48,784 nt of DNA, from assembly GCA_964467035.1 (NCBI GenBank), contig CAYXNX010000006.1, positions 1 to 48,784 of the forward strand. Direction: 5' to 3'. This DNA comes from Candidatus Woesearchaeota archaeon. GTDB taxonomy: Archaea > Nanobdellota > Nanobdellia > Pacearchaeales > GW2011-AR1. Both the position numbers and the translations under genes were made by a program. Numbering within the stretch: position 1 is the stretch's first letter; the number at the start of each line of letters is the position of its first letter. The notes below the pieces were generated by a model. The model was not told the DNA's origin. It made no database searches and worked only from the letters and a program-made list of their open reading frames with translations. This document shows, piece after piece, positions 1 through 48,784 of the stretch.

Positions 1-13
1 TTGTTTTGACGCA

Positions 14-54
14 GGTTAGAGTTTTTAACTCTAGCCCGAATCCTATCTCGGGCA
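14..54 (+). other. Hairpin (14-36) followed by an isolated tRNA 3'-end segment (37-54)
   Basis: GGTTAGAG-TTTTTAA-CTCTAGCC stem-loop, then CGAAT-CCTAT-CTCGGGC-A, which parses as T-loop end, T-stem 3' strand, acceptor 3' strand and discriminator. The cognate tRNA body is not in the window. Confidence 0.6.
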
Positions 55-97
55 TATTTTGAGATTTGAAATAGATTATTTGCTTTTTTTAAGAATA

Positions 98-112
98 TAA
101 AAAACTTTAAAA
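98..112 (+). promoter_or_regulatory. Putative BRE/TATA promoter of tRNA-Gly
   Basis: A-run followed by TTTAAAA (106-112), about 30 nt upstream of the mature tRNA 5' end. Confidence 0.5.
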
Positions 113-139
113 CCTTTGTAAATTAAATTATAATTAGGC

Positions 140-210
140 GCGTGGGTAGTTCAGTGGCAGAATAACTGGCTTCCAACCAGTTGACCCGGGTTCGAATCCC
201 GGCCCGCGCA
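140..210 (+). tRNA. tRNA-Gly(TCC), intronless, CCA not encoded
   Basis: Acceptor GCGTGGG/CCCGCGC plus A; D arm TAGTTCAGTGGCAGAAT; anticodon arm ACTGG-CTTCCAA-CCAGT; T arm CCGGG-TTCGAAT-CCCGG. Confidence 0.97.
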
Positions 211-382
211 TAATTCGATTCGAACCCTTCGAATCCCTTGATTGGCCAAGCATGGACGATCTAGGTTGGATTTTTAATCCAGCCGGCCCGCGCATAATTC
301 GATTCGAACCCTTCGAATCCCTTGATTGGCCAAGCATGGACGATCTAGGTTGGATTTTTAATCCAGCCGGCCCGCGCATAAT
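199..382 (+). repeat. 84-bp tandem repeat (2 full units plus 16 bp) anchored on the tRNA-Gly 3' end
   Basis: CCGGCCCGCGCATAAT at 199, 283 and 367; the two intervening 68-bp segments are identical. Confidence 0.95.
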
Positions 383-437
383 ATACTGCGGTTTTCATAA
401 TCTTTTTAAATTGCTTTTGGTAACTTATATCATTAAG

Positions 438-1322
438 ATGAATAAAGAAAAATTTTCCAATTTTTATAATAAGTATTACAAGCTTTTCTTAATTGTAATG
501 TTGGTTTTATTTTTCGCAGGTATTTTGTATTTGGGTTGGTTTTTTCAACAAAATGGAGATATAATAAAAAAAGATATTTCTTTAACAGGCGGAACATCTA
601 TCCAAGTAAATGAAAAAACAAATATCCAAGAATTGCAAAATACTCTTTCAAAAGAATTTGAAGAATTTTCTATTAGAGAAATTTCTGATTTACTAACTGG
701 TGAGCAAATCGGTTTTGTTGTTGAGTCTTCTGCTGACCCCGAAATATTAAAATCTTTTTTAGAAAACTATTTAGAAATAGAACTAACTTCTGAAAATAGT
801 TCTGTAGAATTTACAGGTTCTACATTAAGCGGTAGTTTTTACAATCAACTTAGATTTGCAATTATTTTAGCATTTATCTTTATGGCTTTAGTTGTATTTT
901 TTATTTTCAAATCTTTTATTCCAAGTATTGCGGTAATTTTTGCAGCTTTTTCCGATATAGTTTTGACAATTTCTACAATAAATTTATTGGGAATAAAAAT
1001 GTCTACCGCAGGAATTGTAGCTATTTTGATGTTAATAGGTTATTCAGTGGATACAGATATTTTGCTTACCGCAAGAACATTAAAAAGAAGGGGTTCTTCA
1101 ATCAACTCAAGAATTTTCGGAGCATTTAAAACAGGAATTACAATGTCTTTAACTTCTTTATTAGTTGTTATTGCAGGTTTAATTATCACCTCTTCATTTT
1201 CAAAAATATTTGAACAAATCTTTACAATCCTAACAATTGGTTTAATATTTGATATTGCAAATACTTGGTTAGGGAATGCTTCAATAATTAAATGGTATGC
1301 TTACAAAAAAGGTTTAGACTAA
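438..1322 (+). CDS. secF: Protein translocase subunit SecF
   Basis: ISLTGGT and GYSVDTDIL motifs, six TM segments, adjacent to secD. Start moved to ATG 438 because the ORF-track extension only reads through the tRNA repeat. Confidence 0.93.
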   Translation: MNKEKFSNFYNKYYKLFLIVMLVLFFAGILYLGWFFQQNGDIIKKDISLTGGTSIQVNEKTNIQELQNTLSKEFEEFSIREISDLLTGEQIGFVVESSADPEILKSFLENYLEIELTSENSSVEFTGSTLSGSFYNQLRFAIILAFIFMALVVFFIFKSFIPSIAVIFAAFSDIVLTISTINLLGIKMSTAGIVAILMLIGYSVDTDILLTARTLKRRGSSINSRIFGAFKTGITMSLTSLLVVIAGLIITSSFSKIFEQIFTILTIGLIFDIANTWLGNASIIKWYAYKKGLD

Positions 1323-1323
1323 A

Positions 1324-2856
1324 ATGAAAATAACATGGAGAATTTGGTTGATGTTGGTTGTATTGCTTTTTTGCGTTATTTGGGTTTTTGGAATTCCTCC
1401 TCTTTTTTTACAACAAGGAGTAATTGTTCAAAATGTTGACCAAAATTCAACAGCATATGAAGCAGGCTTGTCAAACGGGGCAATAATTACCTCTATAAAT
1501 GGAGAAAAAATTGAGGATTTTGCACAATACACTGAACAAATGACTTATTTGTTTCAAAATAATTCTAATGAACAGAAAGTTGTTTTTCAAACAAAAGAAA
1601 GTCAAGTGGTGTTTTTTTCAGAAAAAGTGCCTGAAATAATTGTTAAAGAAATTCCCTCCACAAATATCAAAACCGGCTTAGATTTAAGAGGAGGCTCAAG
1701 AGCTTTAATTAAACCAGAAGTTTCTCTAACTGATGCCCAAATGAATGATTTAATTTCAACAACAAGCCAAAGATTAAATGTATATGGTTTGCAAGATGTA
1801 AAAATAAGAAAAGTTACAGATCTTTCAGGAAATAAATTTATGTTGGTGGAAATTGCAGGAGCAACACCTTCAGATTTAGAATCTTTAATTTCAGAACAAG
1901 GAAGGTTTGAAGCCAAAATAGGAAATGAAACAGTTTTTACAGGTGGAAATGAAGATATTAAATATGTTTGTAGGAATGATGCCCAGTGCGCAGGAATTGA
2001 ACGCTGTCAAGATACAAGCTCTGGAGAAATTTGCTCTTATTCTTTCCAAATCCATATTAGTGAAGAAGCTGCAAAAAAACATGCAGAAATAACAAAAGAC
2101 CTTGAAATAAATCAATCCAATCCCCAGTATTTGGAGAATTCAATTGATTTTTATGTTGATGATAAATTAACAACCTCTCTTGCAATATCTAAAAACCTTA
2201 AAGGGGTTGAAACAACAAGAATCCAAATACAAGGTTCTGCATCAGGTCAAGATAGACAATCAGCTTTTGAAAATGCAGAAGCAGAAATGAAAAAAATGCA
2301 AACCATTTTAATTACTGGAAGTTTGCCTTATGATTTAACTATTGAAAAACTTGATACAATATCTCCTTCAGTTGGAAAAACTTTTAACAAAGTAATATTC
2401 TCTTTAGCTTTAGCAGCATTTATTATTGTTTCTTCTATAGTTTTTTTAAGATATCGGTCTTTCAAATCCTCGCTTGCTTTAGTATTTACAAGTTTTTCAG
2501 AAATTTTTATCATTTTGGGAATAGCAGTTTTAATTAATTGGAATTTAGATTTGCCTGCAATTATTGGTATTTTGGTTACAATAGGAACAGGAGTAGACCA
2601 ACAAATTGTTATTCTAGATGAATCAAAATCTCAAAGTTCCCAAAATTTAAAACAAAAAATTAAATCAGCTCTTTTTATTGTTTTCTCAGCTTACTTCACA
2701 ACATTGGTTGCTTTAATTCCTTTAATGTGGGCAGGAGCTGGTCTTTTGAAAGGTTTTGCATTTACAACTCTTATTGGTTTAACTACTGGTGTTTTTATAA
2801 CTAGGCCTGCATTTGCAGATATGCTTAAAATTTTAGATTCAAAAAATGCTTCCTAA
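1324..2856 (+). CDS. secD: Protein translocase subunit SecD with PDZ-like N-terminal region
   Basis: GLDLRGG, RLNVYGL and IGTGVDQQIVI motifs; AYEAGL...ITSING PDZ-like segment. Confidence 0.93.
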   Translation: MKITWRIWLMLVVLLFCVIWVFGIPPLFLQQGVIVQNVDQNSTAYEAGLSNGAIITSINGEKIEDFAQYTEQMTYLFQNNSNEQKVVFQTKESQVVFFSEKVPEIIVKEIPSTNIKTGLDLRGGSRALIKPEVSLTDAQMNDLISTTSQRLNVYGLQDVKIRKVTDLSGNKFMLVEIAGATPSDLESLISEQGRFEAKIGNETVFTGGNEDIKYVCRNDAQCAGIERCQDTSSGEICSYSFQIHISEEAAKKHAEITKDLEINQSNPQYLENSIDFYVDDKLTTSLAISKNLKGVETTRIQIQGSASGQDRQSAFENAEAEMKKMQTILITGSLPYDLTIEKLDTISPSVGKTFNKVIFSLALAAFIIVSSIVFLRYRSFKSSLALVFTSFSEIFIILGIAVLINWNLDLPAIIGILVTIGTGVDQQIVILDESKSQSSQNLKQKIKSALFIVFSAYFTTLVALIPLMWAGAGLLKGFAFTTLIGLTTGVFITRPAFADMLKILDSKNAS

Positions 2857-3334
2857 AAACCATATAATCTTGGGTTTATTCTTTTCATTGATAGTATTTC
2901 TAATTTTTCCAGAATTGGGTTTGGGTGGTTTTTTTATAATTTGGTTATCTTCTTTTTTAATTGATGTAGATCATTATCTGTTTTATGTTTGGCTTAAAAA
3001 AGATTTCCACCCCCTAAGAGCTTATAATTGGTTTATGAAAAAACACAAAACATTTCATTCTCTTTCAAAAAATGATAAAATTCAGAAATCAAAAAACACA
3101 TATATTCCTTGTATATTTCATGGAATAGAAGCAATTATTGTTTTAATTATCTTGTATTTGTTTATGCCTTTCTACAATGAAATTTTTTTATATATCTTAA
3201 TAGGGTTTTTATTTCACGAATTTCTTGATTTTGTCCATATAATTTTTGGAGGTTACACTCTTAGACATTTAGGGTTTCAAACATATAATCTTCTTCAATT
3301 TCAGAAACTATTAAAAAAATCAAGTTTTCTTTAA
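2846..3334 (+). CDS. Membrane-bound metal-dependent hydrolase (YdjM-like)
   Basis: N-terminal His, IDVDH, FHGIE and HEFLD motifs between hydrophobic segments. Confidence 0.65.
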   Translation: MLPKNHIILGLFFSLIVFLIFPELGLGGFFIIWLSSFLIDVDHYLFYVWLKKDFHPLRAYNWFMKKHKTFHSLSKNDKIQKSKNTYIPCIFHGIEAIIVLIILYLFMPFYNEIFLYILIGFLFHEFLDFVHIIFGGYTLRHLGFQTYNLLQFQKLLKKSSFL

Positions 3335-3335
3335 A

Positions 3336-4139
3336 ATGTCATTAAAAAACTATAAAAATCTTGTATTTAATTATGAAAATTTAGAAATAAACATTTATGA
3401 AATTATCAATATAGCAAAAAAAGCTGGAGAACCTATTTTAGAAATTTATAACACTAATTTTGAACATAAATTGAAAGAAGATAAATCTCCTTTAACAAAA
3501 GCAGATACTGAATCAAATAAAATAATAACTCAAAATTTAAACAAGTTATTTCCAAATATTCCTTTGCTTTCTGAAGAAGAAAAAGAAATTTCTTTTGATA
3601 AACGAAAAAATTGGGAATTTTTCTGGCTTATAGATCTTTTAGATGGGACAAAAGAATTTATAAATAAAAATGGAGAATTTACAGTCAATATTGCCCTGAT
3701 TCATAAAAACAAACCAGTTCTAGGTGTTGTTTATTTGCCTGTTTACGATGTTTTTTACCTCGGAGATTTACAAAATGGAAGTTTTAAAAAACAAAAAGAA
3801 AATATAGCAAAATTACCTATTTCAAACCAAAGAGATTATCTCAATGTTGTGGCAAGTAAATCTCATTTTAATGAAGAGACTCAAAATTTTATTGATAAAT
3901 TAAAAGAAAAATCAGATAAACCTATTAATTTTATTTCAGCTGGAAGCTCTTTGAAACTTTGTTATGTTGCAGAAGGCAAGGCAGATATTTATCCCCGTTT
4001 AGGTCCAACAATGGAGTGGGATACTGCTGCCGCTCACGCAGTTGTCAAATTTGCAGGTAAAAATGTCTATGATTATAATAAAAAAGAGTTGCGATACAAT
4101 AAAGAATCTTTAAAGAATAATTTTTTTATTGTTGAATAA
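3336..4139 (+). CDS. cysQ: 3'(2'),5'-bisphosphate nucleotidase CysQ
   Basis: KEDKSPLTKAD, LSEE, DLLDGTKEF, GEFTVNIALI, GSSLK and YPRLGPTMEWDTAA motifs. Confidence 0.93.
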   Translation: MSLKNYKNLVFNYENLEINIYEIINIAKKAGEPILEIYNTNFEHKLKEDKSPLTKADTESNKIITQNLNKLFPNIPLLSEEEKEISFDKRKNWEFFWLIDLLDGTKEFINKNGEFTVNIALIHKNKPVLGVVYLPVYDVFYLGDLQNGSFKKQKENIAKLPISNQRDYLNVVASKSHFNEETQNFIDKLKEKSDKPINFISAGSSLKLCYVAEGKADIYPRLGPTMEWDTAAAHAVVKFAGKNVYDYNKKELRYNKESLKNNFFIVE

Positions 4140-4194
4140 TCAAAATTTTCAAATTTATCCATTAATTTTTAAACATTGGATTATATGTTGTAAT

Positions 4195-5748
4195 ATGGAA
4201 AGTAAAAAACAAAAAGATTCTTTGACTGAATCAACTATTAAGAATTCTTTGTATAATTTTTCAGGGACAATTATTTCTCGGGTTGGAGCTTTAATTTTTA
4301 CTATTCTTTTAGCAAGGATGTTACTTCCTGAGATGTATGGTATTTATTCCTTAGTTTTATCTGTTGTGGGAATTTTTGTAACCCTTACAGATTTGGGAAT
4401 GGGAAAAACAATGATTAGATATGCTTCTGAGGCCTTTGGGCAAGGCAAAAATGCAAAAGCTTCTGCATATATTGGATATCTTTTTAGGTTCAAATTTTAT
4501 TTATCCCTAGCCGCAGTATTTATTTTAATTATGTTTAGTAATATAATTGCTGTTTATATTTTCCAAAAACCAGAAATAAGAATTCCTCTAATATTTGCAT
4601 GTTTATATGTATTAATGAGAGTTTCTTTTGGTTTTTTCCAATCAATTTTAACAACTATTAAAGATTTTAGAAAAGTTGCAGTAATGCAATTTATATTCCA
4701 GATTTCAAGAATTGCTTTAGTTGTCTTAGCTATTTATTTACTTTCTCCCCAAGCAATCATCCCAGGAGTTTTTATTGCTTTATCATTAGCAATGTTTTTA
4801 ACCTCGCTTTATGCATTTATTAAAACAGATAAAAAAATATTTTTTAATAAAGATGCTAAAAATCAAAACCTAGAGAAAAAAAGAGTTCTAAGTTATTTAG
4901 GATTTGTAAGTTTGGTTAGCCTTTCAATGACTTTTTTTGGAAAAATAGATATCTTAATGTTGGGCAGATTTGTTTCTGTAGAATATTTGGGTTTTTACAG
5001 GGCTGCATTAAATTTAGCTACTTCTGTAGGGGCATTGTTTGGTTTTGGAGCTGTTTTATTGCCTGTTTTCACCCAACTAAGTGGAGAGAGATTTGAAAGA
5101 GGATTTAAAAAAACATTTAAAGCAATAACAATGTTTACTGTTCCTGCTGTTTTAGGAATATGGGTAATAGGACGATATTTTATTTATGCTATTTATGGAA
5201 GTGAATATATTGTAGCAACAATTCCCTTTTATGCTTTAGCCCTGACAATATTTATTACTCCTCTTGTAGCATTATACTCTATATTTTTTGAGGCAAAAGA
5301 AAAACCAAAGATTTTAACAAAAGCAGTCTTTATTTCCCTGGGATTAAATGTAGTATTAAATTTTATTTTAATAAAATACCTTCCAATATGGTTTAATAAA
5401 GGATCAGAATTCGCAATTCTTGGGGCAGGGATTGCTACAATAATAAGCAGGGGAACATATTTATTCACAATAAAAGGAAAAACAAGAAAATATTCAGGGA
5501 TTAGTGGAGAAAGTAAACTCCTAATTAAGCCATTAATCTCAAGCTTAGTTATGGCAGGATTCTTAATAGGATTCACATATTTTATAGATATGAATTGGAT
5601 CTTCGGAGGGATAATGATAATTCTTGGAACAGGAATTTACTTTGGAATGATGTATCTAATTAAAGGAATAGAAGACGAAGACATAAGGATGATGAAAAAG
5701 ATATTTGTTAAAAAATACAAAGATGTAAAAAAGAATAAAAGGATTTAG
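4195..5748 (+). CDS. Oligosaccharide flippase (Wzx/AglR-like, MOP superfamily)
   Basis: LARMLLPEMYGIYS, DLG and DILMLG...LGFY motifs, about 14 TM segments; probable start ATG 4195. Confidence 0.88.
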   Translation: MESKKQKDSLTESTIKNSLYNFSGTIISRVGALIFTILLARMLLPEMYGIYSLVLSVVGIFVTLTDLGMGKTMIRYASEAFGQGKNAKASAYIGYLFRFKFYLSLAAVFILIMFSNIIAVYIFQKPEIRIPLIFACLYVLMRVSFGFFQSILTTIKDFRKVAVMQFIFQISRIALVVLAIYLLSPQAIIPGVFIALSLAMFLTSLYAFIKTDKKIFFNKDAKNQNLEKKRVLSYLGFVSLVSLSMTFFGKIDILMLGRFVSVEYLGFYRAALNLATSVGALFGFGAVLLPVFTQLSGERFERGFKKTFKAITMFTVPAVLGIWVIGRYFIYAIYGSEYIVATIPFYALALTIFITPLVALYSIFFEAKEKPKILTKAVFISLGLNVVLNFILIKYLPIWFNKGSEFAILGAGIATIISRGTYLFTIKGKTRKYSGISGESKLLIKPLISSLVMAGFLIGFTYFIDMNWIFGGIMIILGTGIYFGMMYLIKGIEDEDIRMMKKIFVKKYKDVKKNKRI

Positions 5749-5788
5749 ATTTTTTTCATTATCAGTAATTATTTACTAAAATAAAAGA
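5748..5788. repeat. Direct repeat copy 1 flanking the AbiE module
   Basis: 28-bp core ATTATCAGTAATTATTTACTAAAATAAA (5758-5785) is identical to 7416-7443, and both are preceded by GATTTTTTT. Confidence 0.85.
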
Positions 5789-5791
5789 TTT

Positions 5792-6547
5792 TTACTGTCC
5801 ACCCTGCTCCAAATATTCTTTTATCTTTTTAATAGTCTTTTGAAAGTTAGGAACCCTATAAACTAAAGGAATTAGCTCACTTTCCCATATTTCTTTTTTG
5901 TTTTTTAGTAAATAAAGGAACTTTTTCTTGTCCCACTCAAGGCTATAAAAACTAATTTTTTCTTTTATCATTTCCTTTTTCATTTCTATTCCCTTTTCAA
6001 TTAAAAACAAAACATCATACACATCTCTTGCTTTGTTTCTTGTAAAAATTGTTCTTATTTTTTCTGCCAAAATTTCTTGTTCTTTCATAACAAAAACATC
6101 AAATACAGGTATTTCTTCTAAAAATTTTCCCAGAGATTTAATTTCTGGTCTCTCTAAAGCTTTCTCTCTCAAACTTATATCTAATTCAATTTTGCAGAAA
6201 CTGTTTTTTGTTCCTATGTATAGGGGCCCCTTTATCCATATTGTTACTTTTAGACTGTTTTTGTATTTTGTTTCTTTTAATTTAAAGTCCAAATCAAATC
6301 TTTCAAGACCCTTTTCAAGTTTTTTAGGGTTAAACTCTTTTTCACAATTAAAATCTAAATCCTCTGAAAATCTATCTAAACCATAACATTTGCTTAATGC
6401 TGTCCCCCCTTTGAAAATAAGCTCTTTTCCATACTCCTGAGACAGGATAAATAAAACAACTGTCTGGAAGTAATCTTTTTCTGCAAATCCAATGTTTCTT
6501 AAGTTTCTCTTTTTTGCATATTCTTTTAATTCTTCTTTAGAAATCAT
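5792..6547 (-). CDS. Type IV TA toxin, AbiEii/AbiGii nucleotidyltransferase
   Basis: EKDY, FKGGTAL, RFSEDLDF, AEKIR and RDVYD motifs. Confidence 0.92.
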   Translation of the reverse strand: MISKEELKEYAKKRNLRNIGFAEKDYFQTVVLFILSQEYGKELIFKGGTALSKCYGLDRFSEDLDFNCEKEFNPKKLEKGLERFDLDFKLKETKYKNSLKVTIWIKGPLYIGTKNSFCKIELDISLREKALERPEIKSLGKFLEEIPVFDVFVMKEQEILAEKIRTIFTRNKARDVYDVLFLIEKGIEMKKEMIKEKISFYSLEWDKKKFLYLLKNKKEIWESELIPLVYRVPNFQKTIKKIKEYLEQGGQ

Positions 6548-7235
6548 GATAAACCCTCCATTTTGAATCTGTTTTTTTGTATTTTGTTGAAAAAGTGTTC
6601 AATTTTATATAATTTGTATCTAATTCAAAATTTTTTGAAATGTCTATTTTTTTGTATCTTTCCAACATAAATCCCACTCTTTTTATGAGTGATTGGTTTT
6701 TTGTTTTTTTGAGATAATCTATAACCTTTTCTTTTGAAATTTTTGAGTTTTTGAATATCTTTGTAATCTCATCAAAATTTCCTGTTTCTTTTTGTTTTAA
6801 CATACAATCTAAAAGAAGTTTTTCAGATTCAACAATAAATACTTCCCCTCTGCTTGTTCTCTGTTTTTTATAACCAAAAAAATATTTCATAGGAATAAAT
6901 CTTATCTTATATCCCTGAAAATCCACTTCTTTATATTTTTTAGTCGTAGCTATCTGGATTGTATTAAGTATTTGCTCAGTATATCCCAAATAAGAAGAAG
7001 CAGCCCAGAAAGAGATATACCCTGGATATTTTATGTTACTTGCTATGACATAAATATCTCCATCAACAGTATATTTGTTTTTTGTTATTTTTTTAATTAA
7101 GTTTCTTTTTAATAATCTATTTAAGATTATTTTTGAATACTCTCTGGAGCAATAACATAATCTTGTTATGTCATTTAAACTAAAGACAGATTTTTTTCTT
7201 AATTCTTCAATTAACTCTATTGTATTTGTTTTCAT
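6537..7235 (-). CDS. Type IV TA antitoxin, AbiEi-family regulator
   Basis: N-terminal wHTH, YISFWAA...G..EQI, EKLLLD and KRVGFMLE motifs; overlaps the toxin start. Confidence 0.88.
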   Translation of the reverse strand: MKTNTIELIEELRKKSVFSLNDITRLCYCSREYSKIILNRLLKRNLIKKITKNKYTVDGDIYVIASNIKYPGYISFWAASSYLGYTEQILNTIQIATTKKYKEVDFQGYKIRFIPMKYFFGYKKQRTSRGEVFIVESEKLLLDCMLKQKETGNFDEITKIFKNSKISKEKVIDYLKKTKNQSLIKRVGFMLERYKKIDISKNFELDTNYIKLNTFSTKYKKTDSKWRVYHDF

Positions 7236-7261
7236 ATCTTTTTTTAGTATTTTTTATTTAT

Positions 7262-7285
7262 AAAGTTATCGTTTTTGATAACTTT
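7262..7285. promoter_or_regulatory. Inverted repeat overlapping the abiE promoter (candidate AbiEi operator)
   Basis: Perfect AAAGTTATC-N6-GATAACTTT overlapping TATA-like TTTATAAA (7257-7264) upstream of abiEi. Confidence 0.6.
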
Positions 7286-7406
7286 GAAGATTAAATATAA
7301 GATTATTGACAAGGTACAAGATTATATCAAGAGAAAAATCTAACCTAATGAAATAGAATAATCAACTATTATCCTTAACTATTTATATTGTTATTACCAA
7401 TAACCG

Positions 7407-7443
7407 GATTTTTTTATTATCAGTAATTATTTACTAAAATAAA
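7407..7443. repeat. Direct repeat copy 2 flanking the AbiE module
   Basis: Matches 5748-5785. Confidence 0.85.
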
Positions 7444-7487
7444 GAATTTAAAAAATTATAAATGAATTTTTATTAAATTCCCTATGA

Positions 7488-7679
7488 CAAAAAGCAAAAT
7501 TAATAACCGGACACGAGGCTTATTATGGAATACATAAATATTTTCCATACAGAGAAGCAAGATACATAGTTTTTATAAGAGATCCTGCTGAAAGACAGAC
7601 ATCTAGATATAACCAGAATATTTCAAGATTACAAGAAAACAGACCAGACAATAAAAAGCATAAACCTTCCTTCATTTAA
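7488..7679 (+). pseudogene. Sulfotransferase (family 2-like) internal fragment
   Basis: Hand translation QKAKLITGHEAYYGIHKYFPYREARYIVFIRDPAERQTSRYNQ contains the 3'-PB motif RDP..R..S.Y; no start codon or 5'-PSB loop. Confidence 0.72.
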
Positions 7680-7682
7680 AAA

Positions 7683-7912
7683 ATGGTTAAAGCTACAATA
7701 CAAATTCCTGAAAATGAAAATAAAATTCTTGAGATAGTTAAAGAAAATACAGTCTAAAAACAAAAGAACAAGCTATCGCTATGGTAATTAAACTATGCGG
7801 TCAGGAATTATTAGAACCTGAATTAAGACCTGAATTTACTGAAGAAATGAAGAAAGTTGAAAAACAGAAAAGAACTCCTTTCAAAGATAAAAAAGTTAAG
7901 AAAAATTATTGA
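7683..7912 (+). pseudogene. DUF2683-like antitoxin, frameshifted
   Basis: MVKATIQIPENENKILEIVK / KYSLKTKEQAIAMVIKLCGQELLEPELRPEF; one base missing near 7744. Confidence 0.72.
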
Positions 7913-7920
7913 AGAATAAA

Positions 7921-8146
7921 AAGTATTCTTTTTCAATTTCTGAAAGACTAAAAAAGACAAAAAAGTTTATGAACAGATTTTGAAGAAAATTAATGGGATA
8001 ATTGATTCTGATCCTGAACATTATAAAAATTTGAGAAAACCCCTGCAACATCTAAAAAAGTTCACATTGGGTTCTTTGTTTTTGGTTTTAATAAAAATAA
8101 AAAAGAAGTATGCTTTGAGAATTATAAACACCCGGGAAATATATAA
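7921..8146 (+). pseudogene. RelE/ParE-like toxin remnant
   Basis: KDKKVYEQILKKINGIIDSDPEHYKNLRKPLQHLK / VHIG fragments across several frames; no start codon. Confidence 0.68.
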
Positions 8147-8167
8147 GAAAAACTAAATTCAAAATAA

Positions 8168-9040
8168 CTAAACCTTATCATAACCCCATTCTTTAACAAT
8201 ATTCCTATTTTTGTCTAGGAACCCTTCTTTATGTAGCAATTTATCAACTTTTTCAACTTCTGGTTTTAATTTTTTAGAAAGTTGGTTTTTTGTTTTTTCA
8301 GGAATTTGTATTTTTCCTTTTATGTAAACAATTTTTCTATAAAATTCCACTAGGGGTCTTTTTATTGATTTTGGCAGTGGTTTTTTTATCGTTTTTCTGA
8401 TTTTGACAGATGTCTTACTTTTTAATAAAAGCCCCGCTTTTCCAAATCTATTAAATCTTGGGTTTGTTTTTTCTTTCTCTGGTTCAAATTTTTCATCAAC
8501 ACCCAAGAATCTACAGACTTTTTTATATTCCCTAAAATTGTCTTTTTTAAAATCTTCATAAATTATTATATGAATATTTTTCTTTGGAAACTCTTTAAGA
8601 TATCTCCTAATTTGCCCCGAGTAACTAACCATTTCTTGATATTCTGGTTTCCATATATTTTTTTCTATATCTCTGAATTTTTCATTCCCACTTTCTATTT
8701 TTTTCTGATACCATGCCCTCAATAAATCCACAGGTTCTCTTAAGATTACAACTATCTTAACTCCAGGATTAAATTTTTTTATTTCTCTTGGGGCAGTGTT
8801 TGAATAAATATAATTTGGGGTAGATTCTCCTCTAATTTTTTCTCCATCAAATTCCTCAAAATTTTTTAGGTATTCCTTTTCTGATTGTTTCTTTTCAGAA
8901 GACTTTTTGTTAAAATATCTTAGTTCTTTTTCTTTTGACATAAAAATCTCTGGATGTTGTCTTAACATTACATGAAGAGAAGTAGTTCCACACCTAGGAT
9001 GTCCAACAATAAACAGGTTTGGCTTTTTGTTTTGTGCCAT
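8168..9040 (-). CDS. PAPS-dependent sulfotransferase (Sulfotransfer_1/3 type)
   Basis: PNLFIVGHPRCGTTSL (5'-PSB), QHPEI, KELRYF, GESTPNY and LREPVD motifs. Confidence 0.9.
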   Translation of the reverse strand: MAQNKKPNLFIVGHPRCGTTSLHVMLRQHPEIFMSKEKELRYFNKKSSEKKQSEKEYLKNFEEFDGEKIRGESTPNYIYSNTAPREIKKFNPGVKIVVILREPVDLLRAWYQKKIESGNEKFRDIEKNIWKPEYQEMVSYSGQIRRYLKEFPKKNIHIIIYEDFKKDNFREYKKVCRFLGVDEKFEPEKEKTNPRFNRFGKAGLLLKSKTSVKIRKTIKKPLPKSIKRPLVEFYRKIVYIKGKIQIPEKTKNQLSKKLKPEVEKVDKLLHKEGFLDKNRNIVKEWGYDKV

Positions 9041-9120
9041 GTTTGATAAAAGAGATATTGTTTTAAAACTATTTCTGTTGTTTAATTAAACTTTTAAAGC
9101 ATATTCCCCATAGATTATTA

Positions 9121-9704
9121 ATGGAAAAATTGTATAAATTAATAAACAAAATTTTAAGCAGGTTTAATATCGGTTTAGTAAAAAAATTTCCAAGGCATTC
9201 AACAAGAATTGCTAAAAAACTCTTTAAAAACAAACCAATAACTGCTGTTGAGATTGGAACAGATAAGGGAAGTAATGCCAGAAGTATCCTGGAAACACTA
9301 AATATTGGTAGAATTTATTTGATAGATCCTTGGGAAGAACATGGGGAATATCACCGAACACAAGAAGATCTTTCTAATGCAGAAAAGGAGGCAAGAAAGA
9401 GGTTAAACAAATATTCCTCGAAGACAGTTTTTATAAAAAAGTATTCTGATGAAGCAATAAAAAATGTTCCTGATAAAATAGATTTTATATATATTGATGG
9501 AGACCACTCATATAAACAAACAAAAAAAGATATGGAAAATTACTGGCCAAAAATAAGAAAAGGAGGAATTTTTGCAGGACATGATATTACAGGACAACAT
9601 GATAAAGAGAAGGAGGGGTGGCAAGAGCTTTCGTAGAGTTTTGTTCAGAAAATAATTTAAGACCAATAATTACCCGGACCGATTGGATTGTAGTAAAGAA
9701 TTAA
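9121..9704 (+). CDS. Class I SAM methyltransferase (Methyltransf_24-like), frameshift near C-terminus
   Basis: VEIGT, IDPW, DFIYIDGDHSY and GGIFAGHD motifs. The ORF stops at 9636, but the expected tail GVARAFVEFC...DW continues in another frame to TAA 9704. Confidence 0.82.
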
Positions 9705-9724
9705 TTAAATTAGACAAATGAAAA

Positions 9725-11134
9725 ATGCCTAAGGAAAAAACCACAAAAAAATTAGGAAACAAAAAAATCAAAGAATCCAAACCTTCTGATCTGTTACATC
9801 CTTCAAGAATAGATCTTATCCCAAAAATTCTTTATATAAGGAATAAGGAAGAGGGAATAGGAAGTAATTTTCTGAAACAGATGTATACAGAACATATAAA
9901 ATCCTTTAATGATTTTAAAGAAGACAAAAAAACTAGCAAGGAGGACTTTGTCTCTTCGTTCGATAATTTAATAGATTCTGTAAAGAAAAAAGGTTATGAC
10001 AAAAAGAAAGGAATAATCCCTGTAACAAATGAACTTGTAGCAGGGCATGGAGCACATAGGATTGCAACTTCTTTCTATTTTAATAAAAAAGTGCCTTTAG
10101 AATTTGTTAATTCTGATGAACAAATAAAATATAATTACTCTTTTTTTAGAAAAAGAGGTCTTTCAGAAAAATTCTTGGAAGAAATGGCTTTAAGATATTC
10201 TAAAATTAAGGGGAAGAATTTGTATTTTTGTATTTTTTGGGGGACTTCTGTGAATAAAATAAATTCTAACAAAATAGAGAAATATCTCCAGAAGAGAAAT
10301 ATAGTTCCTGTTTTTGATAAACAAGCTAAATTAACTGAAACAGGGAAAAAGAATACAATTATTGCGTGTTACGAGGGAGAAAATTGGCTTGGAGAACGTA
10401 AAAAAGGATATCCTGGAGCTATGAAAAAGGTAGGAAACTGTTTTAGAGGAGATAACCGGGTTAGAGTATATTTGTTAGAATCAAAAGATATAGAAGAAGT
10501 AAGAAATTTAAAAGAAGAAATCCGAGATGACTTGGGGCTTGACAAACATGCTCTCCACATATCAGATACTCCAGAAGAAACAGAAAGACTTTGTGAATTA
10601 TTTTTTAACAATAACTCCTTATTCCTATTGAACAACTCAAGAAAAGCGTTTTTAATTGATATTCCTTTAGAAGACAGACTAAGAAATATCGAAGATATCG
10701 CCATAACTTCAAGTTTTGTATTGAATCTTTATGGGATAAGGGAGGCAAGAGATGTTGATTATATTAGTGAAAAAGGTAGATCGATTAGTGGGCTAAATTC
10801 GCACAATAAATTATTCAATAAACAAGAAATCAAAGACTTGGTTTATGATCCTGAAAATTATTTTATATTTAAAGGAATAAAGTTTTTAACACTTGAGAAA
10901 GTTTTAGAATTTAAACAAAAAAGAGGAGAGCCAAAGGATGCAAGAGATGTGAAATTAATAAAGAAATTTTTAGATAAAAGCAAAGGGTTTGATATTGAAA
11001 AACAAGTATTAAAATTGAAATTTAAAATAACCTCTTTACTTATAAAGTTGCTTAAAATGACTCCACAGGGTTTAAGAGATCGTTTTAAAAGAAACGAAAA
11101 ACTAAAAAAAATTGTGAGAAGGGCTTTAAACTAA
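9725..11134 (+). CDS. Multi-domain hypothetical protein (ParB/Srx-like, NDK-like and nucleotidyltransferase-like motifs)
   Basis: 469-aa ORF with HGAHRIA, LHISDTPEE and YGIREARDVDY...KDARD motifs; domain calls are by eye only. Confidence 0.5.
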   Translation: MPKEKTTKKLGNKKIKESKPSDLLHPSRIDLIPKILYIRNKEEGIGSNFLKQMYTEHIKSFNDFKEDKKTSKEDFVSSFDNLIDSVKKKGYDKKKGIIPVTNELVAGHGAHRIATSFYFNKKVPLEFVNSDEQIKYNYSFFRKRGLSEKFLEEMALRYSKIKGKNLYFCIFWGTSVNKINSNKIEKYLQKRNIVPVFDKQAKLTETGKKNTIIACYEGENWLGERKKGYPGAMKKVGNCFRGDNRVRVYLLESKDIEEVRNLKEEIRDDLGLDKHALHISDTPEETERLCELFFNNNSLFLLNNSRKAFLIDIPLEDRLRNIEDIAITSSFVLNLYGIREARDVDYISEKGRSISGLNSHNKLFNKQEIKDLVYDPENYFIFKGIKFLTLEKVLEFKQKRGEPKDARDVKLIKKFLDKSKGFDIEKQVLKLKFKITSLLIKLLKMTPQGLRDRFKRNEKLKKIVRRALN

Positions 11135-11135
11135 A

Positions 11136-12035
11136 ATGAAAAAAGAAAATAACCCGACAGCCCCAGTATTATTTATTGTTTTTAATAGACTAGACACAAC
11201 AAAACAAGTCTTTGAAGAAATAAGGAAAGCAAAACCAAAACAATTATTTATTGCAGCAGATGGCCCGAGAAATAAAGAAGAAAAGAAAAAAACAGATGCA
11301 GTTAGGAAATATATTTCAGATAATATTGACTGGAAATGCAAAGTTGAGAAGATATTTAGAGAAAAGAATGTAGGATGTGATAAAAATAGTTTAGATGCTT
11401 TAGATTATTTTTTTAAAAATGTAGAATATGGTATTTTTTTAGAAGATGATGTTCTCCCTTCACAAGATTTTTTCAGATTTCATTCAGAGTTATTAGAAAA
11501 ATATAAGAACAATGATAGGATTAAGGCAATATTAGGAGTTAACTTTTTAGGAGAATATAATACGAAGTATAATTATATATTCTCAAGAATCTCTTTTTCT
11601 TCATGGGGATTTTCTACCTGGGGCAAAAAGTGGAGAATAGAAAGGAAGAGGATTAAGAATGCAATAGACAAGGGAAAAAGGGTTTCCCCTTATTTTATCC
11701 ATAATATAATATTAAAAAAGAAAGTTAAAGATGTCCTAGAAAAAGGATTTGAAGGATATGATTATCTTTTTGCAGCAAATAACTACCTGGATAATAGTTT
11801 GACAGTTGTCCCAAAAAAGAATCTTGCAAAAAGTATTGGTTTCACTGAAGATTCATCTCATAAAATAAGTAAGACGGATAGAAAATTCTTGGAAGTAGAA
11901 AGAATGAAAATGGATTTTCCATTAAAACACTCTACTAATATAAAACCAAATAAAAAATTTGATAGAAGGATTGTTTTTTGGAGCATGAAGAAGATTTTAG
12001 AAAAAAAATTAAAAAATTTTCTCAAGATAAAATGA
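11136..12035 (+). CDS. GT-A fold glycosyltransferase (nucleotide-diphospho-sugar transferase)
   Basis: PVLFIVFNR, FIAADGPR, IFLEDD and WGFSTW motifs. Confidence 0.85.
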   Translation: MKKENNPTAPVLFIVFNRLDTTKQVFEEIRKAKPKQLFIAADGPRNKEEKKKTDAVRKYISDNIDWKCKVEKIFREKNVGCDKNSLDALDYFFKNVEYGIFLEDDVLPSQDFFRFHSELLEKYKNNDRIKAILGVNFLGEYNTKYNYIFSRISFSSWGFSTWGKKWRIERKRIKNAIDKGKRVSPYFIHNIILKKKVKDVLEKGFEGYDYLFAANNYLDNSLTVVPKKNLAKSIGFTEDSSHKISKTDRKFLEVERMKMDFPLKHSTNIKPNKKFDRRIVFWSMKKILEKKLKNFLKIK

Positions 12036-12124
12036 AAATACTTGATCTTGGATGTGGGAAGGGAGAAAATTGTTTTTATCTTTCTAAAAAATATCCTATT
12101 TTCCAATTACTTTTAATTTTTTAA
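12032..12124 (+). pseudogene. Truncated class I methyltransferase (motif I only)
   Basis: MKILDLGCGKGENCFYLSKKYP then stop after 30 codons; ATG overlaps the upstream stop. Confidence 0.7.
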
Positions 12125-12162
12125 TAATAATCTTTAAAAACAACAAAACCCCCATTTATTTG

Positions 12163-12690
12163 ATGAAACTTCATTTGGGTTGCGGAAATGATAAGTCTGA
12201 AGGATATATCAATTGTGATATTTCTAAAGAAGTAAATCCTGATAAAATTGTTGATTTAGAAAAAACACCTCTTCCTTTTAAGGATAGTTCTGTAGAAGAA
12301 ATTATTTTAAATCATGTTTTAGAACATATTAATGATTTTATCCCCCTTGTTCATGATTTACATAGAATTTGTAAAAAGGATGCAAAAATCAGAATTAAAG
12401 TTCCTTTTTATTTGGCATACAGGCAATTTGGAGATCCTACCCATGTTAGATTTTTTAATCCTTTCACTTTTGATTATTTTGGAATAAAAAAAGGATATTC
12501 TCATGAAACCAATACAAATAAACAGATGTTTGATGTAAAAGCGCATTTAAATTATGGAGTCGGTAAAATTCGTTATCTCAATTTTATATTTAATCCTATA
12601 ATTAATGTAAGCCATAAATTTTATTGTCAATTCTTAGCAACAATCATCCCTGCTTCAGAAATTCATTTCGAATTAAGAGTAATAAAATGA
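12163..12690 (+). CDS. Class I SAM methyltransferase (Methyltransf_11-like)
   Basis: KLHLGCG, LPFKDSSV, HVLEH and DPTHVRFF motifs. Confidence 0.88.
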   Translation: MKLHLGCGNDKSEGYINCDISKEVNPDKIVDLEKTPLPFKDSSVEEIILNHVLEHINDFIPLVHDLHRICKKDAKIRIKVPFYLAYRQFGDPTHVRFFNPFTFDYFGIKKGYSHETNTNKQMFDVKAHLNYGVGKIRYLNFIFNPIINVSHKFYCQFLATIIPASEIHFELRVIK

Positions 12691-14120
12691 GTAAAAATAT
12701 AGTCTTTTTTGATTTGGATTATACTTTCGTAAATACAAATACCACTATAGGATTTATAAAATACTGCTTAAAAAATAAAAAAAGAGAGTATTTTTTTAGA
12801 TTCTTGTTGATGAATATATTGTTTTTAATCTCTCCATTGATATCTCCTTTTAAAAAGATAGGGGCAAAAGATCTTTTGTTTTTACTAAGAGGGATGAAAA
12901 AAGAAGAGCTATATTTATTTGGAAAAGAATATGCAAAAGAAATTTTTAATAACAACCTAAACAAAAAAGTTTATTCTATTTTGGAAGAACATAAAATAAA
13001 AGGGAAAAAATTAATTTTAATTACTTCTACTATTGAAGAAGTAGCACAAAATTTTTCAGAATTAATGGGGTTTGATGATTATTTTTCTTCAAAATTGAAT
13101 TATAAGGATAATCTTTTTAATGGAAAACTTAGAGAGAATATTGAAGGAAAAAAGGATCTTATAATAAAACAAATTAAAAATAAATATCCTGATTCTTCAA
13201 TAGTCTTTTATACAGATAATTCTGAAGACCTTTCTTCAAAAAAATATGTGAATGAATTTATTGGTGTGGCAAATAATTCAAACCAAGTTTCTTTTTGGAG
13301 AGACAAAAAAATAAAATATATAGATTTAAGCTCAAAAAAAATAGATAAAAAGACTCTTTTTATTCCCGGATTTTATTATTTTAAATATAGAATAACCTTA
13401 AAACAATTTGTACTTTACCATTTTTTATTTTTTTTGATAATTTTATTTACTATTGGAAAGAATCTTCCTTTTTCATTCATTTCAATAGCACTTGCATGGA
13501 TTGCATATATCTCTTTGTATGAAATAGGTTATTTTATGAATGATCTATACTCGACCAGATTAGAAAAAAACCCCACCTTTAGGATAAAAACTCCTTCTAA
13601 AAAAGAAAAACTTTTCTTTATTTTTTTTCATTTTTTCTTTTTCATAATAATCTCGTTATCTCTCTTGTTCTTTCTTAGAGGATTGATTCAATTAAATATT
13701 TTCATATTTTTAGTTTTGTCTCTTTTTATTTTATTAGTATTCATTCTCCATAATATTGTAAATCCAAAAAAAAGACTTTTTACATACTTTTTTCTAAAAA
13801 TCTCTCATATTATAATCCCTTTTTCAATAATTATTAATATTGATTTTCTTATATTTTTATTTGTTTCTTTAATAATATTTTATCTTCCCAAATATCTTCT
13901 TGAATATTTTTTAAGACACAATTATGGGAAAAAAATAAGCCTAAATCCTAGAAAAAAAATATTTTTTGTTCAATTAATTTTTATTTTTATAATTATCTCA
14001 GTCTTTATTAGTTATGGATTTTGTAATTTTATTCTTCTCTCAGGATCATATTATTTGTTATTGGAGATTTTAAATATCTTCTTTAACTCTAGACAAAACA
14101 ATCCCCCTAAACCTCTCTAA
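12687..14120 (+). CDS. HAD-IB phosphatase fused to a polytopic membrane (UbiA-like) domain
   Basis: FFDLDYT, LITST and FYTDNSEDL HAD motifs; C-terminal multi-TM domain with YEIGYFMND; start ATG 12687 overlaps the upstream stop. Confidence 0.7.
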   Translation: MSKNIVFFDLDYTFVNTNTTIGFIKYCLKNKKREYFFRFLLMNILFLISPLISPFKKIGAKDLLFLLRGMKKEELYLFGKEYAKEIFNNNLNKKVYSILEEHKIKGKKLILITSTIEEVAQNFSELMGFDDYFSSKLNYKDNLFNGKLRENIEGKKDLIIKQIKNKYPDSSIVFYTDNSEDLSSKKYVNEFIGVANNSNQVSFWRDKKIKYIDLSSKKIDKKTLFIPGFYYFKYRITLKQFVLYHFLFFLIILFTIGKNLPFSFISIALAWIAYISLYEIGYFMNDLYSTRLEKNPTFRIKTPSKKEKLFFIFFHFFFFIIISLSLLFFLRGLIQLNIFIFLVLSLFILLVFILHNIVNPKKRLFTYFFLKISHIIIPFSIIINIDFLIFLFVSLIIFYLPKYLLEYFLRHNYGKKISLNPRKKIFFVQLIFIFIIISVFISYGFCNFILLSGSYYLLLEILNIFFNSRQNNPPKPL

Positions 14121-14127
14121 ACCCTTC

Positions 14128-15276
14128 TCAAGTCCTCTTGAGTATTTTATTGAATTCTTTTCCATATTTATTTAATTCAAATTCCTTTAGGAATCTTTGT
14201 CTTCCTTGTTTTTCCATGTTTATTCTTTGTTTTGGATTGTTATAAAGTTTTTCTATGTATTTTGCAATTTCTTCAGGGGTGTTTTTCTCTAATATGTATC
14301 CTGTTTTATTATGCTTAATTATATTTGGAATAGCTGCAATTCCATTAGCAATCACAGGAAGCCCCAACATCATTCCTTCAACTATAACTCTTCCAAATGT
14401 TTCTAATTTATATTCTGTCGGAAAAACCAGAACATCTGAATTTTCTAGAATTTTATTTTTCTCTTTTCCTGTTTTCTTCCCCAAATAATTTACTTTATCT
14501 TGCAAGTTATTGTCTTTCACAAAATTTTGAAACTTGTTTTTTTCTTTTTCTCCAGAGAAAGAACCAACAAAATTACATTTGAAATCAATATTTTTTTCTT
14601 TTAAAATCTTGCATGCTTCAAGAAGTTTAAACCACCCTTTTGTTTCATCCATATTGGAAAGGAAGAGAATGTTTAATTCAGAATCTTTTTTCTTTTCTCT
14701 TTGTTTAATTATTTTATTAAATTCTTTTTCTGTTATCTCATTTTTTATTGCATTTGGAAGAATAAATATATCTTTTTCCCCTATCCAAGGAGAAACATCC
14801 TTGATTAATTGTTCTCCTAAAACAATTGTTTTTTCTCCTGAAAACATTTTCCTATATAAAATATTATTAAAAAGATTCTTTATTGTTCTGCTTCTTATAT
14901 GAAATAGGATTTTTCCATTACCAAGATGTTTTTTAATTTCTCGGATAAAATAAAAATCTCTAATTAACCCTAAACCAGATGTAGCAGGAACAAAATAAAT
15001 TAAATCAGGTTTGAAAGTTTTGAGTTTTTCTTTAATTTGTTTTTTAACTTTTGAAATACCTTTAATTTTATTTGTATTTATTTTTCCCACATCTGACATT
15101 TCTTTCGAATAATTTAGTTTTATATTTTCAACCTGGAAATCTTTTGAATTTTTTAAAATATTTAAACACATTTCAGAAGACATTGCACTTCCATAATAAG
15201 GTGGAGGCAAAGGACTTAGAAATAAAACTTTCTTTTTTCTTTCTTGTGTTTTATTTTTATGAGTTTGTTCATCCAT
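14128..15276 (-). CDS. Glycosyltransferase family 4
   Basis: PLPPPYYG, FLSNM..KG and VFPT...ETFGRVIVEGM motifs. Confidence 0.92.
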   Translation of the reverse strand: MDEQTHKNKTQERKKKVLFLSPLPPPYYGSAMSSEMCLNILKNSKDFQVENIKLNYSKEMSDVGKINTNKIKGISKVKKQIKEKLKTFKPDLIYFVPATSGLGLIRDFYFIREIKKHLGNGKILFHIRSRTIKNLFNNILYRKMFSGEKTIVLGEQLIKDVSPWIGEKDIFILPNAIKNEITEKEFNKIIKQREKKKDSELNILFLSNMDETKGWFKLLEACKILKEKNIDFKCNFVGSFSGEKEKNKFQNFVKDNNLQDKVNYLGKKTGKEKNKILENSDVLVFPTEYKLETFGRVIVEGMMLGLPVIANGIAAIPNIIKHNKTGYILEKNTPEEIAKYIEKLYNNPKQRINMEKQGRQRFLKEFELNKYGKEFNKILKRT

Positions 15277-15288
15277 TTTATTTTTATC

Positions 15289-16218
15289 CTACCAATAACA
15301 CCCCCCTTCAATTTTGTCATAGTTTTGCATAAAATCTTCTTTTAATGGTTTTATCCAATATTCATTCATTGGAATTTTGCCTTCCCATCTCTTTCCTCTT
15401 ATTCCAAATAATAATTGCAACCCTCCCCCCAAATGAAGAGCCTGTTTTCCTTTTGATTTTACATATGCTGCCAAAGGCATACCATAAGCTCCACAACCAA
15501 TCAATGCAATATCAAAGTCTTTTTTATCTATCTGTTTTTTCATATAATCAAGAGCTTCAAACCAATCTTTAAACCTATTATCTTTATTATTTGCTAGTGT
15601 TTGAATAGCTTTAACTACTTCTAACTTTTCCAGTTTAGGCAATATCCCTAATTCTTCTCTTTTTTCCATTTGTTTCTCAATTGTTTTCTTGAATGGATGA
15701 ACAACTAAAACTTTCTTACCTTCAAGCGATTTTATCCATTCATGGTTATACCTTCCTGCAGATGAAATTGGAACAAGGTGTTTTATGTTTGGAAGCTTTT
15801 TCAGCAATCTTATTTTTTTGAAAAAATGTTTTTTATAATTCCATATTGCAAGAAAATCTACTTCTCTTGCAGCATCCATATAAACTTTTCTGAACTTTTC
15901 TAACAAAGAAGAATCTTTTGGAAAAAATCCTGAATAAAAACATAACAAATCAAACTGGCCCTCTTGAGTTAAATTCCTGAATTCAGTACTTCCAAATCTA
16001 GCCAACATAAAAGGCTCTTTTAATTTTATTTTTTCAGAAATTTGTTTTTCAGATTCTTCTTTTTCTAATAATTTAACTCTTTTCTCTCCATTAAAAAAAC
16101 CTATTTTTTTAGTATATAATTCTTTTAGTTTATACATTCCAATAGTTTTTCCATAAATACTTTTCAACTTATTATAAAGTTCTGGTTTTTCTCTTAAGTA
16201 TTTTAATATTGGATTCAT
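15289..16218 (-). CDS. GT-D-fold-like putative glycosyltransferase
   Basis: LARFGSTE, KKVLVVHPF, DFDIALIGCGAYG and HLGG motifs. Confidence 0.6.
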   Translation of the reverse strand: MNPILKYLREKPELYNKLKSIYGKTIGMYKLKELYTKKIGFFNGEKRVKLLEKEESEKQISEKIKLKEPFMLARFGSTEFRNLTQEGQFDLLCFYSGFFPKDSSLLEKFRKVYMDAAREVDFLAIWNYKKHFFKKIRLLKKLPNIKHLVPISSAGRYNHEWIKSLEGKKVLVVHPFKKTIEKQMEKREELGILPKLEKLEVVKAIQTLANNKDNRFKDWFEALDYMKKQIDKKDFDIALIGCGAYGMPLAAYVKSKGKQALHLGGGLQLLFGIRGKRWEGKIPMNEYWIKPLKEDFMQNYDKIEGGCYW

Positions 16219-16319
16219 TTTGCATCTAATTCTTTACTATAACCAAACAACTCAAAATCTTTTTTATACTTTTCCTGAACTAATCTTTTAGTTTCTTCAT
16301 TATAATAATCCTTGTAATC
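16169..16319. repeat. 151-bp direct repeat copy 1
   Basis: Identical to 17519-17669; contains a sulfotransferase 3' end and the GT-D-like gene 5' end. Confidence 0.92.
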
Positions 16320-16385
16320 TCTTTTCCCCCTTTTACATGTTTAATCTTATCACTTTACTTTCTTCAAAAAACCCAAAGTCCCTCT

Positions 16386-16540
16386 TTATATTTATTTAAT
16401 CCAAATTCCCTTAGGAATCTTGTCTTTCTTGCTTTCTAATGTCTATTTTTTATTTTGGGTTGTTACAAAGTTTTTCAATATATTTTACAATTTCTTCAAG
16501 TGTATTTTTCAATGACATAATCTGTTTAGTGTGTTTAATC
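16386..16540 (-). pseudogene. Degenerate copy of a GT4 3' end
   Basis: Aligns by eye with about 14163-14320, with many substitutions and indels. Confidence 0.7.
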
Positions 16541-16575
16541 TTTTAAACTTTAATATTTTTAAAACTTCTAATAGT

Positions 16576-17451
16576 TTATCTCAGAGAATTTTTTACTTTT
16601 CTTATTTTCTTAAAGAGTTCTTTTCCACCAATTGATTTTAATGGAACATAGAAAAGGTTTTTCAAGTAATACCGCTTCATAGCATCTATTTTATTTATCT
16701 TTTTAAAGAGAGATGGATAATTTCTTTGCACAAGATTAACCAAGCTTTCATCGTCATGACCATAATTATCATCCGCAGATTTTTTTATTTGAGATTTATA
16801 TTGTGGAATAAATTTTAGCCACCTTTTCTTGTGTGCAAAAAGAAAACCGGTGTTTACATTTTGTTTTTTTCCATATAATCGGATATTTCCATCATAATGA
16901 TAAATCCATTTGTCTGAGAATTTGATTTTAGCAAAGTCCCATTTTTTTCTTTTATTGTTAAATCTTGAAACAGATGCATCTACCCAAGCGAAAAATTCAG
17001 AATTAAAAGGGTTTTTGTCTATTATTTCTTCCACTAGATAGATTTTGCTCGTCCAAACAGTGAATGTTTTTTTAAAAACATCTTCTCCAGACTTCTTATA
17101 ATCTCTAAAATACTTTAAATATCCTTTCTCAGGAGCTAATCTTTTTTCATTAAGTTTCTTTAGATACTCTACATTAGAATTCTTACAGGATTCTAGGTAA
17201 TCTTTGGATATTTTATGGGTGGGGAGTTCTTCTATTTTTCTTTTTACGGCTTTAAAATTATTTGTTTTTAAATGTTTCTTAAAAAAATCTAATATTTTCT
17301 CATCATCATAAAAAAGAACAACCTTTTTGTCTTTAAGCAAATCAAGAGTTCCTGGAATAGACTTAAGATAATGTTCTATGTCTCGTTTTGTGTTGCCTTT
17401 AATATGCCAAAATCCAGTAATATATGTGGTGTCATCTTTATTTGATATCAT
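16576..17451 (-). CDS. HtrL/YibB (WlaTC)-like putative glycosyltransferase
   Basis: TYITGFWHI, VWTSKI, NPFNSEFFAWVDA and HDDE motifs. Confidence 0.68.
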   Translation of the reverse strand: MISNKDDTTYITGFWHIKGNTKRDIEHYLKSIPGTLDLLKDKKVVLFYDDEKILDFFKKHLKTNNFKAVKRKIEELPTHKISKDYLESCKNSNVEYLKKLNEKRLAPEKGYLKYFRDYKKSGEDVFKKTFTVWTSKIYLVEEIIDKNPFNSEFFAWVDASVSRFNNKRKKWDFAKIKFSDKWIYHYDGNIRLYGKKQNVNTGFLFAHKKRWLKFIPQYKSQIKKSADDNYGHDDESLVNLVQRNYPSLFKKINKIDAMKRYYLKNLFYVPLKSIGGKELFKKIRKVKNSLR

Positions 17452-17518
17452 CTTTCCAGTTTTATTTTTTTAATCCACAATATTTTAAAAACCTTTGTCT
17501 TTTTATAATCCTTTTAAT

Positions 17519-17669
17519 TTATTATAAAGTTCTGGTTTTTCTCTTAAGTATTTTAATATTGGATTCATTTTGCATCTAATTCTTTACTATAACCAAACAA
17601 CTCAAAATCTTTTTTATACTTTTCCTGAACTAATCTTTTAGTTTCTTCATTATAATAATCCTTGTAATC
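17519..17669. repeat. 151-bp direct repeat copy 2
   Basis: Identical to 16169-16319 (offset 1350). Confidence 0.92.
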
Positions 17670-18267
17670 CTTCTTCTTTTTTGACTTTCTTTTATGAGGA
17701 AGTTTTGGATGATTTCTTATCCCTGCTTTTTTCATAACTTCTTTAAAATCTTTTTCCAGATTTTCGAACTTCCCGACAAAATCTAGATTAAATCCTTCTA
17801 TAAAATAATATTGGGGTTTAAAATGCCTATCTAGTTTATGAGCTGGAATCTTGTAAATCGCCTTAACAAAAATCCTTAAATGACATATTTTCAAACAACT
17901 CTTTTGGATGGTTTGCCATTACACTCGATTCTGCTGGATAAGGTATTTTATCTTTATAAGCAGAAACAATTCTATCATAAGGATTTCTTACAAAAGTGAA
18001 TTTAAAATAATTTTCGCTATTTTTTAGTTTTTTAACCCTGATTCTTCTGAAACTGCTTTTAGACAGAAGCACTTCCTTTATTGAACTTGAAGCACATTTG
18101 TTTATCAGAAAATAAATAGTTCTGTATTTTTCTGAAACCCATGCAGCATGACTCTGGTCAATTCTATTTAGCCACTTTAAGAATAATATGGGTCTTCTTA
18201 GAAATGTTTTTCTCTCGAGATTTTTTAAGGTATCCTTTGTTCTTTTGTTTATTTTTTTTATTATCAT
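17565..18267 (-). pseudogene. Sulfotransferase family 2, split by a +1 frameshift
   Basis: INKCASSS and FTFVRNPYDRIVSAY in the first ORF; HFKPQ, FVGKFENL and DFELFGY in the second; one extra base in the A5 run at 17868-17872. Confidence 0.85.
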
Positions 18268-18402
18268 TTGGAAGCGATTTTTTAATTTGAGTTAAATTTT
18301 GTTTTCATTACATTTTTTAATTATCTTAAATAAATCAAACTCTTTTTTAATATTTATGTTTGTCTTCAAAATCTTTATAAACAATTTCAATTTTCCAGAA
18401 AC

Positions 18403-19173
18403 ATGAAGAAAAATGTTTTATTTATTTGGATTCCTAAAGCAGCAGGAACAAGCATTAGAAAGGCTTTAGATAAATATGGTTGTCCTACATTAACACATCC
18501 CAAATCAATGTATCATGATTCTTATTTAAGTTTCAATAACAAGGGTTTTGTAACATTCGGACATGTAAATATATCTTATTTATTAAAAAAAGGAATTGTA
18601 AACAGGGAGTATTTTGATGGGGCATTTAAGTTTTGTTTTGTAAGAAATCCCTGGGATAGACTAGTTTCATTATACCATTACAGAGATTATGATAAAAACA
18701 AAGGCAAAAAAAGATTAAAAAAGATGTCTTTTGAAGAATTTGTAAAACTTGTTTATAAGAAATATAAAAAGAGAAATTCTTTTTTTGCAAAATTAATTAA
18801 TCCTCTTTATGGTTATCCGCGGGTTTTTAAGTATCTTGATAATTTTTTAACTTTATTAAGATTAGATTTTTTAATGCCTCTTCCACCAGTGGGACATTAT
18901 AGTGTTAGAGGACTTAGCCAGGCAAATTCCCAAACAGATTGGGTTTTTGATGAAAATGGAAATAAACTCCCAGATTTTATAGGAAGATTTGAAAATTTAG
19001 AAGAAGATTGGAAAAAGATTTGTAAAAAAATAGGAATAGATTATGTTCCCCTATCTAAAAATAATATAAGTAAAAAAAGAAAAAACTATAGGGATTATTA
19101 TTCAGAAAAAACAAAAAAGATAGTAGAAGAAATGTATAAAGAAGACATAAAACAATTTGGTTATAGGTTCTAG
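18403..19173 (+). CDS. Sulfotransferase family 2
   Basis: FIWIPKAAGTS, FVRNPWDRLVSLY, FIGRFENL and DIKQFGYRF motifs. Confidence 0.92.
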   Translation: MKKNVLFIWIPKAAGTSIRKALDKYGCPTLTHPKSMYHDSYLSFNNKGFVTFGHVNISYLLKKGIVNREYFDGAFKFCFVRNPWDRLVSLYHYRDYDKNKGKKRLKKMSFEEFVKLVYKKYKKRNSFFAKLINPLYGYPRVFKYLDNFLTLLRLDFLMPLPPVGHYSVRGLSQANSQTDWVFDENGNKLPDFIGRFENLEEDWKKICKKIGIDYVPLSKNNISKKRKNYRDYYSEKTKKIVEEMYKEDIKQFGYRF

Positions 19174-19192
19174 TCTATTTTAATTTCCCATC

Positions 19193-20104
19193 CTAAAAAG
19201 GAACATTCAATCTTTTTAATATTTTCTCCACATAGATTCTGGTTTTTGTTTTGTATGTAATCCAACGGAAAAGTTTCCATAAATTGTCTTTTATAGAGAA
19301 TGTTTTTTTATAAGGAAGATTCAGGCCGGCTATTTTATTGTAATACAAATAATGCTTTTTATCAGGAAAAACATATTTGTAGTGCCAGGGCTTAATCTTG
19401 CCGGTGTAGTGAATTAAACTTGGATTTTTTATAAGTTCTTTATATTTATTTTTCAGAATTCTCATTCCTTTTGCAGTGTCGTCCCAAATCCATTTTTGCC
19501 TATTCCACCTCAAATCCAAGAACTTTTTATCATTTTTTGTTACTATATTCATTGTATCTTGATTTTCACAAGAGAGTTTATCATGGTTTTTTTCTAAATA
19601 TTCTATACATCTTCTTCCATAGTTGTTTTCTTTCCACTTAGGAACATCAATGAGAAGCACTCCTGCATTAAAATAATTGTTTTCTTCTCTTAACCCCATA
19701 ATATAATCTTTCACCCCCCCAATTGTTTTTCCTTCGAGGTTTTTATCAAATAGTTTTTTTATATCATCCAAAACAACAATATCTGGGTCTAAATATATTA
19801 TTTTTTTTATGTCCATATTTTCTAAGATAGCAGTTCTATAGTGGGTAACTTCAGAGATGTGTTTTCTATGATTATATTTCAAAAAGTCAACTTCTGGTTT
19901 CTTAATGAAATTTATTTTTGCCCCATATTTTTTTATATGTTCTTTTAAGTTTTCTTTTTGTTTTTTATCCAAGTCCTTTTCTCCTAGATAAAATATTACA
20001 TCTTTTTCATAGGATGTATTTTCCAATATAGATATTATCAAAACCTTATATTGGTTAAAATAATTTTTGTCAATAGTAGAAAGTATATTTATTTTATTTG
20101 ACAT
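19193..20104 (-). CDS. Glycosyltransferase family 8
   Basis: YLDPD, YFNAGVLLID, NQDTMN and IHYTGKIKPW motifs. Confidence 0.92.
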   Translation of the reverse strand: MSNKINILSTIDKNYFNQYKVLIISILENTSYEKDVIFYLGEKDLDKKQKENLKEHIKKYGAKINFIKKPEVDFLKYNHRKHISEVTHYRTAILENMDIKKIIYLDPDIVVLDDIKKLFDKNLEGKTIGGVKDYIMGLREENNYFNAGVLLIDVPKWKENNYGRRCIEYLEKNHDKLSCENQDTMNIVTKNDKKFLDLRWNRQKWIWDDTAKGMRILKNKYKELIKNPSLIHYTGKIKPWHYKYVFPDKKHYLYYNKIAGLNLPYKKTFSIKDNLWKLFRWITYKTKTRIYVEKILKRLNVPF

Positions 20105-20105
20105 C

Positions 20106-22826
20106 TTACTCCCTAAATTCTAATTCATCCAACATTCCGAATTCCCAATCATCTCTTTTGGATGATGTATATGTGAATTCTTTATGAGCAATTATCTCTT
20201 CGGGAATATCCTTCGCTTCCCAGACTTTAATAGGTCCTAAAAACTGTCCTCCAAATTGTGCAAAATCACCCAAATTCATTCCCTGAGATTCTAAGTTTTT
20301 CAAAATTGTGTTTGGTTCTTTATGTGCTATTTTAAGATTTTGTTCTTCTCCAAACAAATAATTCCTAACCACAAAGGAGTTAATTGTTCTAGGGCTTAAA
20401 TAAAATCCTGCACCCTTTTCAGCCATTGATAATCCCTTATTGCTATTCTCCAAATAATCCATTAAAAACACTCCTGCCTCCAATCCCTCTTCAAACTCCC
20501 TTAAACTATCAACATAAAGATATTTCAAAGGCACATTAAACTTTTGCTCATTTTTGACAAATACTGCTATTGGTTGTTGAAACTCTCCTTGTTTTTTTTC
20601 TACTCTAATTGACAAAATTCCTGAATTTTCTTTTGCAAACCTATATTTTGTTTCATTATTTTCCCAAACAATGTCTTCGTCAAGTTGGACACCAAGATTA
20701 TAGGTGTATATAGCTCCTTCATTTGTTTCTTCAGTAAGTTTTTCTTCTCTTTTCATTGTAGGAATATAGCTCAGTCTATCTTTCATTTCTTTCCCACTTC
20801 CGATTCTTGAATAAGCACTATACTTTCCAATATCTGAAGAATCAATTAATAAATGGGTCGAATTTGTTGATTTTATAAAACTTAAAGCTGAATCAGGATT
20901 TTGGGTTGTCAAAACATATCTCCCAATTAAATGAACTCTGTAGGGTGGATGGAATCCACCATCCACAATTGTGGCTCTTTTCCCAAGAGTTTGAAGCCAA
21001 TAACCATAATCCCACCAATGTAAAAATACAGAACTTTCATCAGTATTTTCTCTCACCCATTTCATTGCCTCCTGCCACTGATCATTAGCTGAAGGGCCTG
21101 TATTGCTTGCTTGCATCATTGAACTTTGATAAAATTCCAAACCAGAAATTATTAAACCAAAAATTACAGCAATTAAAGCAATCCACATAAAAATTTTAAC
21201 TAATTCATCTTTATTTTTTCTCGCAATATTATATAATTTAACAGGAACAATACTCCCAACAAAGCATACCACTGGAGTAATAACAAAAAACAATCTTACT
21301 GCTCCTCTTGCAGCAATCAACATAAAAATTAGCCAAGAAAAAGTTATTATCCATCCTGTTTCAATATAAAATGAGTCTGATTTTTCTTTACTATACAACC
21401 AAACAGAATATCCTAAAAAAAGGATAACTGGAGCAAAATAAACAAACTTCTTCATAATCTCAGATCCACTAAATAGTGTATGGGACGAGAAAATAATTCC
21501 TAAAAACATTAAAACTGACAACCCAAAAAAAGCATTTCTTCTTTTTTTAATTCCCGATATTTTTTTTGAAATTTCATTACAAACAAAAATTATACCTAAA
21601 ACAAACAACCAAAAAAACTCCTCACCTGTTTGGTTCATCCAATTACTTAATGAAGGAGACCTGTTTTCTGCAACAGTTTCACCAACTCTTCCTGTTCCAA
21701 AAGGATCAAGTATTTTTTCAAACACCTGCCCAATAATTGATAATTCTCCCATAACAGTAAGCAATATCAAGCCCAAAATAAACAAAATAGCAAAACTTGT
21801 TAAAATTTCATATTTTTCCTGAATTTTTAACATTTTTCTTTTACGCAGATAAATCATTAAATAATCAATTATAAGAAAACCTAAAACAACCACACTTATC
21901 AATCCAGTAGAGCTTAACATATATTTGCTTATTGTCGTAGATATTATGCGTCCTGAAATTAAAGGAGTGAAAACAAGTGATGAAGATATAATCAAAGCAT
22001 AAAATAAAGGAATAACTCCCAATATTTTCAAACTGTTTGTTGATTTTCTTTTAACAAACCAAAATATTAATACAGCAAGAGGAACAACCATAAAAGAAAA
22101 CCTTGCCAACCCTCCCCATGTAGCAATTGTTAAAGCCATTAAAAAACCGACTAAAACACCCCCCAAACATTTTTTTGTTAATTCCTCCTTATTTATTTTA
22201 CCAGAATTTTTATCAAGATATTTTAGTGAAACAGCAAAACCTAAAAGCAACAAAAAAAACGCAGACATACCAATTGATTCATGGTCTGCAAAACCAGCCA
22301 TAGTTCTATATAAATACATTGGAGTAATAGTAAGAAATAAAGATGCAATCAAACCAATAGTTCGCGATTTTGTTAGTTTACTTACCAACAAAAAATAAAC
22401 AAATATTCCCAATACAAAAAATATAACTGGGTTAATTATATGTGCATAATTTAATGTAAATCCTTCATAAAAAACATCCCCTATTTTCTGAATCATAATT
22501 GAACTATGGGGGAGTATTTCTGGAGTCCAGCCTTTACACTCTTGATCATAAACAACCCTGAGAGAATCGCATTCAGGCATTTTTCCTGGCTGATCCATTG
22601 TTTCTGCAACCCTTAAAAAATAATAAGGGTCCAATGCTAAAGGAATTTTTTCCCCAGTTGTTTGGTCTTTTAATAAATCTAGGTTTTGAATTCTAATAAA
22701 AACACCCAACAATATAATTAAAAGAATTCCTATAACTACAAAAATTTTTTGCGCTTTTTTTGTTTTTAAAAACTCTGTGGTTTTCCCAAACCCATACTTT
22801 ATTCCATCATACAAATCACTTCTCAT
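20106..22826 (-). CDS. aglB: Oligosaccharyltransferase AglB (STT3)
   Basis: DPYYFLR, RTMAGFADHE, TVAEN, WWDYG and DGG motifs; many N-terminal TM segments. Confidence 0.96.
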   Translation of the reverse strand: MRSDLYDGIKYGFGKTTEFLKTKKAQKIFVVIGILLIILLGVFIRIQNLDLLKDQTTGEKIPLALDPYYFLRVAETMDQPGKMPECDSLRVVYDQECKGWTPEILPHSSIMIQKIGDVFYEGFTLNYAHIINPVIFFVLGIFVYFLLVSKLTKSRTIGLIASLFLTITPMYLYRTMAGFADHESIGMSAFFLLLLGFAVSLKYLDKNSGKINKEELTKKCLGGVLVGFLMALTIATWGGLARFSFMVVPLAVLIFWFVKRKSTNSLKILGVIPLFYALIISSSLVFTPLISGRIISTTISKYMLSSTGLISVVVLGFLIIDYLMIYLRKRKMLKIQEKYEILTSFAILFILGLILLTVMGELSIIGQVFEKILDPFGTGRVGETVAENRSPSLSNWMNQTGEEFFWLFVLGIIFVCNEISKKISGIKKRRNAFFGLSVLMFLGIIFSSHTLFSGSEIMKKFVYFAPVILFLGYSVWLYSKEKSDSFYIETGWIITFSWLIFMLIAARGAVRLFFVITPVVCFVGSIVPVKLYNIARKNKDELVKIFMWIALIAVIFGLIISGLEFYQSSMMQASNTGPSANDQWQEAMKWVRENTDESSVFLHWWDYGYWLQTLGKRATIVDGGFHPPYRVHLIGRYVLTTQNPDSALSFIKSTNSTHLLIDSSDIGKYSAYSRIGSGKEMKDRLSYIPTMKREEKLTEETNEGAIYTYNLGVQLDEDIVWENNETKYRFAKENSGILSIRVEKKQGEFQQPIAVFVKNEQKFNVPLKYLYVDSLREFEEGLEAGVFLMDYLENSNKGLSMAEKGAGFYLSPRTINSFVVRNYLFGEEQNLKIAHKEPNTILKNLESQGMNLGDFAQFGGQFLGPIKVWEAKDIPEEIIAHKEFTYTSSKRDDWEFGMLDELEFRE

Positions 22827-22875
22827 ACTAAAATTAATTATTGTCTTTATTTAAAAGTTTAGTTATACTATTTAA

Positions 22876-23601
22876 TTATAATTCAATAATTCCCAATCCA
22901 TAAAAACTACCAATTAGGCTTCTCCAAACCTTTTTTTTAGAGTATTTAAAATCTGTAACCAATCTGTAAAACCATTCCAAACCTATTCTTTGAATTATTT
23001 TTGGTGCTTCTTTTTTACTTCCTAATACAAAATCAATTCCTGCCCCAACATTAAAAATACATTCTGCTTTAGTTTTATCAGCCAAATCATTGCTTAAAAT
23101 GTTCTGTTTTGGACACCCAATACCTACCCAAATGTAATGTGGTTTGAATTTATTAATTTCTCCAACAATTTTTTCAACTTCCTTTTCTGAAAAAACATTT
23201 TCTTTTATGTAAGGAGGATTATATGAAGAAATACTTTTTTGCCCCAAACAATACTTTTTAGCCAATTTTTTAATTTCTTTCTTTTCTTTTCCTATAAAAA
23301 AATGTTTTTTCTCTTTTGATAATTCTCTATCAGATAAAAATTCCTGTGTAAAACTCGGTCCTCTTATTCTATTTACTATTTTAAAATTCTTTATTGAAAC
23401 TAATAAAGAAATAATAAATCCATCAATGAAATTTATGTTTCTATCCTTTTCAAGACTTTTTCTAAATTCAGGTATTTTCTTAAAATTATACAAATCATGA
23501 GAATTAATAAAATTAAAAATTGTTGTTTTATTTCCCAGACCTTTTTTTATTTTTTCCTTAAGACTTGGAAAACTTTCGTGCTGAAATTTTATTTTATCCA
23601 T
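22876..23601 (-). CDS. WecB/TagA/CpsF glycosyltransferase (GT26)
   Basis: FIDG, RIRGP, WVGIGCPKQ, VGAGIDF and GLEWFYRL motifs; probable start ATG 23601. Confidence 0.9.
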   Translation of the reverse strand: MDKIKFQHESFPSLKEKIKKGLGNKTTIFNFINSHDLYNFKKIPEFRKSLEKDRNINFIDGFIISLLVSIKNFKIVNRIRGPSFTQEFLSDRELSKEKKHFFIGKEKKEIKKLAKKYCLGQKSISSYNPPYIKENVFSEKEVEKIVGEINKFKPHYIWVGIGCPKQNILSNDLADKTKAECIFNVGAGIDFVLGSKKEAPKIIQRIGLEWFYRLVTDFKYSKKKVWRSLIGSFYGLGIIEL

Positions 23602-23602
23602 T

Positions 23603-23863
23603 TTATAAACCAAAATTCTCAATAAACCTTAAAATATTTTTATACTCTTGTAAATATTCATATCCTTTTCTTTTTAAAACAAAACATTTGTTATTTTTTT
23701 CTTTTTCAATAAAACCTTTTTCAATTAATTCGTTAAGATACTCTTTGAATTTTTGGGGAGATAGGTTTGATTTATGTAAAAGTTTTGTAATTTTTGCTTT
23801 TCTTTGTTGTTTTATGGCTTCTAAAATATCTTTTATAATTTCAAGCCTGTTTCTTCTTGTCAT
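23603..23863 (-). CDS. Archaeal winged-helix transcriptional regulator (HTH_45-like)
   Basis: RRNRLEIIKDIL, SNLS, YLNEL and KGYEYL pattern. Confidence 0.85.
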   Translation of the reverse strand: MTRRNRLEIIKDILEAIKQQRKAKITKLLHKSNLSPQKFKEYLNELIEKGFIEKEKNNKCFVLKRKGYEYLQEYKNILRFIENFGL

Positions 23864-24540
23864 TTTATCTTTTTTTTATTTTCAGTTAATTTTATTACAG
23901 TATAAAAGAATAATGAGAAAAACACTATGTTTAAGCCATAAACAATAATCTCAACTAAACTATTCCAGTTCCAGAAAAAATACAATAAAGTATTCAAAAT
24001 CCAAATAATTAACCCAATAGTTATTGTAAGAAAGTATAATCTTGCAAAATTATCTTTTTTCTGATTCACATATATCACAACACCCATAAATAAAAACAAT
24101 AAAACCTGGAAAATACACATAATTCCTCCTCCATTAAATATAGAACTAGCAATTGTTATTATTAATGCAACAGAGTAAAGAACAAACATATTTAGATTAA
24201 AAAAAGAATGGTAATGCTTGCTTTTTTCAACCCTTTTCCATATTAAACTATAAAATAACAATAAACCCGCAACTATTATAAAAAATTCAAATAATATCTT
24301 GATAGCCGAAGAATAATATGGTGGAAAACCTTCTCCCCCACCTAGGCCTAAAATGTATCTTGTTAAAAATGCTATTCCAAAAAAGAAAAAAGAGTTTCTA
24401 AAATATCTCAGACCCTGATAGTCACTTATCTTAAACAACCTGTCTGTTTTTAATACAATAATACTGCAAACAAAGACAACAATCAATGCATAGATTATCT
24501 TTAAAATTTCTTTGTTCCCCAATATCCAGTCATAGACCAT
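23860..24540 (-). CDS. Polytopic membrane protein (6-7 TM), function unknown
   Basis: Hydrophobic segments and a GLRYFRNSFFFFG motif; stop overlaps the wHTH start. Confidence 0.75.
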   Translation of the reverse strand: MVYDWILGNKEILKIIYALIVVFVCSIIVLKTDRLFKISDYQGLRYFRNSFFFFGIAFLTRYILGLGGGEGFPPYYSSAIKILFEFFIIVAGLLLFYSLIWKRVEKSKHYHSFFNLNMFVLYSVALIITIASSIFNGGGIMCIFQVLLFLFMGVVIYVNQKKDNFARLYFLTITIGLIIWILNTLLYFFWNWNSLVEIIVYGLNIVFFSLFFYTVIKLTENKKKIK

Positions 24541-24637
24541 AGAAAACAGAGATTTTATTATTATTTAAATCTAATTAAATCCCAAATATGTATTTTAGAT
24601 ACATAACTCTTTTAAAAACCAATACTATTGGTTTAGT

Positions 24638-25627
24638 ATGGAAACAAAAAAGCAAAAAAAAGCTCTTGTATGTGGGGCAGGAGGATTTATTGGAAGTCAC
24701 TTGATTAAAAGATTAAAGAAAGAAGGTTATTGGGTAAGGGGTGTTGATTTAAAACAACCAAGATATTCTAAAACCGAAGCAGATGATTTTGCTATTGGAG
24801 ACTTAAGAGATTTAGATTTTGTTAAGAGGGTTATTGATAGAGGTTTCGATGAAGTATATCAACTCGCAGCAGATATGGGTGGGGCAGGTTTTGTTTTTAC
24901 AGGAGAAAATGATGCAGAGATAATGCATAATTCAGCTTTAATTAATTTAAATGTCTTGGATGAATCATATAAAAGAAATGTTAAAAAAATATTTTATTCC
25001 TCTTCAGCTTGCGTTTACCCAGAATATGCACAAGAAGACCCTAATGTAGAAGGACTAAAAGAATCTTCTGCTTATCCAGCAGCACCAGATTCGGAATATG
25101 GTTGGGAAAAGTTATTCAGTGAAAGATTATATCTTGCTTATAAAAGAAATAAAGGAATGGATGTAAAAATTGCAAGATTTCATAATGTTTTTGGACCAGA
25201 AGGAAGCTGGAATGACGGAAGAGAAAAAGCTCCTGCTGCAATGTGTAGAAAAGTAGCTATAGCTTCTGAAGGAGGGGAAATTGAAATTTGGGGTGATGGG
25301 GAACAAACTCGTTCATTTTTATATGTTGATGAATGTTTAGAAGGAATAAGAAAGCTAATGGATTCTGATTTTTCAGGACCAGTAAATATTGGTTCCGACG
25401 AGAAAATTTCAATTAATAGACTAGTAAAAATGGTTTCAGAGATTGCTGGGAAAGAAATAAATATAAAACATATAGATGGGCCTTTGGGTGTAAGGGGAAG
25501 GAATTCAGAAAATACATTAATAAAAGAAAAGATTGGCTGGAAGCCCGACTATCCTTTAAGAAAAGGTATAGAAAAAACTTACGGCTGGATTAAAAAACAA
25601 ATAGAAAACCAAAATCAAGACAATTAA
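24638..25627 (+). CDS. NAD-dependent epimerase, GDP-mannose 3,5-epimerase-like
   Basis: GAGGFIG, LAADMGGAGF, SSACVYP, YGWEK, REKAPAAMCRK and GVRGRNS motifs. Confidence 0.9.
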   Translation: METKKQKKALVCGAGGFIGSHLIKRLKKEGYWVRGVDLKQPRYSKTEADDFAIGDLRDLDFVKRVIDRGFDEVYQLAADMGGAGFVFTGENDAEIMHNSALINLNVLDESYKRNVKKIFYSSSACVYPEYAQEDPNVEGLKESSAYPAAPDSEYGWEKLFSERLYLAYKRNKGMDVKIARFHNVFGPEGSWNDGREKAPAAMCRKVAIASEGGEIEIWGDGEQTRSFLYVDECLEGIRKLMDSDFSGPVNIGSDEKISINRLVKMVSEIAGKEINIKHIDGPLGVRGRNSENTLIKEKIGWKPDYPLRKGIEKTYGWIKKQIENQNQDN

Positions 25628-25630
25628 TTT

Positions 25631-26632
25631 TTATAACATCAAAAAACCTATTGCAATAAATACTAATTGTATTCCATATATAAACCATACAACATCATTC
25701 TCATAAACTTTCCCCTTAAATTTCTTCAAAAACCAAATTGAAAAATGTGTTAATCCATATATTTTATCATATTTCAACTCTAAACTCCCATCAGGATTTG
25801 GTTGTCCAAATGAATGTTTTTTTAACTTTCCTCTAAGTTTTAAACCTGTTTCAATTATGTAGGGTATAAAAACAATTAACGCTATTTTCTCAAAATTACC
25901 CAAAATTGCCATTCCTGCTATTAATGCTCCAATCCCCCAAGTTAATGAATCTCCTGGAAAAACTCTTGCAGGATTTTTATTGTAAAAATAAAAACCCAAT
26001 AATGCTGCAACCATTATTAATCCAATCAGTCCCAGCCAAGATGTGCCGGTTGAATAAGCTACAAAAGATAAAAAACTTAAAATTAAAATTCCTTGTCCTG
26101 TTTCTAACCCATTAAATCCTGCTAAAAAATTGTAAGTTGTTGTAGCACCAGCCACACCGATAGGTATAGCCAATAATGGGTAAATCAAACCCAGATTTAC
26201 ATTCCCAAAGAAGGGGATGCCCATTGAAGCATTCCCTGCATTTATTACTACTAACGGAGTTGCTGCTACAAAAGAAATGATTAATCTTACTTTTGTTGAA
26301 AGACCTCCATTTTTCCACCCCAAAAAATCATCAACCACTCCTACCAAAGCCAAAATCAAAATCACACATAATAATGCAAAAATCTTAAGTGAAACCTCAC
26401 TCTCAGAATGAAAAACAAATGTCCTAATAGCAATATAATATAAAACCCCTGCTACAAACCCCATAATTACAACAAACCCTCCAGAAGAAGCCACGTTTTT
26501 TGGATTATCTGGTTTATTCATATCTTCCCATAAATACCCCTCCTTCCACATTTTTTTAATCCATTCTTTGGTGAATAAAAAACTACACAAAAAACTAATT
26601 ATGAATGCTCCAAATAAAATGTTAATTTCCAT
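25631..26632 (-). CDS. aglH: UDP-GlcNAc:dolichol-phosphate GlcNAc-1-P transferase (AglH/DPAGT1 family)
   Basis: DMNK, GVVDD, NFLAGFNGLE and PARVFPGD motifs. Confidence 0.88.
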   Translation of the reverse strand: MEINILFGAFIISFLCSFLFTKEWIKKMWKEGYLWEDMNKPDNPKNVASSGGFVVIMGFVAGVLYYIAIRTFVFHSESEVSLKIFALLCVILILALVGVVDDFLGWKNGGLSTKVRLIISFVAATPLVVINAGNASMGIPFFGNVNLGLIYPLLAIPIGVAGATTTYNFLAGFNGLETGQGILILSFLSFVAYSTGTSWLGLIGLIMVAALLGFYFYNKNPARVFPGDSLTWGIGALIAGMAILGNFEKIALIVFIPYIIETGLKLRGKLKKHSFGQPNPDGSLELKYDKIYGLTHFSIWFLKKFKGKVYENDVVWFIYGIQLVFIAIGFLML

Positions 26633-26751
26633 AAGATATAATTGTTTTCTATTATTTTAAATTTTGCTTATTTTCAAATTTTTATTAAACCCAGTTAAAT
26701 AATTTTTTCTTTCTTAATTTTTCAATCAATGTTTTATCTAGATTTTTCTTC

Positions 26752-26886
26752 TTATTCTATTTCGTTAAGTAAATCTTCTGCACTTTTTTCTTGAGACAAG
26801 CTATTTTCTGACCCACAATGCGGGCAAACACTTGGTTCTCTCACCGCCTCAAAAAAATAATTGCACTTATCGCATCTTAATTTCAT
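26752..26886 (-). CDS. 44-aa zinc-ribbon microprotein (absent from ORF track)
   Basis: MKLRCDKCNYFFEAVREPSVCPHCGSENSLSQEKSAEDLLNEIE; AGGTGA Shine-Dalgarno upstream. Confidence 0.8.
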   Translation of the reverse strand: MKLRCDKCNYFFEAVREPSVCPHCGSENSLSQEKSAEDLLNEIE

Positions 26887-26896
26887 TTTTTCACCT

Positions 26897-27748
26897 TTAT
26901 TTAAACATCATAGGAGTTACATACACCTCAATTAAACCAGCAATAACAAGCAAAATAATGCCTGCAATAATTAAAAGCAGTGTATCGTGCATAATATCCC
27001 AGAATTTTTCTTTTTTAAATTCTTTTCGCACAATTGCTAATCCTATAATTCCGCCTGCCAAAGTCCCTATAAAATAGGAAGCTATTTCTGGCAAACCATG
27101 TATCATATATCTTGCTAAACTTAGAGGCAAACCCCAAATGTCTTTTTTTGCAAAAATTACCATAGCCCCCGAGATAACACTTGCATTCCACGCTAAAATA
27201 AAAATCCCTCCTGCTCCAAAAATTATTGAAAAAACAACAGTAAATATCATAACATACAAATTATTTGCAAAAATTCCCCAAAACATATCTCTCTTTGAAA
27301 AACCCCCTGTTACCTTCCCTGTAATAACTCCATGTTCTCTTGCACAAGAATCATAGTTTGTTGGATTATTGATTGAACAATATGTTTCAATTTGTGCCTG
27401 GTAGTTGTCTACACTTCCCAAAGCAATATAAAATATAGAAAAAGCAATAATAAATCCTAAAAATAACCAAAGAAGTGCATAAATTGTTTTTCCATGAGAT
27501 TTCCAAAGGTTAAACTCTTCCTCTTCTTCCTCTTCCTCCTTCATTTTAATCATATAATAAATATAAGGCATAGAAAACATAACTGTAAATGTAACAATCA
27601 AAATTCCAGAATATTGCGATAAAACAACATCTCCTGAAAAAATCCAGCTAACTAAAATCACAGATAAACCTGCATAGATAAAACCTACAAAAAATAATTC
27701 CCAAGGTCTTTTTTCCGACCTCTTTGGATTTAGCAACATTTCTAACAT
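26897..27748 (-). CDS. SpoIIM/DUF95-family membrane protein
   Basis: IFANN, ILAWNASVI, HGLPEI and AGLIEVYVTP motifs. Confidence 0.85.
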   Translation of the reverse strand: MLEMLLNPKRSEKRPWELFFVGFIYAGLSVILVSWIFSGDVVLSQYSGILIVTFTVMFSMPYIYYMIKMKEEEEEEEEFNLWKSHGKTIYALLWLFLGFIIAFSIFYIALGSVDNYQAQIETYCSINNPTNYDSCAREHGVITGKVTGGFSKRDMFWGIFANNLYVMIFTVVFSIIFGAGGIFILAWNASVISGAMVIFAKKDIWGLPLSLARYMIHGLPEIASYFIGTLAGGIIGLAIVRKEFKKEKFWDIMHDTLLLIIAGIILLVIAGLIEVYVTPMMFK

Positions 27749-27885
27749 TTTATTTTTAAGAAATTAAAGTTTTAAAATGTATTGAAAAATTTCAATATCC
27801 TTTTGTAATATTTATACCAAATAATCAATACCAAAAAGAAAAACCTTTTTATACACCTAAACCCTATCTAAAATAAAAGAGGTTT

Positions 27886-28067
27886 ATGATGAAATTTCTT
27901 CAACTTAATAAAATCTATAAAGATATCAAATCTGTAAAAATTCAAGGAGCAACAAATGTTGCTCGCGCTGCACTTAAAGCATATTCTCTTTCTCCAAAAA
28001 AATCAACAATTAAAAAATTAAAATCCCTTCGTCCAACAGAACCTATGCTTCAAAATGTTTTAAAAAA
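27886..28067 (+). pseudogene. Truncated duplicate of the R15P isomerase 5' end (direct repeat copy 1)
   Basis: 27902-28067 is identical to 30226-30391 (166 bp); the upstream promoter and first codons are similar but diverged. Confidence 0.88.
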
Positions 28068-28084
28068 TAAAAAAATAAAAAAAT

Positions 28085-30091
28085 TTAAAGACTGCTCCAC
28101 TCAGAATCGTTTGGGGTTAATGCTTTATTGTAAATCTTCAAGTCATCAATTCCTCCATGGAAGTTAACTCCTACTGTAAAAAAATTCTCTGTAGGTGCAA
28201 TTTGTCCACTGAATTGGGATTCTGAACTAGCTTCACCATCTAAATAAATCTTAATTTTGGAACCATCATATGTTGCAACAACCTGTGTCCATTCTCTTGC
28301 TGGCAAATTTTCAGGATTAGTAACTGTAGTTCGTCCCCTAGACCCTCCCCCCATTACTTGGAAGATTAAATTTCCTTCTTCGTTAAAGCCTAACCAATAA
28401 CCTTTATTTGCTGCCGAGTGAGATTTTTTCACTAAAGAAACACTTTTTTCACCACTAGCTTGATTCCTTGTTGTTGGTCTTACTTTAAAAGAAACTGTTA
28501 TCTCGTTTGTGTCATCTACATTCAAAAAATCACTTTCGCTTCCCCCTGGAATAAGTATGTAGCTATCACTATCTCCATAATAATGCTTATCCCCTCCTGT
28601 AGGTCCAGAAAGTATTGACACACCATCTCCATCCATATATCTTTCAGTTTCTGATGCAGTGTTGAAGTCCCAGTCTAGGAGTAATTGATCTTCACCCCCC
28701 TCATCACTATCACTTGCATCATCACTATCACTTGCATCATCACCAGTTGTTTCTGTTTCATCCTCATCGCTGTCAAAATCATCTCCATCTTCATCGTAAA
28801 CACACTTTCCTTGAGAACACTTCATTTCTTTGCTATTATATTCCATCGTTCTACAATCAAATACTTCAGCATTAGCCCTGCTTTGACTTGCACAAGAATA
28901 TTCCAATAGGTGGGAATCTCCCAAACAGTGATCTCTTAGACTTTCACTAAATCCAGAGGATAGTTCTATATCTACCTGAGATTCTTCTTTATAAGGATTT
29001 CTTCCGGATCTTCCTCCATCTCCATCTGTACATGAATCTCCTTCGCACAAACCAGTATTTTCATCACATCCTATTTCGCAATTACTTTCGCTTTTGACAT
29101 AGGGTTTATTTTTTTGTAAAAAGTCCTGTACATCATTTTCTTCTGATCTATCCAAAATCAAGTCGTCTTCATCAACATCTCCATCTCCATCTAAATCAAC
29201 TTTGCTATCTATTGTGCAAGTATAGGTGATCGATTTATCTCCCCAAGCGCAACGGTCTTCTTTTACTCCTTCACTTCCATCAATTAATTGATAACGCAAG
29301 GTTTTACCTCTTTTTGCACAAGTTATTGGTTCGATATCACAATAACAAGAGTTAATCTTTGTTTCTTTCACACTCTTCTGACCAGAAGGATTAATATCAT
29401 AATCGACTTCTACATCCTCACAAACAACTTCTCCTGGACACTCATACTCTAAAGGTTCTTCATTTGTTTCAGTTCCATCAGAATTACAAGATGTTTCAAT
29501 TATTGTGTTTCCATCTCGTGTGTCTCCTTCAATTGAAGCTTCGCCATTTTCATACCTTGATAAGGTATATCCTGGCGTAAAAAATTCTTCAGTTGTTTTA
29601 GTATTTTCTAAGTCGTCACTATCTTCACAAGAAACTGTGTTTCCTGGAGCACAATATCCTGCAGTTCGCGTATCCCCAAAAAGATTTATCCTCTTGGTTT
29701 TACATTTGCTCCCTGGATCATATGAGGAACAGCTAACTTCTTGAGACCTAGGCATATATCTATCAGCAATAATCCAACGATTCCATTTCTTATAGAAATA
29801 TTCCGTCAAAACATCGTCATCTTCACATATATCTGCTTTTATTATAGTCCTAGCATCATCGGAGATGTACTGGATTCCTCCAGCATCCTCTACATTTATT
29901 TCTTCGTCACTATCACTATCACTATCCCTTACCTGATCAGTAGTTCTCCTATCAAGCAAATCCTCATGATCTCCTATCTCTCCTGAAACTCTTCCAGTAA
30001 TTCCTGAGTTATCAAAAGGCCAAATTGCAGAAACTAAAGACATTGTTAAAACTAAAGTAATCATCAAAACTGTTAATTGTATTTTCTTCAT
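28085..30091 (-). CDS. Secreted Cys/Asp-rich surface protein with C-terminal LamG (concanavalin-like) domain
   Basis: Signal peptide, ITGRV motif, CEDSD/CTDGDGG...EYSC modules, DLDGDGDVDEDD loop, WTQVVATYDG..IYLDG..FHGGIDDLKIYNKAL; GGAGGTGA SD before ATG 30091. Confidence 0.85.
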   Translation of the reverse strand: MKKIQLTVLMITLVLTMSLVSAIWPFDNSGITGRVSGEIGDHEDLLDRRTTDQVRDSDSDSDEEINVEDAGGIQYISDDARTIIKADICEDDDVLTEYFYKKWNRWIIADRYMPRSQEVSCSSYDPGSKCKTKRINLFGDTRTAGYCAPGNTVSCEDSDDLENTKTTEEFFTPGYTLSRYENGEASIEGDTRDGNTIIETSCNSDGTETNEEPLEYECPGEVVCEDVEVDYDINPSGQKSVKETKINSCYCDIEPITCAKRGKTLRYQLIDGSEGVKEDRCAWGDKSITYTCTIDSKVDLDGDGDVDEDDLILDRSEENDVQDFLQKNKPYVKSESNCEIGCDENTGLCEGDSCTDGDGGRSGRNPYKEESQVDIELSSGFSESLRDHCLGDSHLLEYSCASQSRANAEVFDCRTMEYNSKEMKCSQGKCVYDEDGDDFDSDEDETETTGDDASDSDDASDSDEGGEDQLLLDWDFNTASETERYMDGDGVSILSGPTGGDKHYYGDSDSYILIPGGSESDFLNVDDTNEITVSFKVRPTTRNQASGEKSVSLVKKSHSAANKGYWLGFNEEGNLIFQVMGGGSRGRTTVTNPENLPAREWTQVVATYDGSKIKIYLDGEASSESQFSGQIAPTENFFTVGVNFHGGIDDLKIYNKALTPNDSEWSSL
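28702..28743. repeat. 18-bp intragenic tandem repeat (DDASDS linker)
   Basis: CATCACTATCACTTGCAT x2.3. Confidence 0.85.
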
Positions 30092-30206
30092 CTTTTCACC
30101 TCCTTTCAATTATCTAAGACAAATAAGGTTTTTATTTTCACCAAATTTAACTATTAACAAAAATATAAAAACCTTTTTATATTTAACTCTTCTAAAATAA
30201 ACAAAG

Positions 30207-31034
30207 ATGATGCTTAAAAAATTAAAACTTAATAAAATCTATAAAGATATCAAATCTGTAAAAATTCAAGGAGCAACAAATGTTGCTCGCGCTGCACTTA
30301 AAGCATATTCTCTTTCTCCAAAAAAATCAACAATTAAAAAATTAAAATCCCTTCGTCCAACAGAACCTATGCTTCAAAATGTTTTAAAAAAACTTTCTAA
30401 AGGAGTTCCAAAAAAAGAAATTCTTAAACACTTTTCTGAATCACAAGAAAAGATTAATTCTCATGTTTTCAAATTAATAAAATCAAAAGATATAGTTTAC
30501 ACTCATTGCCACTCAACAAATGTTTCCAAATCTTTAATTAATGCAAAACAAAAAGGAAAAAATTTCCAAGTTTTCAACACAGAAACCCGCCCTCTTTATC
30601 AGGGAAAAAAAACAGCTAAGGAATTGGGAAAAGCAGGAATTAAAGTAACAATGTTTGTAGATTCTGCTTTAGGCATAGCTCTTGATAAAAAACAAGGAAC
30701 TAAAAAAGTTTCAAAAGTATTTTTAGGCTCTGATGCAATTTTAAAAAATGGAGATGTAGTAAACAAAATCGGGAGCGGAATAATTTCTGAAATTGCAAAA
30801 AATAAAAAAATTCCTGTTTATATAATTGCGGATTCTTGGAAGTTTTCAAAAGAAAATGTAAGTTTAGAGCAAAGAGATTATAAAGAAGTTTGGGATAACA
30901 ATGTTCCAAAAAATGTGAAGATAAAAAATCCTGCCTTTGCAAAAATTCCTTCAAAAAACATAAAAGCAATTGTTTCCGAATTCGGAGTTCTTTCTCCAAA
31001 AGAGTTTGTTAAAAAAGCAAGCAAAAACATTTAA
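30207..31034 (+). CDS. Ribose-1,5-bisphosphate isomerase (eIF-2B alpha-like family)
   Basis: KIQGA, RPTEP, THCHS, ETRP..QG, GSDAI and NKIGS motifs. Confidence 0.88.
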   Translation: MMLKKLKLNKIYKDIKSVKIQGATNVARAALKAYSLSPKKSTIKKLKSLRPTEPMLQNVLKKLSKGVPKKEILKHFSESQEKINSHVFKLIKSKDIVYTHCHSTNVSKSLINAKQKGKNFQVFNTETRPLYQGKKTAKELGKAGIKVTMFVDSALGIALDKKQGTKKVSKVFLGSDAILKNGDVVNKIGSGIISEIAKNKKIPVYIIADSWKFSKENVSLEQRDYKEVWDNNVPKNVKIKNPAFAKIPSKNIKAIVSEFGVLSPKEFVKKASKNI

Positions 31035-31468
31035 TTTTCTTTTTTCTCGCTCTCTTGTTTTTTAAGAGCCTTTTCTTCTTTATCTTGTTTTTCTTTTGCT
31101 TCCTTGATTAATTTATTAAGTTCTTCATTAATTTCTGCAATCCTATTTGAGGATTCGTTTCTAATTTCTCCAAACTTTTTAATTTGATTTTCAATTACTT
31201 TTTCAATTTCATTATGGTTTTTTTGGACATAAATTTTTTTCCCAACATCTACCAAAAAATTACTTTTTTCAACTTTGGCTTTCATAAAAATACCCTTGCC
31301 AAACTCTGTAAAAAATTCTTTTTCTTCTTTTTCCTTTAAGACATTTAAATCTTCTTTTAACTTTTGCATTTCTCCCACTTGTTGGTCAATTGTTTTAAGT
31401 TGCTCCCCTAACTGATTTGCTTCTTGTTCTAAACCCTGAAGTTTCATAAAATATTGTTGTTGTTCCAT
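31031..31468 (-). CDS. pfdA: Prefoldin subunit alpha
   Basis: Coiled coils around FGKGIFMKA..FLVDVGKKIYV beta-hairpins; probable start ATG 31468. Confidence 0.85.
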   Translation of the reverse strand: MEQQQYFMKLQGLEQEANQLGEQLKTIDQQVGEMQKLKEDLNVLKEKEEKEFFTEFGKGIFMKAKVEKSNFLVDVGKKIYVQKNHNEIEKVIENQIKKFGEIRNESSNRIAEINEELNKLIKEAKEKQDKEEKALKKQESEKKEN

Positions 31469-31556
31469 ATCTTTTTTTAATAAATCTCTCTTAAAAATCT
31501 TTTCATTTTCAATACATTTAAAAATCATACTTGTTTCACAACAAAAAGAGATCAAA

Positions 31557-32093
31557 ATGGATAATAAAGGAAGTTTTAGACCCTTAATTGTTGTAATGCT
31601 TATTTCATTGCTACTTGTTTGGCTTTGGAATAAAGTTCCGATTATTAGTGAAACAGCCAATATTATTTTAAACCCAACACTTGGTGTTTTATTAAATTGG
31701 AATATAACTTGGGGAATGTTAATTATTGTTGTAATAATTTCTTTTATTATGACTATGATTCAAAAATTTGCAACAGATCAAAAAACCCTAAAAGAGCTTA
31801 AAAAAGAACAAAAAATTCTTTCAGAAGAAATGAAAAAATATAAAGAACACCCTGAAAAGTTAATGGAGCTTCAAAAAAAACAATTTGAATTTATACCCAA
31901 AACATTTAAACTAACCTCTCGCCCAATAATTGTTACAGCAATTCCTTTGATTTTATTTATTAGATGGTTTAATGATTACTTTGCAGCAATGCCCGATTTC
32001 AAATTTTTTGGATTTTTTAGTTGGATTTGGTTTTATATCCTGGCAACAGTAATTTTCTCAAGTATTTTTAGAAAAATTTTTAATGTTGCTTAA
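31557..32093 (+). CDS. DUF106/EMC3/TMCO1-family membrane insertase (Oxa1 superfamily)
   Basis: TM, coiled coil, RPIIVTAIP and WIWFYIL..FSSIFRK motifs. Confidence 0.88.
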   Translation: MDNKGSFRPLIVVMLISLLLVWLWNKVPIISETANIILNPTLGVLLNWNITWGMLIIVVIISFIMTMIQKFATDQKTLKELKKEQKILSEEMKKYKEHPEKLMELQKKQFEFIPKTFKLTSRPIIVTAIPLILFIRWFNDYFAAMPDFKFFGFFSWIWFYILATVIFSSIFRKIFNVA

Positions 32094-32202
32094 AATTATT
32101 TTTCAAATCTGAAATAGTTATACTTACCTATTCAAATAAAGTTTTATAAAAAATCACAAAATAAAACAACAAAACTGTTTATATAAATGAAGATAAGGTA
32201 GT

Positions 32203-32263
32203 AGAAAACAATTGGTTTTGTTTGACTAAGATTTGGCTAACGAATGAAAATCTTATGTTTTCT
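32203..32263. terminator. Bulged stem-loop just downstream of secY (possible terminator or 3' UTR structure)
   Basis: AGAAAACA/TGTTTTCT and TAAGATTT/AAATCTTA perfect 8-bp stems. Confidence 0.35.
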
Positions 32264-32269
32264 TTTCCA

Positions 32270-33634
32270 CTACTTAATGAATTTCTTCAAAGCAGGATGC
32301 ATATCAACAGCATGTTGTTGAGCAATATTTTGGTAAAATTGATACATAATCATAACTACTAACAAAATAGATGTTCCCCTCACAACTGCATTAAGAACAT
32401 TTGATATTGATGCTATTAACCCAATTGCAGCACCACCCATAATTGTTAAAGGAAGAACATATCTATTAAGAACACTCTCTAAAATTCTTTCATCTTTTCT
32501 AAAACCTGGGATTGTTAAACCCGAATTCATAATCTTTTGAGCCTGACTTCTTCCATCCATTCCAGAAGTTTTCATCCAAAAATAAGCAAACAAAGTGCTA
32601 AGAGCCATATAAAATACAATATGCGCCAACACTTGGAAAACCATAACTCCTTGAAAACTTCCAGTAATTAAAGGATCAATTACATTTATTGGAGAAATCC
32701 AATATGAAAAACCACTAATAGCTTGTCCAGCTTCATTAAATCCTCCCAAAAATGTTGGATGGCCTAACCAAGTCTGCAACATACTTCCAAATAATTGGAC
32801 ATTTGCAGAAAGTGCAGCAACCAAAATAACTGGGATAACTGAGGTATAAAAAAATGCTAAAGGCCATTTAATTCCATACACTCTTGCCCTATTGTATGAT
32901 AAAGGTATTTCCACTTTCAAACCTTGTAACCAAACAATTGACAAAAATATCAAAATAGTGACTGACACTGCCACCCCTGCAATCATAGCTCCAGTAGTAT
33001 CTCCATTAATTAATGAAGCAACAAATGCTAAAGCTCTACCTACAGGAGCTATAGCTCCTTCAGAATTGATAAATTGGAATAATGCAGTAAACAATGTCTT
33101 ACTTACTCCAGCTGCAATAAATAAACTAACACCGCTTCCAAATCCCCACTTGCTAGAAATTTCATCCATAAACATTATAGCTAAACCTCCAAAACAAAGT
33201 TGCGCTATAACAATTCCTGTAAAACCAGGGGATGCTTGAATTCCTCCCATTAAAACATAAACTATTGATTCAAAAAGTATAAAAAACAAAACAAGCAATT
33301 TTTGAACTCCTTGAAAAAACTTTTTTCCCTCTTGGGTTGAAGTATCAATATTAATAATTTGGCTTCCAACCAATAATTGCAAAATAATTGAAGCCATTAC
33401 AATTGGTCCAATTCCTAATGAAATAATGCTTCCAAAACTTGCTCCAAGAATTGATTCTAATTGTTTAAATCTTTCTAAACTTGCATCAGCCATCCCAAAC
33501 AAAGGAATAGTTGCTAAAACAAAGAACAAAGCAAGAATTGCAATTGTCCACTTTGTTTTAACTCCAAAGCTAAGCTTTTTCTCAGCTGGTGGCTGGACTT
33601 CTGGCAAATTGTGCAAGATATCTTTTAATGCCAT
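32270..33634 (-). CDS. secY: Preprotein translocase SecY
   Basis: LGIGPIV, KWGFGSGVSLFI and IPGFRKD motifs; operon position. Confidence 0.97.
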   Translation of the reverse strand: MALKDILHNLPEVQPPAEKKLSFGVKTKWTIAILALFFVLATIPLFGMADASLERFKQLESILGASFGSIISLGIGPIVMASIILQLLVGSQIINIDTSTQEGKKFFQGVQKLLVLFFILFESIVYVLMGGIQASPGFTGIVIAQLCFGGLAIMFMDEISSKWGFGSGVSLFIAAGVSKTLFTALFQFINSEGAIAPVGRALAFVASLINGDTTGAMIAGVAVSVTILIFLSIVWLQGLKVEIPLSYNRARVYGIKWPLAFFYTSVIPVILVAALSANVQLFGSMLQTWLGHPTFLGGFNEAGQAISGFSYWISPINVIDPLITGSFQGVMVFQVLAHIVFYMALSTLFAYFWMKTSGMDGRSQAQKIMNSGLTIPGFRKDERILESVLNRYVLPLTIMGGAAIGLIASISNVLNAVVRGTSILLVVMIMYQFYQNIAQQHAVDMHPALKKFIK

Positions 33635-34045
33635 TTAAATCTTCTTTTTATTTTTATTTTCAGGAGCAATGATTTCTCCTCCAGCTTTGTCAATTTTTTC
33701 CTTAGCTGATTTTGAAACCAATTCTGCCTTTATTGTCAGAGGAACATTAATTTCTCCCCTTCCCAGAATTTTGTAATTTTCCAAGTTCAATTCTTTTTTT
33801 CCATTAGCTTTTTTCTCTAAATCTCCAACATTAATTATTTGATACCTTTTTTCTTTTGCCTTTAACCCCTCTTTTTTTTCTTTTTGGTTCAAAATCAGGG
33901 TTTTTCTATGGTCTGCTCTTTTTCCAGTTCCTGCCATTCCAACACCTCCCCTATGTCCTTTTCCTCTACCCTTCTTCATAAATCCTGTTCCAGCTCCTCT
34001 TCTCCCTCTCTTTCTTGAGCTTTTTTTTCTTTTTTGTTCAATCAT
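33635..34045 (-). CDS. rpl15: 50S ribosomal protein uL15
   Basis: RGKGHRGGVGMAG, KILGRG and SAKEKI..AGG motifs; GGAGG spacing favours ATG 34045. Confidence 0.93.
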   Translation of the reverse strand: MIEQKRKKSSRKRGRRGAGTGFMKKGRGKGHRGGVGMAGTGKRADHRKTLILNQKEKKEGLKAKEKRYQIINVGDLEKKANGKKELNLENYKILGRGEINVPLTIKAELVSKSAKEKIDKAGGEIIAPENKNKKKI

Positions 34046-34217
34046 TCTCATATCCTCCTAATTTCAAATTCATATCTTCTTCTCTTTCTTCAGCAATTTC
34101 TTCAGGTAGTTGAACAAATTCATTTAAAGCCCCACATTTTGGGCATTCTTCAGGAGCTTCCTCTCCATAAACAATTTCTCCACAACTACACTCAAACATA
34201 AACCCTGTTTTTGCCAT
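34038..34217 (-). CDS. 59-aa rubredoxin-like/zinc-ribbon protein (absent from ORF track)
   Basis: MAKTGFMFECSCGEIVYGEEAPEECPKCGALNEFVQLPEEIAEEREEDMNLKLGGYEND; overlaps the rpl30 stop and the rpl15 start. Confidence 0.82.
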   Translation of the reverse strand: MAKTGFMFECSCGEIVYGEEAPEECPKCGALNEFVQLPEEIAEEREEDMNLKLGGYEND

Positions 34218-34633
34218 TATAACATTCTCTCAATTAATTTATTAATTTCTTTCCCCTGATTTCCTAAGACACCTTTTGGAAAATGTTGTTTTGAATCAAT
34301 GCCCTTTCTTGGAGGATGTAATCTAAAAAAGGGCTTAATTTCTAAATCTTTCATATTTCCCTGAGATATAATTTTTTCAGCAACTTTTTCAGCATTGATT
34401 TTTTCATTTTTGTCAAGTAATTGTCCTCGGGATTTGATTAATTCAATCAAGGTTTTTTTATCAATTTCTCCATAAGCAACAAAACTTCTAATTTTTTGCA
34501 ACATTCCTTTTACAACTTCATTTTCCTCAACCACAACACAAGAATATTTTCTTCTTAATCTTAACCTACTTAATGTTTCACTTATTTCTTTGTTTTTTTC
34601 AATCATTCCTGCTATTCTAATTATTGTTATCAT
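34217..34633 (-). CDS. rpl30: 50S ribosomal protein uL30
   Basis: FFRLHPPRKG and GVLG motifs; operon order. Confidence 0.95.
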   Translation of the reverse strand: MITIIRIAGMIEKNKEISETLSRLRLRRKYSCVVVEENEVVKGMLQKIRSFVAYGEIDKKTLIELIKSRGQLLDKNEKINAEKVAEKIISQGNMKDLEIKPFFRLHPPRKGIDSKQHFPKGVLGNQGKEINKLIERML

Positions 34634-35397
34634 TGTAATTTTCCTAAAGCATCTATAATTGCCTTTGTGTAATTTATTGTTGTTTTGGTTTGGCCCTTTG
34701 TTTTTGAATAAATATCTTCAATACCTGCCAATCTCATAATTTTTTTTCCTTCATCACCAATAACTAAGCCAGTTCCTTGTGAAGCAGGCATTAATTTAAT
34801 CTTTACACTTCCACATTTCCCTTCAACAGTCCTTGGAATGCTATGGGGCTCATTAGAACTTCCTTCAAAACTTCCAGAACCTCTTTTAACTTTCATAATA
34901 TTTAATTTTGCTTTTCTAATTGCTTTTTCTCTTGCTGGCAAAGTTTCTTTTGCTTTTCCTAAACTAATTCCAATATGTCCTTTTTTATCTCCAACCACAA
35001 CCAGTGCTGAAAAAGTCACTACATTGCCCTCTTTTGTTTTTTTCTGAGCTTGTCTCCACGCCCTTCTTTTTCCACCCCCAAATTTTCCTTTTGATTGCCC
35101 TGCAAATAATAAATCACTTTCAATTTTCGCTAAACTATCAACAATTTCTGGTTCTAAAATTTTTATTCCACTTTCCAAAATTTCATCCAAATCAGTTATT
35201 TTTCCTGCCTTTACCTTTTCCCCCAATTTTGTTTTAGGTTTCCAACTACCCAGATGTTCTTGAACCATTTCTTCAGTTGTCTTTCTTTCTCTTTTACCTC
35301 TTGCTTCATTTGAACTTAAAGCTGGGCTTTCTTCTTTTTCTTCAGAAACTTTTTCTTCGTTTTTTTCTTCCTGTTTTTGTTCTTTTTCTTCTGCCAT
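34630..35397 (-). CDS. rps5: 30S ribosomal protein uS5
   Basis: WKPKTKLG, GKFGGGKRR and HSIP..VEGKCGSV motifs. Confidence 0.96.
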   Translation of the reverse strand: MAEEKEQKQEEKNEEKVSEEKEESPALSSNEARGKRERKTTEEMVQEHLGSWKPKTKLGEKVKAGKITDLDEILESGIKILEPEIVDSLAKIESDLLFAGQSKGKFGGGKRRAWRQAQKKTKEGNVVTFSALVVVGDKKGHIGISLGKAKETLPAREKAIRKAKLNIMKVKRGSGSFEGSSNEPHSIPRTVEGKCGSVKIKLMPASQGTGLVIGDEGKKIMRLAGIEDIYSKTKGQTKTTINYTKAIIDALGKLQ

Positions 35398-35398
35398 T

Positions 35399-35890
35399 TT
35401 ATATATTTGAATTTACCTTTTCAATTACTTTTTGAACATTTTCTTTTAAATGCTTTCCTTTAATTCTTTCATCAGTTGGAAATGCCTTCTCACTATGAGG
35501 TACTTCAAATCCTGAATCAATAATTCCCTTTAATACACTATATACTCTCCCCCCATGCATATTTGCCTGAAGTCCCAAATCCAAAACAGCTTTTGTTTCT
35601 TTTGTTTTTTCTTTTAACAATTTGCCGAATAATTTTCCAGTAAGGTATGAAGCAGGAACTGATTTTAAACTTCCCTTCAAATCTTCAGACCATCCGTGTT
35701 TTAAAAGTTCTTTTGAACTAATGCCTAAAATAATTTTGTCTTTTGATTCTTCACTTATTGCAAGTTGAACTATCACATAATTATCTGTTTTTCTTACAAT
35801 TATCCTCGGAATTTCTGATTTTAATAAATCCAATCTTCTCTTATAACTTGTTTTTCTTTCCTGTTTTCTTTTCTTTTGTGTTTTTCCCAT
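35399..35890 (-). CDS. rpl18: 50S ribosomal protein uL18
   Basis: KTSYKRRL.LLKS, SVPASYLTG and LDLG motifs. Confidence 0.95.
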   Translation of the reverse strand: MGKTQKKRKQERKTSYKRRLDLLKSEIPRIIVRKTDNYVIVQLAISEESKDKIILGISSKELLKHGWSEDLKGSLKSVPASYLTGKLFGKLLKEKTKETKAVLDLGLQANMHGGRVYSVLKGIIDSGFEVPHSEKAFPTDERIKGKHLKENVQKVIEKVNSNI

Positions 35891-35957
35891 TTATGCTCCT
35901 ATTTCCTGTTTTCTTTTCTTTTGTGTTTTTCCCATTTATGCTCCTATTTCCTGTTTT
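35857..35957. repeat. 45-bp tandem duplication at the rpl19e-rpl18 junction
   Basis: TTTCCTGTTTT at 35857, 35902 and 35947; the duplicated unit spans the stop/start junction. Confidence 0.9.
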
Positions 35958-36334
35958 AGGTTTCTTTTACTTTTATAAACTTTATTTCTAATTTTTTTTC
36001 TTTTCTCCCTATAATCCTCTCCAGTAATTTTATCTTGTTTTTTCAATTCTTTTAAGTATTGCCTTAATTTTCTAACTAATTTAACATACTCTTGTTTTCT
36101 TTTTTTTACCTTAACTTTTATTTTTCCAACCCTTCTTCTAGTTTTTCGTTTAACCTGTTTTTTTCTTCCACTAGGTTCTTTAATAGAAATTGCTCCACTT
36201 TCTTTCAAATCTCTTATATCTTGTTTTGTAATTGCTTCTTTAATTTCATCTAATCTGTCTTTATCAAACTGGATTTTTTCTTTTCCCACTTTCAAAGTCT
36301 TTGATGCTAATTCCTTTTTCTTTGCTAAATTCAT
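35936..36334 (-). CDS. rpl19e: 50S ribosomal protein eL19
   Basis: AITKQDIRDL and RKLR.YL motifs; operon order. Confidence 0.94.
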   Translation of the reverse strand: MNLAKKKELASKTLKVGKEKIQFDKDRLDEIKEAITKQDIRDLKESGAISIKEPSGRKKQVKRKTRRRVGKIKVKVKKRKQEYVKLVRKLRQYLKELKKQDKITGEDYREKRKKIRNKVYKSKRNLKQEIGA

Positions 36335-36759
36335 TTCTTTTCCTCACTTTTGGTTTCTTTTGTTTCATTCTTTTTTGTTATTTCTTTATTTTCTTTTTCA
36401 TTTTCTGATAAATATTTTTCAATATTGACATTCTTAACTTTTAGATTATTTTCTTTTGCATATTTTGCCATTTCTAATTTCTTTCTTTTTCCTATTTTTC
36501 CAAATACAATTAGTTTATTTTTATCCTGATTTTTTAATTCTTTTAAATTTCGAATTACTATAAATTCTTCACCTTGTATTTTGTTTCTTTCTTCATTACT
36601 TTTCTTATATCCCACTTCTACAGTTCTGGGATAGCTTTTTCTTCTAAGTCTCATTTTATTATCTCTTCCTTTGGGAGCTCTCCATTTCTGCAATTTTTTT
36701 CTATTCTTTCCAAGCCTTGAATATTCATTTGTATTTCTTCTAAGGAATTTGATTTTCAT
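36331..36759 (-). CDS. rpl32e: 50S ribosomal protein eL32
   Basis: KWRAPKGRDNKMR motif. Confidence 0.94.
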   Translation of the reverse strand: MKIKFLRRNTNEYSRLGKNRKKLQKWRAPKGRDNKMRLRRKSYPRTVEVGYKKSNEERNKIQGEEFIVIRNLKELKNQDKNKLIVFGKIGKRKKLEMAKYAKENNLKVKNVNIEKYLSENEKENKEITKKNETKETKSEEKK

Positions 36760-37301
36760 TATAGTTTCCTCCCTGCTTTTTGAGTAATATAAATTCCATC
36801 TTCAAATTTTCTTTTATCTTTTCCAACAACTTTTGTGCATTTTTCCAAATTTGCAGCCATCTGCCCTACAATTTCTTTGTTGTGGGATTTGATAGTTATA
36901 TCACTTCCTCCAATTTCTACCTCACTTCCTTCCAAAATTTGACATTTCCTTGGTTTTTTCTCTCCCAGAAAACCCTTTATAATAATTTCTTTTTCTTTTT
37001 TTTCAACAGTGATAGGGAAATGGACATATTCTACAACCAATTTATATTCAAATCCTTTTGTTAATCCTTCTAAAATATTTTTCAAATGAGCTTTAATTGT
37101 TCCAATCATTTTTGATTCTCTTCTTGTTGCCTTTTTGCTTTCAACAACTATTTCCTTGTTTTCAACTTTCAAAGAGATATTTGTTAGATTAAATTTTTTT
37201 TCAATTTTCTTTTCTCCAGCTTTAGCTATAACTGTTTCATGATTTACCTCTACTTCAACTCCTTCTGGAATTTCTATTTTTTCAATTATGTCTTTTTTCA
37301 T
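36759..37301 (-). CDS. rpl6: 50S ribosomal protein uL6
   Basis: IPEGV, HFPI, FLGEK and KDKRKFEDGIYI motifs. Confidence 0.96.
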   Translation of the reverse strand: MKKDIIEKIEIPEGVEVEVNHETVIAKAGEKKIEKKFNLTNISLKVENKEIVVESKKATRRESKMIGTIKAHLKNILEGLTKGFEYKLVVEYVHFPITVEKKEKEIIIKGFLGEKKPRKCQILEGSEVEIGGSDITIKSHNKEIVGQMAANLEKCTKVVGKDKRKFEDGIYITQKAGRKL

Positions 37302-37678
37302 CAGTAAAAATACGCAATAAGCGCTCCTCCTAATTTTTGTTCATATGCTTCTTGGTGAGTCATTAATCCTTGATTAGTTGAAATTACTAAAACACCTATA
37401 TTCCTTCCTGGAAGATATCTCTTCATATATTTTTCAATTGTTTTAACAGAAATATGGTATCTTGGTTTAACAGTTTTACATAAATTAAGATTGTCATCAA
37501 ATTGAATTTTCAACTTTTTTTCTTTAATTTTATAATCTTTGATATATCCTTCCTTTTTTCCAATTTCTAAGATATTTGTTAAAACTTTTGAAAATATATT
37601 CACATCTACTTCTTTCTTTCCTGCTCTTTTTGCATTCATTACCTTATTCAACGCATCTGAAACAATATCTTGACTCAT
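37301..37678 (-). CDS. rps8: 30S ribosomal protein uS8
   Basis: STNQGLMTH and GGALIAYFY motifs. Confidence 0.96.
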   Translation of the reverse strand: MSQDIVSDALNKVMNAKRAGKKEVDVNIFSKVLTNILEIGKKEGYIKDYKIKEKKLKIQFDDNLNLCKTVKPRYHISVKTIEKYMKRYLPGRNIGVLVISTNQGLMTHQEAYEQKLGGALIAYFY

Positions 37679-37686
37679 TTTAACTC

Positions 37687-37917
37687 CTAGGAATGTTTTT
37701 TAAACCCAATCTCCTCAGCAATATCTCTAAAACACTGCCTACAAAAATTTAATCCATATTGACCAACATTAGCACTAATTCTTCCACAATTTTCACACCT
37801 ATATCTTGCAATTCCAGTAGTGCGTTTTTTTGGTTTATTGTGTTTCAAAAATTTCTTAGCTATGGCTGGCTTTGCTTTCAATTGCTTATATAATTTTCTC
37901 CAATCACTTTGTGTCAT
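37687..37917 (-). CDS. rps14: 30S ribosomal protein uS14
   Basis: CENCG...CRQCFR..A.EIGFKK motif. Confidence 0.95.
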   Translation of the reverse strand: MTQSDWRKLYKQLKAKPAIAKKFLKHNKPKKRTTGIARYRCENCGRISANVGQYGLNFCRQCFRDIAEEIGFKKHS

Positions 37918-37918
37918 T

Positions 37919-38440
37919 TTAAATTATTTCACTCCCATAATTTTGTTCCATAAATTCAATTATTTCTTCTTTTGTAACTTTTTGTTTTTTTGAAATTTTT
38001 CCTCTTTTAATTTTTTTTCTTCCAACTCTTTTCCCTCTTCTTGCAAAAACAACAGTTACTTTAAGTCCCATCATTCCAATTTCTCTATCATATTTTTCTT
38101 CAGAAATTTCAATATACTCTTTAATTCCAAATGAAAAATGATTGTCTGTTATTTTTTTTCCTGGCAGTTCATTTTCAATTGCTGAAAGCAATCTTCCCAA
38201 AAGTTTTCCAGCTTCTCCTCCCCTAATAGTTGTTATACACCCAATTTCCATTTTTGGTTTAATATTAAAAGCTGGAATTCTTTTTTTTGTTTGTCTTTTC
38301 GAAACTTTTTTACCAGAAATTTTTCCCAATAATTTGGCTTGTTTTTCTAATTCTTCTTTAACTCCTCCACACGAAAGCACAATCTTCTCTATGAAAATCT
38401 CCCTCATTGGATTCATTTTTTGTTCTTTTTCTTCTACCAT
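37919..38440 (-). CDS. rpl5: 50S ribosomal protein uL5
   Basis: NPMRE, FSFGIKEYI and YDREIG motifs. Confidence 0.96.
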   Translation of the reverse strand: MVEEKEQKMNPMREIFIEKIVLSCGGVKEELEKQAKLLGKISGKKVSKRQTKKRIPAFNIKPKMEIGCITTIRGGEAGKLLGRLLSAIENELPGKKITDNHFSFGIKEYIEISEEKYDREIGMMGLKVTVVFARRGKRVGRKKIKRGKISKKQKVTKEEIIEFMEQNYGSEII

Positions 38441-38441
38441 T

Positions 38442-39083
38442 TTAATTCAATACAATAATTTCATTATCATTCAATTTAATTTCTTTTTCATCAAGTTTTA
38501 TCATAATTTCCTTTTCATCAACTTTTGAAACTTCTCCAATCGTTCCAATATGTTTTCCTTTAATAATAAGTACTTTTGATTTTTCTTTTATAGGAAGAAC
38601 CTTTTTTATCTTATTCTTTTGCAAATCAATCTCAACAGAATCATTAACCGATATCTTATCTTCTGTTAATAAATTACTCCCATCAAGAAAGTTTATTTGT
38701 GTTTTATTGCCTTTCAATATTTTTTTCCCAATAACTTTTGAAATTTTACTATCTTTTTCACTATCTTTTATTTCATCAAACAAAAATTTTCTGTTATCTC
38801 CAATACTTAATCTATAATTTTTACTTAAAACAGGAATTGAAATAACATCAAATAATTTTAATGAGTATTTTTCTTCTTTTACTGGCTTTCCATTTATCAA
38901 AACTTTTCCTTCATCAAGAACTTTTTTTAGCTCTTTTCTTGTTTTTACCAATTCCAACATTTCTCTCATTGCAACTAACAAGGGAAGTCCTTTTCTCTTG
39001 GAATTGTTAGGCACAACTAAATATTTGCTCCCTTTTCTTGGGATTGGCCATGTTTTTTCAATACATAATCTTTTAAGATGCAT
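38442..39083 (-). CDS. rps4e: 30S ribosomal protein eS4
   Basis: HLKR...WPIPRK and GKHIG motifs. Confidence 0.95.
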   Translation of the reverse strand: MHLKRLCIEKTWPIPRKGSKYLVVPNNSKRKGLPLLVAMREMLELVKTRKELKKVLDEGKVLINGKPVKEEKYSLKLFDVISIPVLSKNYRLSIGDNRKFLFDEIKDSEKDSKISKVIGKKILKGNKTQINFLDGSNLLTEDKISVNDSVEIDLQKNKIKKVLPIKEKSKVLIIKGKHIGTIGEVSKVDEKEIMIKLDEKEIKLNDNEIIVLN

Positions 39084-39540
39084 TTTTTTCTTGTTTTGGT
39101 TTAGATTCTTTTTCTCCCACTTTTTCTCCCGAACTTTTTGTCTCTAATTTTTTTGGTGATTCTTTTCTTTCAAGGACTTTAACTCTTTTCTTATCTTCCA
39201 AATTTAATTTTTGGATTTGCAAGTTTGAAGGATTGAAATAAACATTGATTTTTGTTCCATCGTTTTTCTTTCTTTGTATTCCCTCAATGCTGACTTTCAT
39301 TTTTCTCACATCAACATCTGAAATTTTGCCTGTTTTTTTTGCAAAATTTCCTCTCATAATTTTAACTTCATCTCCTTTTTTAACTGGAAAACTTCTTTTA
39401 CCATATTTTTGTTTTAATTCTTTACTCAAATTCCCTGCCATCATTTTTCTCTTTAAATGTTTTGGAGCATTGGCTACATACTTTCTTTTCTTTCTCACTT
39501 GTTTGCTTGATTTCCAAGCTGTGCTAAATTCTTTTTTCAT
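39073..39540 (-). CDS. rpl24: 50S ribosomal protein uL24
   Basis: NAPKH, KGDEVKIMRG and PSNL motifs. Confidence 0.95.
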   Translation of the reverse strand: MKKEFSTAWKSSKQVRKKRKYVANAPKHLKRKMMAGNLSKELKQKYGKRSFPVKKGDEVKIMRGNFAKKTGKISDVDVRKMKVSIEGIQRKKNDGTKINVYFNPSNLQIQKLNLEDKKRVKVLERKESPKKLETKSSGEKVGEKESKPKQEKNAS

Positions 39541-39541
39541 T

Positions 39542-39943
39542 TTAAACAACTATCCTCGCAATTTTACCTACAGATTTCCATCTTTCTTGAGCCTCTCTTG
39601 CTATTGGGCCTTTGATTTGAGTTCCTTTTGGATTTCCTTTTTCATCTTTCAAAAGAGCAACAGCATTATCTGAAAACATTATCCTTTCTCCAGTCAGTCT
39701 TCTATATGCTCTTTTTTGTCTTACAACAACTGCATTAAAAACCTCGCCCTTCACTCCTGGTTTTCCTTTTCTAACAGAAACTTTAACCCAATCAGCTATT
39801 TTTGCATATCCTTGACGTTTTTTAGATGTTTTCCCTTTCTTAATTGAAACTATTTTTACAGCATAAGCTCCAGAATTATCTGCAGCTACCACTATGCTTC
39901 CAATATTTAATCCTCTTGTCGCCTTTGCACTAATTGCCTTCAT
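39542..39943 (-). CDS. rpl14: 50S ribosomal protein uL14
   Basis: ADNSGA, DNAV and PKGTQIKGPIARE motifs. Confidence 0.96.
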   Translation of the reverse strand: MKAISAKATRGLNIGSIVVAADNSGAYAVKIVSIKKGKTSKKRQGYAKIADWVKVSVRKGKPGVKGEVFNAVVVRQKRAYRRLTGERIMFSDNAVALLKDEKGNPKGTQIKGPIAREAQERWKSVGKIARIVV

Positions 39944-40254
39944 TTTTCTTTTCTCCCTTCAGCTGAACGAATTTTTTTAACAACAATTCCATGAGTTATT
40001 TTGCTTATAGGTCTACACTCTTGAATTTGAATATAATCTCCAATATTTATTTCATCTTTCATATTCTCTGGCAAATAAGCGTGCATTTTTGTTTTTGATT
40101 TTTCATATCTTGAATATTTTTTGTTAAACCTTGTTTTTTCAAATATAATTGTAACTCGTTTTTCAAATTTCCGTATAACTGTTCCTTGAAATTTCCTTCC
40201 CCTGCCAGAGATTCCTCTAGTTCCTTCTCTTGCTTTTGTTTCTTTTTGTTCCAT
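39940..40254 (-). CDS. rps17: 30S ribosomal protein uS17
   Basis: KYSRYEK and ECRPISK motifs. Confidence 0.95.
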   Translation of the reverse strand: MEQKETKAREGTRGISGRGRKFQGTVIRKFEKRVTIIFEKTRFNKKYSRYEKSKTKMHAYLPENMKDEINIGDYIQIQECRPISKITHGIVVKKIRSAEGRKEK

Positions 40255-40269
40255 TTTTATTTTCTCCTA

Positions 40270-40572
40270 TTACTTTATATCTATCGAGTTTTCGTCAAAC
40301 CCACTATCTATCAAGACCTTCTTGATTTTTTTCTTGTGATTTCCTTGAAGTTCGATTTCTCCGCCCTTCACTGTACCACCACAACCCAATTCTTCTTTTA
40401 ATTGTTTTGCGGTTTTTTTTAAGTCTATGCTTTTGTCAAAACCAGACACAATTGTGGCAGTTTTACCGAACTTTCTTTTCACAGTGGTTACTTGGATTCT
40501 CTGATCACTTTTAGCAAGGTCTTCCCATGCTGTGGCCTCAATAGGCAAACCTGTTCTTGGATCTATCTCCAT
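40270..40572 (-). CDS. Translation initiation factor aIF1 (SUI1/YciH)
   Basis: RKFGK..T and GCGGTVK...IELQGNH motifs. Confidence 0.94.
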   Translation of the reverse strand: MEIDPRTGLPIEATAWEDLAKSDQRIQVTTVKRKFGKTATIVSGFDKSIDLKKTAKQLKEELGCGGTVKGGEIELQGNHKKKIKKVLIDSGFDENSIDIK

Positions 40573-40574
40573 GA

Positions 40575-40754
40575 TTATTGTTTTTCCATTTTGAGCATAT
40601 TTAATTGAGCCAATGTTTTCTTAATTTCTCTAATCTTTACTTTACTTCCTTTATTTGCTGCAACTCTTGCTTTTATCAATTCCATATTCATTTCCTTAAT
40701 CTTATTTTCTATTTCTTTCTTAGATAAATTTGATAATTCTTTAAACTTTTTCAT
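40575..40754 (-). CDS. rpl29: 50S ribosomal protein uL29
   Basis: Size, KIREIKKTLA motif and operon position. Confidence 0.88.
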   Translation of the reverse strand: MKKFKELSNLSKKEIENKIKEMNMELIKARVAANKGSKVKIREIKKTLAQLNMLKMEKQ

Positions 40755-41358
40755 CTTCAAATTCTTTCTTATTTAATTCAATTTGGTCATGGATTTTAAC
40801 ATCAGGATTTAATATGCTTACCTCAATTCCTACAGTTCCTGATTTTGCCTGAGCAATTGCTTGCGCTTTATCAACAACTTTTGAACTGTCTCCGACTTTT
40901 TTCAAATATCCTTTTTTAAATCTCCAAGTTTTAGCTCTTGCACTGGGCAATTTTCCAGATAATTTGATTTCAACTCCTTTTGCTCCAGCTCCGACAATTC
41001 CTTGTAATGTTCTATAAGCAATTACTTTAAATTTAAGAGAACCAAAATTCTCAATTTTTACTGCAATTTCATCTGCGACTGTTTGAGCATCTAAAAATTT
41101 ATTTTTAATTTCTTGAATTTCAATTTGAGGATTTTCAAAATTGAATTTTTTCTTTAATATTTGTGTTAAACTTTCAATTTTCTCACCCCCTCTACCAATA
41201 ACAAGTCCTGGTTTGTTTGTTTTCATTATAACTTTTTCACCCACCGGAGTATACTCAATTGTTACTTTGCTTACTTTTCCTTTTCCAAGATATTTTTTAA
41301 TAAACTCTCGAATATTGAATTCTTCTTTCTTTAATTTTACAAATTTTCTTTCTTCCAT
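40741..41358 (-). CDS. rps3: 30S ribosomal protein uS3
   Basis: KPGLVIGRGG and GKLPSARA motifs. Confidence 0.96.
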   Translation of the reverse strand: MEERKFVKLKKEEFNIREFIKKYLGKGKVSKVTIEYTPVGEKVIMKTNKPGLVIGRGGEKIESLTQILKKKFNFENPQIEIQEIKNKFLDAQTVADEIAVKIENFGSLKFKVIAYRTLQGIVGAGAKGVEIKLSGKLPSARAKTWRFKKGYLKKVGDSSKVVDKAQAIAQAKSGTVGIEVSILNPDVKIHDQIELNKKEFEDEKV

Positions 41359-41360
41359 TA

Positions 41361-42017
41361 TTATCTTTCCTTAGGGTTTGTTTTATTTCTTTCGCTTTTC
41401 CTTAAATCACTTGATTTAATTAAAACATGTGTTCTTTTGGATTTTGTCCTTCCTCCTTTATGCATTTGGTCAGGAGCTTTATTGCAAATAACTTCAATAA
41501 TTTTTGTTTTTTCCAACTCCAATCCATTCATTGTCGCATTTCCATTAAGACTTTTTAGCAATTTGATAAAATTTTGTGAAGCTTTTATAGGATACTTTCC
41601 AGACATAATTCCTTTTCCTCTTTTGTGAGGCAATTCTCCCCTCATTGGAACCACTTTTTTCTTTTTCAAAACAAGTTCCAAATCATTGATTGCATTTTCA
41701 ATTGGTTTATGCCTGATAAATTTTCCAATTTCTTTGCTATATTTTAATGAGATTGGTAAATTCCTACCATAAACTTTTGCTTCATGTTTGTTTATTATCG
41801 TTTTTTTCTTTGCAGGTTTTTTTGCTTCTTTTTCTCCAACTTTTTTCTCCTCCTCCCCAACTTTTTCTTCAGCTTTTTTTACATCTTCTTTTACTTGCTT
41901 TTGTTTTTCAATATTTTCTTCTACTTTCTTTATTGGCTCAGCTGATTTTGTTTGCTTTTGCTTTTGAACAGTTTTTTGTTTTCCTGTTTTTGTTTGTCTT
42001 AATTGTTCATCAGCCAT
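41361..42017 (-). CDS. rpl22: 50S ribosomal protein uL22 with Lys/Glu-rich N-terminal extension
   Basis: ISLK, GKYPIKA and KRTHV motifs. Confidence 0.93.
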   Translation of the reverse strand: MADEQLRQTKTGKQKTVQKQKQTKSAEPIKKVEENIEKQKQVKEDVKKAEEKVGEEEKKVGEKEAKKPAKKKTIINKHEAKVYGRNLPISLKYSKEIGKFIRHKPIENAINDLELVLKKKKVVPMRGELPHKRGKGIMSGKYPIKASQNFIKLLKSLNGNATMNGLELEKTKIIEVICNKAPDQMHKGGRTKSKRTHVLIKSSDLRKSERNKTNPKER

Positions 42018-42425
42018 TTACTTTACACTCCTACTTGCACTAGATCTTGTAGCACCAATACCTGCAGTCCCGTGTTTAATATCTTTCCTTGTTGGTGAAA
42101 ACTCGCCTACCCTATGTCCAAGCATTTCAGGAATTAGGTAAATTTCTTCAAAATGTTTCCCATTATAAACCCCAATTTTCCACCCAATCATTTCAGGAAC
42201 AATAATTATATTCCTATTGTGTGTTTTTACTGCTTTGTTGTTCGAAATTTTCTTTTTACTTCTCTTAATAAAATTTTCAACTATATCAGTATTCCTAAGC
42301 AATGTTCTTCTTTCTCTTGATTTAATCAATTTTGCAAATTCCCGAATATCTAATTGCTTAAGTTCTTCTAGCTTTTTTCCTCTAAAAGTGAATTCTTTCT
42401 TTTTTTGAACTGTTTCTTTTGCCAT
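42018..42425 (-). CDS. rps19: 30S ribosomal protein uS19
   Basis: KTHNR, YNGK, MLGHRVGEF and GATRSS motifs. Confidence 0.96.
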   Translation of the reverse strand: MAKETVQKKKEFTFRGKKLEELKQLDIREFAKLIKSRERRTLLRNTDIVENFIKRSKKKISNNKAVKTHNRNIIIVPEMIGWKIGVYNGKHFEEIYLIPEMLGHRVGEFSPTRKDIKHGTAGIGATRSSASRSVK

Positions 42426-43141
42426 TATTTCTTACCTCTACTTCTTCCTGTTCTTTTAGCTTTAATTGAACCCACTTTTGCTCCAGCAGGTGCATTTTTC
42501 TTTGGTATTTTTCCAGTTTGTCCATGAGTCAAATTTTTCCCTCTTCCAGATCCAAAAGGATGGTCAACTGCATTCATTGATACAGCAGATATTCTTGGCC
42601 ATAATTTGCTTTTTGCTTTTTTAATATAGTAGTTCTTCCCAGCTTTTACTATTGGCTTGTTTGTTATTCCTTTTCCTGCAATAACTCCTATTGTCGCTCT
42701 GGATTCAGGATTAAATTTTTTCTGCTTTTTTGAAGGAAACAATAATACTACTTCTTTTTTTTCTTTTTTAATTATTACTGCTGAGCTACCTGCTGTTCTA
42801 ATCATCTTTCCACCATCTCCGGGTCTTGATTCTATATTATAGACATGTGTTCTAGATGGGATATCTTTTAATTTTACAATATCTCCAGTATTTTTTCCTT
42901 TTTCCATTTTAATTTTTTGTCCCTCATAAACCCCTTTTGCAGCAGGAACATAAAAAAGAGTATTTCCTGACTTGATTTTAGCTAAGGGTGCAGAATGGCC
43001 TGCTGTTTTCATAAGTTTGATTATAGTTCCTTCTTCTTCAAAATTAAAAGGGTATCTAATTTTTTGCAAAAAAGCCTTACGTCTAACTCTGTAAGTTAAG
43101 CTTCCCTTCCCTCTATGTTGTGAAATTATTCTTTTTCCCAT
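42425..43141 (-). CDS. rpl2: 50S ribosomal protein uL2
   Basis: MGKRI, PGDGGK and MNAVDHPFG motifs. Confidence 0.97.
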   Translation of the reverse strand: MGKRIISQHRGKGSLTYRVRRKAFLQKIRYPFNFEEEGTIIKLMKTAGHSAPLAKIKSGNTLFYVPAAKGVYEGQKIKMEKGKNTGDIVKLKDIPSRTHVYNIESRPGDGGKMIRTAGSSAVIIKKEKKEVVLLFPSKKQKKFNPESRATIGVIAGKGITNKPIVKAGKNYYIKKAKSKLWPRISAVSMNAVDHPFGSGRGKNLTHGQTGKIPKKNAPAGAKVGSIKAKRTGRSRGKK

Positions 43142-43384
43142 TTACATCATACCCAATTTAGTCGCAATATCTATTGCAGGATTTTTTTCATTTAATTTAA
43201 TATAAGCAACTTTTTTATTCCCTTTAAGTAAAGTATTTATTTTATCAACTTTTGATTTAAACATTTCTTCAAATTCTTTTTTAATCTCTGGTTTTTTGTC
43301 TTTTTTTTCAACTTCAAAAAGAAGAACATTATCTGTTTCAATCATCCTAATTGCTTTTTCAGTTGTTATTGGTTTTTTTATCAT
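43142..43384 (-). CDS. rpl23: 50S ribosomal protein uL23
   Basis: TEKA, KVAYIKL and ATKLG motifs. Confidence 0.95.
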   Translation of the reverse strand: MIKKPITTEKAIRMIETDNVLLFEVEKKDKKPEIKKEFEEMFKSKVDKINTLLKGNKKVAYIKLNEKNPAIDIATKLGMM

Positions 43385-44165
43385 TTTTTCCTCCCAAATC
43401 TTTAATTGCTTGTTCTGTATAAACAGTTAATCTTCCCAAAGGATATAAATCTCTCATCATAATTTCTTTTACTTTTTTCACTTCAAATATATTTGATTTT
43501 AATTCTTCATCATTTCCAACGACAAACAATAATCCTGGAGATTTTCTGTATTTTCTATTTCTTAATTTTCCCTTCCCACTTCTAATTTTCTTTTCAGATT
43601 TTGCAACTTTTGAAAGGTCTCCCAAATTTTCTTCAATTTTTTTAATAAATTCCTGTGTTTTTGTTTTTAATATGCTTGAATCAAATACAATTGGAAGTTT
43701 TATTGCTTCTAAATTTTTCAATCTTTCATATCTTTTTTTTACAAAATCAGAATTAATAGTTGCAGAAATTCCTGTTTCAAAAGCAATTGTTTTTTCTTTT
43801 CTATTTATTTTTTTCTTTATTAATTTTTGATTAGCTTTTGGCCCATGTGCTCTTCTCCCCCCTCTTGTAGAATTTGCTGAAGCACCAACCCAATAAAATT
43901 GGGATCCTCTTCTCCACATAATTTTCCTTGGAACTCTTGAACGACCAGAACCATATCCTGATTTCCAAACATGCCTTAAATGCCTTATAATTCCTGCAGC
44001 AGAATGTTTTTTTCCTGATTCTGGATTTGGCCCATAAGGATGGAGTATTTTTTCAGCTTCAAATGTTTTTTTTGCAATATCTTCTCTTATAGGTTTTTCA
44101 AATATTTCTGGTAATTCAATTTCTTTTCCTTTTTTCCCATCAACTGAAATTAATTGCGTTTTCAT
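43359..44165 (-). CDS. rpl4: 50S ribosomal protein uL4
   Basis: SRVPR, TRGGRRAHGP, GKGKLR and GRLTVYTE motifs. Confidence 0.96.
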   Translation of the reverse strand: MKTQLISVDGKKGKEIELPEIFEKPIREDIAKKTFEAEKILHPYGPNPESGKKHSAAGIIRHLRHVWKSGYGSGRSRVPRKIMWRRGSQFYWVGASANSTRGGRRAHGPKANQKLIKKKINRKEKTIAFETGISATINSDFVKKRYERLKNLEAIKLPIVFDSSILKTKTQEFIKKIEENLGDLSKVAKSEKKIRSGKGKLRNRKYRKSPGLLFVVGNDEELKSNIFEVKKVKEIMMRDLYPLGRLTVYTEQAIKDLGGKNDKKTNNN

Positions 44166-45118
44166 CTTAATTCTATAAACTCATAATTTTTTTTAGATTG
44201 TTTTTTAGTAGGTCTTAATGATGGACTAAGTATTAATTGTCTTTTTGCAGGCCCTTGAATACTTCCAGCCACAACAACATAATCTGTTTTAATATTGCCA
44301 TATTTTTTAAATCCTTGTCCAGGATTGATATTTTGATTAGAAATAGAGTCGATAAAAATGATTTTATTATTGTAGGTTATTCTTGAAAAATAGCCCATTT
44401 GCCCAGCCATAGGAACTCTAAATGTTGTTCTTGCAGGATGCCAAGGTCCAATACTTCCAACCTTTCTTTGTCCTTTTTCTGCTTTATGTTGTCTTAAAGT
44501 AATTCCGAATCTCTTTACAGGTCCTTGAATTCCTTTCCCTTTTGTATTTCCCCGAGTATCAATTAATTCAGATGGCTCAAAAATATCTTTAACAGAAATT
44601 TCTTTATTAAGATTCTCTTTGACAAAATTTAATTTATCTTCAACATTTCCTCCAAGCGCAATTTCAGTTAAATCTGGCTTTTTCTTTATTCCTGTTTTTT
44701 TAACTAATGAATATACAATCAACCTAATATCATCATAATCTTCAATATCTTCTATTTTTTTCATATCCTTTTTTTGTGTTTTTACTCTCTTTTTAATTTC
44801 TTTTTCAACATTTGTGTTCAATATTTCGCTCTGGACAATCCCTTTTTTATAAAATCTAACAGAAAAAATTTTCATTTGCGGACACTCAATAATTGTCACA
44901 GGGATACAAATTCTTTTTCCTTTTGATAAAGAATCTGGAGTATTGTCTTTAACAAAAGCACTTTTCATACTTGCTTTGTAGCCTATTACCCCAAGAATTT
45001 TTTTATCAGAATTTTTTTCTTTTACTTTATTCCAGTTAACACTAGGTAAAACTTTTTCAGCCCTTTTTCTGGGCCAATATTGCAAACTTCCTCTTCTCGG
45101 TCTTGATAGTGATGCCAT
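44162..45118 (-). CDS. rpl3: 50S ribosomal protein uL3
   Basis: PRRGSLQYWPRKRA, KGKGIQGPVKRFG and GPWHP motifs. Confidence 0.97.
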   Translation of the reverse strand: MASLSRPRRGSLQYWPRKRAEKVLPSVNWNKVKEKNSDKKILGVIGYKASMKSAFVKDNTPDSLSKGKRICIPVTIIECPQMKIFSVRFYKKGIVQSEILNTNVEKEIKKRVKTQKKDMKKIEDIEDYDDIRLIVYSLVKKTGIKKKPDLTEIALGGNVEDKLNFVKENLNKEISVKDIFEPSELIDTRGNTKGKGIQGPVKRFGITLRQHKAEKGQRKVGSIGPWHPARTTFRVPMAGQMGYFSRITYNNKIIFIDSISNQNINPGQGFKKYGNIKTDYVVVAGSIQGPAKRQLILSPSLRPTKKQSKKNYEFIELR

Positions 45119-45194
45119 TGTTTAATATGAAGTGAATTTTTACCATATTATCTTTAATTTTCTCCGAAACATGCATTTATAAATCTTCGCCTAG

Positions 45195-45896
45195 TCAGGC
45201 TTGGAACTCAATTTCCTTTTCAGTTTTCTTTCCATCAACCTCGATTTTCCTCAGAATTTTTCCCTTACGGGTTGTTTTCTCCCTCATAACTTTTGGGTCT
45301 GTTTCATATTCTGGAATTGCCAGTTCATTAATTAAATAATCATGTATAAAATATGCCTCTTTAAAATCTTGGGAAACATCAAACAAAAAACCTTTAGCAA
45401 GTTCTTTATCAGTTGTTTTTAATTTGCAAAAATTGGTTTTTGGTTTATTCTCCTCTTTACTAGATGGCTTTCCGGTTTTTGGAGCTTTTGGTTTAATTTT
45501 TAATTCACTATCTTTAGTTTTAAATGAAAGAGCTAAAAACAATTTTGGAAATTTTTCACATAATTTTAGAACTTCTTCTTTGCTCATTTCCTTTTCAATC
45601 AAATATTTTTTAACTCCTTGAAATTGTGTTTTGTCTTTGAAATCAATTTCTTCATCAAGGTTTTGCGTAGAGATAATAGCTCCAGTTACAAGAGTTTTGC
45701 CCTCAATTTTTTTACCTACTTCCCTAACCAAATCATTTGCATATTCTGGACTTGTTGAAATGTTGTATTTATTTCCTGTTTTTTTAATTTTAACAACTGC
45801 TTTGTCTTTGAACTGCCCCTTTGAAAATTTCATAAACTGAATATGGGCAAGCTCGTCAACATTTCCTTCTATCACTTTTTTCAAAAATGTTTCCAT
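45195..45896 (-). CDS. Hypothetical protein
   Basis: 233-aa ORF with typical composition and no recognised domain. Confidence 0.8.
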   Translation of the reverse strand: METFLKKVIEGNVDELAHIQFMKFSKGQFKDKAVVKIKKTGNKYNISTSPEYANDLVREVGKKIEGKTLVTGAIISTQNLDEEIDFKDKTQFQGVKKYLIEKEMSKEEVLKLCEKFPKLFLALSFKTKDSELKIKPKAPKTGKPSSKEENKPKTNFCKLKTTDKELAKGFLFDVSQDFKEAYFIHDYLINELAIPEYETDPKVMREKTTRKGKILRKIEVDGKKTEKEIEFQA

Positions 45897-45974
45897 TATT
45901 AAAAAACTTCTTTTTAGTTTATAAATTTTTGTAACAGTAACAAGTTTTATATATAATAAAACATATTTTTAATC

Positions 45975-47003
45975 ATGCTTGATGAAAAAACACTAAAACA
46001 ATTTGTTGCAATTGGTTTTATAACTGTGGTTTTGCTATTATCTTTTTTAATTTTAAAACCCATTGCAATGGCGATTTTGTTCGGTTTAATTCTTGCATAT
46101 GTTTTTTATCCTTTCTATAAATTATTTTTAAAATTCATTAAAAATGAAAACATAACTGCTATTTTAATTTGTATTTTGGTTTTAGTTATGTTGTTTTTAT
46201 CAGTATGGTTTTTAGTTCCTCTTTTAGCAAATCAGGTTTTTGATGCTTTTAGTTTAATTCAATCTTGGGATATTACTGGAACTGCAAAAAAATTCTTTCC
46301 ATTCCTATTTAACAATCCAAAAGTTGCATCAAATTTCGAAGCAGCATTAACAAATTTTGTATCTTCCTCTGCAAATTCTATTATGGGGAATTTAACAGAT
46401 ATTATTTTGAATTTACCATTTTTATTATTGCATTCTTTAGTTGTTTTAATTGTATTTTTTTATACTCTGAGAGATGGAGATAAAATATTGGATATTTTGA
46501 GAGAACTAACTCCTTTTAGCAAATCAATAACTAATAAATTTATTCGAAAATCAAGTGATGTAACTTTTTCAGTTGTTTTCGGAAGAGTTGTTATTGGAAT
46601 CATTGTGGGACTTTTAACCGGATTTGGTTTTTTCCTTGCAGGAATCCCCAATTCTTTTTTATTAACCTTTATTGCAATTATAGTTTCAATAATACCTATT
46701 ATTGGTCCTTGGTTAGTTTGGATACCTGTTACAATTGGTTTAATAATTGCAAATCAAACATTGGTAGCAATTCTTTTGTTAATTTATAATGGAATATTTA
46801 TTTATTTATTGGATAATGTTCTACATGTTTTGATTGTTTCAAAGAGAGCTAAAGTTTCAATTGCACTTACTTTTGTTGGTTTGATGGGAGGTATCTTTGT
46901 TTTTGGAATTTTTGGAATTATTTTAGGTCCTTTAATAATGGCATACTTAGAAGTTTTATATGAAATTTATAGAGATTATAGACTAAAGAAAGAGGTTAAA
47001 TGA
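45975..47003 (+). CDS. AI-2E family transporter
   Basis: FFYTLRDG, IPIIGP.LVWIP and GGIFVFGIFGIILGP motifs. Confidence 0.9.
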   Translation: MLDEKTLKQFVAIGFITVVLLLSFLILKPIAMAILFGLILAYVFYPFYKLFLKFIKNENITAILICILVLVMLFLSVWFLVPLLANQVFDAFSLIQSWDITGTAKKFFPFLFNNPKVASNFEAALTNFVSSSANSIMGNLTDIILNLPFLLLHSLVVLIVFFYTLRDGDKILDILRELTPFSKSITNKFIRKSSDVTFSVVFGRVVIGIIVGLLTGFGFFLAGIPNSFLLTFIAIIVSIIPIIGPWLVWIPVTIGLIIANQTLVAILLLIYNGIFIYLLDNVLHVLIVSKRAKVSIALTFVGLMGGIFVFGIFGIILGPLIMAYLEVLYEIYRDYRLKKEVK

Positions 47004-48478
47004 AACTAAGAGTTAAATGTTCAGAGTGGTCTACTGGTAGGCCTATAGTAATTTTGAACGAAAAAACAGCTCAAGAATTGGGAGCACATGTAGATGATAG
47101 AATAGTAATTAAATCTAAGGCCGGTTCAATAATAGCTTTATTGGATGTCTCTTCGAAATTTGCAAATCAAAATCAAATTGTCGTTTCCAAAGAAGTTATT
47201 GAACATCTTGCTTTAAAAAATAAACAAGAGGTATATGTTGATTTAGCAAAAAATCCTCGAGTAACCAATGCAATAAACAAAAAACTCAAATGCAAGGAAC
47301 TTACAAAAAAAGAAATTTACAAAATTATAAAATCAATTTCACATAATGCTTTATCTGATATTGAAATCGCGTTTTTTATTTCAGCAACTTATCAATGCGG
47401 AATGACCTTCAAGGAATTGGTTTATTTGACAGAATCAATATATAAAACTGGAAAAAAACTTGGTTTGAAAAATAAATTAATTGTAGATAAACATTCTATT
47501 GGGGGCATTGCAGGAAACAGAACAACTCCGTTAGTTGTTTCAATTTGTGCAGCACAGGGTTTAGTATTCCCAAAAACATCTTCAAAAGCAATAACTTCTG
47601 CAGCAGGAACAGCAGACACTATGGAAGCAATTTGTAAGATTGATTTTGAAAAAGAGGAATTGCTGAAAATTATAAGAAAAACAAATGCTTGTCTTGCTTG
47701 GGGAGGTAATTTGGGATTTGCTCCAGCAGATGATAAAATAATTAGGGTTGAAAAAATAATCCAAATAGATCCAGAATCAAATTTGCTTGCATCAATTATT
47801 GCAAAAAAACTTGCTGCAGGAAGCACCCATATTTTAATTGATATCCCTTATGGAGAATTTGCTAAAGTTTCATATAAAGAAGCCAAAGAATTAAGAAAAA
47901 AATTTGAAAAAGTTGCAAATAAATTTGGTATAAAAATAAAATGTGTTTTAACAAAAGGTAATCAACCCATTGGAAAGGGTATAGGCCCGGTTATGGAGTT
48001 AAGGGATATTTTAGATATTTTAAAGGGAGATGGGCCAGTTGATTTAAGGGATAAGTCTTTATTCTTAGCAGGAAAAATTTTTGAGTTAACCGGCAGGGTA
48101 AAAAAAGGAAAAGGAAGGATATTAGCAAAAGAAATTCTTAATTCTGGAAAGGCATTGGAAAAATTTGAGGAAATAATTAAAGCCCAGGGAGGAAAACCAA
48201 GGAAGTTTAGTAGCAATTTAAGATTAGCTAAATTTCATTATTCTTTTTCAGTCAAAAAATCAGGAACAGTAAAAAAAATCAATAATCAAAAAATAAATCT
48301 TTTAGCAAGATTGGCTGGAAGTCCTAAGGATAAAAGAGCAGGACTTTATATCCATAAACATCCTGGAGAAAGAATCAAAAAAGGAGAAAAACTAATTACA
48401 ATCCACTCCTCCTCTAAAAATAGGTTAAGCGATGCAAAACTATTTTTCAAAGAAGAAAACATTTTTTCAATCCAATAG
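47000..48478 (+). CDS. AMP phosphorylase (thymidine phosphorylase family)
   Basis: N-terminal beta-barrel extension; DKHSIGG, KTSSKAITSAAGTAD, APADD and IIKAQGG motifs. Confidence 0.92.
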   Translation: MKLRVKCSEWSTGRPIVILNEKTAQELGAHVDDRIVIKSKAGSIIALLDVSSKFANQNQIVVSKEVIEHLALKNKQEVYVDLAKNPRVTNAINKKLKCKELTKKEIYKIIKSISHNALSDIEIAFFISATYQCGMTFKELVYLTESIYKTGKKLGLKNKLIVDKHSIGGIAGNRTTPLVVSICAAQGLVFPKTSSKAITSAAGTADTMEAICKIDFEKEELLKIIRKTNACLAWGGNLGFAPADDKIIRVEKIIQIDPESNLLASIIAKKLAAGSTHILIDIPYGEFAKVSYKEAKELRKKFEKVANKFGIKIKCVLTKGNQPIGKGIGPVMELRDILDILKGDGPVDLRDKSLFLAGKIFELTGRVKKGKGRILAKEILNSGKALEKFEEIIKAQGGKPRKFSSNLRLAKFHYSFSVKKSGTVKKINNQKINLLARLAGSPKDKRAGLYIHKHPGERIKKGEKLITIHSSSKNRLSDAKLFFKEENIFSIQ

Positions 48479-48634
48479 TTTCCACAAAGGTCCTAAATTT
48501 TTAATCAACTCTAACTTCTTGGACAAATTTCTCGCTTTTAATAAATCAAAGAATGTCTAAAATTTTATATTCTTAATTTGGGTATTTTTTTATTAATAAT
48601 TTGCAATATCTTTGTTCTAAATGCTTTTAGTAAG

Positions 48635-48784
48635 ATAAAACCGCCACCGCCCGGAATCGAATCGTGCTAGGAAATTCTTGAAACGCACTAGTTCGCTTCC
48701 TCCCATAAAATAAAATAAAACCGCCACCGCCCGGAATCGAATCGTGCTAGGAAATTCTTGAAACGCACTAGTTCGCTTCCTCCC
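48635..48784 (-). repeat. 80-bp tandem repeat carrying a tRNA 3'-end copy (runs off the window end)
   Basis: Identical units at 48641 and 48721; the minus strand reads TTCGATT-CCGGG-CGGTGGC-G (T-loop, T-stem, acceptor strand, discriminator G, Asn-like) followed by a T-rich tract. Confidence 0.88.

Follow-up and report, generated by a model that had tools for sequence, protein, structure and literature searches.

The window, by which we mean the whole stretch of 48,784 nucleotides analysed here, is contig C6 of the source genome (G000), a Candidatus Woesearchaeota assembly of 761,617 bp in 19 contigs with 30% G+C and 87% completeness. Its first position is a contig end that lies inside an array of repeated tRNA ends (Table 1). 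The complete hairpin that is cut there is found on contig C13, whose start, reverse-complemented, equals window positions 1-28 and where it sits 3' of tRNA-Leu(UAG); a variant of the same module lies 3' of tRNA-Arg(GCG) on contig C14. The 18 nucleotides at 37-54 read as the 3' part of a T-loop, the 3' strand of a T-stem, the 3' strand of an acceptor stem and an A, and this string occurs only once in the genome. They probably derive from a tRNA-Arg(CCU), judging by their likeness to the end of a tRNA-Arg(CCU) at a metagenome locus (L247). A tRNA with this ending, which an earlier sequence-only reading of the same DNA had led one to expect upstream of the window, is absent from the 87%-complete assembly, and the contig itself begins within the array. 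Downstream of tRNA-Gly(UCC), positions 199-382 form a perfect 84-bp tandem repeat of 2.2 copies (100% match, TRF), in which each end copy is preceded by a 74-nt unit that folds into three hairpins (-26.7 kcal/mol for unit 1, RNAfold). The first of these, hp0, is made of inverted plus direct T-loop-like sequence. A second array, with copies of the end of tRNA-Ser(GGA), runs off the other end of the window; its unit ends in CTAGCAC, which recalls a motif of the F2 family of relatives described below.

Table 1. Features of the two tRNA-end arrays in the window (positions are those of the window).
Feature	Position	Strand	Remarks
Middle hairpin (hpA), 3' part, and linker	1..13	+	cut by contig start; full hairpin on contig C13
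Hairpin B, element family F1	14..36	+	-12.5 kcal/mol, z -4.3
tRNA 3'-end copy, T-loop C56 to discriminator, 18 nt	37..54	+	source tRNA outside the assembly
tRNA-Gly(UCC), intact, sole tRNA in the window	140..210	+	ARAGORN; Rfam tRNA, 71.7 bits
Unit 1	211..284	+	trailer 211-216, hp0 217-235, middle hairpin 240-261, hairpin B 264-284
tRNA-Gly 3'-end copy 1 (tRNA positions 64-73)	285..294	+	exact copy of 201-210
Unit 2	295..368	+	100% identical to unit 1 (TRF)
tRNA-Gly 3'-end copy 2, then native trailer	369..378	+	
Second array, tRNA-Ser(GGA) 3'-end copies	48641..48784	-	tRNA gene itself at start of contig C1
tRNA-Ser(GGA) 20-nt end copies	48641-48660, 48721-48740	-	
60-nt unit between the tRNA-Ser(GGA) copies	48661-48720	-	
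Partial unit of the tRNA-Ser(GGA) array, running off the contig	48741-48784	-	

The sequence-only reading had singled out the hairpins at 14-36 and at 264-284 and 348-368 as covarying members of a family of tiny elements tied to tRNA ends. Their sequences and coordinates were as it described, and both variants are stable folds that end in AGCC directly against a tRNA 3' fragment (37-54 for one, 285-294 and 369-378 for the other). Positions 8-40 form a 10-bp hairpin of -12.5 kcal/mol (z -4.3), which none of 200 shuffled sequences equalled, and positions 258-290 fold with -11.7 kcal/mol (z -2.5), which was equalled by five of 200. The covariation in the window amounts to one compensatory pair and one extra pair between only two hairpin variants, because the two Gly hairpins are copies of a single sequence within the perfect 84-bp repeat. 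By count alone, the hairpin pattern is not enriched in the window: a degenerate version of it gave 21 matches against 13.9 expected, and five of 100 shuffles reached 21. The significance of these hairpins comes from their tRNA-end context.

The further copies that had been predicted near other tRNAs are abundant in the genome. End copies of this miniature type were found at 15 of the 32 tRNA genes of G000, on the 3' side of 13 and on the 5' side of four, with two genes carrying both, so that the proposed link to 3' ends was right but incomplete. The set of 13 was obtained from a k-mer scan in which the 3'-terminal 11-mer was repeated for 15 of 32 tRNAs, after exclusion of two chance matches inside genes and of one 9.9-kb island, and with the addition of tRNA-Glu from a search for 10-nt copies; for 10 of the 30 tRNAs predicted by ARAGORN, the last 10 nt recur exactly no more than 450 nt downstream. 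On the 5' side, mirror-image arrays of 5'-end copies lie upstream of Lys-CUU (at least seven units), Ile-GAU, Val-UAC and Ser-GGA. Unit-like flanks, either truncated at a contig end or with diverged copies, accompany four more tRNAs (Leu-UAG, Ser-GCU, Trp and Gln-CUG). Each of the eight complete F1 hairpins in G000 stands before a tRNA-end copy. Contigs break at the arrays, as they do at both ends of the window, and by our reading of the contig ends 13 of the 38 in G000 fall in arrays or in array-bearing tRNAs; copy numbers are unreliable because arrays lie at contig ends and N gaps. Logan contigs cover the repeat to a depth of about 2x and the shared module to about 4x; no joints and no copy-number variants were visible in them, and parts of positions 400-1250 were uncovered.

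The element is not the single tiny hairpin of the sequence-only reading: it is a modular unit of 55-200 nt, usually in tandem and without any ORF, and the hairpin first noticed is the last of three in its unit. On the 3' side the order is a trailer of 2-12 nt, an inverted copy of a tRNA arm, one or two further hairpins and then the tRNA-end copy, and the two or three hairpins of a unit are common to different tRNA loci. The inverted copy comprises 8-13 nt of the T-loop and part of the T-stem, matches the T-loop variant of the local tRNA and often pairs with a direct T-arm-like stretch that follows it. The F1 hairpin pair is the same at different tRNAs of G000, with no difference between Val and Gly-GCC over about 53 nt, and it occupies two positions, the T-loop junction 55/56 at Val, Arg-GCG and the first copy of the window, and the junction 63/64 at both Gly tRNAs. 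A pseudo-T-arm located 3' of tRNA-Gly(GCC) (contig C1 of G000, 20470-20610) carries two hairpin pairs, with both insertion positions filled. End copies have a sharp inner edge, in the T-arm at 55/56 or 61-64 on the 3' side and in the D-arm at 13/14 on the 5' side, and the duplicated blocks measure 10-44 nt. They carry a few nucleotides of the gene trailer and no CCA, and therefore they derive from DNA or from a precursor, not from mature tRNA. Some distal copies have one to three mismatches, a sign of decay. The functional tRNA is always intact and the spare copy of its end is distal, in agreement with the regeneration of the tRNA end that had been proposed from the window.

We then consider the relatives of G000. 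A DNA search with the Gly unit in 30 of them returned short chance matches only, and the unit sequence is not conserved. The architecture is conserved across the genus even so: of 54 distinct tRNAs in three well-assembled genomes of the same genus, 16 are accompanied by a 3'-end copy at a distance of up to 600 nt and one by a 5' copy, whereas none of the 33 tRNAs in five genomes that belong to other families of the order has an end copy. The F1 pattern gave 65 single matches, in unrelated bacteria, among 185,579 species genomes and eight matches in viral contigs; we read these as chance, so that F1 appears confined to the window's own genome in these searches. A sister family, F2, is absent from G000 and concentrated in four of the 21 genomes of the genus (G004, G003, G010 and G006), and its pattern had no match in viral contigs. 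It is built of a hairpin, TTGCCAA or TTACCAA, a second hairpin, TAGCAC or GAGTAC, and an end copy that starts from 62/63. The inner edge of the repeated block is fixed at 62/63, and its outer edge varies (13, 13, 13, 15, 15, 26 and about 40 nt).

F2 elements also provided a broader view of hairpin covariation. In an alignment of 27 elements the conserved flanks make a 3-bp outer helix, the middle pair of which is G-C in 21 elements, A-U in five and mismatched in one, a correlation that was not imposed by the search pattern. The inner helix has double changes at four of its five pairs; since it had been pre-selected for pairing, only the outer-helix result is unbiased. Across the alignment 99.5% of the cells pair, compared with 37-47% when the partner strand is slid. 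In metagenome contigs the strict F2 pattern occurred in 106 stretches, with 80 loci among the matches listed. The non-redundant F2 hairpin elements among these listed matches number 53, of which 31 lie just 3' of a tRNA on the same strand, four lie 3' in inverted orientation, five are on the 5' side and 13 have no tRNA within 700 nt, eight of these last being at contig edges. Where an upstream tRNA is present, the end copy is exact in 24 of 39 of the elements listed. At six loci (L233, L257, L272, L294, L298 and L307) F2 was found with no tRNA within 700 nt, flanked by inverted repeats that are not derived from tRNA, and the sequences suggest that the hairpin pair may also sit in other, non-tRNA palindromes. 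An automated count of 83 candidates gave seven GNRA loops on the element strand and none on the reverse complement; by eye about 11 of 20 loops were of this kind, but in the automated count, which used a crude hairpin caller, only seven of 34 tetraloops, and the signal is weak. In several tRNAs of the relatives (loci L039, L056 and L058-L061; G003, G004 and G010) the canonical introns at 37/38 belong to one conserved two-hairpin sequence family.

Larger, gene-carrying insertions are found at tRNA genes of the same genus. Divergent tyrosine integrases of 360-440 aa directly adjoin tRNAs, mostly within this genus, for example tRNA-Asp, Tyr, Arg and Ala in G003/G006. Of the enzyme genes that the sequence-only reading had proposed to look for, those for reverse transcriptases are missing from the most affected genomes, and so are IS200/IS605 genes. 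In G000, a 9.9-kb island at tRNA-Asp (contig C1, 61316-71243) lies between 19-nt repeats of the tRNA end. It encodes a type I restriction subunit of 916 aa and a truncated integrase that retains just its N-terminal domain (121 aa). The corresponding island of G003 measures 8.7 kb and has a 428-aa integrase. The identity blocks of these two islands have their edges at 62/63 in G000 and 61/62 in G003, which coincide with the edges of F2 and of the second F1 site (site B, 63/64). On the 5' side of tRNA-Ala in G003, an 11.3-kb island ends at 13/14 with a junction hairpin, the same edge as that of the 5' units in G000. Downstream of the same tRNA-Ala, a stretch of 2 kb holds six end copies. Mini-units of F2 and of one other small type are interleaved there with a 1.3-kb gene-carrying insert and with copies beginning at the anticodon stem; this interleaving is accretion. 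The small units thus share with integrative elements an intact tRNA with a direct repeat of its end and the crossover-side boundary of their autonomous relatives (61-63 and 13/14). No integrase gene lies inside any unit, integrases being found only in the separate islands of 8.7-11.3 kb. The ends of both tRNA-Asp islands have no unit hairpins, and for this reason we rejected a derivation of the units from these islands by deletion. G004, the genome with most units, has only two weak integrase matches, G010 has Xer-like recombinases only, and G000 has Xer-like recombinases and the truncated island integrase only; Xer-like recombinases are not discriminating since they are also present in array-free families. 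At the 80 listed metagenome loci carrying the element pattern, only four of the ORFs are integrase-like.

To our knowledge, a tRNA-end arrangement of this kind was previously known only as an unexplained oddity at one tRNA locus of E. coli, the tyrT repeats, which are reportedly described in papers from 1978 to 1991 and for whose origin we know of no explanation. In the E. coli K-12 reference (NC_000913, 1286700-1287330; L337), tyrV is followed by three tandem 178-bp units annotated as RttR and tpr, each of which ends in the 3' end of tRNA-Tyr from the T-loop onward. Every unit also has the T-stem and acceptor region in inverted copy, a small palindrome in which inverted and direct T-loop sequence are joined, and a pseudo-T-arm into which a hairpin-rich segment is inserted. 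The tyrT/tyrV repeats are the closest architectural match to the archaeal units, with tandem units 3' of a tRNA, every one of them closed by a copy of that tRNA's 3' end from the T-arm onward. They differ in being restricted to one locus with 178-bp units, where the archaeal units measure 55-200 bp and accompany about half of all tRNAs, and in having an encoded CCA that the archaeal units lack. Neither 5'-side arrays nor modules common to several loci are known for E. coli, while the archaeal units have both, and the two systems share no sequence similarity and no Rfam RtT match. In Rfam searches, which included RtT RNA and small ribozymes, only the tRNA reached gathering score in the window, and the same held for window positions 1-420 at E<=1, so the hairpins match no known Rfam family, as had been supposed; loci of 18 relatives gave tRNA, RNase P and 5S only. 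Regarding the earlier remark that nothing of the kind had been described in DPANN archaea, no description of such arrays in archaea was found in full-text literature searches, although the architecture itself exists at E. coli tyrT/tyrV. A term search of the review 'Archaeal tyrosine recombinases' (PMC8371274) gave no match for DPANN, hairpin, remnant or non-autonomous; a further paper, PMC9897764, deals with tRNA gene fragments.

Other known systems resemble the units in part. Integrase sublocation classes exist at tRNA genes, and tRNA-targeting integrative elements have the same intact tRNA, far partial copy, sharp inner edge in the T- or D-arm and tandem accretion; unlike them, the archaeal units are gene-free, only 55-200 bp long, use one hairpin family for many tRNAs and have an inverted arm copy and covarying hairpins. 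Palindromes of the MITE, REP-like or IS200/IS605 type are likewise small, non-coding, hairpin-forming, multi-copy, lineage-specific and assembly-breaking, whereas the archaeal units show a strict tRNA-end linkage, no partner transposase, no conserved terminal inverted repeats and no fixed target duplication. With integron attC sites there is an analogy in the arrays at a fixed anchor, the hairpin-defined sites with conserved flanks and free stem sequence, and the inverse-plus-direct core-like pair; here, however, there are no ORFs, no IntI-type gene was identified and the core consensus is not matched. Finally, archaeal non-canonical introns and split or permuted tRNAs share T-loop and D-loop positions and families of short structured inserts common to different tRNAs, but the inserts of our units lie outside the functional tRNA and, by a geometry checked by hand, form no BHB motif at their junctions.

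The reading that we favour, with a probability of roughly 40%, is that the arrays consist of miniature non-coding att-type units at tRNA ends that were amplified by unequal recombination. We infer the enzyme, the mobility and the amplification route of the units as follows. The hairpin would be the distal module of a miniature non-coding insertion unit enclosed in a duplicated tRNA-gene end; units would have been inserted by site-specific recombination of the tyrosine-integrase type, as for the gene-carrying islands of the genus, and would be non-autonomous because they contain no gene; unequal recombination between the repeated tRNA ends may then have multiplied them locally, and their hairpin modules may have been homogenised or exchanged between loci. 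The always-intact proximal tRNA with a variable outer edge is typical of att identity blocks, and the prevalence in G000 (15 of 32 tRNAs), the edges shared with integrase islands, the accretion at tRNA-Ala of G003, the decaying distal copies, the restriction to the genus (16 of 54 against 0 of 33 tRNAs) and the 31:4 orientation bias among the elements listed also argue for att-type integration. Against it, a unit of 55-100 bp is too short to form a circle of duplex DNA, the tRNA-Asp islands have no hairpins, integrases of the island type are few or missing in G004, G010 and G000 and rare at the 80 listed loci, and no integrase is known to take part in the same architecture in E. coli. Furthermore, gene conversion or relaxed specificity must be assumed, since a single hairpin module is found at Val and Gly and an integrase is normally specific for one tRNA. 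A plain att scar does not predict the inverted arm copy or the compensatory hairpin changes.

Among the three origins offered by the sequence-only reading (mini-element, att-site scar or trailer ncRNA), att-type integration has the most support, and the data do not separate the three. The units could be functional trailer RNAs, transcribed together with the tRNA and then set free as small structured RNAs, in which the end copy and the inverted arm copy would act, by analogy with rtT RNA of the E. coli tyrT operon, as a tRNA-like handle for processing of the RNase P or RNase Z type or for 3'-end stability. This is a possibility that we hold rather unlikely: pairing kept through compensatory changes in the F2 outer helix (21 G-C, 5 A-U, 1 mismatch), the strand bias relative to the tRNA (again 31:4 among the elements listed), the GNRA loops on the element strand only (7 versus 0), an inverted copy that can close a three-way junction with the end copy and the annotation of the E. 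coli units of like build as the small RNA RttR all speak for an RNA role, but the families turn over fast and are specific to a species or subclade (F1 in G000 only, F2 in four of 21 genomes), end copies decay, some elements are inverted or nested, stem sequences are unconstrained and the T-runs inside hairpin B would tend to stop archaeal transcription before the end copy. A process with no dedicated enzyme, the other main rival, seems to us a doubtful explanation too. According to it, replication would stall at hairpin-forming, highly transcribed tRNA ends and switch templates through T-loop microhomology, leaving local duplications with inverted segments, after which unequal crossing-over would expand the units and gene conversion would spread hairpin modules between loci. 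The direct-inverted-direct arrangement of T-arms, the variable length of the duplicated block, the modules that are shuffled, nested, inverted or doubly inserted, the like build in E. coli and the lack of any transposase or RT co-distributed with the units are consistent with such events, which would nevertheless have to produce fixed junctions (62/63 in most F2 units at many tRNAs, 13/14 on the 5' side), an orientation bias of 31:4 among the elements listed and a sharp restriction to one genus, with none of the 33 tRNAs affected in sister families. The inverted arm copy and the covarying hairpins are explained well by none of the att, trailer-RNA and template-switching readings.

That the hairpin pair is moved, as a MITE- or PATE-like non-autonomous transposon, by a transposase with hairpin loops of the T-loop or D-loop type as its target (IS200/IS605, IS110 or another) is in our view improbable. 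The pair does behave as a discrete module, found at 55/56 and 63/64 and at both within one pseudo-T-arm, nested in the hairpin loop of another unit and in non-tRNA palindromes; yet there are no conserved terminal inverted repeats, the flanking inverted repeats being copies of the local tRNA arms, and no target duplication of fixed length, the duplicated blocks ranging from 10 to 44 nt. OrfB_IS605 was found in none of five genomes and a Y1 transposase in one of five, G000, where the only copy is IS200-like and has end hairpins of an unrelated kind, and the IS200/IS605 (PATE) route was rejected. This copy lies on contig C4 (29700-30065) between G+C-rich hairpins and is absent from four genomes of the same genus. 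A retroelement origin of the copies was also discarded, as RVT_1 is absent from G003 and G004, which have most units, and the only RT of G000 belongs to a DGR. The DGR locus (contig C2, 91330-94965) comprises a target gene whose variable region is C-terminal, an avd-like gene, the RT and an adenine-rich template repeat, with an 82-nt tRNA-like sequence (Rfam tRNA, 48.6 bits) between avd and RT. Still less probable is that the units are relics of bulge-helix-bulge introns or leaders of the 3' pieces of split tRNAs. T-loop and D-loop junctions resemble known non-canonical intron and split sites, and a sequence like hairpin B occurs inside a canonical tRNA-Lys intron of G010 (L054), but the proximal tRNA is complete without splicing and the introns aligned in relatives, from 10 of 22 matches, are at 37/38. 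BHB introns were rejected as candidates since the junctions form no 4-bp helix with two 3-nt bulges, a weak test that applied by hand a geometry taken from canonical introns. An assembly artefact of the metagenome bin, which the position of arrays at contig ends and N gaps might suggest, is scarcely credible: like architectures with different sequences occur in independent assemblies, one of them a genome in four contigs, and in many metagenome contigs, the Logan depth fits real repeats, and the E. coli K-12 reference has a like build. The sequence-only reading had likewise argued, from covariation, against an artefact.

A wider interpretation, which we put forward as speculative and on balance unlikely, is that the archaeal arrays and the tyrT repeats of E. 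coli share a cause, a general and so far undescribed process by which tRNA gene ends acquire hairpin cassettes free of ORFs. It would operate genome-wide here, either as an integron-like, hairpin-recognising recombination or as small-RNA expression punctuated by tRNA-like handles. Each cassette would be closed by an inverted arm copy and end in a templated copy of the tRNA end, and the integron-like option would recognise folded hairpins at the T-arm and the D-arm. If the reading of the arrays as insertion units holds, a small-genome archaeal lineage would harbour, in large numbers, the smallest tRNA-anchored units of this kind known, on about half of its tRNA genes and on both sides of them. 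This would bear on how tRNA genes tolerate and recruit mobile DNA, on a possible origin of non-canonical tRNA gene structures such as fragments, introns and split genes, and on the poor assembly of these genomes, with 13 of 38 contig ends of G000 affected. In addition, the arrays could offer a comparative handle for the 178-bp tyrT repeats of E. coli, and annotation pipelines would meet many partial tRNA copies in these genomes.

Follow-up and report, generated by a model that had tools for sequence, protein, structure and literature searches.

The window analysed here is the whole of contig C6, 48,784 nucleotides, from a very small and AT-rich archaeal genome with intron-bearing tRNA genes (761,617 bases on 19 contigs, 87% complete, GC 0.29-0.33). 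Near its start, on the plus strand, lies an intact tRNA-Gly(UCC) gene without an encoded CCA (140-210, called by ARAGORN and matched by Rfam RF00005 with 71.7 bits); the whole-genome tRNA list has no other gene for this isoacceptor. About 30 nt upstream of its position 1 is an A/T-rich box (101-114, plus strand) that is a putative archaeal BRE/TATA promoter of the gene; G008, the closest relative, 83% identical over window positions 102-212, possesses an equal box at an equal distance from its own tRNA-Gly(UCC). The 84-bp tandem repeat that the first-pass annotation reported at the end of the tRNA is real: Tandem Repeats Finder places it at 199-382, with a period of 84, 2.2 copies, 100% matches, 0 indels and a score of 368. 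It consists of three plus-strand copies of a 16-nt sequence, at 199-214 and 283-298 (by direct reading and Tandem Repeats Finder) and at 367-382, arranged around two 68-nt inserts on the same strand, at 215-282 and 299-366, that are 100% identical. Twelve of the 16 nt are the last 12 nt of the tRNA, comprising the 3' strand of the T-stem, the 3' strand of the acceptor stem and the discriminator, and the remaining four, TAAT, are common with the flank beyond the last copy. The repeated unit starts one base past the tRNA discriminator, on the same strand. Unique flank follows the third copy, with the promoter and start of secF, whose ATG at 438 is set by comparison with G008. Two open reading frames over the array, at 134-379 (minus strand) and 252-1322 (plus strand), were dropped because the repeat itself creates them and because SecF begins at 438, as in G008.

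Each insert is predicted to fold into three hairpins, at 217-235, 240-261 and 264-284 in insert 1 and at 301-319, 324-345 and 348-368 in insert 2. The first, GATTCGAA-CCC-TTCGAATC at 217-235, is perfect, and both of its arms are related to the T-loop/T-stem of tRNA-Gly(UCC): the left arm matches it perfectly over 11 nt in antisense and the right arm over 10 nt in sense, the right arm plus CC being equal to window positions 191-200 within the tRNA. The palindrome TTGGCCAA lies at 243-250 of insert 1, and the third hairpin (264-284) has 9 bp and a T5 loop, its last two pairs using the next copy of the repeat. The fold has a free energy of -26.7 kcal/mol and a z-score of -2.3, and the array has a GC content of 0.50-0.54, compared with 0.19-0.30 in the flanks. 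All of these parts (the three copies of the tRNA 3' end around identical inserts, the first hairpin with its extension into a tRNA match, the palindrome, the further hairpin and the GC-rich composition) had been recognised in the first pass, and they stand. Several familiar explanations of a structured repeat at a tRNA do not apply. A match to the SpF41 small RNA reaches 32.8 bits, below the gathering score of 52, and consists of the tRNA plus a hairpin. A bulge-helix-bulge intron or split tRNA was rejected by inspection, the tRNA-Gly(UCC) being intact without splicing; junctions of that kind lie in two 3-nt bulges with a 4-bp helix between them, whereas the fold of the Gly(UCC) unit places its junction (282/283) inside hairpin 3, and the family-A consensus described below has its junction within the closing helix. 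A CRISPR-like array was rejected on two counts: the 87%-complete genome has no match to PF01867 (Cas1), and the two inserts are identical.

The first-pass annotation had allowed that the locus might hold a single insert or be a scaffolding error. The array does lie 140-382 nt from the end of its contig, less than 400 nt from the start, and elsewhere in the genome arrays are interrupted by scaffold gaps or coincide with contig ends, as would be expected if the tandem copy number were an artefact of assembly. We regard that as extremely improbable. In an independent assembly, the Logan contigs (k=31) of run X1, which is possibly the source sample so that the data are not independent, the unit-to-unit junction 269-312 is present at a depth of 8.6, about the single-copy level, and the insert piece 283-382 at 17.9, about twice that of the unique flank 353-1000 (9.29). 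These depths fit two inserts, albeit weakly because contig depth is not the same as copy number. The contigs of runs X2, X3 and X5 cover only 376-744 or are tRNA pieces of other organisms, and are uninformative about the array. Similar arrays are found inside long contigs of other genomes, which also speaks against an artefact.

Both ends of the window are themselves broken within tRNA-linked modules. Positions 1-61 (plus strand) contain what the contig end has left of another module, its 3' part, in the order second hairpin arm, GCAG, third hairpin and tRNA-tail copy; covariance model R1, built from the module family A described below, matches them with 28.4 bits (E 1e-4) over model positions 32-91, the 5' side being cut. 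Contig C13 begins with the other half of this module (39.9 bits with R1), and the reverse complement of the C13 start overlaps window positions 1-28 exactly (28 nt); in run X1 an alternative continuation is seen as a loose end at position 55. The tail copy in 1-61 fits no assembled tRNA. Relatives possess the gene order Leu(TAG)-Arg(CCT)-Gly(UCC), and the tRNA-Arg(CCT) expected by synteny was probably lost in the gap between C6 and C13. At the far end, on the minus strand, 48631-48784 is an array of an 80-nt unit (x1.9; Tandem Repeats Finder) carrying the 3' end of tRNA-Ser(GGA), with tail copies at 48642 and 48722. The tRNA-Ser(GGA) gene is at the start of contig C1, which blast links to this array; the C1 start also carries a 72-nt x3.8 array of the 5' end of the same tRNA. 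Across the genome, 12/38 contig ends have a tRNA gene or a tRNA-end copy no more than 400 nt away, and several arrays contain 100-N scaffold gaps. The arrays are a main cause of the fragmentation of such genomes and of tRNA genes missing from bins, and their tail copies can be mis-called as tRNA fragments or as the att sites of islands.

How common are such modules at other tRNA genes? Among the 31 tRNAs of this genome with at least 70 nt of assembled trailer, 12 carry 3' modules with one to three tail copies each, a tail copy being a recurrence of the last 10 nt of the tRNA within 450 nt downstream. An upstream copy of the first 10 nt, which defines a 5' module, is carried by 4/34 tRNAs. These census counts come from ARAGORN runs on one sequence at a time, since runs on multi-sequence FASTA files under-report tRNAs (0 genes in C6). 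According to Tandem Repeats Finder the units are 53-199 nt long and present in 1.9-6.3 copies, mostly at 98-100% identity. The modules are bounded by direct copies of the 3' segment of their own tRNA (11-31 tRNA nt across the arrays, the left edge ranging over the whole T-arm) or, in other arrays, of its 5' segment, and enclose gene-less inserts of 35-190 nt. The 5' arrays are the mirror image of the 3' arrays: that of tRNA-Lys(CUU) has six units, each opening with the first 13 nt of the tRNA, and is flanked by a promoter-like box on one side and the sole Lys(CUU) gene on the other. Two tandem repeats have no adjacent called tRNA, at C4 51426-51666 and at window 35857-35985 (71 nt x3.4; 45 nt x2.2-2.8). 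The object first seen as a single tRNA-Gly repeat is a genome-wide, lineage-restricted family that includes 5'-end versions, and this points to mobile or recombination-driven modules.

Among relatives the distribution is patchy. A congener assembled in five contigs, G010, has tail copies at 10/32 tRNAs; G022, a near-complete genome from another genus of the family, has them at 0/34, and G059, an order-level relative from another family, at 0/25. At tRNA-Gly(UCC) loci a tail copy occurs in 0/8 relatives, a comparison made, like those of the metagenome loci and the G010 inserts below, with the multi-sequence ARAGORN runs that under-report tRNAs. In G008 only about 27 nt separate tRNA-Gly(UCC) from secF, an empty site, and no relative of the Gly(UCC) unit was found in 60 related genomes, nor a second copy of its insert elsewhere in its own genome. 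From these three observations (no unit among the 60 relatives, no tail copy at the eight loci, no insert in G008), sequence comparison dates the Gly(UCC) module of the window as a recent, strain-level gain. An order-wide count of the module pattern (12/401 genomes) is barely above a reversed-pattern control for single matches, and only tRNA-adjacent matches were used; a scan with a 14-base pattern, which gave 120 chance matches in unrelated bacteria, was excluded from all counts.

The modules have a common anatomy. A short distance beyond the tRNA lies a stretch that is antisense to the 5' strand of the T-stem and the T-loop of that same tRNA, and it tracks the T-loop variant of each tRNA. An antisense stretch of at least 8 nt is present in 7/12 module-bearing trailers of this genome and 5/10 of G010, compared with 3/19 and 2/22, respectively, of the trailers without tail copies, and with 5/982 shuffled trailers. 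With this stretch the single strand, on folding, recreates the T-loop segment of the target gene in double-stranded, helical form. Internal parts are also held in common between different tRNAs. The Gly(GCC) and Val(TAC) arrays have 53-55 nt in common at 100% identity, the Arg(GCG) array, which contains two module types, shares 28-31 nt with these Gly(GCC)/Val(TAC) parts, and the Lys(CUU) and Ile(GAU) 5' arrays have a common insert; within this genome such parts occur nowhere beyond tRNA arrays or contig ends. In G010 another type of insert is common to two tRNAs. Module families differ between congeners, and identical parts are found at different tRNAs within one genome. Further families, of other sequence and common to different tRNAs and species of the genus, were seen at G010 loci L199/L200 and at L216 together with G009 loci L023/L040. 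Module GC content is 0.31-0.50 in a genome of 0.30.

The best characterised group, family A, comprises 17 modules from five genera and metagenomes, from which model R1 was built. All eight metagenome matches to its motif are immediately preceded by a tRNA and followed by a tail copy (8/8, in multi-sequence ARAGORN runs). The 17 modules align to a gap-free four-way junction whose closing helix is formed by the antisense stretch pairing with the T-loop part of the tail copy. Pairing is kept in 97.1% of cells, compared with 87.8% in shuffles, none of which reaches the observed value (0/500), and falls to 50% or less when the partners are slid; 7/22 pairs have changes on both sides. The family-A fold is supported by covariation, and on the tRNA-sense strand, as seen in the 39 G-T cells compared with 4 A-C cells. 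A tandem U-G/G-U is kept at the base of hairpin 2, where all five observed changes still pair, and the sense fold is more stable than the antisense fold in 11/11 family-A-type units. Thirteen of the 17 modules directly follow an intact tRNA, and in all 13 a perfect partner of 9-10 nt is found 15-26 nt upstream; the remaining four follow a tail copy or a gap. The Gly(UCC) units of the window (211-378) do not belong to family A, scoring at most 5.5 bits with R1 and the filters off, and the Gly(GCC) unit is a borderline match (20.3 bits, E 0.009). Between the Gly(UCC) and Gly(GCC) units there are paired changes, one pair in hairpin 1 and three in hairpin 3, and it is through its build and this likeness that the Gly(UCC) unit appears tied to the tRNA-module family. 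On a metagenome contig, L188, two adjacent modules differ by paired changes in the inner helix of hairpin 3, with the helix kept; these neighbours either diverged under a constraint on the fold or were acquired separately.

A fold conserved on the tRNA-sense strand, with its tandem U-G/G-U maintained, is what would be expected of an RNA, and the main rival explanation is that the modules are functional small RNAs cut from the tRNA transcript, equivalent in archaea to RttR and RrA/B/F of E. coli. On this view the tail copy would be a borrowed signal for 3'-end processing or stability, the antisense stretch would close a tRNA-like multi-branch structure, and arrays would raise the dose. The superior stability of the sense fold in every family-A-type unit is compatible with this. 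A T-run of at least 4, resembling a terminator, comes right after 3/21 module-bearing tRNAs, compared with 19/40 of those without modules, and this scarcity makes co-transcription of modules with the tRNA plausible. The tRNA-Lys(CUU) 5' array should be transcribed, since it sits between the promoter-like box and the only gene for that tRNA, and units of like build in E. coli are transcribed and processed, as described in PMC8144298. Other observations make the small-RNA explanation somewhat unlikely. A host RNA would not be expected to be so patchy as to be missing from every tRNA of two genomes within one order, and no genome other than this one was found to contain the Gly(UCC) unit. The difference in families between congeners, combined with identical parts across tRNAs, looks like spread. 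A T-loop duplex has no obvious role in an RNA, some modules come after T-runs of 5-8, and no Rfam family matches.

Passive debris is a second rival: each module would be the scar of a large element cut down, in this case to 68 nt, or a trailer duplicated by slippage, with neither mobility nor function. Partial copies of tRNAs beside integrated elements are ordinary, those elements measuring 9-23 kb in PMC9897764. Precedents are provided by tycheposons, in which successive integrations are split by partial tRNAs and form tandem junctions (10.1101/2020.12.28.424599), and by CIMEs, which PMC5704250 describes as decayed att-bounded elements. The archaeal arrays resemble both in the regenerated tRNA, the displaced copy of its 3' part, the inserts in a row and the empty site in G008; moreover, the two identical inserts in the window are as they would be after a recent slip between 16-nt repeats, and the Gly(UCC) insert has no relative elsewhere. 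Unlike integrase-borne elements, however, the archaeal inserts are tiny and gene-less, have no integrase in or beside them, recur in the same form at different tRNAs, possess a conserved and strand-specific fold, and have 5'-end versions. Debris would require one and the same deletion product to have formed separately at each of many tRNAs, but entire inserts can be aligned across tRNAs. Nor would debris be expected to have a GC content above that of the genome, to keep its pairing by compensatory changes across genera, or to carry an antisense stretch that tracks the T-loop variant of each tRNA, and this genome contains no distant tail copies of the kind that would bound large elements. We therefore consider debris quite unlikely.

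The explanation that we prefer, while placing it a little short of probable, is that the array is made of small modules, non-coding and either mobile or recombination-driven, which home to the ends of tRNA genes and multiply by unequal exchange. The patchy distribution, the strain-level gain, the identical parts shared between tRNAs and the mixed arrays argue for spread between tRNA ends, and the same four facts argue against both a conserved host RNA and independent scars. Site-specific recombination would bring a module in at the T-arm or the 3' end, probably through one of the tyrosine recombinases of the genome acting on a folded single strand that mimics its target. Insertion would regenerate the tRNA and displace a copy of its tail, and unequal exchange between tail copies could then double or delete modules, which would explain the identical tandem copies. 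In the window, a module would have been gained once the lineage had separated from the nearest sampled relative, and would then have doubled a single time; it probably shares a transcript with the tRNA, but would owe its presence to spread rather than to an RNA function. In integron attC sites a single strand folds into the recombination-site helix, with strand-specific features other than Watson-Crick pairs, and folded single strands are the recombining form of both attC sites and the CTX phage attP. By analogy, the strand-specific fold of the modules, with its copy of the T-loop duplex of the target, suggests a single-stranded intermediate of the attC or CTX attP kind. An 84-bp double-stranded circle is physically implausible, and the intermediate would, we conjecture, have to be single-stranded or intermolecular. 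Several observations count against mobile modules: as set out below, no recombinase is linked to an array and searches gave no autonomous or extrachromosomal form; the Gly(UCC) unit itself has no second copy; there is no single cut rule across families, with 11-31 tRNA nt copied and the edge moving across the T-arm; the conserved tandem U-G/G-U is more typical of RNA than of DNA; and E. coli units of like build yield a stable RNA, annotated RttR.

Which enzyme might carry out such a reaction? The genome has three intact tyrosine recombinases and one broken one (PF00589), on contigs C13, C4, C5 and C7. None is linked to any tRNA array and none is in the window, and a comparison of their sequences provides a rough grouping only, the wrong frame having been taken at two loci. 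Array-bearing genomes have 2-7 PF00589 matches each, compared with 1 in each of two array-free genomes, a count resting on six related genomes. No serine recombinase was found in the genome. The C4 recombinase belongs to a separate cassette array: eight cores of the form TTAA-N3-4-CTGTTA lie at C4 29.5-36.4 kb, upstream of the recombinase gene (36789-37280), and a Y1 (IS200-type) transposase gene between two of them (29700-30065) is itself a cassette. This Xer-type array was rejected as a source of the tRNA arrays, since the core motif is absent from all of them. No module parts are found near the Y1 transposase gene. A retro-origin was set aside because the only RVT_1 gene, on C2, belongs to a diversity-generating retroelement with template and variable repeats. 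That retroelement (L227, C2 about 91.4-94.0 kb) has a lectin-fold-like target gene ending in the variable repeat and a region with the reverse transcriptase open reading frame that holds the template repeat, with Asn in place of the varied residues; just upstream ARAGORN calls an odd 83-nt 'tRNA'. The first-pass annotation had suggested comparing the insert with viral and DPANN contigs, and there are no matches in the viral contigs or the 60 related genomes. Three module patterns likewise gave 0 matches in viral contigs, and a search for an autonomous or extrachromosomal form gave 0 matches in phages, plasmids, the 60 relatives and the rest of the genome.

The archaeal modules are like the attC arrays and ORF-less cassettes of integrons in their short units (about 55-140 nt), their folded strand and their position beside a fixed site. 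They differ in having no IntI beside the arrays, and the window contains no recombinase gene; no attC core motifs, judged against the consensus, were seen on reading the Gly(UCC) unit. No prior description of such modules in DPANN archaea was found in the full-text literature, subscription journals aside.

The closest parallel is with the tRNA-linked repeats (TLRs) of E. coli, of which there are 22 at ten loci, one to five at each; known since 1978, most have neither a known function nor a known origin, and three bind Hfq and CsrA, according to PMC8144298. The first-pass annotation had named the E. coli tyrT repeats as an analogue, and the likeness holds for the architecture and not for the family: RtT (Rfam RF00391) has no match in window positions 1-700 at E<=10, whereas the same library gives four matches of 133-137 bits at the E. 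coli tyrT locus. At tyrT of K-12, the one TLR locus compared, the tail copy begins inside the T-loop and the annotation is of a stable RNA, RttR. The 178-nt unit contains a 22-nt stretch (19/22 matching) antisense to the acceptor/T-arm region of the tRNA, and its minimum-energy fold is a multi-branch structure closed by this stretch and the tail copy. The tyrT units therefore resemble the archaeal modules in all three respects: tail copy, antisense stretch and a multi-branch fold closed by both. Like a TLR, the Gly(UCC) unit lies directly downstream of a tRNA on the same strand, and the archaeal genome, too, has few units per locus at several loci. The tail identity of the Gly(UCC) array is 12 nt exact in 3 copies, compared with 18-19 bp in E. 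coli TLRs, and its unit is 84 nt, compared with 178 nt at tyrT. Unlike E. coli, the archaeal genome has 5'-end arrays as well, has about one-third of its tRNA genes affected, has internal parts swapped between tRNAs, and has tRNA genes without an encoded CCA.

The TLR build, a tail copy and an antisense stretch that together close a multi-branch fold, is now found in a minimal archaeal genome, and the archaeal modules add to it the involvement of a third of the tRNA genes, a covariation-backed fold, the exchange of parts and the mirror-image 5' versions. This suggests that stable-RNA genes may be subject to a general process and that the TLRs are not an oddity of enterobacteria; the many natural variants on offer could be used for testing such a process. 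A bolder conjecture, which we rate as unlikely, is that archaeal modules and E. coli TLRs form one cross-domain class of tiny non-coding elements that would home to the ends of stable-RNA genes through a folded helix copying the T-arm, in which the tRNA tail would provide one strand, with attC- or CTX-like insertion by a host tyrosine recombinase and later co-option of the arrays as small RNAs. If true, it would supply a mechanism for the 45-year-old puzzle of the E. coli TLRs.
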